A stretch of 64,000 nt of DNA from NCBI GenBank assembly GCA_963779615.1, contig CAVZZA010000003.1, forward strand, positions 320,001 through 384,000. Direction: 5' to 3'. Below, one piece after another: positions 1 to 64,000 of this stretch. This DNA is from an uncultured Nitrososphaeraceae archaeon (GTDB taxonomy: Archaea; Thermoproteota; Nitrososphaeria; Nitrososphaerales; Nitrososphaeraceae). The position numbers and the translations under genes were made by a program. Within the stretch, counting starts at the first letter, position 1; each line of letters starts with the position of its first letter. The notes under the pieces are model-generated. The model saw nothing but the letters and a program-made list of their open reading frames with translations, was not told the DNA's origin and made no database searches.

Positions 1-87
1 GAGGTGACATACGGCGAGAAATGCTCCATATGCGGGAAAAAAATTGATGAATTTGGTTTTTGTGCTTGTAATGGATGCTCGGGATGA
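1..87 (+). CDS. 3' end of small Cys-rich (Zn-finger-like) protein, truncated by window edge
   Basis: Manual translation EVTYGEKCSICGKKIDEFGFCACNGCSG*; CxxC plus CxC motifs. Confidence 0.6.
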   Translation, partial: EVTYGEKCSICGKKIDEFGFCACNGCSG

Positions 88-260
88 CAGAGCATTGACA
101 AAAGTTCTGCGGGATACAAAAAAGGATACATAAAAAATGTAATAGCATACAATGCATTGACCATAACAAGGCGAGAGCAAACAAAAAAATAACCTTGGTT
201 TTTATGAATACTCCCTTGTTTTCAAATAAAAATTAAATACAAGATGAACAAAATCAGTAT

Positions 261-425
261 ATGAGTGATGAAGTGATGGGAATTGTTACATATGAGTGCA
301 TGTCATGTGGAACATTGGTAACTGCAGAGGAACTTTCTTACCTGCCTGAAATAAAATGTATATGCGGTTTTAGGGTATTTAGAAAAATAAGGCAACCAAT
401 AGTCAAACAATTAAAAGCGATTTGA
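261..425 (+). CDS. rpoP: DNA-directed RNA polymerase subunit P (Rpo12)
   Basis: Not in ORF track. Manual translation MSDEVMGIVTYECMSCGTLVTAEELSYLPEIKCICGFRVFRKIRQPIVKQLKAI*; YxCxxCG...KC.CGFRVFRK.R is the Rpo12 Zn-ribbon pattern. Confidence 0.9.
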   Translation: MSDEVMGIVTYECMSCGTLVTAEELSYLPEIKCICGFRVFRKIRQPIVKQLKAI

Positions 426-598
426 AAATAAAATGCCCAGACTGTAAAGGGAAGGCCTTTTTATCTGATGACTTTACATTTGTTAAATGTGACGATTGCG
501 GTTATGAAATGACCTATGGCGAGTATGTAAAATATATAGCATATAAGGATCCGCGATATTCAGATATATTAAGCGATTACAAGGAAAAAAAACATTAA
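422..598 (+). CDS. small Zn-ribbon protein (58 aa)
   Basis: TTG start overlaps rpoP stop; MKIKCPDCKGKAFLSDDFTFVKCDDCGYEMTYGEYVKYIAYKDPRYSDILSDYKEKKH*; two CxxC. Confidence 0.8.
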   Translation: MKIKCPDCKGKAFLSDDFTFVKCDDCGYEMTYGEYVKYIAYKDPRYSDILSDYKEKKH

Positions 599-608
599 GG
601 TAAATTTT

Positions 609-1823
609 TTGAGGGATGATAAAAATTTACTGCATCGTGGAAAAAAAGAGTTCTTTTGGGCTAAGGAGAATATGCCCATAATCGACAAGATAATTAAAAA
701 ATATAAAAATAACAAAGTACTGTCGCACCTCAGTTTGGGGATATGTTTGCACATTACAAAAGAAACCTCGGTGTTAGTGATGGGGTTAAAGCACCTGGGT
801 GCCAATATTTTCTTGTGTCCCGCAAATCCAATGTCATCACAAGAACACATAGTAACTTTACTGAGATCAAATGAGATTGTTGTGTTTGGAAAAAGGGGAG
901 AAACAACCCAAACCTTTTATGAAAACATGGACAAGGTACTGGATAAAAAACCAAATATAATAATTGATGATGGCGCAGAATTTCATAACAGAGCGTTAAA
1001 AAAAAAATATGAAATTTTTGGCGGGACAGAGGAGACAACCTCTGGCATAAATCGTTTAAAAGTATGGTATAAAAAAAAATTAATTGACTATCCCATCATA
1101 GCTGTAAATCAATCAAAAACAAAACATCTTTTTGATAACAGATATGGAACAGGTCAAAGTACTATTGAAGGGATTTTAAGAACAACCGGAGTTTTGCTGG
1201 CCGGAAAGCGTGTGGTAGTTTGTGGTTATGGCTGGGTAGGTAAAGGCGTCGCAGCTTATTCCAAAGGTTTAGGAGCAAAAGTCATTGTAACCGAAATTGA
1301 TGCCATTCGTGCACTAGAAGCTTTTATGGACGGTTTTGAAGTAAAACCAATTAAGGAAACAACCAGTTTTGCTGATATATACATAACATGTACAGGTCAA
1401 CTAAGAGTAATCAGGCAAGAGCATATAGAAAAAATGAAAAATGGTGTGATATTATGCAATGCGGGACATTTTAATGTTGAAATAGATACGGATTATCTAA
1501 GCGATGCAGATTATCACCCAACAATGATCAGAAAAAATTTAAACTGTTATAAAATAAACAAAAAAAAGATTTACCTGCTTTCAGAAGGCCGAGTAATAAA
1601 TTTGGTGGGCGGTGAAGGAAACCCCCCAGAAATAATGGCCCTTTCGTTTGCAAACCAGTTATTGTCTATCATATATTTATCAAAAAATTACAAAAAACTA
1701 GAAAATAAACTATACAGGGCTTCGAAAAGAACCGAATATAATTTGAGTTCTCTAGCAATGCAATCATTTAACATCCAAATAGATAGCCTTACGCAGGAAC
1801 AAAAAGATTATTTTTATTCATAG
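609..1823 (+). CDS. ahcY: adenosylhomocysteinase
   Basis: Motifs CLHITKET, IIDDGAE, EETTSG, KHLFDNRYGTGQS, GYGWVGKG, NAGHFNVEID. Confidence 0.97.
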   Translation: MRDDKNLLHRGKKEFFWAKENMPIIDKIIKKYKNNKVLSHLSLGICLHITKETSVLVMGLKHLGANIFLCPANPMSSQEHIVTLLRSNEIVVFGKRGETTQTFYENMDKVLDKKPNIIIDDGAEFHNRALKKKYEIFGGTEETTSGINRLKVWYKKKLIDYPIIAVNQSKTKHLFDNRYGTGQSTIEGILRTTGVLLAGKRVVVCGYGWVGKGVAAYSKGLGAKVIVTEIDAIRALEAFMDGFEVKPIKETTSFADIYITCTGQLRVIRQEHIEKMKNGVILCNAGHFNVEIDTDYLSDADYHPTMIRKNLNCYKINKKKIYLLSEGRVINLVGGEGNPPEIMALSFANQLLSIIYLSKNYKKLENKLYRASKRTEYNLSSLAMQSFNIQIDSLTQEQKDYFYS

Positions 1824-1887
1824 ATATCACACATAGCGTTTAATAAAAGCAAGATCTCAATAAAATAAGTTAGTCCACATCAAAAGA

Positions 1888-2121
1888 CTAGTTTAGACGT
1901 AGTTTCTGCTTGGAGAAAGAATTATGCGGTTTTGTCCTTAAAACGGTGTTACAGCATGGACATCGAGATCCAAGCCAATCCAAAAACAGTTCACATTCCT
2001 TACAAAGTTTGTATCCCTGGCTATAATAGCTAAGGGTTTCAGCCGTTTTATATGCTTTATATTTATTACAAAGAGATCTACAATACATCTTGAAAGAACG
2101 ATATAATGCCATCATGATCAA
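1888..2121 (-). CDS. small thaumarchaeal Cys-rich Zn-finger protein
   Basis: CxxxC...YSQGYKLCKECELFLDW...CPCC...LRTKP; paralogous to 39287..39544. Confidence 0.75.
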   Translation of the reverse strand: MIMMALYRSFKMYCRSLCNKYKAYKTAETLSYYSQGYKLCKECELFLDWLGSRCPCCNTVLRTKPHNSFSKQKLRLN

Positions 2122-2279
2122 ACTTTAGGCAACATGTAAAAATACACTCTGTTATTTTCATGCTATTGATTTAAGATATTCTAATAATAACTTACCTATA
2201 GCACATTGCCTAAAATGCAAAAGATGCTTTTTATTATCAACAACGCATAATCATTGAGGACGTCATTGCGATAAAATAT

Positions 2280-2768
2280 TCATCCTTTTAGATGTTTATA
2301 TATCAATTTATTACCACAGGAATTGCAGTACATAAACTTAAGAGCATAATACTTTTTACAGATACTGCAGAATTTTGTAGTTTTAACTATTTCAAAGTTG
2401 CTCTTACCTGGGACTAGGGTGTCTAACGATAAAAACTTTGCGGTATTGATAACTGTATAATCAGTAGACATAATAGGCAGTTTTAATTGAAAACTTAATG
2501 CAATAATAGAACAATCAGGTTTTGATAACCCAAATTGACCCATTAGTTTTACCTTGTTTACTATGTGTTTGATATTTTCTGATGAAGGCTCTACAACCAT
2601 TACCTTTCCCAGAGACAACAATAGGTCAAGGCCGTTTATTTTTTTTTTAATATGCCTAACTTCACTTAAGATATCAGAGGTTATAAAATACCTTAGGCTA
2701 GAATCCGATTGGAATGGAATTCCCATATAAAATATATTTGAATCTGTAACATATTCTTTAATAACCAA
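2280..2768 (-). CDS. nob1: NOB1-family PIN endonuclease with Zn ribbon
   Basis: PIN motifs (VTDSN, LSKPD..IIAL, STDYTVIN.A) plus C-terminal CSIC...CNSCG. Confidence 0.85.
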   Translation of the reverse strand: MVIKEYVTDSNIFYMGIPFQSDSSLRYFITSDILSEVRHIKKKINGLDLLLSLGKVMVVEPSSENIKHIVNKVKLMGQFGLSKPDCSIIALSFQLKLPIMSTDYTVINTAKFLSLDTLVPGKSNFEIVKTTKFCSICKKYYALKFMYCNSCGNKLIYKHLKG

Positions 2769-3561
2769 GCTTTTTCAACTGCCTAACTCTATTTTTATTA
2801 AACCTTAAAAAAATTGCATCATGTTTATGCCTAGAAATTGAAATTTTCTCATTTTTTGGTATTTCCTGTATTTGTTGTCCATCTACAATTAACTTGATAT
2901 CATAATTAGCACACAAGCTCAACTTCATTATAGGGATAACAAATGACGGCATTCTATTAACAGAAGCAACTGGGGTTACTAAAATGCATTCAAGATTTTC
3001 ATGTATAATTGGACCTCCGTTTGATAAAGAATGACCGGTGGAACCTGTGGGTGTAGAAAAGACCATCCCATCCATTTTTTGGGAAATGTTATCACCATTT
3101 ATAGATAGGTGAAAGGTTGGTGTTTTGGTAAGATCAGAACGAATAAAAACAAAATCGTTCAATGCATGGTAGAAAAGTTTATCGCCTATGTTAGCAAATA
3201 ACCTAATTCGGTTATCAAAGAAATAATCCCCATCTAACAAAAAAGGAATAATGGAAAATGCAGAATCTTTTGAAACCTCAGAAAGTATTCCCCGGGTTCC
3301 TCCAGCATTAATACTCAAAACAGGAATGCCAGGACTCAGTGTTCTAAAAGTTCTTAAAGTTGTTCCATCACCACCCACTGCTATAGCCAAATCAATTTCT
3401 GTTTTACTATTGTTTTTGTTAGATAATTCCCTATCAGAAAAATAATCAATTACTTCGATTCCATTATTCATTATTTTTTCTTTCAATTTTAGAGAAACTT
3501 CTCTGGATTCATCGTTATTATGTTTGGTGAAAAATGCTATGCAGTTTATATCTTTTCTCAA
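2758..3561 (-). CDS. nadK: NAD(+) kinase
   Basis: GGDGTTL, ALND, DGMVFSTPTGSTGHSLSNGGPI. Confidence 0.95.
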   Translation of the reverse strand: MRKDINCIAFFTKHNNDESREVSLKLKEKIMNNGIEVIDYFSDRELSNKNNSKTEIDLAIAVGGDGTTLRTFRTLSPGIPVLSINAGGTRGILSEVSKDSAFSIIPFLLDGDYFFDNRIRLFANIGDKLFYHALNDFVFIRSDLTKTPTFHLSINGDNISQKMDGMVFSTPTGSTGHSLSNGGPIIHENLECILVTPVASVNRMPSFVIPIMKLSLCANYDIKLIVDGQQIQEIPKNEKISISRHKHDAIFLRFNKNRVRQLKKLGY

Positions 3562-4371
3562 CTGTTATTTGATATCATGGAGTGGTATATTTTTTTAATC
3601 TTTATGCAATCTTTAGAAACTTGTTTTGATCAATTAATTTGTCCTAATCAATTAATTACAGGATATTAGAGACACATCATTAGATAAAAAAGTCATAGAG
3701 CCAAACCTTTACTAAACAATCACATCAGAAAGAGAACAACAAACCTCATCCTTACAAAAGCCATATGAAACAGACCGGAGTTGTCACTAACATCCCTCAA
3801 ATAAAGATGCCACAAGATTAATATCAATATTTTAAATGCATAACAAAATAGTAGTTATGTAAAAACCCTCTGAATACACTCACTTATTTTTTCAATAAAT
3901 CTAATAAAACAAGTAATAATATATTGTATATATAGTTGTATGAAAATCAGATTTTCTAGACAATAAGGATAATAACAACATTAACCTATGAAAGACAATA
4001 TTCTCACTTTTTTATTGTGGTAATAATGACTATCGTTGTGACCGAAATAGCTTTTGTGATATAGGTTTATGCAAGGAACAACAAGAAAGACAGGCATGAC
4101 CGTTCATCAGGTGCAAATGGATGTGAATGATTAATATATTCCAACATAAATAATAGCGGTGAATACTGTGGTCGATCTGACCAAACAACCAGTTATAAAC
4201 TATAACTGTCTGTATAACCATCTTTTCTTTTCTTTTCTTTTCATTCTTTGATTATCATCGTAGGTATTAGTAAAATATCAAAGGATTGATCACATTGATT
4301 TCTAATACACCTGTTTAACCTCTAGTCCCATATTCAAGAGCCGGGGCCCAAATAAATAGACAACTTTGTGA

Positions 4372-4445
4372 TGGGCCGAAAGGGATTTGAACCCTCGACC
4401 TTTCGATTATCAGTCGAACGCTCCACCAAGCTGAGCTATCGGCCC
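4372..4445 (-). tRNA. tRNA-Ile(GAT)
   Basis: Reverse complement GGGCCGATAGCTCAGCTTGGTGGAGCGTTCGACT-GAT-AATCGAAAGGTCGAGGGTTCAAATCCCTTTCGGCCCA folds as a cloverleaf; no intron. Confidence 0.96.
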
Positions 4446-4844
4446 TGTTTTAATAATTTTTTAGGTTTTTGTTTTTCTAATATAAATGTAATTTATCAAT
4501 TATTAGTTACTCTTTTTACTTAGCCTTTCTTAAATTATCATTGTGTAATTAAAAAAATGATTTAACCATAACTATATGCGTTAGTTTGCATTCTTTAATT
4601 TAAGTCAATTATAAGGTATACAGATTTGGCAATACATGACAGTTTTCAAAAGGGGTTATATATATTGCTTTGTTTTGTCGTTGAACAACAATATCATCAT
4701 CTTTAATACTAATATCGCATTAAATCAACCAATTGAATTTGATGGTAGATGCGCCAAAAAAAAACGGATGGTAGAATACATATGAAAGCCCATAGATATG
4801 AAGTGCAGCAAATTCATGATAAATATTGGGAGGTGAGGTCATAA

Positions 4845-6008
4845 TTGAAAAAAACAGATAGTGATGATGACTCATCAGTCAGCTCCTACCAAGACTCTAA
4901 AGTGGTTAAAACGGGTATTTCCGAATTAAATAATTCCAATCCATATGACGAACAAGTAACTTTCATCAATTATACACATAGATACTGTGTATGTATTATT
5001 GATATAGTCGATTCTACAATGAATACCAAGGAGATAATAGGATCAGAGAAGATTAGAGGGTACTATTCCATATTCCTTAACACAATGGCCACAATAATCA
5101 AAGACCATAATGGAAAAGTAATTAAAAATTCGGGTGATAATCTCTTATACTATTTTCCCAAAACTGTTGATGCATCTAATGAATTAGCTTTTCAGGATGT
5201 TCTTGACTGCGGTTTAGCGCTGATTGCATCAAATTCAACCTTAACTGCAAACTTATCCAACTATGGCCTACCATCCATCGATTATAGAATCAGTGGAAAT
5301 TATGGAAAAGTAGAACTGGCAACGTCAACAAATTCTAATAACGTAGATTTATTTGGCCCTACTGTTAATATTTGTTCAAAAATAAATCATTTGGCATTAC
5401 CAAATGAAATGGTTATTTATAAGGATCTATATGATATTATATCAAAATCCTCTTATTTTAAAGACTACAGATTCAAAGAAATAAGAGAGGTTAATGATGA
5501 TGATGAATATAGACAATATTCATTGTCGGTCTATTCTGTACACACCGTTAGTGATCCAATAGAACAACTAGAAATAAGTGATAAAAAAAGGCGAAAACAT
5601 ACAGAACAACAGAAAAATAGGCAAAATCAGGAGAACTCTTCTTTTAATATCTTATTGATAGACGATGATTTAGATATTCTTTTTACCTTCACAACTATTA
5701 TTGAGGTCGAGGGTTATAACATTGCCACATATTCTGAACCATATAAAGCACTGAATCATTTTTCACAAATGTCTCCATATTATTACGATTTGGTGGTAAT
5801 GGACATACGTATGCCCGGTTTAAACGGCATTCAGCTGTATTCAAAAATCAAAGTCATGAACCCAGAAATTAAGGTGCTTTTCTTATCCGCTCTGGATGCA
5901 GTGGACGAATTATTAAGCATATTTCCAGACATAAAACCCAGCGAAATAATTAGAAAACCAGTCGAACCCAAGGCACTGCTTTCAAAGATAAAAACAATAC
6001 TAAGGTGA
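4845..6008 (+). CDS. class III adenylate/guanylate cyclase domain fused to C-terminal receiver domain
   Basis: IDIVDST, IKNSGDN, DLFGPTVNICSK; then LLIDDD, VMDIRMPGLNG, FLSA, KP. Confidence 0.9.
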   Translation: MKKTDSDDDSSVSSYQDSKVVKTGISELNNSNPYDEQVTFINYTHRYCVCIIDIVDSTMNTKEIIGSEKIRGYYSIFLNTMATIIKDHNGKVIKNSGDNLLYYFPKTVDASNELAFQDVLDCGLALIASNSTLTANLSNYGLPSIDYRISGNYGKVELATSTNSNNVDLFGPTVNICSKINHLALPNEMVIYKDLYDIISKSSYFKDYRFKEIREVNDDDEYRQYSLSVYSVHTVSDPIEQLEISDKKRRKHTEQQKNRQNQENSSFNILLIDDDLDILFTFTTIIEVEGYNIATYSEPYKALNHFSQMSPYYYDLVVMDIRMPGLNGIQLYSKIKVMNPEIKVLFLSALDAVDELLSIFPDIKPSEIIRKPVEPKALLSKIKTILR

Positions 6009-6133
6009 TAATAAACACCAGGGTATCACATTGAAAACTTCATTTTTAAAACAATATAATCTGTCTATACTCGGAAAATATTGTTAACTTAATATACAAC
6101 GTTTACATCAATTAACGGCATTTTTGTTTCGTT

Positions 6134-7906
6134 TTGAATATTAAAAATCCGCAAAGTTTTTGTAGTAACCAAACAATTTCAGTAATATTAGATGTGGGAT
6201 TCTCTAGTGCGGTTTCAAATGATTTAACTAACAGGTTTGTTCATTTTAAGCAATGGTACTCACATTATTTTGGGTTTCTGGCAAATAAAACATTTCTAAA
6301 GTACACACTGCTGCCAACAATACCTCTGTCAATAATTGCAATTTTTTCGTTGGACCCGAGTATTTGGTTGGGCTCTGAGATTCACCATTTTTACATAGAG
6401 CTTTTTGGAACAATATTGGCTGGGGTACTATCTTTTTACTATATCTTGCATGCCCGCAAATTAAACGATAAATTCAGCCTGTTTGTGGGCATAGGATTTC
6501 TTGTTAGTGCTCTGATTGACTTACTCCATGTTGCTGTATCGTTTAGTTTGATTGAGAATGTTTCTTTTCTCAAACATTTCATTCCCCAAACGTGGTTTGC
6601 CGGAAGGATCTTTCTTAGTTCTATGCTTCTTATTGCCATTTCAAAATACTCCATTCTCTCTCCTTTCGAGGAGATAAAAGGCAATGATAAAGAATTGTTT
6701 AACAAAGAAATTGGAAATGATAAAGTACGCTCGCTAATACAACAAAAAGGAAAAGAAGAGAGAATTCAGAAAAATATTATTATCTATATAATCGCCCTTG
6801 GAGTATTTGCGGGCAGTATTGCAATATTTTCATTATTCATAATATTTCCAATAAGCGTTCTAGACGATTATTCCCTGCATAGACCTTATGAAATTCCGCC
6901 ACTGATATTATTTTCCCTTACATTGTTTTTTTTCTATAAAAAACACCTGTATTTGAAAAAGGATATAATATACAAGGGAATACTTGCATATTTAATAGTT
7001 GACATTTTTTCTCAAATCATAATGTCATACTCATCAACATCATTTGATACAGCGCATAATATAGCGCATGTACTCAAGGATGTGGGATACTTTATCAATA
7101 TTATTGCACTGGCATTATCAAGCGTACAGCATATTGTTAATTTAAGGGAAAGTAATGAACTGACTAAAAAGCAATATGAAAAGATAAAGGAATCAGAAAA
7201 AATGAAAAATGATTTTATCAACATAGCAGCTCATGAATTAAGAACACCAATACAGCCAATTTTAGGCCTCTCTAAAATCCTTTCTGACAGGACAGGACAA
7301 ATTGAGAATTACAAAGAGCATATCGATATAATTTTCAAAAATGCAAAAAGACTGCATAAACTAGCAGATGACATTTTGGATGCATCTAAAATTGAAAGCC
7401 ATTCCCTAAAGATAAACAAAGAACAGTTTGATTTGGTTGAAGTAGTTTCAACAGCAATAAAGGATCAAGTGAATCAATTAGGAAAAGATAATGAGAATAT
7501 AGTATTTTCTTTCAATGTTAATGCGGGTAATTTAAAGGAAGAAAATCGCAATACAAAAGACGATTCAATTATGGTCAAAGCAGATAAAAATAGAATAAAC
7601 CAGGTTTTGTCCAATTTGTTAGGAAATGCAATTAAATTTACTCAAGATGGCAGCATCTCTGTCATGATAAAGAAAAACAATAAGGAGATTATTGTTGGCG
7701 TAAGGGATGATGGACAAGGAATTAATAGAGAAATACTGCCAAAGTTATTTGATAAATTTATCACAGACTCTACCTCCGGAACAGGTTTAGGTTTGTATAT
7801 TTGCAAAAATATTATTGAAGCGCATGATGGCAAAATATGGGCAGAAAACAATAGGACTGGAAAGGGAGCAACCATTACTTTTAGTCTACCACTAAATATG
7901 AAATAA
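6134..7906 (+). CDS. membrane sensor histidine kinase (MASE3-like multi-TM sensor, HisKA, HATPase)
   Basis: Multiple TM helices; AAHELRTP H-box, NLLGNAIKFT N-box, DDGQG, GTGLGL. Confidence 0.93.
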   Translation: MNIKNPQSFCSNQTISVILDVGFSSAVSNDLTNRFVHFKQWYSHYFGFLANKTFLKYTLLPTIPLSIIAIFSLDPSIWLGSEIHHFYIELFGTILAGVLSFYYILHARKLNDKFSLFVGIGFLVSALIDLLHVAVSFSLIENVSFLKHFIPQTWFAGRIFLSSMLLIAISKYSILSPFEEIKGNDKELFNKEIGNDKVRSLIQQKGKEERIQKNIIIYIIALGVFAGSIAIFSLFIIFPISVLDDYSLHRPYEIPPLILFSLTLFFFYKKHLYLKKDIIYKGILAYLIVDIFSQIIMSYSSTSFDTAHNIAHVLKDVGYFINIIALALSSVQHIVNLRESNELTKKQYEKIKESEKMKNDFINIAAHELRTPIQPILGLSKILSDRTGQIENYKEHIDIIFKNAKRLHKLADDILDASKIESHSLKINKEQFDLVEVVSTAIKDQVNQLGKDNENIVFSFNVNAGNLKEENRNTKDDSIMVKADKNRINQVLSNLLGNAIKFTQDGSISVMIKKNNKEIIVGVRDDGQGINREILPKLFDKFITDSTSGTGLGLYICKNIIEAHDGKIWAENNRTGKGATITFSLPLNMK

Positions 7907-8083
7907 TTAAGGATATAAACAATAAATTCAAATATTGCGAAGGATTGTGAATTAAAAAAAAGATAAATAATGGTCTCTATAGATAATTTAAATGAATAAT
8001 CTAAAAGGGGAATGTCCAACATTTACTTTTGAGATATTATTTAATATTAATGATGAAAAAAATAAACCTCAAAGCTAAGGAAT

Positions 8084-8470
8084 ATGAAAAATGAGATGGA
8101 AAAGAAAAAGATTTTCATGGTAGATGACGAACCTGATATTATTTTACTCTGTAGAATGGTTTTAGAAGAAGCGGGATTTGAAGTCCATGCATTTACTGAT
8201 TCACTTTCAGCACTAAAAAGTTTTAAAGCCGCCTTTTATGATTTAATTATTCTCGATATCAAGATGCCAAACATGGATGGCTTTGAGTTGTGTAAAAAAA
8301 TAAAGGAGTTAGATAGCAAAGTCAAAGTGTGCTTTTTAACAGCTAGCGAAATGTATTATGAAACATTCAGAAAGAAAGAATATTGTTTGGTGGATAAAAC
8401 CCTCTTTCTCAGAAAACCAATTGAAAATGATGATTTAATAAAAAAAATAACAGAATTAATCAAGGCTTAA
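8084..8470 (+). CDS. stand-alone response regulator receiver protein
   Basis: VDDEPD, LDIKMPNMDG, FLTA, KP. Confidence 0.93.
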   Translation: MKNEMEKKKIFMVDDEPDIILLCRMVLEEAGFEVHAFTDSLSALKSFKAAFYDLIILDIKMPNMDGFELCKKIKELDSKVKVCFLTASEMYYETFRKKEYCLVDKTLFLRKPIENDDLIKKITELIKA

Positions 8471-9251
8471 AAAGGTTTTTTTATGCCATTCAAATCCCTA
8501 TGCACTTTTCCATCACCACCTTTGAAATTCAAAATGTCATACCATCAAGCATTTAAACCATGGAATAAATGGCCGAGTCCGATATTATAAGACTGTTGAT
8601 AAGAATTAACTAACATGAAAAAACATTTTTGCAAATATCGTTACAAAAAAGTCTCCCATGCTTCCGGATATAGAAACTTAACTTCTATTGAAAAGGAAGA
8701 TGGTTTGTATCCATAAAAGATAACACATAAAACAAAAAATAATTCTTTCATAATGCGTAAAGATATTTATTTGTAAAACAGTCATCTCCATCCAAATTGT
8801 TTTTCACAGGAAATAAAATCACCACCTAAACCGACACTTATTCCTTCTCCAAACAATAAAAAAAGCATTACTTTTTTTGTGTTTATCTTTATTGGCATTT
8901 TATATTTTAGATAATAATTCATCCATTTAATTACAAAGAATTTTTAAATGGAAATTATATCTTTTTTGAGGCATATTCACCCTAGTCATAAAATGATGGA
9001 CCAGAACAAAAGAATGTTTTGCTCCGTCTTTATTGTTTAGATTTCCATTGCTTCTTGATTATATTTTGTCAAATACACAATAATTGTTTCATTATTTAAA
9101 GAAGACATTAATCCTGGTTAATATGTATAAACGGCCATTATCCTTTTTACCTCATTTGAATCTATGTTTAATCTGTTGTACAACATATTAAACATCACAT
9201 CACTAATAAATTATATCATCATAGAACTACAGATAAAAAACATGGCCAAAA

Positions 9252-10007
9252 CTATATTGTATTGTTAAGGAATTGATCAATTGTATTTTTGAATACAGGT
9301 AGAGGTCGAGCTCCTTCAATCGCAGCGACTTTTGTGGAATTGTGCTTTAATATTAAGAATGTAGGGGTCGAAGCTAATCCCAAGTCTTTTGCAAAAAGAT
9401 CATTCTTTACAACAACTAGATTGTATTTATGAGAATCCACACAGGAGGAAAATTGCCCAATGTTATTTACCTTAACATTCTTGGCGAATTCAATTAAGGA
9501 TTCATTCGAAAGCCATCCAGTATTTTCACCCTTTGAATTCTTAAAAACTTCATCATGAAAATCCCAGAATTTGTTTTGCTCTGCTGCGCAATAGGAAGCT
9601 TCAGCGGCAAGAGTTGACAATTTATCTTTGGGTAAATCATTAACTACAAAATCCTTGTACACAAATCTTGCGATACCTGAATTTACATAGTTAGCAATTA
9701 AATCATTTTTTGTTTCATTATTAAATTTGGCACAGAAAGGACATTGATAATCAGCAAATTCAACAATAGCGATTGAGGCATTATTATTACCTAACGCCGT
9801 AGCACCGGGTATAGACGGAGTGGTTAACTCGGATATTAATTTTTGAATTTGAGCCTTTTTGTCATCAGTGTTTTTATTATTGTTACCCATATTCGAAAAG
9901 CCACTTAAAGAACCACCTATAAGAAGAGCTCCAAATAATACTGCCATTATTATTATATTACGATATTTAGTTTTACTTTTGTGTGGCTTTCGAATTCTCT
10001 TTTTCAA
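9252..10007 (-). CDS. DsbA-family thioredoxin-fold protein, membrane anchored
   Basis: N-terminal TM; EFADYQCPFC; cis-Pro STPTF; GARP. Confidence 0.92.
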   Translation of the reverse strand: MKKRIRKPHKSKTKYRNIIIMAVLFGALLIGGSLSGFSNMGNNNKNTDDKKAQIQKLISELTTPSIPGATALGNNNASIAIVEFADYQCPFCAKFNNETKNDLIANYVNSGIARFVYKDFVVNDLPKDKLSTLAAEASYCAAEQNKFWDFHDEVFKNSKGENTGWLSNESLIEFAKNVKVNNIGQFSSCVDSHKYNLVVVKNDLFAKDLGLASTPTFLILKHNSTKVAAIEGARPLPVFKNTIDQFLNNTI

Positions 10008-10095
10008 GTTAACACTATAAGGAAAACATTACTGATATTTAAAATAAATTCATCAAAATTTTTGAAGGAAAATTTACAAATAGAACAATAAAAAA

Positions 10096-10539
10096 CTAAT
10101 CATCAATGCCATTTACCGAATTCTTTAACTTTTTTCTGATCATTTCAAAAGCTTTTTCTGCCCTATCTTTTTTTGGCAATTGAATGAAAAAAACATTAGA
10201 ACTAGAATTGTTAGTTGAAGACAAGCCCAACATTCCAGCATTGGCAAGGTTATAAAAGAAATCGAGATTTTCATTGGCATATAATAGGTAGTTTCCTTCC
10301 AGGTGGCTATTAATAAAATTGAAACTGATTTCAACAAAAATGTGGTGTCCATCATCATATATATTTAAGTTTGTATCGATGGACATCTTGTTACCATAAG
10401 ATTTTTTTAAAATCTGTTCAAAAAAGAGGTCTTCCACATATAAACAAGGTATTTTGGTATCGTGGTAATCTATGATGGCATATCCTAATTTGTGAAGGCT
10501 TTTTACAAAATCATCTAGAGTGTTTAGATTCCTTTTCAA
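10096..10539 (-). CDS. hypothetical protein
   Basis: 147-aa ORF, host-like composition, co-oriented with neighbours. Confidence 0.7.
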   Translation of the reverse strand: MKRNLNTLDDFVKSLHKLGYAIIDYHDTKIPCLYVEDLFFEQILKKSYGNKMSIDTNLNIYDDGHHIFVEISFNFINSHLEGNYLLYANENLDFFYNLANAGMLGLSSTNNSSSNVFFIQLPKKDRAEKAFEMIRKKLKNSVNGIDD

Positions 10540-10606
10540 TTATTGATATAAATTCGCGATAATTTTATTTATTTATTGCCACAAAAAAATGAAGGTAAAT
10601 TAAAAG

Positions 10607-12245
10607 TTAGAATAGTTGAATAGACTTTGCTAACAGAATTGCTTTTTGAGGATCTTCTAGTGTTATCTCTTTGTTAGCATATTTGTTGCTAAAATATAGC
10701 AAATCAGCTAATTTCCATCTATCTACCGTTACAAATATTGTGGCATTATTTTTAATGTTAGTGATATTAGTGGTAAGTATTATTAATTTATCAACAAAAG
10801 AAATTCTTTTAGTGACTTTTCACAATTTTATCAAAATTTTTACTTGTATCAGAATCAATAGCAATGGTTATGCCTATTTTTTTCCCAAGTTGATCGTTGT
10901 ATACAGCATCTAAATAGTCTTCGGGAATATTATCATTAAACTTTTTAACTGTTCCAAATTCCTCGACATAATCTATCAAGTTTTTTACAGCATCTCTAAT
11001 ACCAACCTCTAAAATATTTTTGTCTATTGACATTTTTCTCATTTTAATAAAATCTGAAATTGGAATACTCATGATACTACCCCGTAATCTCAAACCCGGA
11101 TATACACTTTTGATCGCCTCCTCGATTGATTGTTCATCGATATTAGGGGAATTTTTCTTTGAGGATATTTCTATAGAATGGTAAAGGATGTTTAAAACTG
11201 ATCTAATATTGCGAAAATCTGGGAACTCATCATAAATTATTTTTATCTTTGCAGAGAGATCATTTTTATTTACATCGCCCAATTCGTGTGTGTTCTGTCT
11301 TATATACTCTAATGCAATATCATCTATCTCCTCAAAAGAATTTGATCCGGCCAAATCAATTTTATAATTTGCTTTTTCCAGACGGTCAAAGAGAGAGGGG
11401 CTGACACGTGATATGTCTGAATAGCAAGATGGAGTGGTTATCAACATTAATATCGAATAAGGTATATGAAAATTAATTAGACCCTTCACATAATCCAATG
11501 ATTGACTATTGGCATCAAATTCATCTATTTGAAATATGGTTACTTTATTAAAGAATTTGTAATTGATCGAGGAAACATTAGTTAAGACTAGCACCAGATT
11601 ATCAAATGTTTTTAAATCTGAATAGTTTAAAGTTCCTTTTTTTATAATTTCAAAAATAATAAGTATTTCTACCTTTGAGAAGTCATTTGACATAAGTTCA
11701 ACCAAATGGTTGAAGGAGGGTTGAATTTTTCTATTTAATACATGATTTAATTTTTCATCAATTGAATTCCCGTTCAGTGTATCAAAAAAACCATATTTAA
11801 TTGTCTTTTTTACTAGTTTAGGATATTCTGAATATTTATGTTTAAGGTACTCAACAAACTTTTTCATCATGTCGTTAAAATAATCATCTCCAAATCCTTT
11901 TATTATTGAAGAAAAAATGGTGTCTATTTCACGAGGATGAACTTGGGCTAAATCAACATAACAAATAATAGCCTTATTGACGATATCAGGAATAGTTTTC
12001 ATATGTAAAGAAAGATGGGTTTTTCCTGAACCAACATCCTGAATAACAGTAACAATTTTAAATGAATCTTTTTCAGAGTTTTTATTATCATTTAGTTTTA
12101 AAATGAGATCGTTAACGCAGTTTTTTATACTATTTAGAGCATTTTGGTGTCTTTTTCCGCCCAGAATTCTAGCGACACTTAATGTTGGCGTTGGGTTGCC
12201 GGGAAAAGGATTTTGCACCAAATTATAAGGATACACTAGATACAC
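10607..12245 (-). CDS. P-loop AAA+-type ATPase; +1 frameshift near 10817-10820 (ORF track stops at 10809)
   Basis: Walker A DVGSGKTHL, Walker B IFQIDEFD, LFDRL; removing one base in an A4 run extends the frame VTKRISFVDKLIILTT...KSIQLF* to 10607. Confidence 0.8.
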
Positions 12246-12895
12246 CTCACAAATCCATGAACTATTCCCCTCAAAATAACTCCTTCAAAGCCACCAGACG
12301 ATAATTCATATTTTTCAGGATGTAACTCTGTAATAGCACTAACATAATTATAGAATTCTTTATCCGATATATCACATATATCACAAATCTCGGCTTTAAC
12401 AGAAGACAATTCAACCCATCCGATAGAAGAAGATTTCTCCATCAAAACACTATCGAAATTATTTGTGAAAAACTCCAAAGAAACAGTATTTTTTACATCC
12501 CTATTCTGTGAGTGAATTTTAATATTGTCAATTTTATCTTCAATGTTATTGAATGAATTTCTTATTTGAACAAGTTCACAATCAAGATTCTCAATATATT
12601 TGAAAATACTATCAGAATAATTGTTTATTTTATTTTGGATAGTAGTAATATACGTATAAAGATATTTGAATTTGAGGTCGGAATTCAACAGGTAGTCCAG
12701 AAAAAAATCTTTACCCCAACAATAAATAAAAGAGCCCTTTTTAGACATACAAACCTTGTCTTCCTGGAGTAAGTCATCTATTATGATATCGAAATCATCT
12801 ATAGAATATTTTTTTTTTAAATCAGTTTTTTTTACTCCAACAGATCCAAAAGAATTAATAGCACCAAGAATTGTATCTTTATTGGACATATACAT
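12236..12895 (-). CDS. hypothetical protein, predicted wHTH - coiled coil - wHTH
   Basis: 219-aa ORF overlapping the ATPase start by 10 nt; heptad-rich centre. Confidence 0.75.
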   Translation of the reverse strand: MYMSNKDTILGAINSFGSVGVKKTDLKKKYSIDDFDIIIDDLLQEDKVCMSKKGSFIYCWGKDFFLDYLLNSDLKFKYLYTYITTIQNKINNYSDSIFKYIENLDCELVQIRNSFNNIEDKIDNIKIHSQNRDVKNTVSLEFFTNNFDSVLMEKSSSIGWVELSSVKAEICDICDISDKEFYNYVSAITELHPEKYELSSGGFEGVILRGIVHGFVRCI

Positions 12896-13259
12896 AAAAA
12901 AGAAAAAATAAATTAAAAAAAAAGATAGTTAATAAAATGTTATTATGATATTAAAAAAAATTAACAAAAAATAAAAATAGTCAGAAAATACAATATTAAT
13001 GGGAATGAAGATACAAAAAAACTGATAACCTAATGATGAAAGTACTAGGGTATCTGACCTGACTTTTCCCCTTTTTAATCAAATATTAAAAATTATGGGC
13101 ATATGGTTTATTAAGCATTTTAAAAGGATTAGTTTTAAATGACAGACATAAACCCTACTAACATTTTGTAAACTTTTAGAGAAATATTTGCTGTCCCTAT
13201 AACTATATAACCATAACAAATCATAATAAAAAGAAAATCCAAGTATAGCTTGATTAGAT

Positions 13260-13574
13260 GTGTATAAAGATGATCATAAATATGAGGAAAAAATTGGGAA
13301 AGATGAAGTAACCAAAAGAACCAATGATCTTTTAGAAAATTTTAAAGAAAATTATATCAAAAATGATAATAATGACTTTATCAATGACGCAATAACTAAC
13401 ATGGTGGTATGTTGTAGGGCATACGAAAAAATATTTGAAGGATTTATAATAATGTCTCAAATCAACAAATTGCCTCAAGAATTAATAGAGGGATTTGTCA
13501 AATGGTCCACAGGTCAGATAGAGGACCTTAAAGAAAAAATCCAAGAAATAGATAAAAAAAGAGATATGAGATAG
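13260..13574 (+). CDS. hypothetical helical protein
   Basis: 104-aa ORF upstream of cyoE. Confidence 0.6.
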   Translation: MYKDDHKYEEKIGKDEVTKRTNDLLENFKENYIKNDNNDFINDAITNMVVCCRAYEKIFEGFIIMSQINKLPQELIEGFVKWSTGQIEDLKEKIQEIDKKRDMR

Positions 13575-13651
13575 GTGGGTATTCACTTAAGCTTTTAGAT
13601 AAATATCGAATAAGTTAAATTCAGGATGAAGCTCTAAAATAATGAAAACCT

Positions 13652-14566
13652 GTGCCTGTTAGTAGTCATATCGAACTATCAAACATTAAAGACTATATAG
13701 AGGTTTCAAAACCAAGGATTGTAATAGTTCTTGTAATTACTGCCGTAACATCAATGCTTGCTGCCACCAGATTTGACAATACTAGCAGCGTAGCTTGGGA
13801 TATTTCAGGGTGGAAACTATTATTTTTAATAATTTTCGGAGCCTTATCTTCAATGGGTGCAAGCGCAATCAACCAGTTTTACGATACAAATATAGACAAA
13901 TTGATGATAAGAACCTCAAAAAGGCCAATTCCCTCCGGTAGGTTAAAAGCAAACAACGTTCTAATATTTGGATTATCTTTATCCATAATCTCGGTCATTG
14001 GTGCGTGGTTTACATTAAACCCCGTGGCAGCATTTATGATTGGATTAGGAATCTTCTTTTATGTTGTAGTGTATACAATGTTATTAAAAAGAAGAAGTGT
14101 GTGGAATATAGTCATAGGGGGTTTTGCAGGGAGTGCGGCATCTATGGCGGGGTGGGCGTCTACCACAAATAGCATTGACTTGCTCGGCTTCTTAGTAGGA
14201 TGGATAGTTTTCATGTGGACACCCCCTCATTTTTGGTGTTTAGCCATTAAAATGAAAGAAGAATACACAAAAGCAAATGTTCCGATGCTACCGGTCATTT
14301 ATGGAAATCAACTTGCTTCAAAATACATTTTTATAAACTCACTTATACTAATCCCATACTCATTATCACTATATTTTTTTGGTCTTGGGTTACTTTATGC
14401 TATAGTTGCAGCGGTATCCGGCTCATTAATGACAATATATCACTACAAACTTATGAAAAATCCAACACCACAGTTTGCTTGGAAAGCATATAAAGTTACT
14501 GCACCATATTTAGTTATAATTTTCATAGCAATAGCCTTAGATGCCTTATGGTATATCAAAATATGA
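13652..14566 (+). CDS. cyoE: protoheme IX farnesyltransferase (heme o synthase)
   Basis: KPRIV, NQFYDTNIDKLMIRTSKRPIPSG, YTMLLKRR, WTPPHFW. Confidence 0.96.
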   Translation: MPVSSHIELSNIKDYIEVSKPRIVIVLVITAVTSMLAATRFDNTSSVAWDISGWKLLFLIIFGALSSMGASAINQFYDTNIDKLMIRTSKRPIPSGRLKANNVLIFGLSLSIISVIGAWFTLNPVAAFMIGLGIFFYVVVYTMLLKRRSVWNIVIGGFAGSAASMAGWASTTNSIDLLGFLVGWIVFMWTPPHFWCLAIKMKEEYTKANVPMLPVIYGNQLASKYIFINSLILIPYSLSLYFFGLGLLYAIVAAVSGSLMTIYHYKLMKNPTPQFAWKAYKVTAPYLVIIFIAIALDALWYIKI

Positions 14567-14644
14567 CAAATTAAAAGATAATATTTTATTCATCAAAGAA
14601 TAGAATGCTACTTGTTACAAAGAAAAACCAAGGAAAATAACAAT

Positions 14645-14872
14645 TCAAGTCGATTCTTTATTTGGATTTACAATTTCAATCCTTTTTGTATCCTTAGAAA
14701 TCCATGTTACCTGGATTAATCCATATATTTCTAAATCTAACAAAATTTTATTTAAGTCATCTTCAATTGTAGCTATATTGTCCTTGGCTAAAGAATTAAT
14801 CAAATCATGATCCGTAATATTTCCATGTTGCTTTATTTTCTCAAAAATGACAGTTCTCAAAGGGTAAGTCAT
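14645..14872 (-). CDS. small winged-helix-like hypothetical protein
   Basis: 75 aa; DLNKILLDLEIYGLIQVTW pattern. Confidence 0.7.
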   Translation of the reverse strand: MTYPLRTVIFEKIKQHGNITDHDLINSLAKDNIATIEDDLNKILLDLEIYGLIQVTWISKDTKRIEIVNPNKEST

Positions 14873-14910
14873 AATTATCTCAATTACAAAAGTATTAATA
14901 TAGTTTTTTA

Positions 14911-15577
14911 GGCCCTGTTAACTTAAGAAAATGTTATAGCTGAAAGTCAACTATAATCCATATTGGAACATCAAAGACAAAGGACCAAACCGAAAGATAT
15001 CGCCTATTCCCTGTACCTTTACTTCCTTGGCCTCTCCTATAGAAGCACCGCAAAGGCGTTGAACAGGTTTGTGGAAAGGAGCCATGTGTCAGTCTGGAAA
15101 TGGATCCAGAAATACAGGCCAAAGAGGCTATCAACCAGGAGAAAAAGGGTTAATGGATATATTGTTGATTAAACCCAGATTGAGGTTGGCTCCCGATACG
15201 CATGGCTTTGGGTTGCAATTGAGCCAAAACACAGGGAAATTCTTCGGACTGATGTGTCATTTGAGCGGGCAATGCTTGTGGCAGAGCGGTTTATTGCGTC
15301 TCTCTCATAAACATGCATGGAAAGCATCCGGTTTCTACTGATGGGGGCACCTGGTATCCGCAGGCATGCAGGTTCCTGAAACTGAAACACCATTTGCATT
15401 CCCCATTGGAGAAAAGCTTGATAGAAAGGACCATGATGTGCATCAAGGGCAGGACAGAAGGATTTGATAACTACTTCCCGTGCAGAAAAAAGAAATGCAA
15501 ACTAAAGCATGTAAAACAATGGTTAAATCTGTTTGCCTACCACCACAATAGCGAAATAGTCCTAAGTTAACAGGGCC
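14911..15577 (+). mobile_element. IS6-family insertion sequence (667 bp), transposase inactivated
   Basis: Perfect 15-bp TIR GGCCCTGTTAACTTA / TAAGTTAACAGGGCC; 8-bp flanking direct repeat GTTTTTTA (14903-14910, 15578-15585); GC higher than flanks. Confidence 0.92.
14963..15570 (+). pseudogene. IS6 DDE transposase pseudogene
   Basis: LYFLGLSYR...SHVSVWKWIQKY, then IVD*TQI (TAA where DE is expected), frameshift near 15300, then STDGGTWYP and SLIER. Confidence 0.88.
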
Positions 15578-15607
15578 GTTTTTTAACACAACCCCCATTA
15601 AAACTAA

Positions 15608-17812
15608 TTATCCATAAAAAATTTTATCGTTAAACTTTGGAACAGCGGATGTTAATTTTTTTTCTATTGACAAGTACCAATTATGGACTTCTTGGGTTAT
15701 GGAGGGTTTCACAATTGTTAAAGCATATTCAAAATCAGAATTAAAGACCATTTTTGATTTATTTTGTATTGCGTTTATCGCAGCAAACCTACATAATGAA
15801 ACTAAATCCGCCCCGCTATAACCTTTGGTTATTGCAGATATGTTATTGAAATCAATATCAGAAGATAGAGGCATTGTCAAAGTTACTTTTGACAATATAT
15901 CGTTTCTTGATTTTTCATCCGGGGGACTGACAAAAATTACAAGGTCAAATCGCCCCGGTCTCAATAAAGATGTATCCAAAAGGTCCGGTCTACTAGTAAC
16001 TCCAATTACAATAACACCAAAATTAGAGGAATCATCCATTTCTGACAAAATTTGAGATAATACTCGCTCATTTCCAGAAATGTCTTCATGGGTCCTTGAT
16101 CTTCCAAGGGAATCCATTTCATCAAAAACTACAACACATGGAGACGACGAGCGTGCTTTTCTAAATATTTCCCTAATAGCTTTTTCTGATTCCCCCACCC
16201 ATTTAGACAAAACTTCTGGCCCTCTAACAAAGATGATGTTAATAGAGCCTTCTGTTGCTAATGCTTTTGCTATCAATGTTTTTCCACATCCAGGTGGGCC
16301 AAATAACAATGCACCTTTTGCAGGCCTAATTCCCATTTTTAAGAATTTTTCTGGAGATGCAATTGGAGATAAAAAATTATCAATAAGCATATTCTTTTCT
16401 CTGGTTAATCCCCCAACGTCATCCCATTTTATATTTGAAGGCTCTACATAAAACTCTCTCAAAGCAGTAGGAACAATTTCTTTCATCGCATTGATAAAAT
16501 CACTACTTTTGATTCTAATACTATTCAAAATTTCTGATGGAACTTTTTTATTGTTTGCCAAATCAACTTCAGTCAAATAACGCCTTATTGATTTCATGGC
16601 AGCTTCTCTGGCAAGAGCTTTAATATCAGCTCCCGTATAGCCATTTAACATTCTTGATATATCTTTTAAATCAACATCATTATCAATAGGCATTCCAAGA
16701 GTATGAATTTTTAAAATTTCAAATCTGCCAGTGAAATTATGGATTCCTATCTCAATCTCCCTATCAAATCTACCCGGTCTCCTTAGTGCAGGGTCTAAAC
16801 TATCCGGTCGGTTTGTGGCACCAAGCACTACAACATTTCCCCTCTCAGACATACCATCCATTAGTGCAAGTAATTGTGCAACAACCCTTTTTTCCACGTC
16901 ACCAAAAGTCTCTTCTCTTTTTGGTGCAATTGCATCAATTTCATCAATAAAAATAATGCTTGGAGAAGATTCCTTTGCCTTCTGGAAAATCTCCCGTAGT
17001 TTACTTTCTGTTTCTCCATAATATTTATTAACGATCTCTGGCCCATTAATGATATAAAAATTGGCATTTGATTCTGTTGCTAATGCTTTTGCTATCAATG
17101 TTTTTCCACATCCAGGTGGGCCAAACAATAAAATTCCTTTATGAGGCTCTATTCCAATCTTTGAAAACACTTCTGGATGCCTTAATGGCAATTCTACAAT
17201 TTCCCTTAAACGTGTTATTTGATTTTTCAATCCACCGATTTGTTCATAGGAAACCTGAGGATTCTCTTTTCGAAATTTCGAAAATCCAGGTTTTATTACT
17301 ATTTTTGTGTTTTTGTTTATCTTTACAACTTTTTTTGGCAAAGAATAATAAATTATAAACTCAAATGTTTTCCCTAGAAAATTTAATATAAATTGATCAC
17401 CTTTTGTAACTGGATAACCCTCAAAACGCGTATTAAGGAATGAAATAAAGTCATCAGACAGACTTTGGGCGGTGTTACATAACAGAATAACCTTTTCAGC
17501 AAATTTCGGAATTGTTTTCTTTATCAGGACATAATCATTTAAACTAACCCCAGCGTTTTTTCTGGTTTGACCGTCTATATGAATATAATTATTTTTTTGA
17601 ATTTTATCCTCTAAAGGCGATACGATCACAGCAGTAACTTTATTTCCCACAATTTCAACCACATCGCCATTTGAAACTCCAAGTTTTTTCATAATAGTGT
17701 TATCAAGTAATGCTTTTTTCTTTCCTACATCTTTAATTTTACATCCAGCTACCCTCAATTTGAGGGTTGTTGCCGCATTATGTTTAGGTTTACTGTTATT
17801 CCTTTTTTTCAA
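15608..17812 (-). CDS. cdc48: CDC48/VCP-family AAA ATPase
   Basis: N-domain plus two AAA modules (GPPGCGKT twice, IFIDEID, DPALRRPGRFDR). Confidence 0.96.
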   Translation of the reverse strand: MKKRNNSKPKHNAATTLKLRVAGCKIKDVGKKKALLDNTIMKKLGVSNGDVVEIVGNKVTAVIVSPLEDKIQKNNYIHIDGQTRKNAGVSLNDYVLIKKTIPKFAEKVILLCNTAQSLSDDFISFLNTRFEGYPVTKGDQFILNFLGKTFEFIIYYSLPKKVVKINKNTKIVIKPGFSKFRKENPQVSYEQIGGLKNQITRLREIVELPLRHPEVFSKIGIEPHKGILLFGPPGCGKTLIAKALATESNANFYIINGPEIVNKYYGETESKLREIFQKAKESSPSIIFIDEIDAIAPKREETFGDVEKRVVAQLLALMDGMSERGNVVVLGATNRPDSLDPALRRPGRFDREIEIGIHNFTGRFEILKIHTLGMPIDNDVDLKDISRMLNGYTGADIKALAREAAMKSIRRYLTEVDLANNKKVPSEILNSIRIKSSDFINAMKEIVPTALREFYVEPSNIKWDDVGGLTREKNMLIDNFLSPIASPEKFLKMGIRPAKGALLFGPPGCGKTLIAKALATEGSINIIFVRGPEVLSKWVGESEKAIREIFRKARSSSPCVVVFDEMDSLGRSRTHEDISGNERVLSQILSEMDDSSNFGVIVIGVTSRPDLLDTSLLRPGRFDLVIFVSPPDEKSRNDILSKVTLTMPLSSDIDFNNISAITKGYSGADLVSLCRFAAINAIQNKSKMVFNSDFEYALTIVKPSITQEVHNWYLSIEKKLTSAVPKFNDKIFYG

Positions 17813-17841
17813 CTAGATCGCAAGTGAATAAACTCAAATAT

Positions 17842-18123
17842 CTATTTCATTTTAACAGATTGTCTGCTTATGGTAATAACTTGAATTTCACCTGCCCCGT
17901 CTATTCTTTTTATGGATTCTTCTAATTTTTCCATTTCGCCTTCAGCGTCATCTAGTAAAAAATCACCAAGCAATGCGTTTAATCCAAATGCAATGGGTTC
18001 TTTTGCGTGTGCTTTTAATTCCATCCCTTTGGGTATACTTCCTTTTAAATTGTTTATTAAAACTTCAATATCAGTTTCCGAGTCGGCTGGAAGTATTTTA
18101 ATCCTAGCAACTAACCTTGCCAT
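17842..18123 (-). CDS. ef1b: translation elongation factor 1-beta
   Basis: KILP...EPIAFGL.AL signature. Confidence 0.93.
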   Translation of the reverse strand: MARLVARIKILPADSETDIEVLINNLKGSIPKGMELKAHAKEPIAFGLNALLGDFLLDDAEGEMEKLEESIKRIDGAGEIQVITISRQSVKMK

Positions 18124-18128
18124 TTTAT

Positions 18129-18308
18129 TTATGGCCCCTCAAATCCGCAACCAACACATTTGTACGGTCTAGCAAATTCTCTGCAGCTTTCACACCGCCA
18201 AATAAGCACATATCCACAATTAGGACAGTAAAATTTCACACAAGCATCATTTGGCATTATGGGTCTATTACAAGATGTACAAACAGGTAATTGTAATTGT
18301 TTAGACAT
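18129..18308 (-). CDS. Zn-ribbon protein (HVO_2753/DUF1610-like), 59 aa
   Basis: Not in ORF track. MSKQLQLPVCTSCNRPIMPNDACVKFYCPNCGYVLIWRCESCREFARPYKCVGCGFEGP*; four CxxC, C-terminal GFEGP, usual position upstream of EF-1beta. Confidence 0.9.
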   Translation of the reverse strand: MSKQLQLPVCTSCNRPIMPNDACVKFYCPNCGYVLIWRCESCREFARPYKCVGCGFEGP

Positions 18309-18334
18309 CCAATTTAAAAAAATGTAAACCGCAT

Positions 18335-19522
18335 TTATATCTTGCTCAGGTCATTGATAATTTTTCTATATTCATTTCCCATAAGAGTAAAAAGAGTGTT
18401 TAGTGTAATTTTGGTATTTAAGAACTTCTTTAAAGCTATAGCATGGAAATCAAAATCACTGGTTGATGTAATTTTCTCTATTGCGTCAGTAGAAATACTT
18501 GCAAATATCTTATCTAATGATTTGTTATCCAATCTTTCTAAAATTTTTCTAAATAAAAGTTGTCTATCAAATTCTTTTCCAAAGGCATTAATCCAATTGT
18601 TTTGATATTCTTTTAAAAAGGAACATTCATTATTATTGCTTAAAGAGTCCGATATTGACCTTCCTGCAAATATTCCACCCATGCCACAAGAATAGATACC
18701 CCCAGCTGTTGTTGGTTTAGTTTGTCCAGCAGCATCGCCAACTACGACATTTCTTTCTAAATTGAAAGGTTTGATGTATCCGCGTGTCCATAATGGGGCA
18801 TAAATTTTTCGGATGATAGAACAAGGTTTGCCTTTTTTTTCTAAGAATTTTTCAAGGGATAAACTTGTATTTATATTTCTGCCAGCCACACCAACTTTTC
18901 CCTTTCCTTCCCCGCTGGGAATAACCCATGCAAAAAAACCAGGGTACAAGTCAGAATCAAATTCGATTTCAATTGTATCTTTTTGTATCCAAGGGGCATA
19001 TACTTCGTACTGCCCCGAAGGCAGAATATCTCTGAATCCATTTTTAATAACATGATTAACACCTCTAGCCTCCACAAAAAACTTGCTTTTGAAAATTTTT
19101 CCGGTGCTTATTTTGACATTAAAAAAATTTTCGGCAAAATTGACAGACGTTATAGAACTTTTTGTATGTATCTCAGCACCAGTCGATTGGGCCTGAAAAG
19201 CAAGTTCTTTATCGAATGAACGCCTATCAATGACTATAACACGTTGGTTTACAGAATCCACTTCAAAGGAATTGTTTTTAGATTTAATTATTGCTCTCTT
19301 TATGCTATTTTCGATAGTTTTAATTCTCGGGATTATCCCTAAAGTCTCCAATCCTGTTTGGCTTACAACACCACCACAATGCTCAGGAGTTCCTATCTCA
19401 TGGTCTTCTTCTAAAACCAATACTCTAAACCCATTAGACGATATTTCGCGGGCAGCCAATAGACCCGAAACACTGCCACCACCTACTATTACATCATAGA
19501 AATATTCAGACGCCAAAGTCAA
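18335..19522 (-). CDS. geranylgeranyl reductase-family FAD-dependent oxidoreductase
   Basis: VGGGSVSG, EIGTPEHCGG, FAWVIP, GDAAGQTKPTTAGGI. Confidence 0.9.
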   Translation of the reverse strand: MTLASEYFYDVIVGGGSVSGLLAAREISSNGFRVLVLEEDHEIGTPEHCGGVVSQTGLETLGIIPRIKTIENSIKRAIIKSKNNSFEVDSVNQRVIVIDRRSFDKELAFQAQSTGAEIHTKSSITSVNFAENFFNVKISTGKIFKSKFFVEARGVNHVIKNGFRDILPSGQYEVYAPWIQKDTIEIEFDSDLYPGFFAWVIPSGEGKGKVGVAGRNINTSLSLEKFLEKKGKPCSIIRKIYAPLWTRGYIKPFNLERNVVVGDAAGQTKPTTAGGIYSCGMGGIFAGRSISDSLSNNNECSFLKEYQNNWINAFGKEFDRQLLFRKILERLDNKSLDKIFASISTDAIEKITSTSDFDFHAIALKKFLNTKITLNTLFTLMGNEYRKIINDLSKI

Positions 19523-20089
19523 AATTTACAACAAGATATAGTACAACAATTATTTAACTTATTCATTTGAATTGAATTCGTTCGTTATTTTTAAATTGCA
19601 ATATCAATTAAAGAATCATCAATCGAATGGGCATGGCTGAAAATGAAGAGTTCTATTAAAAAGAACAGACACATGAAGACTTTTTCTATCACATGCCTAG
19701 ATCATTTGTATTTCTGTCCATTATCACCCATACGTGGTTTGAACTCATTTCTAAAATGGTCTTTTATATGCATTATAACAAACAAATGGAAATTGGCTTC
19801 ACTTCTTTTGCATTTTTATTAGAAGCCACCCCTTAATTTAATAATGATAGTACACACTGATGCTTTATCCTTTAATCTTGTTACAAATAATATTAGCTAT
19901 TATTTATGGTTTTTTAAAAACTACACATGTAATATACTATACAGGTGAAATTTATCCTATTTTTGCAATGAAATAAGGAATTACGTCCAATCACCATGGC
20001 AATAAAAATTAGATAAAATCTTTATAAAAAGGTCATACATGAAATATACTGTAATATATTCAAAATAAGGGAAAATAATTTTTAAAAAT

Positions 20090-21295
20090 TTAGTTATTTT
20101 TCAAAATATCAATACCCGGCATTTCATCTCCTGCTAAAAACCTCAAACTTGCCCCTCCACCAGTAGAAACATGCGTCACTTCTTTTTCTGAAACCCCAGC
20201 AACTTTCATTGCTTCCAACGTGTCACCTCCACCTACCAGTGTCTTTACTCCACGCCAAAATGCCAAAGCCATACTCATAGCAATGCTTTTTGTGCTATGA
20301 GAGAATAACTCTTTTTCAAAAAATCCCATAGGACCATTCCAAAAAATAGTGCCTAAACCATTATTATGTATTTCATATGTAAATTTTTGAACTGTTTCCT
20401 CACCTATATCGAATCCTTTCATATTTTTAGGAATGTGATTCTTTACAATTTGACACTCGGTAGAATCTTCAGAAAAAGCCACCTTATGATCTACAGGCAA
20501 AATAATCTTGTTGTCATAACTGTTTAATGCTTTGGAGGCCCAGGATAAATAATCATCATCCACCAAAGAATCACCTATTGACATTCCATTCGCCTTTAAA
20601 AAAGTATACGAGGCAGCCCCACCAATCAGAACCTTAGTTGCTTTTGGCAAAAGATGATTCAAAGCGCCAATCTTATCTTTGATTTTAACTCCCCCTATGA
20701 CAAGTGTGAAGGGTTCTGGCGGTTTATCTCTTAATAAGGACAGGTACTCTATTTCTTTAGCAACATTAAATCCAACAATTTTAGTATTGAAATATTTTAC
20801 TGTTCCGTAAGTGGAAGAGTGTTTACGATGAGATGTGCTAAAGGCATCATTTACATAAATATCTGCATAGGATGACAGTTTTTTGGAAAATTCATCATCG
20901 TTTTCTTCCTCTTCTGTATAAAATCTAAGATTTTCCAGAAGAATAACTTCACCATTTTTTAACTTGTTGATTTTATTGTTAGTTTCTTCACCCAAACAAT
21001 CATTTGAAAAATAAACATTGATATCAAAAGGTGACAAAATATCGGACAATTTTTTGGATACGGGTAACAATGAAAACCTTTTGTCTTTTCCCTTTGGTCG
21101 GTCCAAATGAGAAGCCAGAATTACTTTCGCGCCCCTTTTTACAAGATATTCTATAGTTGACATAGAGGATCTGATTCGGTAATCTTCGCTTACAAAACCA
21201 TCTATTACTTTCACATTAAAATCAACCCGAATGAAAACTTTTTTGTTAAAATAGAAGGAATCTTCAAAATCTGTTAATGATTTTAATAAAGTCAT
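20090..21295 (-). CDS. pgk: phosphoglycerate kinase
   Basis: RVDFNV, LLENLRF, YVNDAF, WNGPMG, GGGDT, HVSTGGGASL. Confidence 0.95.
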   Translation of the reverse strand: MTLLKSLTDFEDSFYFNKKVFIRVDFNVKVIDGFVSEDYRIRSSMSTIEYLVKRGAKVILASHLDRPKGKDKRFSLLPVSKKLSDILSPFDINVYFSNDCLGEETNNKINKLKNGEVILLENLRFYTEEEENDDEFSKKLSSYADIYVNDAFSTSHRKHSSTYGTVKYFNTKIVGFNVAKEIEYLSLLRDKPPEPFTLVIGGVKIKDKIGALNHLLPKATKVLIGGAASYTFLKANGMSIGDSLVDDDYLSWASKALNSYDNKIILPVDHKVAFSEDSTECQIVKNHIPKNMKGFDIGEETVQKFTYEIHNNGLGTIFWNGPMGFFEKELFSHSTKSIAMSMALAFWRGVKTLVGGGDTLEAMKVAGVSEKEVTHVSTGGGASLRFLAGDEMPGIDILKNN

Positions 21296-21356
21296 GAAAT
21301 TATGAAGATGTATAAGGGTTATAAAATATTATAAAAAGTAAAATAGCGGTATTTTT

Positions 21357-21869
21357 TTACTCCATTTTCTTTAGAGGAGTTACTTTAGTTAACGTTGGAC
21401 ATCCAATCTTGCTTGATGCGACCCTGAAAGCTTTTTTTGCTAGGTCCAAATTGCCAGATGATACATAGGCTTCATAAATTGTATGACCTCTTTCTACTCT
21501 TGCTGCTAATCCAGTAGCTTTACCAAATGCACGTCTCATACCTTCTTGCAATCTGTCTGCACCAGCAGTCGCTATCATTTTATTTTCTCTCAGTATAACG
21601 TGAGGGAATACTCGCAACCGTGCAAAAAAACTCATATCACCCGCCTGAGACATTGTTTTATTTGCAGCCAATCTTGCTGCTTCAAGAGAGTTATGACGAA
21701 TCTGAATTCTTTCGGTAATAACCAATTCTACGCGATAATCATAATCATTTCTAGGCTGGCCAGATGCAAACCTAGCTATTTTATTTTGGGGTTTTCCTCT
21801 AATATATTCACGCCTTACATAGGGCATACCACGGATTTCTCTATAATTAACACCTTTCATCAATAACAC
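21357..21869 (-). CDS. rpl16: 50S ribosomal protein uL16 (archaeal L10e)
   Basis: QIRHNSLEAAR, FPHVILRENK, AGADRLQEGMRRAFGK. Confidence 0.96.
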   Translation of the reverse strand: MLLMKGVNYREIRGMPYVRREYIRGKPQNKIARFASGQPRNDYDYRVELVITERIQIRHNSLEAARLAANKTMSQAGDMSFFARLRVFPHVILRENKMIATAGADRLQEGMRRAFGKATGLAARVERGHTIYEAYVSSGNLDLAKKAFRVASSKIGCPTLTKVTPLKKME

Positions 21870-21917
21870 TCCTATCTTTAATAAATAAATGTGGTATGAT
21901 GCTCTGATTTATTTGTT

Positions 21918-22568
21918 ATGTCATTTGATGTCATTGAAGAGGAAAATAATAATTTAATTAATACTGACAACAATGTTGAATATATTGAGCGGTTGGACAG
22001 CAGTAATAGCAATAACAATAATGAATCAATATTACTTGCAGAGGCAATTATTCAGGAAAAAGAATTAAAAACAATTGTGAATGAAAACAAGGATAAAGAT
22101 CAACTAAGGAATAAAGGATTTGGAGAAAATTTTAATCAAGAATATATCCTTAGTGGTTTAGAAACTCTTTATCTGTTAAGCAACAATAAGATAAAACTTG
22201 TAGGAAAAAGAGAATATGATTTTTCTTCATTACTTAAAATGCTATTAAAGAAGGATAAAAAGATATTAACGAAATATTTGATTTATCGAGATTTAAGGAG
22301 CAAAGGATATGTAGTGAAAGAAGGTTTTGGATTTGGAATAGATTTCAGAATCTATGAGAGAGGAGATTATGGAAAAAGACCGTCGAAATATGTTTCTATT
22401 GGAATTAATGAAGGGTTAAATATAAAATCCAAAGATTTTGTAGATATGATAGATCAGATTGAAAATATGGGCAAGGATACCGTAATCGCAGTAATAGAAA
22501 GAAGAGGCGAAGTCATTTATTACAAAACAACTAAAATGTCTTTTTTTGAAAATAAAAAAAAGGGCTAG
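21918..22568 (+). CDS. endA: tRNA-intron endonuclease subunit
   Basis: YLIYRDLRSKGYVVKEGFGFGIDFRIYERG; catalytic His not evident. Confidence 0.85.
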   Translation: MSFDVIEEENNNLINTDNNVEYIERLDSSNSNNNNESILLAEAIIQEKELKTIVNENKDKDQLRNKGFGENFNQEYILSGLETLYLLSNNKIKLVGKREYDFSSLLKMLLKKDKKILTKYLIYRDLRSKGYVVKEGFGFGIDFRIYERGDYGKRPSKYVSIGINEGLNIKSKDFVDMIDQIENMGKDTVIAVIERRGEVIYYKTTKMSFFENKKKG

Positions 22569-22625
22569 ATTTGAGCCCCATAGCCAAAAAATATATTTTA
22601 TTATAAGGTCCCGTGGTAAAAACCA

Positions 22626-23015
22626 ATGCCAGAAAGAAAAGAACAAAGAAAGAAAATAAAAGAAAACTTTTGTAATCATATATTCAATATTGATGAAAAA
22701 ATAAGATTCGTCGGCATAGTAAATAAAGACAGTGAAGTAATTGATGGAGGTTTTAAAAAGGGCATTGAACCATTACTGAATGTAAACGAGGAACAAGATA
22801 TGTACCTACAATCACTTTCCAACATGTCTTTTTTTCAATCGTTTTCTAAAAAGTTTGGCCCAGTTGATTATCTACTAACAAAACAAAAAAAAATAACAAT
22901 GATGACGTTTCCATTTAAAAATAACATTTTATGTTTATCTGTTTCTTCAGTAGCTGATATAGACAAAGTCAGGGATGAAACACTAAAGTTTTTATCAAAA
23001 TATAATAAGAAATAG
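22626..23015 (+). CDS. roadblock/LC7-like thaumarchaeal protein (DUF6659-type)
   Basis: KIRFVGIVN...GGFKKGIEPLL...FGPVDY pattern. Confidence 0.7.
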   Translation: MPERKEQRKKIKENFCNHIFNIDEKIRFVGIVNKDSEVIDGGFKKGIEPLLNVNEEQDMYLQSLSNMSFFQSFSKKFGPVDYLLTKQKKITMMTFPFKNNILCLSVSSVADIDKVRDETLKFLSKYNKK

Positions 23016-23228
23016 CTTTTTTCAATCGACGAAAATTCACAATTGAGCAAATTTACAATTTTGATTAACTGTCAAGAAATTTCGTTTAATGTGCCTAATT
23101 ACAAACGTCAACGTTCAAGGTTTTAAAAAAATTACTTTTTTTTATAATTTTTATTTATCCATGCCCTTCGGCATATAAAGCCAAAAATAGACATATATAC
23201 TATTAAGCGATGTTAAACAAATGTTATT

Positions 23229-23378
23229 ATGGCAAAGGCAATATGTGAAGAGTGTTTTTATACGGCAGATAAAACCGAATTTGAAGAACATAGTGACTAC
23301 TGTACAGATTGTGTTTGTGAGCATGCAATGTGTCCAAAATGCAAAACAGGGTATCATTCACCCCTAATAACCGAATAA
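23229..23378 (+). CDS. 49-aa Cys-rich microprotein
   Basis: Not in ORF track. MAKAICEECFYTADKTEFEEHSDYCTDCVCEHAMCPKCKTGYHSPLITE*. Confidence 0.7.
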   Translation: MAKAICEECFYTADKTEFEEHSDYCTDCVCEHAMCPKCKTGYHSPLITE

Positions 23379-24346
23379 AATCACAGAAAAGGCATCACAT
23401 AAAATATATTTCAAGTAATAAAAATAATATATGTTACAAAGCAATGAAGAGAAAGATAGTCCCCCTATTATGTTGAATCCTTTTCAACGAAAATGAAGAT
23501 AAAAACCGGACTACCGAGTTTTGTAGCAATTGTTAATGATCTTTAAGAAATTTGGGAACAATTATCCTAAATCGGTGCAAATGACAATCAGAAATTATTC
23601 GAATGGATATGGGATAAAATACCAAGTTCATCCCTATGGACCGAATAAATGAATTGTGATAAAGTAATATTTTTGCATTCAAAAATGTTTACCCCACCTA
23701 GCCAAATGTTGAAAGAAATTCACGTATTCCAATAACTAATAATTACAATTTGCTCTATAAACTAAATGGCATCAAACAGACCGTTATCAACCTAAAAGAA
23801 TAAAATTAACAATAGGGAATTAAGACGACAAATAATCGATATGAACATAATTTTATAGACAACTGACAACCCGAAAACGATGATAGAGCATAGCGATTGA
23901 GCACGTTTTAATTGCAGCATGCATATAATAAATTACAAATATAGAATTCAGCAACGGGTATTTTACAATAGGGGCTCTTCATCACAATATCACAATTAAA
24001 AAATACAAGATAGGCTGATCAAGAAATACTATTTGAAATTTATTATGACAATTATCATCATTTATAATAAAAAAATTAATGAACGTCTGACAGTAGATTA
24101 TATGGCCCTCTTATGTATTGACAATTGTTGTTAAAGTAAAAAATTTATTTAAAGTATAGGTTTTTCACAATCTGCAATTATTTTCTATAAAAAATTAGCA
24201 TAATATGATATTATATAGATTTTGTAATCCCCCTTAAGGTTTTTAATAATAAATATATTTTAATTATAGTTTTATTAAAATAATTATACATTGTATTATA
24301 AAATTTATATAGGGAAAAAAATAAAATAATAATAAGGGGGAATTAA

Positions 24347-24484
24347 ATGTTTAACAAAGAGTCTTGTAGAAGTTGTGGTTCGTCATTAGAATCAATTAAA
24401 AGCTGCGTAGACTGCAAAGAGAATATGTTATGGCAATGTGATGTCTGTAACAAAATTGAGGAGTATATCCACGTGCATAATTAA
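24347..24484 (+). CDS. 45-aa triple-CxxC Zn-finger microprotein
   Basis: Not in ORF track. MFNKESCRSCGSSLESIKSCVDCKENMLWQCDVCNKIEEYIHVHN*; preceded by TTTATATA box and AAGGGGG. Confidence 0.75.
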   Translation: MFNKESCRSCGSSLESIKSCVDCKENMLWQCDVCNKIEEYIHVHN

Positions 24485-24653
24485 AAAATAAATAAATAAA
24501 TAAATTTAACCAATTTTAATACTCAAAATAAGGAAGAGAACATAACAGCTATTTTTTAGTCCCCGATAGACTCATGTTTTAAAATGTGCATCGTTATAAC
24601 GAAATTTTAAATGCCACAGTAAAACAATACTCCAGAGCAGTCAAAGCAGATTA

Positions 24654-24793
24654 TGCTTTGTTGCGTAACTCAAATTTTCGTGTTTTTTAGACGTGCTAGT
24701 TTTGTTTTTGTAAGAGGGAATAATCGATACTCGCATTATGCCGATATGTGCTCTATCATAAATTGACGAATTTAATAGCTATGCAACAAAGCA
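24654..24793. mobile_element. MITE family A, copy 1
   Basis: TIR TGCTTTGTTGC; flanks GCAGATTA/GTAGATTA (8-bp TSD, 1 mismatch); ~4 differences from inverted copy at 32130..32268. Confidence 0.85.
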
Positions 24794-24881
24794 GTAGATT
24801 AGACTAACATGTTAAAAAACTAACAGAATATGTGAACAATAAAGTATTTATTTAATTACGAGGCAAGAGAATTGATTTAAA

Positions 24882-25190
24882 ATAGGTAAACGCAAGGTTT
24901 TAAATGAGGCCCACTTAAAGGAATTGGTTATGCCCCACGAAGGGGAGTTATTTGGAAGAGTAATAAAGCTAGTTGGCGGAGACAACATAATAGTAAAAAG
25001 CAATGACGGAAAAGTCAGAACATGCAGAATAAGAGGAAAAATAAAAAGAAGGATGTGGATAAGAGATAACGATTTGGTCCTAATTGCTCCATGGGACTTT
25101 CAATCAGACAAAGCAGACATTATTTGGAGATACATTAGTGCTCATGCTGAAAAATTAGATACAGAAGGTCACCTTGAAGGCTTAAAGTAA
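24882..25190 (+). CDS. eif1a: translation initiation factor aIF-1A (frame extended upstream of the 24924 call to an ATA codon)
   Basis: CRIRGKIKRRMWIRDNDLVLIAPWDFQSDKADIIWRY; upstream in-frame GKRKVLNEAHLKEL. Confidence 0.93.
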   Translation: MGKRKVLNEAHLKELVMPHEGELFGRVIKLVGGDNIIVKSNDGKVRTCRIRGKIKRRMWIRDNDLVLIAPWDFQSDKADIIWRYISAHAEKLDTEGHLEGLK

Positions 25191-25715
25191 AAAGGTTAAA
25201 AGAAGTTTTTCCTGAGACATTCATTTTGAATGAAAAATCAATGTACCCCGCCTCTGACCCACAACAAAATCATAGTTAGCCATACACTACGTGTATAACT
25301 CATTGCGCACTCTCTGACGGGGAGTGTTATAGATTAATTCTACTCCTATTTATCACTATTTATTTCAAAAAATGGTTATTTTATTCTAAAAGTAACACAT
25401 AATGGAAGATGTCCTATTTATCAGGTACTAAAAACAACAGCAATAAACCCTTTAGAACATATTGACATGTTTATGCTTTTATTTTTTTATAGGCCGCCAA
25501 TCATTAAGGAGAAGAGATACCCTTTGAAAAACCTGCTAGATGGCTTGCTAGCTTTCTTTATCAAAGGACATCCATTATTCAAAAAAATCTAAATCGGTAC
25601 AGCAAAAGTACAAACCTCAAAATAAAATCAACAGAGAGAAAAAAAGTTTTAAGAGCATATCCTTGACAATAATCAGCAGTCATTTAACGGACTTTAAAGG
25701 AGAAATATTTATCCG

Positions 25716-27428
25716 CTACAAAAATTTCAATTTTTTCAAATTTAGCGTATTCATCAAAAGATCAAGGTTTATCTGAAAAACAGAAACCAAAGTCCTCAAT
25801 TTAAAATTCTCAATTACCTGTGGATAAATTTCGCCGATATCACCAATATCATTTTCATCATGTATGATTTTTGCAGAGTGCCCTTCAAGATAATGCTTTA
25901 AGTTTATTTTAGGGGTTTTGACACTTTTATTGAAACAGTATTTCATTAGAGACTCTAAAACTGATTTAATTTCAGTATAGTCAGTATCATTATGGGCCAT
26001 AACTACACCCAAAGACCAGTCCTCTTTAAGCCTGGAATCTTCGATTTGGAAGGTCTTGCCTATTTCAAAAAGCTTTTGAGGATACTTTTCATGGATATTT
26101 TTAGAGAGGGTCATCATCATAGATGGAATAATGGAATTTCTTAAAACCTCAGGGCCAAAGTTTTTTGAATTCCCTATCGAAACCAAGTCATTATTATTTT
26201 GACCTTGTATAAAGAAATCATCTAGAATCCTTCTAGAAATAATATTTGTATTAATTATTTCAGTAAATCCCAAACCTACTAAAACCTCCCTGATACTGTC
26301 AAAAATCAGTGAATTGATATTTTTGTTTCCTGACAGTGACAAAGAAGGAGAAGAGGCATTGAATCGATAGATTCCATATCCAATTGCAACCTCTTCAGCT
26401 ATATCAATCGGATGAAAAATATCAACTCTATAGCGTGGAATATAGCATTCAACATTATTCCCAATAATTTTTCCGAAGCATCGACTTTTTTCAAGATATT
26501 TAATGAATTCTTCACCGGTTAAACCAAGACCAAGGACTTTGTTAACATAATCCATGGACGCAATCAATTTTAACGGGTTTAATTCTGGAGTCTTGGTTTG
26601 TATTCCAAAAGGGGAATTTATTTTGACTGAAAAAATACCAAACCCCATATCACATAATTCAAAAGATAAAATAGAAAGAATATCCTGAGCTGATTTGTTG
26701 CTTGTAGAGGTTACCTCAATCAACATATTTTTTGTATTAAAGGTTACTTTTGTCAAATTCCCGTTTATAATTGGGGGAAAGGATAAAACATTTTTTTGTG
26801 AATCTACCAATATTGGATACTTTGGGCCCTTATTGAGAATATACCCGTAATCCTTTCCCACTTCAAAATTGTTTAGCATGTGATCAATAGTAAATTCGTT
26901 ATGTTCACCCAATGGTATAAATGAAAATTGTTTTGAGACAGCGGTATAACTCAACGGAAACAGGATAGAATCTAAATCATGCAATCCAATAGACGATTTT
27001 TTTCTTTTTCTACCTATCCCATTGTGTAAATCTTCTTGCATGGAAATTAGCTGTGAAATCTCATGCTCATTAAGTGGGTATTGCCTTTTAGCTACAAGGC
27101 CGCATATTATAGGTCGAATATCAACCACATTCTCACTAATGCCAATAACATAATCAGTATCTTCAACGCATTTGACTATTGGCAAACCAATCTCTTTTTC
27201 AAACAATCCCTTTAAAGCACGTAATATCCCGTTTTCAGAAGAATAATCAGGCCTATTAGGATTGAATTCAACTTTTATTATTCCGCTGTCTTCATCTATC
27301 CCTTCAATATCCAACCCAACATAAGGCAATTTTTCTATAATTTCCTTTAATTGAACATCTGGAAATGAGGCGGATAGAGAAGAAATCCTGATATTTACAA
27401 CAGGCATTTTGGGACAGCCTTTAGCCAA
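25716..27428 (-). CDS. pheT: phenylalanine--tRNA ligase beta subunit (true start probably MPVV at 27407)
   Basis: NPNRPD, QEDLHNGIGRKRKK, SFPPIING, YRVDIFHPIDIAEEVAIGYG. Confidence 0.96.
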   Translation of the reverse strand: MAKGCPKMPVVNIRISSLSASFPDVQLKEIIEKLPYVGLDIEGIDEDSGIIKVEFNPNRPDYSSENGILRALKGLFEKEIGLPIVKCVEDTDYVIGISENVVDIRPIICGLVAKRQYPLNEHEISQLISMQEDLHNGIGRKRKKSSIGLHDLDSILFPLSYTAVSKQFSFIPLGEHNEFTIDHMLNNFEVGKDYGYILNKGPKYPILVDSQKNVLSFPPIINGNLTKVTFNTKNMLIEVTSTSNKSAQDILSILSFELCDMGFGIFSVKINSPFGIQTKTPELNPLKLIASMDYVNKVLGLGLTGEEFIKYLEKSRCFGKIIGNNVECYIPRYRVDIFHPIDIAEEVAIGYGIYRFNASSPSLSLSGNKNINSLIFDSIREVLVGLGFTEIINTNIISRRILDDFFIQGQNNNDLVSIGNSKNFGPEVLRNSIIPSMMMTLSKNIHEKYPQKLFEIGKTFQIEDSRLKEDWSLGVVMAHNDTDYTEIKSVLESLMKYCFNKSVKTPKINLKHYLEGHSAKIIHDENDIGDIGEIYPQVIENFKLRTLVSVFQINLDLLMNTLNLKKLKFL

Positions 27429-28960
27429 GTCAAATTATTAGAATACAATTCACGTATGTCATTTAAATCGAATCTTAACATCGCTAATCTTTCAAAGCCA
27501 CCCCCCCATGCCAGAACAGGGTTTTTCACACCTAATGGGATTGTAACCTCGGGCCTAAACATCCCCATGCCAAACAATTCTACCCATTTATCAAATTTAT
27601 CATTATAAACCATTGACTGTAGAGAGGGTTCGGTGTAAGGAAAAAAGGTAGGCCAAAACTTTATTTTTTTAATTCCAAGTTTGTTATAAAATTCAGTTTG
27701 AATTCCCATTAATTGCCTTAAATTTGCATCTTCACTTGTAAAGATTCCTTCAACCTGATGGAATTCAACGAGATGTTTAAAGGACGCTTTTTCATTTCGA
27801 AAAACCCGCCCAATCAAAAAAACTTTGTCAAGTTCAGGTTTTTCTTTGGCCAAATATTGTATCGTTACTGGTGTCGTATGTGTTCTTAACACATACGATT
27901 TTGATTCTGAGACGTCCCACTTATAATGCCAATTTTGCTCATGTATGCTCGAGACATTTTTTACAATATTTTCATCTGGTAATGTGGATACAATGCTTTT
28001 TGAGGATTTTAAGTAAAATGTATCTTGCATGTCCCTAGCTGAATGGTCCTGAGGAATAAACAATGCATCAAAATTCCAAAAAGACGTCTGTGCCAAATCC
28101 CCGTCAATTTCACTAAATCCCATTCCTATCAATATTTCTTTGACTTCATCAATAAAGTCCACTAATGGGTTTTTTTTTCCATAACTTAATAACGGTAACG
28201 GTGCTTCAACATCAATTTGACCAAACTCTAAATTTCTCCACTTACCACTGATGAGATGCTCAGCTGTAAGTTTTCTCTCCGCATCTACACCAGACACCAT
28301 TTTGTTAAAGATAGAAACACCCAAATCGGAAATAACATACTTTTTATTATGAATCTTTTTAGTGTCTAAAATATCCGGCCTCTTTTTTAAAAGTTCAAAT
28401 GAAGCGATTTCGGATTTATCTAAACTAGAAAGCATTAAAGATTGTGACTTTGATAATTTTTTTATTAGTTTTTCTCCCTCGGATAAGTTCTCAGAGTCTG
28501 GCAACAGAACAACAGAGTTATTTTTTATATCAATCCATCCATTATGCTTACAAAATTTTAAAGATGCAAAAACTTCCTTATCGTTGTTATTGAATTCATC
28601 ACTTTTAACAATATCCGCAATGGTTTTTTTGCCTTTTTTTACGCAATTTATTAACTTCCTTTCTGGAAGCACAAAATCATTGTTCATATTATGCGATTTT
28701 TTTAAAGAAATCTCAATGTCTGAACTATCTTTGATTACAATCAGGTTTTTAAATTTCAACCACTCAACCCCTCTTCTTATTTGATCAATAGACAATTTGC
28801 TTTCCTCAATTAACTGATTGTCAGTGGTCCACTTTTCACCAGAATGATGCAGCATCGACAGAATACTTTTTTCAATAGGATGTAAAGAAATATTTGTTGT
28901 TCCCATTATGAAATCGTTAGAAGAAGGATTGCTTTTATCACCATTAGCATCAATAGTCAA
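27395..28960 (-). CDS. pheS: phenylalanine--tRNA ligase alpha subunit
   Basis: FWNFDALFIPQDHSARDMQDTFY, LRTHTT, EFHQVEG, FFPYTEPS. Confidence 0.97.
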   Translation of the reverse strand: MTIDANGDKSNPSSNDFIMGTTNISLHPIEKSILSMLHHSGEKWTTDNQLIEESKLSIDQIRRGVEWLKFKNLIVIKDSSDIEISLKKSHNMNNDFVLPERKLINCVKKGKKTIADIVKSDEFNNNDKEVFASLKFCKHNGWIDIKNNSVVLLPDSENLSEGEKLIKKLSKSQSLMLSSLDKSEIASFELLKKRPDILDTKKIHNKKYVISDLGVSIFNKMVSGVDAERKLTAEHLISGKWRNLEFGQIDVEAPLPLLSYGKKNPLVDFIDEVKEILIGMGFSEIDGDLAQTSFWNFDALFIPQDHSARDMQDTFYLKSSKSIVSTLPDENIVKNVSSIHEQNWHYKWDVSESKSYVLRTHTTPVTIQYLAKEKPELDKVFLIGRVFRNEKASFKHLVEFHQVEGIFTSEDANLRQLMGIQTEFYNKLGIKKIKFWPTFFPYTEPSLQSMVYNDKFDKWVELFGMGMFRPEVTIPLGVKNPVLAWGGGFERLAMLRFDLNDIRELYSNNLTWLKAVPKCLL

Positions 28961-29024
28961 GTCAATTAGAAAAATTAGGTGATTATTTTTAAACGTTTAA
29001 ACTTTAGATATGCCCAGTTTATGA

Positions 29025-30233
29025 ATGTCAGGTGAAAATAATAATATTTCATTTGATAGCAGGGATCATAATATTCAAATGGATATAAAAAATCAAAATA
29101 ATGTAGATAATAACTTTACTGTAACGCCTTGGGAGGTGGAGGGCAATGTTGACTATAACAAACTAATAAAAAAATTCGGCACGTTTGCAATTACGAATGA
29201 AATAATAGAGAAAATAAAGAAAATAACAGGAGAAGTCCATCCCCTATTAAAAAACAGATATTTTTTTTCGCATAGGGATCTGGACTGGATTTTAAACGAA
29301 TATCAAAAAGGAAACAAGTTTTATCTTTATACAGGCAGGGGACCATCGGGTCTCATACATTTAGGCCATGTAATGCCATGGTTATTTACAAAGTATTTAC
29401 AAGACAGATTTGACGTTAAGCTTATTTTTCAAATTACTGATGATGAAAAATTTCTTTTTAATGACAGTAAAGATTTGGAAACGATTAATAAATTCACTAT
29501 TGAAAACATACTAGACATAATAGCAATAGGATTTGATCCAAATAAAACAAAAATAATAGTAGACACAAAACACATCAATTATCTGTATCCACTTTCTATC
29601 GAAATCGCAAAAAAGATTACCTTTTCAACAGCAAAAGCAGTTTTTGGGTTCTCTAGTTCCTCCAATATAGGGATGATAGGGTTCCCGCCAATCCAAAGCG
29701 CACCATGCTTTCTCCCTTCTTTAATCGAAAAAAAATTGACACCAGTATTAATCCCAGCAGCGATTGATCAAGATCCCTATTGGAGAATCACAAGGGACAT
29801 TGCCGAAAAGATAGGCTACTACAAACCAGCTCAAATCCACAGTAAGTTCATTCCAGGTCTAACAAGTTCTGGCAAAATGTCATCTTCAAGGCCAGAAACG
29901 GCTTTATTTACCATAGACGAGCCTGAAAACCTGGAAAAAAAAGTGAAGAATACTTTTACGGGAGGGCAACCCACAGTAGCATTACAAAGAAAATTAGGAG
30001 GAAATGCGGACATATGTCCCGTATATTGGTATTTGAATTATCTTTTTGACTCCGAAGACGAATCCATCGAAAGATACAACAACTGTACAGGGGGAAACCT
30101 ACTGTGCGGTGAATGCAAAGGAGATTTGATAAAAGAAGTTAAACCCTTTATGAATAACATCCAATTGAAAAGAGAGAAAGCCAAAGACAGGATTAAGGAC
30201 TACATGATTGATGGTAAAGATATGGGCAATTAA
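29025..30233 (+). CDS. trpS: tryptophan--tRNA ligase
   Basis: VTPWEV, YTGRGPS..HLGH, IDQDPYWR, KMSSS. Confidence 0.97.
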   Translation: MSGENNNISFDSRDHNIQMDIKNQNNVDNNFTVTPWEVEGNVDYNKLIKKFGTFAITNEIIEKIKKITGEVHPLLKNRYFFSHRDLDWILNEYQKGNKFYLYTGRGPSGLIHLGHVMPWLFTKYLQDRFDVKLIFQITDDEKFLFNDSKDLETINKFTIENILDIIAIGFDPNKTKIIVDTKHINYLYPLSIEIAKKITFSTAKAVFGFSSSSNIGMIGFPPIQSAPCFLPSLIEKKLTPVLIPAAIDQDPYWRITRDIAEKIGYYKPAQIHSKFIPGLTSSGKMSSSRPETALFTIDEPENLEKKVKNTFTGGQPTVALQRKLGGNADICPVYWYLNYLFDSEDESIERYNNCTGGNLLCGECKGDLIKEVKPFMNNIQLKREKAKDRIKDYMIDGKDMGN

Positions 30234-30302
30234 AATGAATAATTTTTTTATATCTGGTATATCCATTAATAACAAACTAAAAGACATAAGAAGTACGGGA
30301 TT

Positions 30303-30584
30303 ATGGAAATAAAGTTTATTTGTGAAGATAGTTATGAGGCGGAAAAGCTATCAAGCATATTCACATCGCAAAAAGACAACTCATTATTTGTGATTGGGAT
30401 AGTCAAAGTAATAGAAAATGAGGCAGTAGTAAAACTAAAGGACGGGTCCCATCACAGTATTTTATTCAAAGACCGAAATAATGCGTTAATGTTAAAAAAG
30501 ATGTTTACAGAAATGTCATTAACCAAAAATAAAATTATTTCGATGCACTATAGAGGTAATGAGATATTCATGAATTTGGGGTAA
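30303..30584 (+). CDS. hypothetical protein
   Basis: 93-aa ORF with ATG and host-like composition. Confidence 0.65.
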   Translation: MEIKFICEDSYEAEKLSSIFTSQKDNSLFVIGIVKVIENEAVVKLKDGSHHSILFKDRNNALMLKKMFTEMSLTKNKIISMHYRGNEIFMNLG

Positions 30585-30596
30585 CATCATATATTT

Positions 30597-30950
30597 TTAG
30601 ATAAAATCTTTATTGTATTCATCCGTTATAATCTGATACACTTTTTCAAAATACAGAGAAGTAGAAAAAGGCATCAAGGGTATATAATCCCTAACGGCTT
30701 GTAAAACTAATGGGACTGCTCTTTTTGAAATTCTTATATCAAATTTCATCCACAACAATCTATTTTGAGAAAAGTTGATCTTCTCTCCCAACTCTTTATT
30801 GCACATATCCTTTGCTTTGTCTTCTATTCTTTTATACCAATAAGCTAAAACTTCCGGATCTAGACCTTCGTTTAAACCACTAATGTTGTTACAATATTCG
30901 GCTAATAAACCATCTATCTTATTTCCTCTGTTCACATAGTTTTTTACCAC
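30597..30950 (-). CDS. hypothetical protein
   Basis: 117-aa ORF downstream of coaD. Confidence 0.7.
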   Translation of the reverse strand: MVKNYVNRGNKIDGLLAEYCNNISGLNEGLDPEVLAYWYKRIEDKAKDMCNKELGEKINFSQNRLLWMKFDIRISKRAVPLVLQAVRDYIPLMPFSTSLYFEKVYQIITDEYNKDFI

Positions 30951-30996
30951 AAAATAATTTATTAGACGGCATCAAAATTATTTGATAAAACATGCA

Positions 30997-31470
30997 TTAT
31001 TTTTTAATTATGAAACCATTTTCGTCGATATCATTTGATCTTATTCTGCTTGAGGAAATGGGAAAACCATCTTCAGCCAATACCATTTTTACTGGAATTA
31101 CATCAACCGCAGGTAAACCCAATTTTAACCTGGTGTGATTTATTGTATTTCCCCTCTCCTCTGTTTCACTGCTGACTACTAAACAGTCTGTTTGATTTGA
31201 AATCATCAGAGGTCCAAAATTATCCTCCAATTTTGTAACTTTATAGTTATCAAACCCTATTTCCTTTTCAATAAATTTTTTTAAATTTTTAACACGAACA
31301 GGATAAGAATTTTTAATTCGTTTATTTAACATATTGCAGGCAAATTCATCGCTTGTTATCCCAATTACAACAAAACAACCAATTTCAAAGGATTTCCTAA
31401 ATAGCTCCAAATGTCCTAGGTGGAGAATGTCAAAAGTACCCCCCAAGACGACTTGTTTGTATCTTTTCAA
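30997..31470 (-). CDS. coaD: phosphopantetheine adenylyltransferase (archaeal type)
   Basis: GGTFDILHLGH, GITSDEF, VVSSET, ISSSRIR. Confidence 0.92.
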   Translation of the reverse strand: MKRYKQVVLGGTFDILHLGHLELFRKSFEIGCFVVIGITSDEFACNMLNKRIKNSYPVRVKNLKKFIEKEIGFDNYKVTKLEDNFGPLMISNQTDCLVVSSETEERGNTINHTRLKLGLPAVDVIPVKMVLAEDGFPISSSRIRSNDIDENGFIIKK

Positions 31471-31547
31471 ATTAGTGATTTCTAAACAACCACATCAAAA
31501 TATAAAGATTCAATTTTTTTCAAGTCACTTTTAACTTATCGAATTAT

Positions 31548-31682
31548 TGCTTTGTTGCATGATTCGAACTACAGTCAATCATGCCACATTCCTGGTAATT
31601 CATGTTAAATCATGACTAGATACTCTGGACAATAACCAAAACGCCAACAAAAAACGATTTGCAATAATCATGCAACAAAGCA
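31548..31682. mobile_element. MITE family B, copy 1
   Basis: Perfect 17-bp TIR TGCTTTGTTGCATGATT; flanks CGAATTAT/GGAATTAT; similar copy at 38510..38643. Confidence 0.85.
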
Positions 31683-31699
31683 GGAATTATCTCTTTATT

Positions 31700-32060
31700 G
31701 AGATGATCAATGAACAGGCCACTACTGCATGAAAAGTAATAATCAAAACAATCTGCAGTTACACCCTTTGATGCATTACCTAGATCTCTCAATCTTGCTT
31801 TTCTCATAAAAGAAATAAAACATGAAGACCGGTTGTTAATAACGTACAGAGCTGCGGATAATAGCATTTACCGTCACCACATGTTAAAACAAAATGTTTT
31901 AAATATTCGCCTATAACATTTGATAGTGATCAGGCTTCCCAGCAAACCAATATTTTCTCTAAATCTCGACCTATGCCAATTTCAAGAATTTCTTTATCTT
32001 TTGGTTGGGTAGCAACAACCATAATAACCAGATGTGTTCAGAGCCAGCCTTGATTTTACT
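31700..32060 (-). pseudogene. highly degenerate IS6 transposase remnant
   Basis: Fragments IKAGSEHIWL, VATQPKDKEIL, KHFVLTCGDGKCYYPQLC and DCFDYYFSC match IEVGSRYAWL, VAIEPKHREIL, KHPVSTDGGTWYPQAC and EGFDNYFPC of the IS at 14911; boundaries approximate. Confidence 0.65.
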
Positions 32061-32129
32061 ATTGTAAATAATATGGTATTGTAGAGTTCCTATCGTAGAT
32101 GCATCTTGCCTGCTTGTTTGTTTTTTTTC

Positions 32130-32268
32130 TGCTTTGTTGCATAGCTATGAAATTCGTCAATTTGTGATAGAGCACATATCGGCATAATGCGAGTATCGAT
32201 TATTCCCCTTACAAAAACAAAACTAGCACGTCTAAAAAATACGAAAATTTGAGTTACGCAACAAAGCA
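32130..32268. mobile_element. MITE family A, copy 2 (inverted relative to copy 1)
   Basis: Same TIR; flanks TTTTTTTC/TTTTTTAC. Confidence 0.85.
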
Positions 32269-32523
32269 TTTTTTACCCATTTCCAAATAATAAAACCGGC
32301 TTATCTTAACATTTGTAAAAAAATAATTCTTTTGCAGCGTTCCCAATGGACAAACCAGCAAGAAAGCACAAACACAAACCATAACCAATGTGCCTTGAAC
32401 TTTTGTTATGTATGGGAACCCATAAAGGAAACAGGACATATTCAAGAAATAGGCTTTTCCTAAAGTTGACAGCATTGTTTTTAGACTCAATTTATAAATA
32501 TCCAATTTGAGAATGATGTTATA

Positions 32524-33219
32524 GTGTCATCAACAATTACCGAATACACTTGTGAGGATTGTGGCTCTTTACTATTTCATTCCAACCCTAATACGCTTCA
32601 AAGTATGAAGGAAATACATTCACAACTATGCCCAGTAAAAAGACAAAAAACATTAGCTAATGCCGAGGCAGAAAAACTAAAGAGGTTGGCAACATCCAGA
32701 GTTGTAACCCAAGTTCAATCCACCCAAACCGCCTCAAACGCAGGTCCTAGAGCAGCAGCAGAAGTAGCACCTGCCGCTGTTGCCTCAGCAGCATCTGCGC
32801 CAAGCGGTGGTGGTGGTGGAGGAGGAGGAGGAAGTGGGCCGGTAAAACCCGGTAACACTACTATATCATTGACGGGTACCGGCACAGATCATGCTGCGGC
32901 CGAAGGGCCGATTGACATGGGGTTCAAGTCGAATAGGCAGCCCGTTGGGAAATTCCAGGGAATTGAGGTGTGGGGCCCATACGACGCTCCCGGTCAATTG
33001 GGGATATGGGGAACCGACGTCTGTGTGGACTTTGACATATGCGTATCCGATGGTGCCTGCATTGATGCCTGTCCAGTAAATGTTTATGAGTGGCTTGACA
33101 CCCCGGGCCACCCAGCATCCGAAAAAAAACCCTTTATGATTAGGGAAAAGGACTGCATATTTTGCCTGGCATGCGAGAACGTTTGCCCGCCACAAGCAAT
33201 AAAGATATTTGTAAAGTAA
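32524..33219 (+). CDS. dicluster ferredoxin (Zfx-like) with N-terminal Zn-finger-like domain and Ala/Gly linker
   Basis: [12 protein letters not shown] and [12 protein letters not shown]; N-terminal CEDC...H...C. Confidence 0.92.
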
Positions 33220-33234
33220 CAGACTCCAACAACC
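32850..33234 (+). repeat. 385-bp ferredoxin module, copy 1; inverted near-identical copy at 63069..63453
   Basis: Direct comparison: about 8 coding differences, all third-position, plus 15 nt of shared 3' UTR. Confidence 0.93.
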
Positions 33235-33353
33235 AAAAGGTAGACAAACATACAGGTGATAAACCTCTTTCTCCCTATTTCTTTTTATTCATTCTTTTCC
33301 TAAGCACATATTTTTAACTTTTTAATAAGGCTATTTTTTCTAATGTAAAATGG

Positions 33354-34534
33354 TTGACAATATATAAAGAAAAAATTTCAATGACTAAGCCCGTAAAAAT
33401 AGGAATAGTGGGTGGAGGACAACTTGGAAAGATGTTGGCTTTGGAAGCAAAACGAATGTTTATGGTGGTTATTGTATTGGATCCTTCTGCAGATTGTCCA
33501 GCATCACATATTGCCGATAAGGTAATAGTTGGCAATTATTCAGATGAACAAAAGATTTATGATCTTTCAAAAGAGGTAGATTTGATTACTTATGAAATAG
33601 AACTTGCCAATTCCAAGGCTCTTAATAACCTAGTTCTAAGGGGGTTTCCCGTTCAATCCATCTCCTAAGACCTTAAACATAATTCAAAACAAGTATCGTC
33701 AAAAAAAATTTTTAAAAGAGAGTGGAATCAATGTTCCAAGATTTGAGTTAGTAGCCTCTGAAAACCATTTGAGGAAAATATGTTCAGAGTTTGGATTTCC
33801 GGTAATGCTAAAGGCTTGTGAAGACTCCTATGACGGCCGGGGCAATTATCTAATCAAAAATAAGGATCAGATAACACCAGCCTTCTCGTATTTTACAGGC
33901 AAGCAATGCATGGTCGAGGAGTTCGTTGATTTTAAAAAAGAGATTTCGATAATGATAGCAAGAAACTCTTCGGGCGAAATATCTTCCTTTCCAATTGGTG
34001 AAAACATTCACAGGGACAACATTCTGGATTTGACCGTTGTTCCCGCAAGAATTACCAATGAAGTTGAAGCAAAAGCAACTAACCTCGCCATTAAAACTAT
34101 CGAGTCACTAAAGGGCTCGGGCATTTTTGGAATAGAAATGTTTGTAGATAATAATGATAACGTTCTTATTAATGAGATAGCTCCACGCCCACACAATTCA
34201 GGGCACTATACCATAGAGGCTTGCTCGATATCTCAATTTGAGCAACACATAAGAGCGGTATTAGACTATCCACTGCCAAAACCGTTCTTAATTTCAAATG
34301 CAGTCATGGTTAATTTGCTTGGCCCGGAAAAAACAAAAGGGGACATATGAGATACACGGGATAGACAAACTATTCTCCTTAGTGGGCGTTAAACTACACA
34401 TATATGGTAAAACGGTAACAAAGCCTCACCGAAAGCTAGGTCACATAACCGCACTCATTCCCGAAAACAAAGACCCAATTGAGGTTGCAGAAAAGATTAA
34501 GCAGACTATCGAAATAAAGGAAGCGAATCAATAA
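33354..34534 (+). CDS. purK: N5-carboxyaminoimidazole ribonucleotide synthase, split by two +1 frameshifts (~33655, ~34340)
   Basis: GIVGGGQLGKML; YDGRGN; NEIAPRPHNSGHYT; LHIYGK...RKLGHIT in three consecutive frames. Confidence 0.9.
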
Positions 34535-34600
34535 CCAAATAGCCAATAAAAAATACATTAAAACCTGCTAAAATACGAATATAAAAGTGTAGAGAAACAG

Positions 34601-35227
34601 TTGAACAAAACCCGAATCTCAAAAACCACAGACAAACCTAAAACCACAGACAAACCTAAAATCACAAACGGCAACCCAATCACAAGGACAATAAAAAACA
34701 CGAATACAAGTTTACCAATTGTGAGTATTATTATGGGCAGTGATTCTGATCTTTACATCATGAAGGAAGCATCAGAGGCTCTGAGTGATTTTGGCATACC
34801 TCATGAAATAAAAATCGTATCAGCACATAGAACCCCCATGTTTATGGCGGATTTTTCCCAAAATGCAGAGGGAAGAGGAATCAAGGTAATTATTGCAGGT
34901 GCTGGAGGCGCTGCGCATTTACCTGGCATGGTTGCCTCATTAACCCCCTTGCCAGTAATAGGAGTCCCGATTAAATCCTCATCATCAATAGACGGGATAG
35001 ATTCCCTATTATCTATTGTACAAATGCCCCCCGGAATACCTGTTGCAACCATGGCCATTAACGGTGCCAAAAATGCGGGTATTTTGGCCTGCTCAATCCT
35101 AGCAACACACTCTAGTGAATTGTCTCTGAAGGTAAGGCAATTCAAAAACCAAATGGTTGAAGAAACAAAGGTGAAAAACGAGAACCTTAACAGATTGGGT
35201 TTCAAAAACTACCTAAAAAAAAAATGA
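34601..35227 (+). CDS. purE: N5-CAIR mutase
   Basis: [40 protein letters not shown]. Confidence 0.97.
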
Positions 35228-35305
35228 AGAATGAACAAAAGAAACATCAAGGTGAAAAAAATGAATAAAAATAAATAAACAATGATTTTATAGGTCAAAC
35301 AAAGA

Positions 35306-36142
35306 TTGGAAAAAGAGATAGCGATAATTGGTTGTGGTGTGATAGGAAGTGAATTGGCCCAGGCCATAGACAGCAGGACAATTCCCAATTGTTCATTAAC
35401 TGCAATTTTTGACACAGATCCCAAAAAATCAAAAGCGGTGAATGAAAAGTTAAAAAATAAAGCCACTCTTTTCAGCGATTTCCAGGATTTTATAGAATCG
35501 CCCCAATTTAACAAAATCGATATGGTAATTGAAGCGGCATCAATTGATGCCGCTTCAATTTATGGAATTGACATTCTTAAAAAAGGAAAAGACATGATGA
35601 TGATGAGTATAGGAGTGTTTTCAGATTATAATTTTTATAAAAACACTCTGCAGGTTCTCAAATCAAAGTCCAACAACATTTTTCTACCATCAGGTGCAAT
35701 TGGCGGAATAGACGTCATAAGAAGTGTAAAAAGCCATATAGAATCAATCACACTAACAACAACAAAGAACAATAAATCGTTAAAGGGCGCACCATTTTTC
35801 AAAAACAACAATATAAACATAGATGAAATAAAAAGCAAACAGACTGTTTTTGACGGAAATGCCGATGATGCCATAAAGCAGTTTCCGTCCAATGTTAATG
35901 TTTCTGCTTTGATTAGTTTAGCGGGCATAGGTTTTAAGCAAACCAGCGTAAAGGTTGTAGTGGACCCAGAAGAGTCAAACAACATACATGAAATACATGC
36001 CAAGTGGAAATTTGGAGAATTCACAATAAGGATAAGCAACAAACCAAGTCAAGAAAATCCTAAAACCAGTTACCTGGCAACACTGTCTGCGGTCGAATGC
36101 TTACGCTCTATTTGCACGCATGACATAAAGATCGGGTCTTGA
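35306..36142 (+). CDS. nadX: L-aspartate dehydrogenase
   Basis: IGCGVIG, IEAAS, PSGAIGGID, FPSNVNV, NPKTSYLA. Confidence 0.93.
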   Translation: MEKEIAIIGCGVIGSELAQAIDSRTIPNCSLTAIFDTDPKKSKAVNEKLKNKATLFSDFQDFIESPQFNKIDMVIEAASIDAASIYGIDILKKGKDMMMMSIGVFSDYNFYKNTLQVLKSKSNNIFLPSGAIGGIDVIRSVKSHIESITLTTTKNNKSLKGAPFFKNNNINIDEIKSKQTVFDGNADDAIKQFPSNVNVSALISLAGIGFKQTSVKVVVDPEESNNIHEIHAKWKFGEFTIRISNKPSQENPKTSYLATLSAVECLRSICTHDIKIGS

Positions 36143-36157
36143 TTTACCCCGACCTAA

Positions 36158-36778
36158 CTATTTTAGAACTATCAAGGAGGTGTATCCGCGACTCTCCATG
36201 ATTGCGTCGTTTTCAATTTCTTCAGTTTTTATTGTGATGGATATAACATCCACCCGATCAAACCTTTTAGGCTTTATCAGTATAAAATCATCCAGCATGT
36301 CCGAGGATTCGAAACTCGTATTGCTATAGTTAAATTCCACAGGATTGCTTGAGCTTGTCAGAAAAATTTGGTTCTTGTCATAGTTACAGAGCCTAATTTG
36401 CCGTCCCGCTCTTGGAAATGCCCTTATGCCAACTTTTATTGGCTTTTTATCGTGAATTATGTACCGGCTACCATTATTCACAAGGATATTGAACTGAAAA
36501 GGGTATCCTGCAGTGTTTTCTGCCATCTTATTGATTCCGTCATTCATTATTATGTCGATTTTTTTTATTGTATCCCCAAATTCAAAGATGAAATTATTTG
36601 TCATTTTTACGATTTCGTCAATTTTTGCCTTCCTAGCATTTTCTTCGCTTGTTTGAAGTTTATACCGATCTATCCAATCTTTGTAATCCTTACTAAGGTC
36701 GGTGATAAAATCCGTACATGTATTTTGATAGTCTGGGATACTAGTTGCTCTTTCAGAGTCGGTATCGGAGGCAAACAT
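36158..36778 (-). CDS. hypothetical protein
   Basis: 206-aa ORF, no recognised motif. Confidence 0.65.
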   Translation of the reverse strand: MFASDTDSERATSIPDYQNTCTDFITDLSKDYKDWIDRYKLQTSEENARKAKIDEIVKMTNNFIFEFGDTIKKIDIIMNDGINKMAENTAGYPFQFNILVNNGSRYIIHDKKPIKVGIRAFPRAGRQIRLCNYDKNQIFLTSSSNPVEFNYSNTSFESSDMLDDFILIKPKRFDRVDVISITIKTEEIENDAIMESRGYTSLIVLK

Positions 36779-36978
36779 AATATAATGTTGTTCAACTGCA
36801 ATTAACTCATTTATTAAACTTTAACACTCTTTAAGATACTGTATCAAAATGAACGAATTTTCCTCCCTAATCACAGATCTAACAAACAACATTAACAACA
36901 ATATGGAATTTTTTAGGACAACCGTTATGAAAAAACCGACTTTGGTGTACTACAAGACTAAACGAACTTTCAAATTTT

Positions 36979-37350
36979 GTGGGTTCAAGGTATAACCTAA
37001 AACTGGAGATTCACTTTCCCAACTCAAACAAAATTTACAACATCAATGAATACGGAAAAGAGAACATCAGCATAATAATAGACAAATTTAGAAAGGTATT
37101 TCCCATTCCAAGGGAACTCATTAAACAAGAGGCCACTAATTTGTTTCAGAATGCAATAGTTACGGATGGCTACATGTATGAAGGCAAAGAGGGGATAAAA
37201 ATAGTTTTTAATGACAGTGCCAAATCCCGCATTGAGGTATTGCCAGGCTCTTTTCACCTATGGGCAAAAATCGATGAAAATGTTGAAAAGTTTTGCAATT
37301 GGCTATTGCTTAAGGTTTATTCTGATCGCAGTTTAAACAAAAATAAATAA
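36979..37350 (+). CDS. hypothetical protein
   Basis: 123-aa ORF. Confidence 0.65.
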   Translation: MGSRYNLKLEIHFPNSNKIYNINEYGKENISIIIDKFRKVFPIPRELIKQEATNLFQNAIVTDGYMYEGKEGIKIVFNDSAKSRIEVLPGSFHLWAKIDENVEKFCNWLLLKVYSDRSLNKNK

Positions 37351-37397
37351 TTCTTTTATCCATCTGTTGGTTTTTTCAGAATAAAAAAATGGGGTAG

Positions 37398-38459
37398 CTA
37401 ACTGGCCACCACATCAAAGGTGGCGGACTCGACAAACATGTCCAACGATTCACCATTTGCAGTTTGGACGGTAACCTGAATGTGCTTTACCCCGGGAGTA
37501 TCGAATGTGTAATCAACCTTCCCAATCCCATCAGGCGCGCGCTGATTGTCAAAGTTTTTCAAGACTTTATCGTCCTGATCAGTTATTTCGAATCCAAAGG
37601 TAACCCGTGGTACGATACTGTTTTTATCATCGGCAAAAACAACTCCAAAGTGGGTAACCTGCCCCGCTTTAATTTCAACTGGCTCCCACAACAATTGAAG
37701 GTTATAGGAGCCCCTTGGGGTTAGAATGGATAATGGGGGTTTTGGAATCTCTGTTTGGGTTTTAGGTATTGCTGGCTGGCCAGTCCCCATGGCTTTTAAT
37801 TCATAAGCATACTGTGTTGGTGGAGTGCCCGTTGTGACGTCAGCATAGGTTTGGGCTTTTACAGGAAAAGGTAAGTTCCTATCTATGTAAATACTGTTGG
37901 TTATGCCCTTATAATACCCCACAGCAACTGTGTCAAAGGTCCCTGCAGGCGTTGTTACCTTAGCTGAGCCTGAAGGTTTGATCTCAGAACCACCTATCGC
38001 AGCAATTTTTCCCCACGATGCAGAGCTGAGTGATTGGCCGGGTTTTGGCACATAGGCAGCCAACCAGCCCAAGGATGTTGCATATGCACCTCGATATTTG
38101 GCCATTTCCGGTGGAACAGGCGATGATCCCAAAGCGGTCAAATCAAGATCGCTAAGATAAAATGTTCCATTATATACCTTGCCTTGATCAACCACATATG
38201 TGGGAACAACCCAGTATTTGCCTGTGGCATTGTATTCTTTAAAGTAAAGAGTAATGGAGAATGGCTGACCTTGGTTTGTGTCGGCGCTTTTTATTTCATA
38301 TGTATAGTAGGTGTTGGGTTTAACGCCCTTTCCTAGATACCACGAATCAGATTGTGCGTATACAGTTCCCATAAATTGGTTGACCTGTAATGCAGTCGTT
38401 CCAAGTGTAAAAATTAGGAAAAAAGCGATTACTTTCTTTTCTGATTTCTTATTTAACAT
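37398..38459 (-). CDS. secreted/surface protein with Ig-like C-terminal region
   Basis: Signal peptide ending VYAQ; beta-rich Thr/Gly/Pro composition. Confidence 0.8.
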   Translation of the reverse strand: MLNKKSEKKVIAFFLIFTLGTTALQVNQFMGTVYAQSDSWYLGKGVKPNTYYTYEIKSADTNQGQPFSITLYFKEYNATGKYWVVPTYVVDQGKVYNGTFYLSDLDLTALGSSPVPPEMAKYRGAYATSLGWLAAYVPKPGQSLSSASWGKIAAIGGSEIKPSGSAKVTTPAGTFDTVAVGYYKGITNSIYIDRNLPFPVKAQTYADVTTGTPPTQYAYELKAMGTGQPAIPKTQTEIPKPPLSILTPRGSYNLQLLWEPVEIKAGQVTHFGVVFADDKNSIVPRVTFGFEITDQDDKVLKNFDNQRAPDGIGKVDYTFDTPGVKHIQVTVQTANGESLDMFVESATFDVVAS

Positions 38460-38509
38460 TTGAATTAGATAAAATATAGTGCTATACTCTTTAAAGGTTT
38501 ATTATTGAT

Positions 38510-38643
38510 TGCTTTGCTGCATGATTAGAAATACAGTCAATCATACCACTTTCCTGCAATCCATGTTAAATCATGACTAGTTACTCTGGACAATAACCAA
38601 AACGCCAACAAAAAATGATTTGCAATAATCATGCAGCAAAGAG
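38510..38643. mobile_element. MITE family B, copy 2
   Basis: Aligns to 31548..31682; both TIRs carry the same GCTGC variant; outer right end and TSD eroded. Confidence 0.8.
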
Positions 38644-38722
38644 TTCTTAACCCCATATCAAAACGCATGTAACTGCATTTAATAAAAAATAAATTAGTAG
38701 TTCAAATATCAAAAAGTAAAAT

Positions 38723-38887
38723 ATGTGTGATTGTTCTAAAGTTCATTTCTATGACGTAGACTTTAAACTGTACGGTATGAAGGTTGTCCCCTCCTGCAAA
38801 AATTGCGGAAGTCCTCTAAGTGATGAACAGGCAAAAAAATTTGAAAAGGAAATAATGAAACACTGGGGCTTCGAAGAAAAAAAATGA
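38723..38887 (+). CDS. 54-aa Cys-containing microprotein
   Basis: Not in ORF track. MCDCSKVHFYDVDFKLYGMKVVPSCKNCGSPLSDEQAKKFEKEIMKHWGFEEKK*. Confidence 0.75.
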   Translation: MCDCSKVHFYDVDFKLYGMKVVPSCKNCGSPLSDEQAKKFEKEIMKHWGFEEKK

Positions 38888-38959
38888 TTAGCACACTTTA
38901 ACAACATTTTTGCGTCAACTTTATAAATCTCCTAAAGAAGAAAAAAGCAGTGGTAAAGA

Positions 38960-39214
38960 ATGACCAAAATGTTTAACGTAAATATAGATACAGAGGGATT
39001 AAATCAAAGCGAAGCCCAAGAATGGGCAAACGAACTGGCTAACGTGTACGCAGATATGGAAGTTTCTGATGTAAATGTGTCTGGCAACAAAATCAGTTTT
39101 AAAGCAGGCTACTCGGGAATGGATGACACACAGGCTGATGACATCAGAATGAAATTGGATGAGTATTTAACGATGAATGATCTCTTCAAGGTAAAGGACA
39201 TATCAGTATCCTAA
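38960..39214 (+). CDS. small acidic hypothetical protein
   Basis: 84-aa ORF; TTTATAAA box upstream, T-tract downstream. Confidence 0.8.
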   Translation: MTKMFNVNIDTEGLNQSEAQEWANELANVYADMEVSDVNVSGNKISFKAGYSGMDDTQADDIRMKLDEYLTMNDLFKVKDISVS

Positions 39215-39286
39215 CCCATTTTTTTAAATTCATTAATGATCATTAAATAAACGTTGTTATATAGGTTTATATAGAACAAACCGTAC

Positions 39287-39544
39287 TTGTTTATGTTTTC
39301 AAGAATGACATGCAAAGGTATTTGTATCAGACATAAAGCTCAGAAGCCGGTTGGATCAGGCCGTTATGCAAGTGGTCAAAAACGTTGCCAAATATGCGAG
39401 ATTTTCATAAAGTGGGACGGATTATGGTGTCCATGTTGTGGATATAGGCTACGAACTAAACCAAGAAACTTAAAATATAAAGCAAAACTTCGAGCAAGAA
39501 ATAAAACTATTGAGCCAATAGAACAGGCAATAGTTATTCAATAA
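39287..39544 (+). CDS. small thaumarchaeal Cys-rich Zn-finger protein
   Basis: MTCKGICIRHKA...YASGQKRCQICEIFIKWDGLWCPCCGYRLRTKPR. Confidence 0.85.
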   Translation: MFMFSRMTCKGICIRHKAQKPVGSGRYASGQKRCQICEIFIKWDGLWCPCCGYRLRTKPRNLKYKAKLRARNKTIEPIEQAIVIQ

Positions 39545-40665
39545 TTATTTTTAGCAACACCTTTATTGATATTAAAAAGCATCTCCAATTCCTTCAATAA
39601 CACAGTTTTCTCCTTGATTTGTACATCGAGTATGCGGTTTATTATCTTGCCATAGTTTTTTATGTAACTTTCATCAAAATTGTGCTTTTTTACAAAGCTC
39701 TGGACCAACAGGTTTCCGTCCACATACATTGACTTTTTGTTAAAAAAATCCACCTTGGTTTTAAATATCTCAACCTCATGGTTGTGACGTTCTGTGTGTT
39801 TCATTAAAAAAATTAAGGATTTTTCACTCCTTGTGATAGTAGAGACATTTGATCTGTCCAGTTCAAGATATTCTGACAGGGTGTCAACATGTTCCTTGAT
39901 TTTCATGTTTTTTTCCTTCATGGCATTCATTTGGTATTTCAAATGGGTAGGTTTTGGAGATTCATTACAAAGTAATTGTACCAGCAGAACCAAAAGGCTA
40001 AAGGACATCATTTTTAGATAAATGGAGCACAAGTTTGGGTTGAACACGTTCCTCAACACCTGTTTGTTAACTTTTGTGCAGCATAGCGCAAACTGCATTG
40101 ATCTCCTTTTTGCCAAAACACCGATATTTTTTTGGCCATAGCGTTTTTTTTTCTCAAAAAGGGCCTCCAAATTGCTTTTCAAGGTAGAATTTGTCAAACT
40201 CACATAATTCAGAAGACCGACATCCCTATTTTGGAAAAAGCTTTCTTTGTCTAAAAACAGTACCTCTAACTTTTTATTGTCAAGGTCATAAAAACCGCAT
40301 TTTTTTTTGTCTTTTTTTGGGGTATTTTTTATTTCCCCATTTCCATTTAAAACTATAACATCATATTCGCAGCATTCGTATGAAATTCCGGGATCCGCCC
40401 TGCAGCCTACCAATACACATTCATTTCCAGGATAGTATGTTTTGAGAAAATCAATTATACCATCAATTTCACAACCCAAATGATTCAGAATACCTAACAG
40501 GATACAACAAAATCTATATATTACTTTTCCATGCTGTTTATCCCACCTTTCAAGACAACCAATTAAGCAAAGCATTGTTTTAACAACAATTCCTGCCTCC
40601 TCCCTCCTCCCCATATGGGTGAGTGTATTTAGCAAACTGTCCTTTGATTTTTTATTGACAGGCAC
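39538..40665 (-). CDS. hypothetical protein with degenerate nucleotidyltransferase-like N-terminal motif (true start probably downstream, ~40480)
   Basis: LVGCRA...CCEYDVIVL resembles the GS...DxD NTase motif; helical C-terminus. Confidence 0.65.
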   Translation of the reverse strand: MPVNKKSKDSLLNTLTHMGRREEAGIVVKTMLCLIGCLERWDKQHGKVIYRFCCILLGILNHLGCEIDGIIDFLKTYYPGNECVLVGCRADPGISYECCEYDVIVLNGNGEIKNTPKKDKKKCGFYDLDNKKLEVLFLDKESFFQNRDVGLLNYVSLTNSTLKSNLEALFEKKKRYGQKNIGVLAKRRSMQFALCCTKVNKQVLRNVFNPNLCSIYLKMMSFSLLVLLVQLLCNESPKPTHLKYQMNAMKEKNMKIKEHVDTLSEYLELDRSNVSTITRSEKSLIFLMKHTERHNHEVEIFKTKVDFFNKKSMYVDGNLLVQSFVKKHNFDESYIKNYGKIINRILDVQIKEKTVLLKELEMLFNINKGVAKNNY

Positions 40666-41263
40666 ATGTCAACTCATTGTTATATAGCATTTTAAAAAAG
40701 ACGTCTTATTTGACGGCATGGCTTTAAACACGCATGAAAATGTTTCCAAAAGCCCTGATGGTTATTGCGGTTTTATTCGCCTTTTTTTTTGGATATACGC
40801 ATACTTCTCTCAACATCGCATACTAATTACGTGTCTTCACGCACTACAAAGACTTTGAGGGTCTGGAGCCCTTGTTTTTCTCCCCTACGCCAAAAGAAAG
40901 AGGCTTTTCCTCTTACACGCTATAAAACTATCAACAACCAATCATGACAACAGTCATAATTTCAATTTCAAGCGTATTTATTGGCACAAATCCAAACTAT
41001 TGTGGCATCGTTTGTTATCATTGGTTTATAAAGTTGATTTTAATTTTGACCACTCCATTTTATATTGTCAGTGAATACTAAAAACAAACACTACAGGCCA
41101 ATAATTATTGTTATTATGATAATCATCGGCGATAATCATCCATGATTAACATGACAACATGCCAAAAAACATCAAAATCAATCCACATTCTTTGGCATTA
41201 ATGGAAACATTGTAGAAATATTATATCATGTCGCAATGATTTGTGCATATTTCACAATGCGTA

Positions 41264-41272
41264 GTTTATATA
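41264..41272 (+). promoter_or_regulatory. candidate TATA box of amoC
   Basis: GTTTATATA about 30 nt upstream of the ATG. Confidence 0.5.
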
Positions 41273-41301
41273 ATATATTGCAGAAGCATATGTGAAGAAA
41301 C

Positions 41302-41865
41302 ATGGCCCAAATGCCAGCATTAATTCCAAAAGAAGTAGAGATTCAGAGGCTAAAGAAAATATACATAATGGTCATAATGTTGGGTTCAATTGCTGCATCA
41401 GTCGAGGTGGACAACTTCGTTGATGGATCATTGCACCAAACAGCCATTAGAGACAGCGCATTCACACCAGCACACTGGTGGCTGTACAGCCACTTTATCG
41501 CACTCCCATTAGGGTGGGGATTTGTTGCGATGTATGACAGGAGAGTTCCGGCTTTGAGAGGACCAAACAACTCAATGAACACAGGCCTTAAGATAACCAT
41601 TATCGGTTACCTAGCAACCATGTTCACAATAGGCATCAACGAGTTGTGGCACTTTTGGTTCGTAGAAGAAATATTCTCAGTACCAAACCATTGGATGTTT
41701 AACATGGGTGTAGTGGTAGCCTTTATGGGTGCCCTAGCCTATGTGGTCAGAGTATACGCTCGTTTGGTAGAACTGGGAGCCGAGACACCAGCAAGGAACC
41801 CCTATGTGGCAGAAATGTACAAATTAGCACTCGAGGGAAAACTCTACAGCAGATCAATCCCATAA
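41302..41865 (+). CDS. amoC: ammonia monooxygenase subunit C (archaeal)
   Basis: MAQMPALIPKEVEIQRLKK, DGSLHQTAIRDSAFTPAHWWLYSHF, NELWHFWFVEEIFSVPNHW. Confidence 0.99.
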   Translation: MAQMPALIPKEVEIQRLKKIYIMVIMLGSIAASVEVDNFVDGSLHQTAIRDSAFTPAHWWLYSHFIALPLGWGFVAMYDRRVPALRGPNNSMNTGLKITIIGYLATMFTIGINELWHFWFVEEIFSVPNHWMFNMGVVVAFMGALAYVVRVYARLVELGAETPARNPYVAEMYKLALEGKLYSRSIP

Positions 41866-41867
41866 AT

Positions 41868-41901
41868 TTTTTTTTTTGATTTTTGTTTTGTTTTGTTTTT
41901 T
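41868..41901 (+). terminator. oligo-T archaeal terminator after amoC
   Basis: Long T-tracts directly after the stop codon. Confidence 0.55.
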
Positions 41902-42756
41902 GATGTAGCCCCAATGGCACAAGCATAAAATTAGCATTTAAAATTACAATAGGCTTCACACACACCACCAACCATCATGATAATTTTTTTTAAGGCCAGT
42001 TCCAATACATTCACATGTTTGATCTTTCTGTTCTAGAAAGTTTTACCAGTATCTCCCGAATCCCCCAAAACAATTGGGGAACAGTCAATTTAGTCCAACC
42101 CATCCATACCAAATTAAGGCATTGCTTTAGAGGGATTTTTTCACCTTCAACCACAATGCTTCTTCTTGCAAGTATTTTTTTTAAAAAGACACCCAGATGT
42201 GCATTAGGGCGTTTTTTGTCGCGGAAAAGTCATCGGTTTTAACTCATCAGATGATGTTTATCCCCTTATCCTTTATTTTTTCATAAAGCGATGCAAAATC
42301 AAACTACAGAACGATTTTTCAGGTCTGCAGCCTCATCTCTGTACCAAGACAGCAACTCATCTATTTTGCCAGAGCATATGCAATACAGTAACAAAAATCT
42401 ATCAAGCAAGATAAAAACAATCACAAAGTTTAGTTTTAACCACACTGCAAGATTTTGCAACCGCATCTACAGCATAAGTTACTGAAAACGGCGGTCCATT
42501 GGTTTTATGGAGCACCGCCAAGGCACCTGCAAATGTAAACGAACCTGCACTAAAGGGTTTGTCGGTAACCGTAAGAAGCATCCGAAAACATGGTCATTGC
42601 AGATAATGCAATTGGTGTTCATCAAACCATCTGGCATTGGACGGTTCCCCCATGTTTTTCACCGGGTTTTACTTTTGGTTGAAACATGTGAAGCACCTCC
42701 AATTCAACCACACAACATTGAAAAAGCTTTTATAAAAAAGAAAATTAAGATATGGT

Positions 42757-43173
42757 ATGTCATTTATTGATTTTTCAGAACTAATAAAATCACACAAGGG
42801 AGTAAGTACATCCGACGGACAGGATTGCGGTAACGTAATTGGAGAAAGGGACGACTCTGTATTGGTAGAAAGAAATGTAATGCACGAACATATTTACGTC
42901 ATACCAAAGTCAAAGATTCAGGGATATGATGGCGCACGATTGATACTGAATGTTCCGGAGGCAGACTTGAAGTCTTTTGAAGAAAAAAGAGACGGTAGCA
43001 AAAACTCCAGCGACGATTCGGGAAAATCAGCAGGAATCACAGACACCATTTCCGGTACATTAGACAAAATTAAAGACACAACCATTGGAGTCAAAGACAA
43101 AGTTGTAGATACATCCAAAGAAGTTGCAGGGAAAACAAAAAACACACTAACTCCAGATTCTTCATCTGGTTAG
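42757..43173 (+). CDS. hypothetical protein, PRC-barrel/DUF2171-like N-terminus with LEA-like tail
   Basis: KGVSTSDGQDCGNV...YVIPKSKIQGYDG; hydrophilic Lys/Asp/Thr tail. Confidence 0.7.
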   Translation: MSFIDFSELIKSHKGVSTSDGQDCGNVIGERDDSVLVERNVMHEHIYVIPKSKIQGYDGARLILNVPEADLKSFEEKRDGSKNSSDDSGKSAGITDTISGTLDKIKDTTIGVKDKVVDTSKEVAGKTKNTLTPDSSSG

Positions 43174-43585
43174 AACAGGCATTTTGGAGAAGGTTATGTG
43201 AGTACTGACACATTGTGAAGAAAATACCCACTAACAGGATTCAGGGACAAAGAAGGGACTACTCCAGCAAAAATAAAAGCGCATGACCCTACAGCTGCAA
43301 AAAAGATCCAAACTATCAAAAAATAAACGAGTCTGGTAGAACGGGAACAGATGACTGGAAGGCAAAGGAGGAACTCCGCAAGCGTGGAATGACCAAAGTC
43401 GACTAACCCCCATTAGGTACCGCGGGTCAGCAAATGCTATAACAGCACCCTCATAGCTTAATTTAAACACATCCTCATCTTTTTTTACCCTTGATGCTGA
43501 TTGAAAAATGACAGGCGCAAATAAAAAATTAAAATATGCCGATAGTTGATTATAGTCCGGGATTTTTTTAATTCCCCAAAAAAAA

Positions 43586-43960
43586 CTAGGATTTACCAAA
43601 CTTGTGTAATGATAAAATCCCCGTTAGTCTCCCAGTTAACCTCAAATAGACAATTTTATCAAATATTTCTTTTGTAAGTTCCTGCAATTTTTCATCGTCA
43701 TTATAGTCAAATTCACTTTCATAGCTTTTACCAATCCATTCTTTGACTTTAATGTCAAGATCATCAGTGTTTGTGTCTTCAACGGTAGATATGACATTGC
43801 CCTCTAGGACTTGTCTAACAAATTCATTTACTGTCGAATATTGAAATTCAATAAGTGGATGCATTACAACAGTCTTTTTATTTGTAGATATATAACTATA
43901 GCTATAGTCAATGCAAAACCAACTAAAATCTTTTCCCTCGCCATAAGGTATTTGACGCAC
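43586..43960 (-). CDS. hypothetical protein (start uncertain)
   Basis: ORF with acidic helical C-terminal half. Confidence 0.5.
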   Translation of the reverse strand: MRQIPYGEGKDFSWFCIDYSYSYISTNKKTVVMHPLIEFQYSTVNEFVRQVLEGNVISTVEDTNTDDLDIKVKEWIGKSYESEFDYNDDEKLQELTKEIFDKIVYLRLTGRLTGILSLHKFGKS

Positions 43961-44195
43961 TGATGATCAAAAAATCGCACAAACCCCTCCCCCACACACA
44001 TACAAAAACAATCAAGCGCAAGCACAACTCCTTTACCTTTTTTTCATTGCTAAAATAGATGAAAACAAATAAACAAACTAAACCGGATATTTTTTTTAAA
44101 CCGCATCATCAACTGTACCGTAAACCATTTTTTTGCGGCTAATTTTTTTTTTAATGTCTGTTGGTTATATACTATGCTGACCAAACAAGAGTAGC

Positions 44196-44396
44196 ATGAC
44201 ACAAAACAATGAAAAGAATTCTGGCGACAGTAGAGGATTAGCCTCTGCAGATGAGAAAACCAGAGAGCGAGTTGCAAAAAAAGGAGGAGATGCGCCCCAT
44301 GAAAAAAGAGGACTGCAGGCTGCCGATGAAAAGACAAGGCAAAGAGTTGCAAGCGAAGGCGGCAAAGCATCACATAAAACCGATAAAGACCAGTAA
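44196..44396 (+). CDS. KGG-repeat general stress protein (GsiB/YciG-like)
   Basis: Two repeats RGLASADEKTRERVAKKGG / RGLQAADEKTRQRVASEGG. Confidence 0.85.
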   Translation: MTQNNEKNSGDSRGLASADEKTRERVAKKGGDAPHEKRGLQAADEKTRQRVASEGGKASHKTDKDQ

Positions 44397-44689
44397 TAAA
44401 AAATACTTATTTTAAATGGATCATATCATTTTGACTTTTCATATTTAAAGTCAAAAATAATCAACAGCAACAAGTTTTCGTCTCAATTGGTTTGCTTAAT
44501 TGTAATACGTTTTGTCAGTTGGTTTTAGTTTACAACCTCTTTTTTAAAAACCCGTGCGATAACTTTCCAATAAAATTGCGAGGATGAATTGCTATCTTTC
44601 GAATTTCTCCTACAAGCAAAAACAATACAAAAATAAAATATGATCCTTAATTTGTAGCTAATTAAATACTTTGTTGACTAATCAATAAC

Positions 44690-44905
44690 ATGAGCACGAG
44701 TTCACAATTAAACAATAATGAATATAATATAATAAGAGCACTAGGGGTTGAATCCGAGTTTATACGCGAAACTATCGACAAATACCAAAAAGACGCCCAA
44801 AATGACAATAAAAATAATCTGGTGGAATTATGGGGCAAGATCAAAAGTGACAGAGAACAGCACATCACACTGTTAAAGGAGGCGCTAAAAGAATATTATA
44901 AATAG
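44690..44905 (+). CDS. small ferritin-like two-helix protein
   Basis: YNIIRAL..E...IDKYQKDA...LW.KIKSDREQHITLLKEAL. Confidence 0.7.
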   Translation: MSTSSQLNNNEYNIIRALGVESEFIRETIDKYQKDAQNDNKNNLVELWGKIKSDREQHITLLKEALKEYYK

Positions 44906-45111
44906 TCTCCAACTTTATTTAGTTTTCTTTTTGGCCAGGCTGTAAAAATCATCTCAACCGCAATTGATAAAAAAATCCATTTTATGTAAAACATTCTAAC
45001 ACATTCGGAAACAAAAAAAATAAAGTTTGGTGTTTTTAGCAAAACATTCAACTTGTGTTTGCTTTTGGGTAAATCAAAGGGCAACAAACAAGTTTAACCG
45101 CCTAAAACTGA

Positions 45112-45666
45112 CTACCTTAAATCCTCAGCATTATCCACCATTTCCATCCTTCCCGAAATCCCGGTGGTGATCATTTGAAATCCTGTCACCAAGAGTGCTA
45201 TTCCTATCAGCAGTCCGGCAAAAGCAATACCAAATACAGGAAATATCAAAATCATAACTGCCAAGACGACTGATAAGGCCCCAACACCTACACTAAAGCC
45301 CCTTTTCCAGTTTTTGGCATACTTGTCGCTTATGCCATGAATAATTTTTGAGATACCGCTAAAAAGCAAAGCAACACCAAACAAAGTTATCAAAATTATG
45401 GAGGCTATCAATGGGTATCCTATAGAGATAATCGCGAGTATTATCACGGCAATGCCCAAAGCAATGCCCGCAAAACGAGACCTGTGAGGTGTCAAGACAT
45501 GGCTGACTATCATCTCTATGCCTATAACAAACAAAAGGACACCAACTATCCAAACTAGTGACATAAACCCTAGTACTGGATTTAAAATAACAGCTACAGA
45601 TAATATTACAATTACTATTCCCAGTCCAATTTGAATTGCACGTTGCCATTTGGGGTATTTTGACAT
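45112..45666 (-). CDS. HdeD/DUF308-family membrane protein
   Basis: Six TM helices in three repeats with Gly/Pro pattern. Confidence 0.85.
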   Translation of the reverse strand: MSKYPKWQRAIQIGLGIVIVILSVAVILNPVLGFMSLVWIVGVLLFVIGIEMIVSHVLTPHRSRFAGIALGIAVIILAIISIGYPLIASIILITLFGVALLFSGISKIIHGISDKYAKNWKRGFSVGVGALSVVLAVMILIFPVFGIAFAGLLIGIALLVTGFQMITTGISGRMEMVDNAEDLR

Positions 45667-46534
45667 GGACGTATCTATCCCATCCCCATCGGACGATACC
45701 TTGAGACTATATCAAACCTTTTTCTTAAATTTGATGCAATGCCCATTTTCTGATTGGATTGTTTAATGATTCCTCTACACAAAAATATCATAAACACAAA
45801 CCTTTATTCAATTATATAAAATTTGAACGATTATTGGTGGTGCCAACTGGCCAGCCTGTTGATTTTTGAAATTTATTCACAATGGATGGATATTCTGTAT
45901 GGATGGAAAGGAGAAAAGCAACGACCAGGCAATCTAGGGCACTTTAAGAAACTCGCTTTTAAAGAAAAGAAAAGAAAAGAAAAGAATTTTTTCTGCCAAC
46001 CATTGTTCATTTTAGATTGTTTTTAAGTTTGTATTGCAAATAAATAAAACCAAATGCAGAAAAAAACATCTTTTATTATCCGATTCCATCGGTTTAGTAG
46101 GCATTGAACTACAAACCGACCCACCACAAGGTTCAAACTATCAAACAAGTATAATTTTCTGGCAATATTTAAAAAAGTTGTTGCCTAAAAACAGTAAATT
46201 GAATTTACAATACTACCCATGTTTTTTCCCTTTCTTTTCCTTGTAGTGTGAATTAAATTTCAACTGTAGCTTCCATCATTATTGTTTTTCAGGCAGATGT
46301 ATCTTTACCCATCAATAAGCATTTTTAGGTGTAGTTTTAGGTTTTACCACACAAAATATCAAATAATAAAGCAGGTGATTTCTTTTGCTGAATGGGTAAC
46401 ATTATGCCTTTTTTATATTCAACAATTCAGCTTTCTCCAAGTCAATGAAGATGGTTCGATCACATAACTATGATTAACCGGGCACTGAAACCTTTAAGAA
46501 GTTATACTTGTAGAATACATGATAGAGGGGTCAG

Positions 46535-47755
46535 TTAGCCGTCTACCCCATACTCACTAGTCGAGTGAGAAGGTTTGTCTTTGAACCTTTCTGCCAGTTT
46601 CCAACCCAATTTAATGAAATACGGAGAAAGAAATGTAGAGATGATTGTTATTGTTCCTACAATAGGTAAAATAAAAGGACTCGCAACCCCAATGTCTATC
46701 CCACCCTTTGCCACAATCAGAGACATCTCCCCACCTCTTGACGAAGAAAGGCCAACCCCTGTTTGAAATGCAATATATTTGCTAAAGCCCTGGTATCTTG
46801 AGGCGAGAAACACGATTATGAATTTCGCCAGGGATGTGGCACCCACTAACACCAACGCAGGAATAATAAATATTGGCAGCAGTTTAATATCCATCAATGC
46901 ACCAACCGATACGAAAAACAATGCAACAAACATATCCCTGATAGGGGTTGTAAGGATACTCGTGACTGAATGTGTTTTTGACTCTGCAATTAGCACTCCT
47001 GCAAAAAATGCCCCAACAGCAACAGATATACCCAATAAATTGGAAATATATGCAAACCCAAAAGCGAGACCCAAAACAGCAACAACCAAAACATCGCTCT
47101 GATTGGTCCTTGCTACGAAATCCACCAATCGAGGTATGATTCGGGAGCCAATTATCAAAACCCCGCCAATAAAGGCCAATGTAATACCTATTGGTATTAC
47201 GATCTCTGTTAATGAAATACTGCCAGAAATGCTTACCTTTTGCAAAAGGGCAAATATTGACAATATAACAATATCCTCTATTATCAAAATACCCATTGTA
47301 AGATAGGAAGCCTCTTCCCTTACCACCTTCAGCTCCTCCAAAATTTTCATAATAATTACAGTACTTGACACTGAAAGTGCCACAGCCAAAAAGAGACTAT
47401 CGTATAAAGAAAATCCCAAGGCCTGTCCTACAAAATACCCTGCAATCAGGGTTCCTGCCTGCTCAGCAACCGTTATTATGGTGGCCCTTTTGCCAATACT
47501 CTTTAGTTTTTGTATTGGAAATTCCATTCCCACAGTAAACAACAGCAAAATTATTCCAATCTCCGCAAAGAGGTTTAGAACATCAGTATTGCTTATGAGA
47601 TTGAATGGTGGGGTGTGTGGCCCGATTATTATACCCGCTCCTATGTACCCAAGAATTAGTGGCTGTTTTAATTTATAAGAAATTATTGTCATAACTGATG
47701 CGACTATCATTATTACCGCGAAATCTTGCAAAATTTGAGCAATTTCTAGTGCCAC
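46535..47755 (-). CDS. cation:proton antiporter (CPA2/Kef-type)
   Basis: KQPLILGYIGAGIIIGP, AEIGIILLLFTVGMEF, SSTVIIMKIL, LIIEDI, FFVSVG. Confidence 0.93.
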   Translation of the reverse strand: MALEIAQILQDFAVIMIVASVMTIISYKLKQPLILGYIGAGIIIGPHTPPFNLISNTDVLNLFAEIGIILLLFTVGMEFPIQKLKSIGKRATIITVAEQAGTLIAGYFVGQALGFSLYDSLFLAVALSVSSTVIIMKILEELKVVREEASYLTMGILIIEDIVILSIFALLQKVSISGSISLTEIVIPIGITLAFIGGVLIIGSRIIPRLVDFVARTNQSDVLVVAVLGLAFGFAYISNLLGISVAVGAFFAGVLIAESKTHSVTSILTTPIRDMFVALFFVSVGALMDIKLLPIFIIPALVLVGATSLAKFIIVFLASRYQGFSKYIAFQTGVGLSSSRGGEMSLIVAKGGIDIGVASPFILPIVGTITIISTFLSPYFIKLGWKLAERFKDKPSHSTSEYGVDG

Positions 47756-47939
47756 AATAAAAATTCATATTGATATTATATAAATAATTGTAATTGTTTT
47801 ATAGATTTTATCAAAATTACAAACAGGATAAAAAAGGCAAAATAGCGATCCTGTCTGTTTTCTATCAAAGCATTTCATCATTATTGTTTTATTGATGCAT
47901 TACACCACCCCCATCTATGCCCTTAAAAAAAATATCTTC

Positions 47940-48341
47940 TTATCTTTGACCTTCCCAATACTCCTCATCGCGTGTTCTTCTAAAAGAAGCCCCCATTGAT
48001 GCAGTGCCCCTTGGTATATGAGTGCCCTTTATCTCCTCAACATCATCATGGTTACTAATTTCTTCGAGCATTTGTAACGTTATCCTGTGTGCGGCCACCA
48101 TATGGGTTCCGTTCTCCAGGAATGAAGCCGACACGCCAGTTTTTCTGGCTAGTTCATCTTTTATCCTCTCTACATTCTTATTTGTTTTTAAGAATACCTC
48201 CAATGTGTACATTGGTGATTGATCTTTTTTCATTAGGACAAGCAATTCGGTAATTAGTTTTTTATCAACTTTAGGTAGACATGCACTCATTGCATTTTCA
48301 TATTCTTGAAACTTGTCTTTAAGATCTTCAATACAACTCAT
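47940..48341 (-). CDS. hypothetical protein
   Basis: 133-aa ORF with TTTTATAA box upstream. Confidence 0.7.
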   Translation of the reverse strand: MSCIEDLKDKFQEYENAMSACLPKVDKKLITELLVLMKKDQSPMYTLEVFLKTNKNVERIKDELARKTGVSASFLENGTHMVAAHRITLQMLEEISNHDDVEEIKGTHIPRGTASMGASFRRTRDEEYWEGQR

Positions 48342-48696
48342 GAGTTTTATGGTTTAATCTTTTTATAAAAACATATCTTAAGCCATCATTTACCAGAGAA
48401 TTTTGTGACCTTTACACCTTGCCGAATATCATGGATCAATTGAATAACGTATATACTATGAAGCATACAGTAGGAAAAAACGACGACATCCAGAATATTT
48501 ACGCCAAACGCCCCCAAGGTTAATTACAAACTTTACTACCAATTGCCATCCATAGAAGAAAATAGTTACGACGACATTTTGGGTAAAAGATTAACTGGTG
48601 AACAATCTTCTCCACCTCCACATCCACCTCTTCACAAATTGAACCAATAACACAACTATTATATGATGATTCAGTCCACCTCTCCAGAGAATAAAA

Positions 48697-48772
48697 GCTC
48701 CGGTGGTGTAGTCCGGTTAAGCATTTCGCCCTCTCAAGGCGACGATCCCGGGTTCAAATCCCGGCCGGAGCA
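48697..48772 (+). tRNA. tRNA-Glu(CTC)
   Basis: GCTCCGGTGGTGTAGTCCGGTTAAGCATTTCGCCCT-CTC-AAGGCGACGATCCCGGGTTCAAATCCCGGCCGGAGCA cloverleaf. Confidence 0.96.
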
Positions 48773-49467
48773 TTTCCTTTTCTGTTCCAGACTATTCCAA
48801 CAATTGCGACAACAACGGCAAAATTTTATCAAAAAGCTGTACAGAAGATGAAAAAATTGGATATCGAGACAAGAACTGCAACAGGGCTATGGGACATGGT
48901 GAAAAGGACTGGGTCAACTGGGTCACCTTACCAAATTCGGTAAGATTGGAAAGCGGAAACAGACCGAATGAGGTGTGGCCTGACTTTAAGAACTACCTAT
49001 GTGCTGAAAGACAGAGCACAAGCAGCATAAGGGACAAGGTTAGTTATGCCAAACGGTATTGCCATGTCCTTGGCACAGGAAATGCATCCGAGTTGCAGCC
49101 GCTATCCGCTGACAAAAAGTCCCACGCAATGAAGGCATTGGCGTCACTGGCAAAGTTCACCGGCAGGTATGATGAATGGCTTGACATTGTAAAGAGATAC
49201 CACCTAAGGTGGTCCAATGGCGGCAATTCTGTTAAAGCCTTTAAAAGCATTTTTGACAGCGAGGGTGAGGGCAAGAACTTTGACTCAATGGCAAGGTGGA
49301 TCAGGGATGTCTCGGCGACCCTGCCTGCAGAATACAAAAATATCCTGGCGTTCAACACGCTAACCGGCCTTAGGCCAGATTAAGCCCAAAAGTCCATTCA
49401 CTTGATAAAGACAAATGGGAAAGAATACATAGACATAGACAGGATGATACTAAAGCACTACCACTGA
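48773..49467 (+). pseudogene. Int(C) fragment of tyrosine integrase, nonsense at 49381 and truncated
   Basis: Frame continuous from the att; FNTLTGLRPD*AQ (catalytic Arg motif TGLRxxEA interrupted by a stop). Confidence 0.8.
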
Positions 49468-49713
49468 ACAAAGCACAGGAAATGTTGACGGTATCCATTC
49501 TCTACGGCAGTGACGCTGTCAAAGCGGCGCCAAAATGACTTTTGTCCGATGGCAAGGACGTTGGCAACTGTTGAGGTGGCCCCTGACTTTAACAAGATGC
49601 ACCCATACTTGCAAAGCCAGATGAATGGCCATACCCTGGGATGTTTATAATATCAAGGTCACAAGTTTGGCAGAAAAATGGAGGATATGGACTTGCCCAC
49701 CACAAACAAATTG

Positions 49714-49964
49714 TTAAAGATGTTTTATTTTCCTTTTCCTTGAAGGCATTTTCAGGGGTTGTATTTTTTTGAATCCATTTCCAGATGGAGACATGGCCTT
49801 CGTGAGCAATTCTGTACGATGCCCTTGCGGTCTTGCTACAGGAAGGACCCGGAAGGCAAGGTACAGGGAATAAGCGACACCCTTTGGCTTGACTCGTTGG
49901 CTTGGGTATTCCAATATTGCTCACTACATAACTATATCTATGACATTTTCAAGTTAACAGGGGC
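49714..49964 (-). mobile_element. truncated IS6 left end with frameshifted transposase N-terminus
   Basis: TIR GCCCCTGTTAACTT at 49964..49951; KPKGVAYSLYL and HVSIWKWIQK match the IS at 14911. Confidence 0.75.
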
Positions 49965-50053
49965 TTTCAAATTGTCGATACCCACATGTAAAAGATTCAA
50001 ATGCAACGTTTTTCTCCAAATAAGGGAAAAGTGTTCTTTACTTGCTTTCCACG

Positions 50054-50299
50054 CTAACACATTCGTCCAATTGGGCATTGGATTTGGGTGGGGTTGTCTT
50101 TATGGGCTTTATTGGCAGATAGTTCATCAGTGTTTGCTTTTTGGTTATCACTGCTATTGATATTGTTGCTGTTGTCTGTTTGTGCGTAAACCAATGCAAT
50201 GTCTGATGTTGGCAGATTGCCGCTGCTTGCTGTCCCAACTGAAAAAAACACAATAATTGCTGCCGCTAATGCCGGCAACAGAAATAATTTCTTGTTCAT
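50054..50299 (-). CDS. small secreted protein
   Basis: MNKK plus hydrophobic signal, VYAQ cleavage-like site, C-terminal CPIGRMC. Confidence 0.6.
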   Translation of the reverse strand: MNKKLFLLPALAAAIIVFFSVGTASSGNLPTSDIALVYAQTDNSNNINSSDNQKANTDELSANKAHKDNPTQIQCPIGRMC

Positions 50300-50494
50300 T
50301 GTTTTTGGCTTAATGGAGTCAGATTTAAGTGATTCTTCTATATAATGCCTTTGGGCAGACAGAGTTCGAGGTTAACGGTCACCCACAGGCTATTTTGGGG
50401 CCGGCACTGGAGCCACGGCGGCATTGGCCGCCGTCTTTGGATGAAAGGTTAGAAAATTTTTTTACCTATAAGGTTATGGCCATAAAAAAATACG

Positions 50495-51706
50495 CTAGGC
50501 GGGCCTTCCATAGGCGTTGGTTACTGTGCATGTGGCCGCCTGTCCCGCGTTATTTATTGTGCCGTTGCACCCTTCCGAAAATGTCGTTGTGAGGGGGGCT
50601 ATCACCGAGACGGTGTCACCAGCAGAGTTTGCCACATACAAAAACCCGTTGTCTTCATTAAAGGTGATGCCTCTTGGAGCGTTTCCCACGGGTATGGGTG
50701 AGCCCACAACAGTGTTTGTTGTGCCGTCTATCACGGAGACGGTGTCACTAATCAGGTTTGTCACGTATAAGAAACCGTTGTCTGGGTTGAAGGCGATGCC
50801 AATTGGAGTGTCTCCCACAGGTATTGGAGACCCAACAACCGTGTTTGTTGTGCCGTCTATCACGGAGACGGTGTCATCATCAGCGTTAGCCACATACAAA
50901 AACCCGTTGTCTGGGTTGAAGGCGATGCCAATTGGGTTGTTTCCCACAGGTATGGGAGACCCAACAACCGTGTTTGTTGTGCCGTCTATCACGGAGACGG
51001 TGTCAAAAATAGAGTTTGTCACGTACAGATTGCCGTTGATGGGGTTGAAGGCGATGCCTCTTGGATTGTTTCCCACAGGTATAGTATCTATAACAAATCC
51101 AGGCGGTGCGTTACTCTCCATTATATGGTATGTAACAGGGAATGGAGGGTTTATCGTCAGTGGTGTTCCGCTCTCTGAGCCATCAAAGGAGAGAGAGGAC
51201 CCGTTGCCTGTGGTTGCGGTGATGTTAAATGTGTTGGCGGTGGGACATTCAACCATAGTAGAAGCAAAATTACAGACGACATGTTTGGCTACTGTCAAAG
51301 TACTTGTTGTTGGTGTTGGTGTTGGTGTTGGTGCTGTTCCGTTCCCCGCTGTTTGTGGTGTTGGTGTTGTTGATAACGCAGGTTGCTGCTGTTGTTGGAT
51401 GTTTTTGCTCTGGTCGTTAAAGCCTGATGCTTCATTGTCTTTTCCTGTTATTTGCTCACCTTCATTTGCCTGCTCGCAACCGTCAGGCCTATAGCATAAG
51501 TCATCTTGATCCAAATGCTGATTTGAGCGCTCTGACTTAGAGTCTATGTCCTTGTGTATGCTGTCTTTGTAGTCTTTGGTGGTTTTATGATCGCCATTGT
51601 CACCAGCGACGGCGGCGGCATAAGACTACACCGGAGCCAGGTTTGGCCCACTGACCAGCAAAGATGTTAATGAAGATAATATCAACAGAATCTGCAAAAT
51701 GCTCAT
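50495..51706 (-). pseudogene. secreted YVTN/YncE beta-propeller repeat protein with in-frame TAG (51626-51628) after the signal peptide
   Basis: About four 43-aa repeats [23 protein letters not shown]...[16 protein letters not shown]; upstream in-frame MSILQILLILSSLTSLLVSGPNLAPV*SYAAA. Confidence 0.8.
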
Positions 51707-51904
51707 ATATGGTATATTGACCGTTTTGGGGCTTATTTGGGGTAGGCTATATAATACCTCAAGTTATTTTTGTGTTTATCGTCCTGCGAAAAACAGCATA
51801 ACACTGAAACCGAACAAACTAGAAGAAACGTTTACGGTATCTTCGATTTCTATGATGCACTATTCAGCCGTCCTTGGCAAACATCAACCCCCTTGACAGC
51901 AGCT

Positions 51905-52498
51905 TTAAAACTGTCTTGCCTGCCGACTCCTTTCCAAAAGCATCGCGTCATAGTGATCTATCCTTCTCATGAGCTCGTCTACATCCCTTTCCAGCTGGAA
52001 CTTTGTAGAGTTCAGCCTACCAATGTCAGCCGCAGTCTCAATGAGGGCTTGGTCCAGATTCCTGAGTTCCCCTGCCGCCCCTATAATACGGTGGATGTCC
52101 TTTTTGGTGGCTAGGCCCTCCCACTTAGCTGACTGTAAAGATACTCTAGTAGGCTGAACTCCTCATCACCCATCTCCCGATAGAGGGTCATCAACTTTTG
52201 CAGGTTCAAAAGGCGCAAATAGTCACCATACACCCCCAATACCTCGTCTGTTTCCATGTCCAGGGCGATTGCCGTATCGACCAAGCTCTTGCCCTCTTTG
52301 AACAGTCTGAAGGCTTTGGAGCACACTGATAAGCCTTTTTCACGGTATGGAGGTTCCCTCCTCACCAGCGTACCTTCTGAGTATGGTCCCAATGTCCTTA
52401 AGGGAGACATGCGCCACCTGTGCTATGTCCCTTGTGGTCTTGCCTTCCTTTGCCAGTTTTATTACAAGTGTCTCCTTTTCCTTTCGGGTTAAAATCAC
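51905..52498 (-). pseudogene. HTH + coiled-coil protein, two frameshifts
   Basis: VILTRKEKETLVIKLAKEGKTTRDIAQVAHVSLKDIGTIL / SKAFRLFKEGKSLVDTAIALD / coiled-coil tail ending RQARQF*. Confidence 0.65.
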
Positions 52499-52979
52499 TC
52501 TAGACGCATGTACATATGGCCAAAGTATTAAAAAAGTCCTGATTCCCTGATTTTTTATGTCATTTTATGACGCTGTTGCAGGGTCAATCAACATATGACA
52601 AGCGCTATAATTCCCAAACAAGTGATGCTTTAAAAGCCACACAGGCACCTAGCAGCCAACAAAGTGAGTTGTTTTTAGACGCCCAGCTCCAACAAATTGC
52701 GGCCAGCAGGATCAAGCAGAACACAGAACATGCTAGAACAATCAAGGGTGTTCCATATCAAAGCTCGATTTGGACTTGTATTTAGGCAATAAGGGTAGTT
52801 CAACCTTATTATTAAATAGAACATATAGAACAATATATACATATATTATACATTCCCAAGAATATGGCTCTCTTTTTTGTCACCACATTTAAAATATAAG
52901 TGGACATAGGGTACAGATGTTCTAAATGTTCTATGTTCTATCTTAAACATTTAATACTTTTTTGTCCACTATGTTGACT

Positions 52980-53120
52980 ATGTCATTCCTCTCCAAGTCA
53001 GAGATCCAATACCTTCAGGTCCAAAAGCAGGTTTCAGGGTCCTATGGGTGCAAGGCAAGGACTATTTTTCCTTGGGCCCATGAAATGGATACTACGCTGT
53101 TTCCCGATTTTGGCCTGACT
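52980..53120 (+). pseudogene. degenerate Int(N) fragment
   Basis: MSFLSKSEIQYLQVQKQVSGSYGCK aligns with MSLLSKSETLYLQGQKPVSKSYEYK at 54988. Confidence 0.7.
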
Positions 53121-53221
53121 AATAGGAAAATGCTCGGTGTGTCAAGGTGTGTTCCCTTGGGACAAACTCAAGGGTTACAAGACATGGTTTCCGAGGAACA
53201 GGCGCAACGGAAACGACCTCT

Positions 53222-54898
53222 ATGAGCAATAAACCCGGGGGGCTTCCGCTAAGCAGAGCCCATGTCGAGCAGATATTTCCGAAATTAACCCCAGCACAGA
53301 TTAATCGAATTGCAGCGCGTGGGGGGCACATGCGTGCGATGGAACCTGGGGACGTGCTCGTCGAGCAGGGGGACAGCGCCACACCGTTCTTTGTGGTGGT
53401 CTCGGGCGAGCTTGAGATTGTGCGTCCCTGCGGCGCCGTTGAGACACTCATCACCGTACATGGCCCAGGCCAATTCACAGGCGAGCTCAACATGCTCTCC
53501 GGCCGCCGGGCCCTCTTTCGAGCACGCGCCACGAAGGCGGGCAGCGTGATTGAACTTGACCGGCAACATATGATGGCTTTGATGCAGGGTGATGACGAGC
53601 TTGGCGAGATCCTGATGCGGGCTTTCATCCTCCGCAGGGTTGAGTTGGTGGCCGCTGGCGTTGGAGATGTTGTGCTCATCGGGTCAGCAAATTCTGCCGG
53701 CACGTTTCGAATAAAAGAGTTTCTGATGCGCAACGGCCACCCCTACCACTACATAGACCTTGAGCGCGATCCAGACGTGCAGAGCCTGCTGGACAATTTC
53801 CATGTTTTAGCAAGCGAGATACCCGTTGTGATCTGCCAGGGCAAGCTTGTGCTTAGAAACCCCAGCAACAGGCAAATCGCAGACTGTCTTGGCTTCAACG
53901 AACCCATCGACCAGACCCAGGTACGCGATCTCGTAATCATCGGCGCCGGCCCATCCGGGTTGGCTGCGGCAGTGTATGGCGCCTCCGAGGGGCTTGACGT
54001 TCTTGTGCTGGAGACGAGCTCGCCCGGGGGCCAGGCCGGCTCAAGCTCTAAAATCGAAAACTACCTTGGGTTTCCAACCGGCATCTCGGGTCAGGAGCTT
54101 GCAGCTCGCGCGTACAACCAGGCGCAAAAGTTCGGAGCGGAGATGCGCATCACCAGGGGCATGCGACTCACCTGCGACCGCAAGCCATACATAGTAGAAG
54201 TCGAGAATGGGGGCCGAATTCCGGCCCGAACCGTCATAATTGCAACCGGGGCCGAGTACCGGAGGCCTCCATGCAAGGACCTGCAGCGCTTTGAGGGGGC
54301 TGGTGTGTATTATGGCGCAACCTTTCTGGAAGCGCAGATGTGTGTAGGAGAAGAGGTGATTGTGGTTGGCGGCGGAAATTCGGCCGGCCAGGCTGCCGTT
54401 TTTTTGGCCCAGAAGGCAAAGCGTGTCCATATGCTTGTTAGGTCTGCCGGTTTGGTCGACAGCATGTCGCGATACCTTATCCGCCGCATAGAGGAGAATC
54501 CCACTATTGCATTGCGGACGCACACCGAGATCGGGGCGCTCGAAGGGGAAAGTCACCTGGAATCTGTTAGGTGGCAAAACAGCCAAACGGGGCGGACTGA
54601 GGATCACAGCATCAGGAACGTGTTCGTCATGGCCGGTGCTGCCCCGAACACCACTTGGCTTGGTGGCTGCGTCGCCCTCGACCCAAAGGGCTTCATCAAG
54701 ACAGGCCCCGATCTGTCGCCAGAGAACCTTGGCACTGCAGGCTGGCCCCTTGCCCGTCAGCCATATCTGCTCGAAACCAGTTTGCCTGGGATTTTTGCTG
54801 TTGGGGACGTGCGTGGGGGCAGCATAAAGCGGGTTGCCTCCGCTGTGGGCGAGGGGTCAATCGCCATCTCGTTTGTCCATCAAGTGCTTCGTGAATGA
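53222..54898 (+). CDS. cNMP-binding domain + glutaredoxin-like + TrxB-like FAD-dependent oxidoreductase (start may be 53147 or 53222)
   Basis: GPGQFTGEL (cNMP); IGAGPSGLAAAVY, GGQAGSSSKIENYLGFP, VGGGNSAGQAA, GDVR...KRVASAVGEG; GC visibly far above host. Confidence 0.93.
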   Translation: MSNKPGGLPLSRAHVEQIFPKLTPAQINRIAARGGHMRAMEPGDVLVEQGDSATPFFVVVSGELEIVRPCGAVETLITVHGPGQFTGELNMLSGRRALFRARATKAGSVIELDRQHMMALMQGDDELGEILMRAFILRRVELVAAGVGDVVLIGSANSAGTFRIKEFLMRNGHPYHYIDLERDPDVQSLLDNFHVLASEIPVVICQGKLVLRNPSNRQIADCLGFNEPIDQTQVRDLVIIGAGPSGLAAAVYGASEGLDVLVLETSSPGGQAGSSSKIENYLGFPTGISGQELAARAYNQAQKFGAEMRITRGMRLTCDRKPYIVEVENGGRIPARTVIIATGAEYRRPPCKDLQRFEGAGVYYGATFLEAQMCVGEEVIVVGGGNSAGQAAVFLAQKAKRVHMLVRSAGLVDSMSRYLIRRIEENPTIALRTHTEIGALEGESHLESVRWQNSQTGRTEDHSIRNVFVMAGAAPNTTWLGGCVALDPKGFIKTGPDLSPENLGTAGWPLARQPYLLETSLPGIFAVGDVRGGSIKRVASAVGEGSIAISFVHQVLRE

Positions 54899-54908
54899 AG
54901 CAGCAGGC

Positions 54909-54933
54909 AAGTCAAACGCGACGGGTTTGACTT
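54909..54933 (+). terminator. possible hairpin after the TrxB-like gene
   Basis: AAGTCAAAC-7 nt-GTTTGACTT 9-bp stem, 10 nt after the stop. Confidence 0.3.
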
Positions 54934-54987
54934 TCTACCGTCCCCGGCCCAAAAAACCTTATTAGTGTAAGACGGGCTGCTTTAACC

Positions 54988-55359
54988 ATGTCCCTCCTCT
55001 CAAAGTCTGAAACCCTCTACCTGCAGGGCCAGAAGCCGGTTTCAAAGTCCTATGAGTACAAGTTAAAGTCCGTCATCAGGAAAAAGATGGCCCACCTGTT
55101 GGACAAGAAGCTGCCGCTCTTGTCATCACTTTTCCCCAAACTCAACCTTACTGGATTTGGTAAGGGAGGAGGCCCTCTCAAGGCGACGATCCCGGGTTCA
55201 AATCCCGGCCGGAGCATTTCCTTTTCTGTTCCAGACTATTCCAACAATTGCGACAACAACGGCAAAATTTTATCAAAAAGCTGTACAGAAGATGAAATAC
55301 TGTATGTCCAGGCAAACAGGGCAAAAGGGAAACCACATCCAAATCACGCAGGATTATGA
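54988..55359 (+). CDS. Int(N) fragment reading through attR
   Basis: Translation crosses the tRNA-derived repeat (LKATIPGSNPGRSI) in the frame that at the left copy continues into Int(C). Confidence 0.8.
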   Translation: MSLLSKSETLYLQGQKPVSKSYEYKLKSVIRKKMAHLLDKKLPLLSSLFPKLNLTGFGKGGGPLKATIPGSNPGRSISFSVPDYSNNCDNNGKILSKSCTEDEILYVQANRAKGKPHPNHAGL

Positions 55360-55779
55360 ATCCTAATTTTTTGGCAATTCAGCAATTTAATTTGTTTTTA
55401 GTTATTTCATCAACACTATTGTCAGCATTTGACAAAATGGGTCTCGTCAAAATACCAAATTTAAGACTAACAATCTGAAATCAAGGCAAACATGGCTTTA
55501 TGATGCTATTATGAAATAATGGCTGCTGCACCATGTATTATTTGTTAACTAATGGTTTTTTTGGATAGACGAAATACCCATATTTGGATTGCCCGGCTAT
55601 GGCGTTCCAAACAAAAAACAAAAACACTACATTATTACATAAAAAAATGAGCCCGACATTTTACTATAGAAATAAGTATAATAATCATACTATTTTTTTA
55701 AGTATAATAAACTCCTAAAACATTTGCAGTATATATTTACCCATTATTAATATGCAATAAAATCATTAGTAAGTTAAGT

Positions 55780-56004
55780 ATGAAAAACATATCTTTTTTG
55801 TTGATGATGGTGGCAATAACATCACTATTAGTTGCAGGAATAACCTCGACTACAATGCAGGCGGATGCTTTTAAAAGTAAAAATTCGCAAAAGGGTACAA
55901 ACTTCTGTTATAGATCTGATGGTTGCGACCAATCCAACATAGGACAACAGGCATCAGGCAAAAATAACAAATTAGTTGGATTTACCGATCAAAGCACAAA
56001 TTAA
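55780..56004 (+). CDS. small secreted protein with C-x4-C...GFxDQS motif
   Basis: Signal peptide ending ADA; CYRSDGCDQSNIGQQASGKNNKLVGFTDQSTN. Confidence 0.75.
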   Translation: MKNISFLLMMVAITSLLVAGITSTTMQADAFKSKNSQKGTNFCYRSDGCDQSNIGQQASGKNNKLVGFTDQSTN

Positions 56005-56160
56005 GTTACAACCACTACAATCATATAAACCGATACAAACCTTATTTTTTTATGTTTAATGACCTAATTGTGTTTTGTCATATAGGACACAATAAAACAA
56101 CCAAAAGACCATCATCTTTACTTCCCAACCTCGATTTTACCGAATTCGGTAAGGAAAGGA

Positions 56161-56206
56161 GCCCCTCAAGGCGACGATCCCAAGATTCAAGTTCCGCCTG
56201 GAGCAT
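56161..56206 (+). repeat. degenerate third copy of the tRNA-Glu 3' half (old attR)
   Basis: GCCCCTCAAGGCGACGATCCCAAGATTCAAGTTCCGCCTGGAGCAT, preceded by SSLLPNLDFTEFGK similar to Int(N) SSLFPKLNLTGFGK. Confidence 0.75.
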
Positions 56207-56933
56207 AGGTTTTAGTATCTCTTCTAAAAAAAGGTAACAATTCTTTAAAAACAAAAAAATGACAAATATATGAAAATAACGTATCGTCTATAAGTATCAC
56301 AGAATCAGTCAAATCATAAAAAAACATCAACCAATGAGATCACCGAAATCAGCAATATTGGCAGAACAGCAGCAACCACTATAATAACCGGCCAATGATT
56401 TGGCGGCATCAAAAAGTACACGAAAATCAAATCAAAGTACAAATAGCATGAAGAAAAAAAAATTAGTTACGCCAAAAGATTTTACTATATCCTAGAAGTA
56501 AAGAATGCCCAAGGTTTATCAAAACAATCTCCTGATGGCAAATCTCATACTAAAATCATCAGCATTTTTGTCAACAATAAGTGAACTTGTGAAAATACAG
56601 GAATTTAATTACCATAAATCAAAAACAATTCTCAGCCAGACCGATAATATGGCAGAACATAAAAAAATATAATAAAAATAATAATTGTTGTTGGGGGAGT
56701 TGAGGGTTTCCTCCAGCAGTAATTTTTAATTTTTGTTTGCCCTCCGTGCAACAGTCTAAAAAACATAATTACAGCATCTTCCCATTGTAAAATAAAACAA
56801 GAGAAAAACATTATGAAGATGAGGATACACAGGCTCACCATATTTAGACCCACATTCCGGAGGCATTAAGAAAGTTACACTCGACATATATACTATTATA
56901 GTCCCAAATCATAAGTTTAAACTAAATAAATTT

Positions 56934-57560
56934 ATGCTAGACATAATCAATTCTATAACCTCACTCATTTCATCATTTGGGTATTATGGCATATTCATTG
57001 CTGCATTTGTTGAAACCATTTTCCCACCAATACCTAGTGAGGTAATTTTTCCATTAGCTGGTTTTGTATCATTTAAATCCAACTTTAGTTACCTCCAAAC
57101 ATTTTTAATGGCCTTTTCAGGAGCTTTAGGAGCTACAATAGGCTCCATCATAATTTATTTTTTATCTTATAAAATTGGCAGGAAAGCAATAATAAAAATA
57201 GGAAAATATGCATTTGTAAGCGAGAAAAAGATAGAAAAGACTGAATATTGGTTTCAAAAGTATGGAGTATATGCTGTTTTCTTGGGCAGAATGGCACCGG
57301 GAATAAGAGAAATAATAAGCATTCCAGCCGGAATATCCAAAATGGACATTAAAAGATTTGTAGTATTTACGTTTTTTGGATCATTGATATGGAGCACTCT
57401 TTTGGTGTTTGCTGGGTTTTACTTTGGCAACACATGGGAATCTTTCTCTACCTCTTTACAAAAAGTTTTTTCAATCATTACCCTATTGTTAATTTTGGCC
57501 ATCGCCATTAGTTTAATTTATTTTTTCTTTATAAAAAGAAAGAAAGTCAGTCAAACTTGA
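56934..57560 (+). CDS. DedA-family membrane protein
   Basis: ETIFPPIPSEVIFPLAG, FQKYG..AVFLGRMAPGIR..ISIPAG. Confidence 0.93.
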   Translation: MLDIINSITSLISSFGYYGIFIAAFVETIFPPIPSEVIFPLAGFVSFKSNFSYLQTFLMAFSGALGATIGSIIIYFLSYKIGRKAIIKIGKYAFVSEKKIEKTEYWFQKYGVYAVFLGRMAPGIREIISIPAGISKMDIKRFVVFTFFGSLIWSTLLVFAGFYFGNTWESFSTSLQKVFSIITLLLILAIAISLIYFFFIKRKKVSQT

Positions 57561-58295
57561 CATTTTTTCCGCAACTTTATTCTTTATTTTTGGAATGACT
57601 TTGACTTTTTTTCGATATATGCATTATTGTCTTTTATAATTACACAAATAGAATTTAACCATTATTAAACAACACCAATATACAAAAACAAAATGAATTA
57701 AAGAAAAAGCCGGTATTCATAATGATAACTATTTTTGTTATTCTTCGCATAAGTAACATTCTATCCAGCAATCCCATAAAAAAAATGAGAATGCCTTTAA
57801 AAACCGATTTCAAATGATTTTGAGATTAAGCACTATGTTATGACATCAACTACAAAAGTCAAACCACTTAAGCAAAATAAAAAAACAGTGCAAAGAGGTA
57901 GGATTTATTTTACACCTGAAGCAATTGAATCAAAAAGGCATAAGAACACAATTCAAAAAATGAATTCTGAACACAGGCCAATCCAAAAAATGGAGGACAA
58001 AATCAGAAACAATCAATGATTATTGCTACGTTTGCAAACCTTGCTTTGGAGGACATCCAGTTGTTTGAGATGATCTACCATCAGTAACATTAGGCAAGAA
58101 TTAGGTGCCAATCCAAATGAAAAATGTTCTTGCATCTTTTAGCGATATTGGCAATAACTTTTAATCATCTCGCTGACGCTCAAAGGTCCAAGACATATGA
58201 CATAGATTGACATTGACAAGCTGCTTTGATAAATTAGCACGGATTGTCGAACTATATTAGAAATGCCGATTGAAATTTAGAATTTAGACTCATTT

Positions 58296-58583
58296 TCAAA
58301 GAGCACATAAAGTATTTGTTTGGGATTTTAATTTAAATTGTATAACACATCGATTATCAGAAAGCAAATAGAGATTGGGCCCATCCTTCGTAACCGCAAT
58401 TATCTTGAAGGAATTAACAACTCTATCAACAAATAAATCAAAAACCATGTTACAAGTCAATATCTCAAAAAATGTTAGGTTCCTTCCGGTTTTCGGGTCT
58501 TTGAGGTTAAGTGACAAGTCATCATAATCAAATTCATAGTAAAAATCAGGATTTTTAAAGAAATAATTTATTTGAGGCACCAA
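58296..58583 (-). CDS. hypothetical protein
   Basis: 95-aa ORF, no motif. Confidence 0.45.
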   Translation of the reverse strand: MVPQINYFFKNPDFYYEFDYDDLSLNLKDPKTGRNLTFFEILTCNMVFDLFVDRVVNSFKIIAVTKDGPNLYLLSDNRCVIQFKLKSQTNTLCAL

Positions 58584-59264
58584 ACTTCATATCTATTTTC
58601 TTTATTAAAAATAGCGATAGAAACTACAATTCACTTGATAGACTGATTTTTTAGTGTAATTTATTAGATTCCGGTTTGTTTCTCATTTTCTCCTATAACA
58701 ACATTCAAGTCAATTTTATGACTGTCATCCCAACATCAGTAAATAATAATTCATGGAGATTTTTAACAACATACAACCTGATAGAGAAAAGGTTATTCCG
58801 TCTTGCATTTGACATTTACAATGCAATTTATTGCGATAAACTTAAAGCATCCAGATCATTTTAAAAGTTTACTTTTATTTTGATACCGTTATTCAACATG
58901 CATTCATTTAACTTAAGCCATATCAATATTAGTTATCGAGATAAAACACATATTTTCATTCGACCAGTATTTCACATTAATTAACAACAGATGAACAATA
59001 CAAAAAGAAAAAAAGGTGGCTTCGGAAATTGAGTCATGTTACCCCAATGATATGACATAAAAGAAAGATGACCGAACTTATTCGTAATATTCCTCTTTTA
59101 TGTTAAAGAATAACATCAAAATTTTTACATATAAAATGGGGGATTTAGATTATGGGTGGATGTTACAAAGGTGACTCGATTTCCCTCACTCACTTTCTGC
59201 AAATTAGTAACTTTACTTTATTTAATTAACTCAAAAAAACATATGGCGTGGGTCAAGCGAATAT

Positions 59265-60017
59265 CTATAACGAAATCCTCATCACAGCAACACCAGCACT
59301 ATTGCTTGAATCGGCTCCACTACCACCATCATCAGTAGCAGCAGGCTTGAGAGAATTGGACTCCTCCTGACTACTGGCAGGCTTGAGAGAATTGGACTCC
59401 TCCTGACTACTGGCAGGCTTTAAAACACTTGCCTGACAGGATTGCTTATTGCCATATTTATCAGTGTCCTGAATCACTTTAATGCATCCTGTGTATGTGT
59501 CACCTATATCCAAAAGACCTTTACCAATCTTCAATGGAACAGATATAAGCCCATTGTTATCATCCTCAGGGTCAAGCAGTGGTACTGGATTAAAGGTTTT
59601 TGATATTTCCTGACCAGTCTTTGTTGTTATCCATACCTTGACCTTTATGGTTGAGTGGTCTATTCCGTCTATCTTCATCACAACGTCTGTGGAATTCTCT
59701 CCTGCCGCTGTCTTGTCCTCATTCAGATTGGTACTGCTTTGATCGTTAAACCCAACCACTTTGTTGTCACTGCCCGCTGCAGCTTGGTCCTCATTGACCT
59801 GCTTGCAGATGTCATCGGATACATCACACGAATTGCCCTGGCCGCCCTTTGCGATGTTTATGGGACCTTTTTCTTGCCCTGTATCTCCAATATCAAAAGA
59901 GGTAACTCCATTTGTAGAGGGTAAAGTCATTACGGAAAACACAGAGACTAAGGTTAATGATAACAGTGTAAATGTAGCATATGATTTTACTGTTTTATTG
60001 ATTGTTTTCACTTTCAC
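59265..60017 (-). CDS. secreted protein with C-x5-C...GFNDQS motif and Ser-rich tail
   Basis: Signal/TM N-terminus; CDVSDDICKQVNEDQAAAGSDNKVVGFNDQSSTN. Confidence 0.8.
   Translation of the reverse strand: MKVKTINKTVKSYATFTLLSLTLVSVFSVMTLPSTNGVTSFDIGDTGQEKGPINIAKGGQGNSCDVSDDICKQVNEDQAAAGSDNKVVGFNDQSSTNLNEDKTAAGENSTDVVMKIDGIDHSTIKVKVWITTKTGQEISKTFNPVPLLDPEDDNNGLISVPLKIGKGLLDIGDTYTGCIKVIQDTDKYGNKQSCQASVLKPASSQEESNSLKPASSQEESNSLKPAATDDGGSGADSSNSAGVAVMRISL
59341..59420. repeat. 36-bp coding tandem repeat x2.2 (KPASSQEESNSL)
   Basis: GCAGGCTTGAGAGAATTGGACTCCTCCTGACTACTG repeated exactly. Confidence 0.9.
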
Positions 60018-60759
60018 CTACCATCTTCATATTTAATATTTATAGGCACTGGATGTTTGTTATTTAGAAAGGCTATCAACATTTTCTACTGTTGCAGATG
60101 ATGAAGTTGCCACATTAGATAAAATACCAAGGGTAGTAATATCAAGAAATAATTTGATTCGATTTTGAATATGAAATCACTCCTTTTCTTTTTTCATAAT
60201 AGAAAATAAACATCAAAGTTATCTCCTGGGCAATAGCAATGTATGTTGAAGTCGCACATGTGAAGTTTGATGATATTATTTTAAAATCAAAGTAAAGGTG
60301 AATGTACGCATTTTAATACGCCACTCCGCACTTATTGTAAACATGAAATGCCTCATCTTCTTTATTTAACTCATATTCCTTTTTACCATACTAGGCCACC
60401 ACCATAATTCCAAAAAATCATACAAAAAAGAAATATCTCCCCACTTATATGAAGAAATTTGGTTGATATATGGCAGGACCAAATTGTTATCAACAATGGA
60501 TTTACCCAATGCAGTACAAGAAAATCGTTATAGGATATTATTTGTTGCCCTATAGGGATTTAGTAGATTACCAAATCTCCATTTGATGATGAACAATAGT
60601 TCAACTATAAACAAATCAGACAAAGGAAGATTTTATTGCCAATAAAGTTGATATTTGGAAAAAGGTAGACGCAGAAACAAAAAATGAATTTATCCATTCC
60701 AAATATTACTTAACAGGCATTTTAAAACAAAAGATAGTTATTTTATTTTTCAAGTTGTT

Positions 60760-61163
60760 GGTCACAATGGCAATGGCAGGTCACAATGGCAATGGCAGGT
60801 CACAATGGCAATGGCAGGTCACAATGGCAATGGCAGGTCACAATGGCAATGGCAGGTCACAATGGCAATGGCAGGTCACAATGGCAATGGCAGGTCACAA
60901 TGGCAATGGCAGGTCACAATGGCAATGGCAGGTCACAATGGCAATGGCAGGTCACAATGGCAATGGCAGGTCACAATGGCAATGGCAGGTCACAATGGCA
61001 ATGGCAGGTCACAATGGCAATGGCAGGTCACAATGGCAATGGCAGGTCACAATGGCAATGGCAGGTCACAATGGCAATGGCAGGTCACAATGGCAATGGC
61101 AGGTCACAATGGCAATGGCAGGTCACAATGGCAATGGCAGGTCACAATGGCAATGGCAGGTCA
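60760..61163. repeat. perfect tandem array, 19-bp unit GGTCACAATGGCAATGGCA x21 plus 5 bp
   Basis: Read directly; no variant units or spacers. Confidence 0.97.
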
Positions 61164-61446
61164 ATCAGAGTATGTATATACACAATTAGCATATAAAGAA
61201 AAAGCAATACGGAACTTCTCCATCGCCAAAAGTTTTATACACTAGTAGAATGAACCTGTGTACTTTAATACACCAATTATTAATGAATTATCCATAAGTA
61301 CATCTATGCAGGATTCAGTTATATAACAGCAGAAGAGAATAAGACTGGATATTCTCAAATCATCCACTTGAGGGATGTTATAACCACTATAACCACTATA
61401 TATAGGCTTCCACTCGAGGCTGGCACATATTTTTGGATTTTTTTGT

Positions 61447-61913
61447 AGCACACCCACCATGGCAGCACACCCACCATGGCAGCACACCCACCATGGCAGC
61501 ACACCCACCATGGCACCCCACCATGGCAGCACACCCACCATGGCAGCACACCCACCATGGCAGCACACCCACCATGGCAGCACACCCACCATGGCAGCAC
61601 ACCCACCATGGCAGCACACCCACCATGGCAGCACACCCACCATGGCAGCACACCCACCATGGCAGCACACCCACCATGGCAGCACACCCACCATGGCAGC
61701 ACACCCACCATGGCAGCACACCCACCATGGCAGCACACCCACCATGGCAGCACACCCACCATGGCAGCACACCCACCATGGCAGCACACCCACCATGGCA
61801 GCACACCCACCATGGCAGCACACCCACCATGGCAGCACACCCACCATGGCAGCACACCCACCATGGCAGCACACCCACCATGGCAGCACACCCACCATGG
61901 CAGCACACCCACC
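61447..61913. repeat. tandem array, 17-bp unit AGCACACCCACCATGGC: 26 full units, one 13-bp variant (61515..61527), one partial
   Basis: Read directly. Confidence 0.97.
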
Positions 61914-62324
61914 GTTCCATCTAACTCGACAATTGAGATGCTGGACCTGATGAGGTACAATTTATTCATACAGTCAAATTTGATTTAACATCAAGGATCA
62001 GTTGGTTTTCTAAACCCTACACTATTGAAACATAGAATGACCACATAAACAAGTAGGTTACTACAACTACTGCTTCTTTTTTTGCATGATTATATAGTTT
62101 TTTTACTGACTACTTTTAAAAAAGAGGTTTGATGTTGCTAATGAGTATAATTTAATAAAAACTGAACCTAATCGCATCTAACAACCACCAAAAATTTAGT
62201 TATGCAACTAACCAAATATCTATCACATTATTTTAGTTCTCTACACATAACAACAAAGTGGTATAGGATAAGAATCTATTAACAGAAAAGCTAAACTATC
62301 ATTGGCAGTCAGGTAAACAGAGTC

Positions 62325-63056
62325 ATGTATAGCAACGAAACAAGGGACCTAAACGTGATTGAAAAAGTACAAACCCGTGTTTCTCACACCTTAGAGAACA
62401 ATGGACTTTTTATTGATTTAAGCATTGAACACTGTAAAAAGTACCTTCAGAGGAAAATAAATTCAAAAACTCAGGTTGTGATAATGTATGTGGATATTAA
62501 CGGTTCAACAAAAATGGCACGCGATTTACCATCGTCAAAACTATCACTAATCATACAAATTTTTTCTCAAGAAATTAGCCTATCTATGACAAGTTATGGA
62601 GGATACATTTTAAAATTTGTAGGCGATTCGGTTATTGGTCTTTTTCCTTCAGAGCATAACCCATCCAAAGCCCTGGAGAACTCTTTTGCCTGTGCAATAC
62701 ATATCTTAAACATCATTAAAAACGGAATTAACCCCATTTTCACAAAATACTCTCTACCCCAAATAAATGTCAAGATCGGTATAGACCACGGTGACGCAAT
62801 AATTTTGGTATATGGAAAAAATATCGAATTTGCCCATATTGATTTAATAGGATTTAGCATCAGCATAGCTTCCAAAATCACATCTCTGGCATCCCCAAAC
62901 GAAATCATAGTTGGGCAAAACGCATACAACCACATGAAAGACGATCAAAAGAAATTTTTTGTTGATCTGACTTCAGAAAAGGAATCAAAATGGGATAGCG
63001 TAATGAAATACAACAATGATATGAAATACAGAGTCTTCAAATATCAAAAAAGATAG
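62325..63056 (+). CDS. class III adenylate/guanylate cyclase-domain protein
   Basis: YVDINGST, LKFVGDSVIG, VKIGIDHG, DLIGFSISIASK. Confidence 0.9.
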   Translation: MYSNETRDLNVIEKVQTRVSHTLENNGLFIDLSIEHCKKYLQRKINSKTQVVIMYVDINGSTKMARDLPSSKLSLIIQIFSQEISLSMTSYGGYILKFVGDSVIGLFPSEHNPSKALENSFACAIHILNIIKNGINPIFTKYSLPQINVKIGIDHGDAIILVYGKNIEFAHIDLIGFSISIASKITSLASPNEIIVGQNAYNHMKDDQKKFFVDLTSEKESKWDSVMKYNNDMKYRVFKYQKR

Positions 63057-63083
63057 CGTATCCCTTACGGTTGTTGCAGTCTG

Positions 63084-64000
63084 TTACTTTACAAAAATCT
63101 TTATTGCTTGTGGCGGGCAGACGTTCTCGCATGCCAGGCAAAATATGCAGTCCTTTTCCCTAATCATAAAGGGTTTTTTTTCGGATGCCGGGTGGCCCGG
63201 GGTGTCAAGCCACTCATAAACATTTACTGGACAGGCATCAATGCAGGCACCATCGGATACGCATATGTCAAAGTCCACACAGACGTCGGTTCCCCATATC
63301 CCCAATTGACCGGGAGCGTCGTATGGGCCCCACACCTCAATTCCCTGGAATTTCCCAACGGGCTGTCTCTTTGACTTGAACCCCATGTCAATTGGCCCTT
63401 CGGCCGCAGCATGATCTGTGCCGGTGCCCGTCAATGATATAGTAGTGTTACCGAGTTTTCCACTTCCGCTACCACCGCTTGGTGCGGCTGCTGAAACAGC
63501 GGCGGGTACTACTTCTGCCATGGGCTTGGGTACAGATGGAGATGGAGCATTTGTAACTGAGTTCTCCATTTTAGGAGCAAGGGATTTATCAATGCCGGAA
63601 GATGATAGCTCAGGCACAGGTGCTTGTTTACCGGCATCTTTCATTTTCTTTATAGCATTTGCAAGAGGAGTTAATTCGTCTAATTTTTTTATTGCGTCCT
63701 GTTGAGAAAGCTTTTGAATTTTTTGGTAATAAACAAGCAATTTTTGTTTTATTCTAGTGTTTTGGATTACAGTGTCAATAATAATTTTTGCAAAATGATC
63801 TACTTTAGATCTATAGTCTTTTACCCAATAAAAATCACCAAATTGCTCCAATGGTTTTATTTGATAAATTAAATCAATAACCTCTCCAGTGACTATTTCA
63901 ACAGTAACATCCAAGTTAGCAGTCTGCTCTTTGTTTGAATAAATATCAAAACCTTTTTCATTCCATTTATGAGTAACAAATATTCTATCTGCAAAAGTAT
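63084..64000 (-). CDS. ferredoxin-module fusion protein; N-terminus runs off the window
   Basis: C-terminal [24 protein letters not shown]; frame stays open upstream of 63914 to the window edge ([28 protein letters not shown]). Confidence 0.88.

Follow-up and report, generated by a model that had tools for sequence, protein, structure and literature searches.

A candidate dispersed promoter-like element edged by tandem arrays of variable length in Nitrosocosmicus-like archaea

Two tandem arrays bracket an AT-rich core in a 64,000-nt stretch of contig CAVZZA010000003.1 (positions 320,001 to 384,000; hereafter the window) from an uncultured Nitrososphaeraceae archaeon, and by sequence comparison this locus is one copy of a dispersed non-coding family that some Nitrosocosmicus-like archaea carry. 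Our preferred explanation of the arrays, to which we give about an even chance of being right, is that they are hypervariable minisatellites, born by slippage and homogenised locally, which border a promoter-like element present in dispersed copies. A sequence-only reading of the same DNA had proposed an undescribed repeat system. What survives of that proposal is an undescribed dispersed promoter-like module with satellite edges, while the term "repeat system" overstates the case. No description of this family was found in the portions available of the literature on tandem repeats in Nitrosocosmicus and Nitrososphaerales and on archaeal minisatellites or VNTRs.

The window locus and its paralogs in the same genome

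The features of the locus, in window coordinates, are the following.

59265..60017, minus strand: 250-aa ORF, divergent from the element, with a hydrophobic N-terminus in translation and matches to 0 Pfam families
60760..61163, plus strand: left satellite, 19-nt unit GGTCACAATGGCAATGGCA (Tandem Repeats Finder, TRF: period 19, 21.3 copies, 100% matches, score 808)
61164..61446, plus strand: AT-rich core of 283 bp between the arrays, 91% identical to C4:10423-10689
61270..61296, plus strand: conserved 27-nt motif ACACCAATTATTAATGAATTATCCATA, then a conserved stretch AGTACATCTATG to 61308 (pattern search, alignments)
61319..61326, plus strand: TATA-box-like TTATATAA, ~22 nt past the motif (aligned module sites)
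61379..61400, plus strand: small repeat of 9-nt unit TATAACCAC inside the core (TRF, 2.4 copies)
61430..61444, plus strand: two T runs (T5, T7) directly ahead of the 17-mer array, read from the sequence and identical in the C4 copy
61447..61913, plus strand: right satellite, 17-nt unit AGCACACCCACCATGGC (TRF: period 17, 27.7 copies, 98% matches, 1% indels, score 906)
62325..63056, plus strand: class III nucleotide cyclase gene (PF00211 adenylate/guanylate cyclase domain, E 1.9e-13)

Both arrays are intergenic, lying between the 250-aa ORF and the cyclase gene, and TRF reports three repeats in the window, with units of 19, 17 and 9 nt. The earlier description of two arrays in one orientation and 283 bp apart agrees with TRF and with the sequence, and the short repeat that had been noticed in the spacer is the 9-nt repeat of 2.4 copies. 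There are zero variants among the units of the 19-nt array, each of which parses into two AATGGC hexamers plus AGGTCAC, and the 17-nt array carries a 4-nt deletion in one unit. The rotated units ATGGCAGGTCACAATGGCA and ATGGCAGCACACCCACC do have ATGGCAG and CACA in common, as had been claimed; a common 7-mer, in any rotation and on either strand, is reached by 46 of 2000 shuffled unit pairs, which puts the resemblance modestly beyond chance.

The core appears to carry a promoter- or operator-like module, made up of a motif of 27-45 nt and a TATA-like box ~22 nt further on, and the box keeps this offset in nearly all module copies among the aligned sites. Oligo-T runs usually end transcription in archaea, and from their letters we infer only that the T5 and T7 runs could be a putative terminator of this kind. 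The 9-nt repeat is one unit shorter in the C4 copy and one unit longer in two contigs of a metagenomic DNA run (X1), where no other repeat was seen to vary.

The cyclase gene, rightly named as a neighbor in the sequence-only reading, begins 411 bp downstream of the 17-mer array on the same strand, and its homologs are present in 34 of 34 genus genomes. On the other side, the 250-aa ORF falls within ~3 kb that synteny shows to be absent at this locus in five relatives, and it has a paralog at C4:311897-312609. Domains of cas, reverse transcriptase or transposase proteins, likewise said to be missing from the surroundings, are found in none of the 15 window ORFs scanned against Pfam (7 between 41.3 and 63.9 kb, plus 8 further window ORFs).

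A second copy on contig C4, upstream of an Nramp-like transporter gene (identified from its translation), repeats the order of 19-mer array, ~286-bp core and 17-mer array at C4:10243-10783, with a core 90-91% identical.

C4:10706-10783: 19-mer array, 4.1 copies, unit differing from the window unit at 3 of 19 positions
C4:10243-10419: 17-mer array, 10.6 copies, 17-nt unit as in the window

The suggestion that the two arrays belong together is thus upheld, as they bracket one conserved core and the tripartite unit is present twice in the genome. Copy numbers differ between the paralogous loci (4.1 and 10.6 on C4 versus 21.3 and 27.7 in the window). Whereas the paralogous cores have diverged by ~10%, the arrays are perfect internally, and each variant of the 19-nt unit is fixed in its own array. 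Perfect arrays with locus-specific fixed units therefore point to local homogenisation, as slippage predicts.

The core is also homologous to a repeat family of ~1.3 kb with ~10 full copies in this genome, and it is the sole part common to the second copy and this family; in nhmmer searches with filters off, family homology is confined to the core. An extension of this homology past the 17-mer array was considered and rejected, as a search with filters off and E up to 10 gave it no support. The 17-nt unit is single-copy in the family (cataccc..acccaccatggcagca), with GCA on either side, and its presence once in these array-less paralogs argues that the array grew in situ from element sequence.

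The module and its arrays across the genus

The motif pattern occurs at 56 sites in 12 of 34 genus genomes, with up to 13 sites per genome, against 0 or 1 for a reversed-pattern control. A perfect non-coding array of at least 4 copies lies within 450 nt of 13 of the 56 sites, in 5 species; the share expected from the array density of the window's genome (G000) is ~5%, a comparison that overstates significance because the copies are kin.

Array-bearing sites among module sites: G000, 2 of 9; G018, 6 of 7; G011, 3 of 13; G045, 1 of 2; G019, 1 of 2
Genomes with module sites and no such array: G048, 0 of 11; G049, 0 of 7; five genomes, 0 of 1 each

This count leaves out a 9-nt unit of 3.2 copies at -82 in locus L044, a coding 57-nt repeat within a 284-aa ORF (L047), AT-rich or imperfect rows with less than 90% matches (L019 and L050), and repeats more than 450 nt distant (L027 and L123). 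With 43 of the 56 module sites free of arrays, the module alone is insufficient to force array growth. Where arrays occur downstream, they run on the motif strand and lie 93-434 nt from the motif start, as is the case at 12 of the 13 array-bearing sites and at two sites with diverged modules; at locus L109 of G011, the array starts ~40 nt past the TATA-like box.

In the comparison of units and copy numbers with related genomes, which had been suggested from the window alone, arrays in G018 range from 6 to 146 units, and the units of related arrays measure 6, 7, 19 and 23 nt. All 415 of the (AAGGCA)4 matches in G018 belong to 7 arrays, and all 7 lie ~296-434 nt downstream, on the same strand, of a module or of a diverged module with 3 mismatches. 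In one of the G018 arrays, blocks of AAGGCA change to ATGGCA/AATGGC, the latter being the hexamer that makes up two thirds of the window 19-mer, and in G011 one fixed base separates two paralogous 19-mer arrays. G018 and G045 share a conserved array unit, and the units AGCCTTG and AAGGCA stand at equal offset in two species whose cores are just 72-76% identical. At this level of core identity, a unit of 6-7 nt is expected to be unchanged by chance in about 1/6 of cases. Recurrence of the same units across species, together with perfect arrays of up to 146 copies, may hint at maintenance over neutral drift.

The ATGGCA(G) theme seen in the window is real: another species has arrays of (ATGGCA)n, (AAGGCA)n and (ATAGCA)n next to the conserved motif. 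Collected genome-wide, as the sequence-only reading had advised, the other arrays speak in part against that reading: ATGGCA is absent from the 10 other arrays of the window's own genome whose unit lengths are not divisible by 3. Nothing in the analysis favors one binding factor or one generating mechanism acting in trans.

Homology ends exactly at the arrays in all cases that could be compared, namely the two G000 copies, six G018 copies and the G011 pair; beyond the arrays, the flanks of dispersed copies are unrelated, and their left boundaries vary. At the two G000 loci, the intergenic regions measure 3.7 kb versus 0.4-0.8 kb in relatives and 1.2 kb versus 0.32-0.34 kb, and the relatives' DNA there is AT-rich and too diverged to place insertion boundaries or target-site duplications. 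The ORFs downstream of modules are diverse, including nuoA/B, rhodanese, redoxin, ABC permease, Nramp, cyclase and transposases of several families, and are often 300-1100 nt away; by rough calls, ~19 ORFs are co-directional as against 17 opposed ones, and at 18 sites no ORF of at least 110 aa lies within reach. We rejected a regulon on the diversity and distance of these ORFs and the absence of a strand bias. The diversity of the ORFs, with several transposase families among them, also led us to reject the view that modules mark the end of a single IS family.

Origin of the arrays

If the arrays are minisatellites, the GGCA-rich edges of the module would have duplicated in tandem through replication slippage between short direct repeats, for example GCA...GCA, and the resulting arrays would then have lengthened, shortened and homogenised locally through slippage or unequal recombination. 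Such local expansion, contraction and homogenisation would explain perfect arrays with units that differ between loci, and the ATGGCA(G) in both window units would reflect common ancestry of the element edges, with no trans-acting factor involved. Also in favor of the minisatellite explanation, searches for an RNA family, a conserved fold, a reverse transcriptase and an adjoining dedicated gene all came back empty. Hairpin-driven slippage was tried as a candidate and rejected, because six-unit arrays fold within ~1-1.7 sd of shuffled-unit arrays under RNA energy parameters. The exact arrest of homology at the arrays is harder to accommodate, as it suggests true element termini or breakpoints, and simple in situ slippage predicts otherwise.

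This last observation is among those that would be explained if the module and its satellites formed a new class of archaeal non-coding element whose ends are built or maintained by a dedicated process, which we consider unlikely. The process might be tail addition or recombination during propagation, or the binding of a protein that would silence, insulate or position the locus, and it would account for copies that end at arrays, for the seven module-linked AAGGCA arrays and for units that persist between species. A related and similarly doubtful proposal makes the arrays the genuine ends of a mobile element that is non-autonomous and has the module as its internal promoter; the mechanism that propagates the element would make or use them, much as retroposons have simple-repeat 3' tails and some linear elements have ends built of repeats. 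Homology that ends at an array at every compared locus with unrelated flanks beyond, tails that range from 6 to 146 units among copies that are otherwise similar, variable left boundaries and the much shorter intergenic regions of relatives at both G000 loci are all as this proposal would have them. Against it, 0 of 5 array-bearing or module-rich genomes (G000, G018, G011, G048 and G045; completeness 80-97%) gave a reverse transcriptase domain (PF00078), while 3 of 14 control genomes were positive; the diverged AT-rich DNA of relatives yields no resolvable target-site duplication or clean empty site; the transposases adjacent to modules in G048 come from several different families; and the 17-nt unit already exists singly in the array-less paralogs.

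The geometry of two direct-repeat arrays around a TATA-bearing core would also fit iteron-, centromere- or operator-like platforms for a protein that acts on the core. At 17 and 19 nt, the units have a length typical of iterons, a unit is conserved between G018 and G045, and the CACACC in the 17-mer resembles the ACACC with which the motif starts. No DNA-binding or partition gene adjoins either G000 locus, however, and no adaptor or partition gene was found among 56 ORFs near modules in relatives. In addition, the left and right units differ from each other, the units of relatives are unrelated hexamers and heptamers in up to 146 copies, far above known iteron sets, and the ATGGCA core is missing from this genome's 10 other arrays with unit lengths not divisible by 3, so that we judge binding platforms to be quite unlikely. 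Rather improbable as well is a non-coding RNA that has its promoter in the module and its body or tail in the downstream array, serving as a sponge or processed into ToxI-like units. The strand agreement of the downstream arrays and the short distance from box to array in G011 speak for such an RNA. In both the window and its paralog, however, the T5 and T7 runs separate the TATA-like box from the 17-mer array, the genes downstream encode a cyclase and an Nramp transporter with no resemblance to toxins, and the upstream arrays would be left unexplained.

Searches for RNA features bear on the same question. Rfam 15 has no match to the core at E up to 10 and 0 matches to five family loci, and the sole Rfam match is to a eukaryotic snoRNA model at chance level (E 0.75) and outside the element. 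A conserved secondary structure was not detected by RNAalifold on 7 cores from G018 and G045, for which the energy is -7.09 kcal/mol, the covariation term is positive and just 3 of 25 pairs show a compensatory change; fold z-scores are +0.55 for a plus-strand transcript candidate and -1.0 for the minus strand of the core. A 321-nt stretch of the core, searched on its own against metagenomic runs that held small shares of the query words, is matched by a core 90-99% similar in DNA run X1 and has no match in RNA runs X15, X16 and X18, a result that bears neither way on expression. Contigs from public metagenomes contain 0 exact matches to a dimer of the 17-nt unit and 0 to a 26-nt core word.

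Two further explanations have very little to recommend them. The arrays had been suggested, as an alternative, to encode frameshift-proof, periodic His- or Cys-rich metal-binding peptides, which we regard as extremely improbable. Open frames are what stands behind the suggestion: all three plus frames are open in both arrays, as are all three minus frames in the 17-mer array, every 17-nt unit contains an ATG, and the paralogous copy lies upstream of a metal transporter gene. The frames are open because the units contain no stop codon, and open frames are automatic for any such unit; the start context and N-terminus are not conserved, indels occur in the paralogous copy, whose lengths are very different, and the 6-, 7-, 19- and 23-nt units of homologous arrays in relatives would encode unrelated peptides. 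There is next to no probability, too, that the arrays are artefacts of a metagenome-assembled genome. Long perfect repeats assemble poorly, and exact copy numbers may be wrong, but the same architecture occurs on two contigs here and in four other genomes, and contigs of an independent DNA run continue from the core into both arrays.

Significance and comparison with known systems

Soil ammonia-oxidising archaea have large genomes in which much of the non-coding DNA is unexplained, and this locus reveals in them a conserved multi-copy promoter-like motif together with dispersed elements edged by satellites that are long and perfect and change fast. Even as plain VNTRs, the arrays would serve to tell strains of Nitrosocosmicus-like populations apart at high resolution, and they would call for caution in assembly. 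Should they be termini or binding platforms, they would represent an archaeal mobile or regulatory element of a new type, and its trans-acting partner could be sought through the motif.

Several known systems share part of this architecture. As in CRISPR loci, an AT-rich, leader-like region lies beside direct repeats, but the units here abut without spacers, measure just 17 and 19 nt, and have no cas gene among the 15 ORFs scanned. In type III toxin-antitoxin systems, ToxI consists of a few units of ~34-40 nt that are processed into a pseudoknot RNA, with an endoribonuclease toxin gene directly downstream. The order of a promoter (here putative) and then tandem direct repeats is the same, whereas the units of 17 and 19 nt, their tens of copies, the absence of a fold signal and the cyclase or Nramp gene in place of an endoribonuclease toxin are different. 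The parC site of plasmid R1, where two sets of iterons flank a promoter, also has short direct repeats on either side of a core, although the promoter here is inferred solely from a TATA-like box. Our loci differ from parC in that they have no adaptor or partition gene nearby, units that differ by side, tens of abutting copies and a chromosomal location at several sites.

Non-LTR retroposons and SINEs carry simple-repeat 3' tails, and the element resembles them in its promoter-like body followed by a very variable short-repeat tail and then unrelated DNA; it is unlike them in that the carrier genomes searched yielded no reverse transcriptase and that some copies also have an upstream array. 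The STRR heptamer arrays of heterocystous cyanobacteria are likewise perfect, short and intergenic and occur at many loci, but they have other units and belong to another lineage, and we know of no link between them and a conserved promoter-like module. BOX elements of Streptococcus pneumoniae are dispersed and modular, with tandem boxB units between conserved boxA and boxC ends, and thus are also dispersed non-coding intergenic repeats with variable tandem sub-units. Here, by contrast, the middle is what is conserved and the tandem units form the edges, the sequences are unrelated, and the host is an archaeon.

Prokaryotic minisatellites or VNTRs, such as the mycobacterial MIRU-VNTR loci, are head-to-tail intergenic units of 10-100 nt that are presumed to arise by slippage or unequal recombination. 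The arrays described here share with them head-to-tail units of 17 and 19 nt in non-coding DNA and a copy number that varies between homologous loci, but differ in being tied to one module, in being paired, in marking the ends of copies and in reaching up to 146 perfect copies in a relative.

Paired arrays at two loci

Two tandem arrays lie on one strand of the window, 283 bp apart, as the sequence-only reading had reported and as Tandem Repeats Finder and the sequence itself bear out; the AT-rich stretch between them (61164-61446), which we call the core, holds a smaller repeat found by the same program.

60760-61163, + strand: left array, 19-nt unit, 21.3 copies, 100% matches
61447-61913, + strand: right array, 17-nt unit, 27.7 copies, 98% matches, with a 4-nt deletion in one unit
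61379-61400, + strand: 9-nt repeat TATAACCAC in the core, 2.4 copies

Once rotated, the two units do share ATGGCAG and CACA, the 19-mer reading AATGGC-AATGGC-AGGTCAC and the 17-mer starting ATGGCA; by comparison, 46 of 2000 shuffled unit pairs reached a shared 7-mer. The hairpin potential of the units is not unusual. Run across the whole source genome, Tandem Repeats Finder showed that contig C4 carries both unit types too, in opposite orientation.

C4:10243-10419: 17-mer array, 10.6 copies
C4:10706-10783: 19-mer array, 4.1 copies

These arrays are 286 bp apart, and their spacer is 90-91% identical to that of the window. The 17-nt unit is identical at the two loci; the 19-nt unit is not, with 3 of its 19 positions changed and each variant fixed across its own array. 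The array pair is one unit, present twice in this genome. The 9-nt repeat varies, with one copy fewer in the C4 paralog and one more in two contigs of a DNA metagenome run (X1) than in the window.

The window is C3:320001-384000 of the source genome, which comprises 3.17 Mb in 5 contigs at ~36% G+C and whose host is an archaeon of the Nitrososphaeraceae/Candidatus Nitrosocosmicus group, called ammonia-oxidising because of an AmoC-like ORF in the window and the titles of archaeal records that contain the motif found in the core. This ORF (PF04896; 41302-41865, 187 aa) aligns only to positions 90-243 out of 245 in the Pfam profile and is possibly an extra or orphan copy of amoC; neither amoA nor amoB was noticed among the ORFs listed at 40-64 kb. 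A gene at 50495-51514 encodes an NHL/YVTN beta-propeller protein and is made of 129-nt repeats. Two genes flank the arrays.

minus strand: 250-aa ORF, no Pfam family
+ strand: cyclase gene, PF00211

The 250-aa ORF has a paralog at C4:311897-312609 and contains a perfect 36-nt repeat (59341-59420, 2.2 copies) with a duplicated peptide (LKPASSQEESNS...). About 3 kb within 58667-62358, including this ORF and the entire array element, are missing from the orthologous locus in five relatives; from the homolog of the 58296-58583 ORF to the cyclase gene, five species have 0.4-0.8 kb versus 3.7 kb in the source genome. At the C4 locus, the intergenic region upstream of an Nramp gene measures 0.32-0.34 kb in three species versus 1.2 kb. 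Insertion boundaries and target-site duplications are not placeable at either locus, the AT-rich DNA of the relatives being too diverged.

A dispersed element with a promoter-like module

Core positions ~57-283 match five further places in the source genome, all belonging to a ~1.3-kb family of about ten near-full copies at ~80% identity. This family is non-coding, has a higher G+C content than the genome, and carries a module consisting of a 27-nt motif and a TATA-like box.

C1:134937-136410, C1:186831-188326, C1:633536-635023, C5:543890-545370 plus six other loci: copies of the 1.3-kb family

No ORF is consistent across the copies; their right part holds a remnant of a short-chain dehydrogenase, truncated and on the - strand (PF13561, covering 163-232 of the 236 profile positions), and fragments of NHL/YVTN beta-propeller-like genes adjoin several of them. 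At the position of the 17-mer array, the 1.3-kb copies carry the 17-mer sequence only once (cataccc..acccaccatggcagca), with GCA on both sides, so the 17-mer array evidently grew in place, as tandem copies of a stretch of the element. Where the 19-mer came from is less clear. Searched with filters off, a family profile detects homology to the window and C4 copies within the core alone and none past the arrays.

The motif is the best-conserved part of the core.

61270-61296, + strand: motif ACACCAATTATTAATGAATTATCCATA, followed by the conserved stretch tATATaTCTATg
61319-61326, + strand: TATA-like box TTATATAA, ~22 nt past the motif

Most other species have a GACAC box ~10 nt ahead of the motif, and subfamilies have only ~70 nt around it in common. 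Among the 34 genomes of the genus, a degenerate motif pattern, allowing at most one mismatch, finds 56 sites, which fall in 12 genomes (13 in relative G011, 11 in G048, 9 in the source genome, 7 each in G018 and G049, and 1-2 in each remaining genome), and the reversed pattern has no matches in any genome except one, with 1. By BLAST the core has no match in 16 searched genomes of other genera of the order. Archaeal records with exact motif matches in a public genome collection include "uncultured Nitrososphaeraceae archaeon" and "Candidatus Nitrosocosmicus sp."; the degenerate pattern also occurs exactly in many Nostoc and Chitinophaga genomes (L052-L107), mostly with one or a few matches in each, which probably fall in a conserved gene or in an unrelated repeat.

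Since the ORFs near modules are diverse, on either strand and often 300-1100 nt away, the module looks like a candidate portable promoter/operator; around many of the sites no ORF reaches 110 aa. At one G011 locus (L047, C5:946000-952300), two inverted modules bracket ~2.5 kb, each within a longer inverted repeat whose 57-nt arms are 88% complementary, and one of them sits 182 nt upstream of a 284-aa protein made of 57-nt coding repeats.

Arrays beside modules across species

Of the 56 motif sites, 13 have a non-coding array no more than 450 nt from the motif, an array being counted if it had 4 or more copies, 92% or more matches and a unit of 6 nt or more: 2/9 in the source genome, 6/7 in G018, 3/13 in G011 and 1/2 each in G045 and G019, with 0/11 in G048, 0/7 in G049 and 0/1 in each of five further genomes. 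The source genome's own array density predicts ~5% of sites, and the resulting binomial figure of 2e-6 is overstated, as the copies are relatives of one another. At 12 of the 13 sites an array follows downstream on the motif strand, its start lying 93-434 nt from that of the motif; at four, an array lies upstream and ends 107-303 nt ahead of the motif. The units are as follows.

G018: AAGGCA, 6 to 146 copies
G045 and G018: AGCCTTG, 8.7 and 17.7 copies
G018, upstream of a module: ATAGCA, 37 copies
G011: two different 19-mers
G019: a 23-mer

In G018 every AAGGCA array is linked to a module: seven arrays account for all 415 matches to (AAGGCA)4, six of them (346 matches) sit at pattern-matching modules, and the seventh (69 matches, C7:607-1038) has a 3-mismatch module copy ~338 nt upstream. 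(ACCTCA)38 directly follows this seventh array; the locus (L167, G018:C7:338-1042) is a compound satellite of ~700 bp near the contig end, with (AGGCAA) in 78.8 copies and then (ACCTCA) in 38.3. The sole AAGGCA array of G045 has a 2-mismatch module 162 nt upstream, and G047 has a short, imperfect one without a module.

In one G018 array the AAGGCA units give way to ATGGCA/AATGGC blocks, which, together with the window units, makes the sequence common to the paired arrays part of a family-wide A[AT][AG]GCA theme. The sequence-only reading had proposed this shared sequence as the mark of a candidate undescribed repeat system; within the source genome it is limited to the two module loci and is missing from all 10 other arrays whose unit length is not a multiple of 3.

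Homology between the window and C4 loci ends at the arrays' outer ends, six compared G018 loci have nothing in common past their arrays, and a G011 pair (L108/L111) keeps 92-94% identity between about -1100 and the array end and is unrelated after. The arrays thus appear to mark the ends of dispersed copies.

Origin of the arrays and known systems

Our leading reading, to which we give roughly even credence, is that the arrays are minisatellites at the edges of a dispersed promoter-like element. If slippage-prone, GGCA-rich edges of the element seed arrays that then expand, contract and homogenise locally, this would explain perfect arrays beside a core diverged by 10%, locus-specific unit variants, the widely differing copy numbers of paralogs and the presence of just one unit in those relatives of the element that lack arrays. 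It accounts poorly for homology ending at the arrays everywhere and for units persisting between species, and for this reason three rivals are kept.

That the arrays are the termini of a mobile element is unlikely, if worth keeping in view beside the homology ends; no reverse transcriptase turned up in any of the five carrier or module-rich genomes searched, and positive-control genomes gave hits. The reading of the arrays as protein-binding platforms is rather improbable; no toxin-like or DNA-binding gene is consistently adjacent among ORFs scanned at the source-genome loci and near relatives' modules. We also doubt that they are a candidate transcribed repeat RNA: no known RNA family matched, and the RNA fold is neither conserved nor unusually stable. 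Contigs of three RNA metagenome runs gave no match to the core, which weighs neither for nor against expression. The peptide coding that the sequence-only reading offered as an alternative is very improbable, as is an assembly artefact for a pair present twice. CRISPR is ruled out: the arrays have no spacers, their units measure just 17 and 19 nt, and the scanned window ORFs include no cas gene.

The source genome has a second array family, with 11-nt units in 4.5 to 25.9 copies and related units such as CATTTGACCAC, CGCCATCTGAC and CATCATCTGAC.

C3:195179-195227, C3:827975-828094, C5:126989-127270, C5:261697-261755: 11-nt arrays outside the window

Each precedes, by ~95-100 nt, the start codon of one member of a set of paralogous genes; the 277-344-aa protein has no convincing Pfam or PHROG family, and we read its translation as a helix-turn-helix at the N-terminus plus a coiled-coil. 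These arrays and their genes resemble a DNA-binding protein gene with an iteron-like array ahead of its own promoter. Elsewhere, an 11-nt array (ACCATTTGACC, 4.1 copies, C1:527119-527163) lies ~125 nt downstream of a tRNA-like gene, an aragorn call with an unusual 4-letter anticodon. Tandem arrays in themselves are nothing new; relative to the parts of the searched literature available to us, what appears new is that they are linked, systematically and in a fixed orientation, to a conserved motif present in many copies in Nitrosocosmicus-like genomes, and likewise that this linkage goes with prokaryotic satellites as long as ~870 bp.
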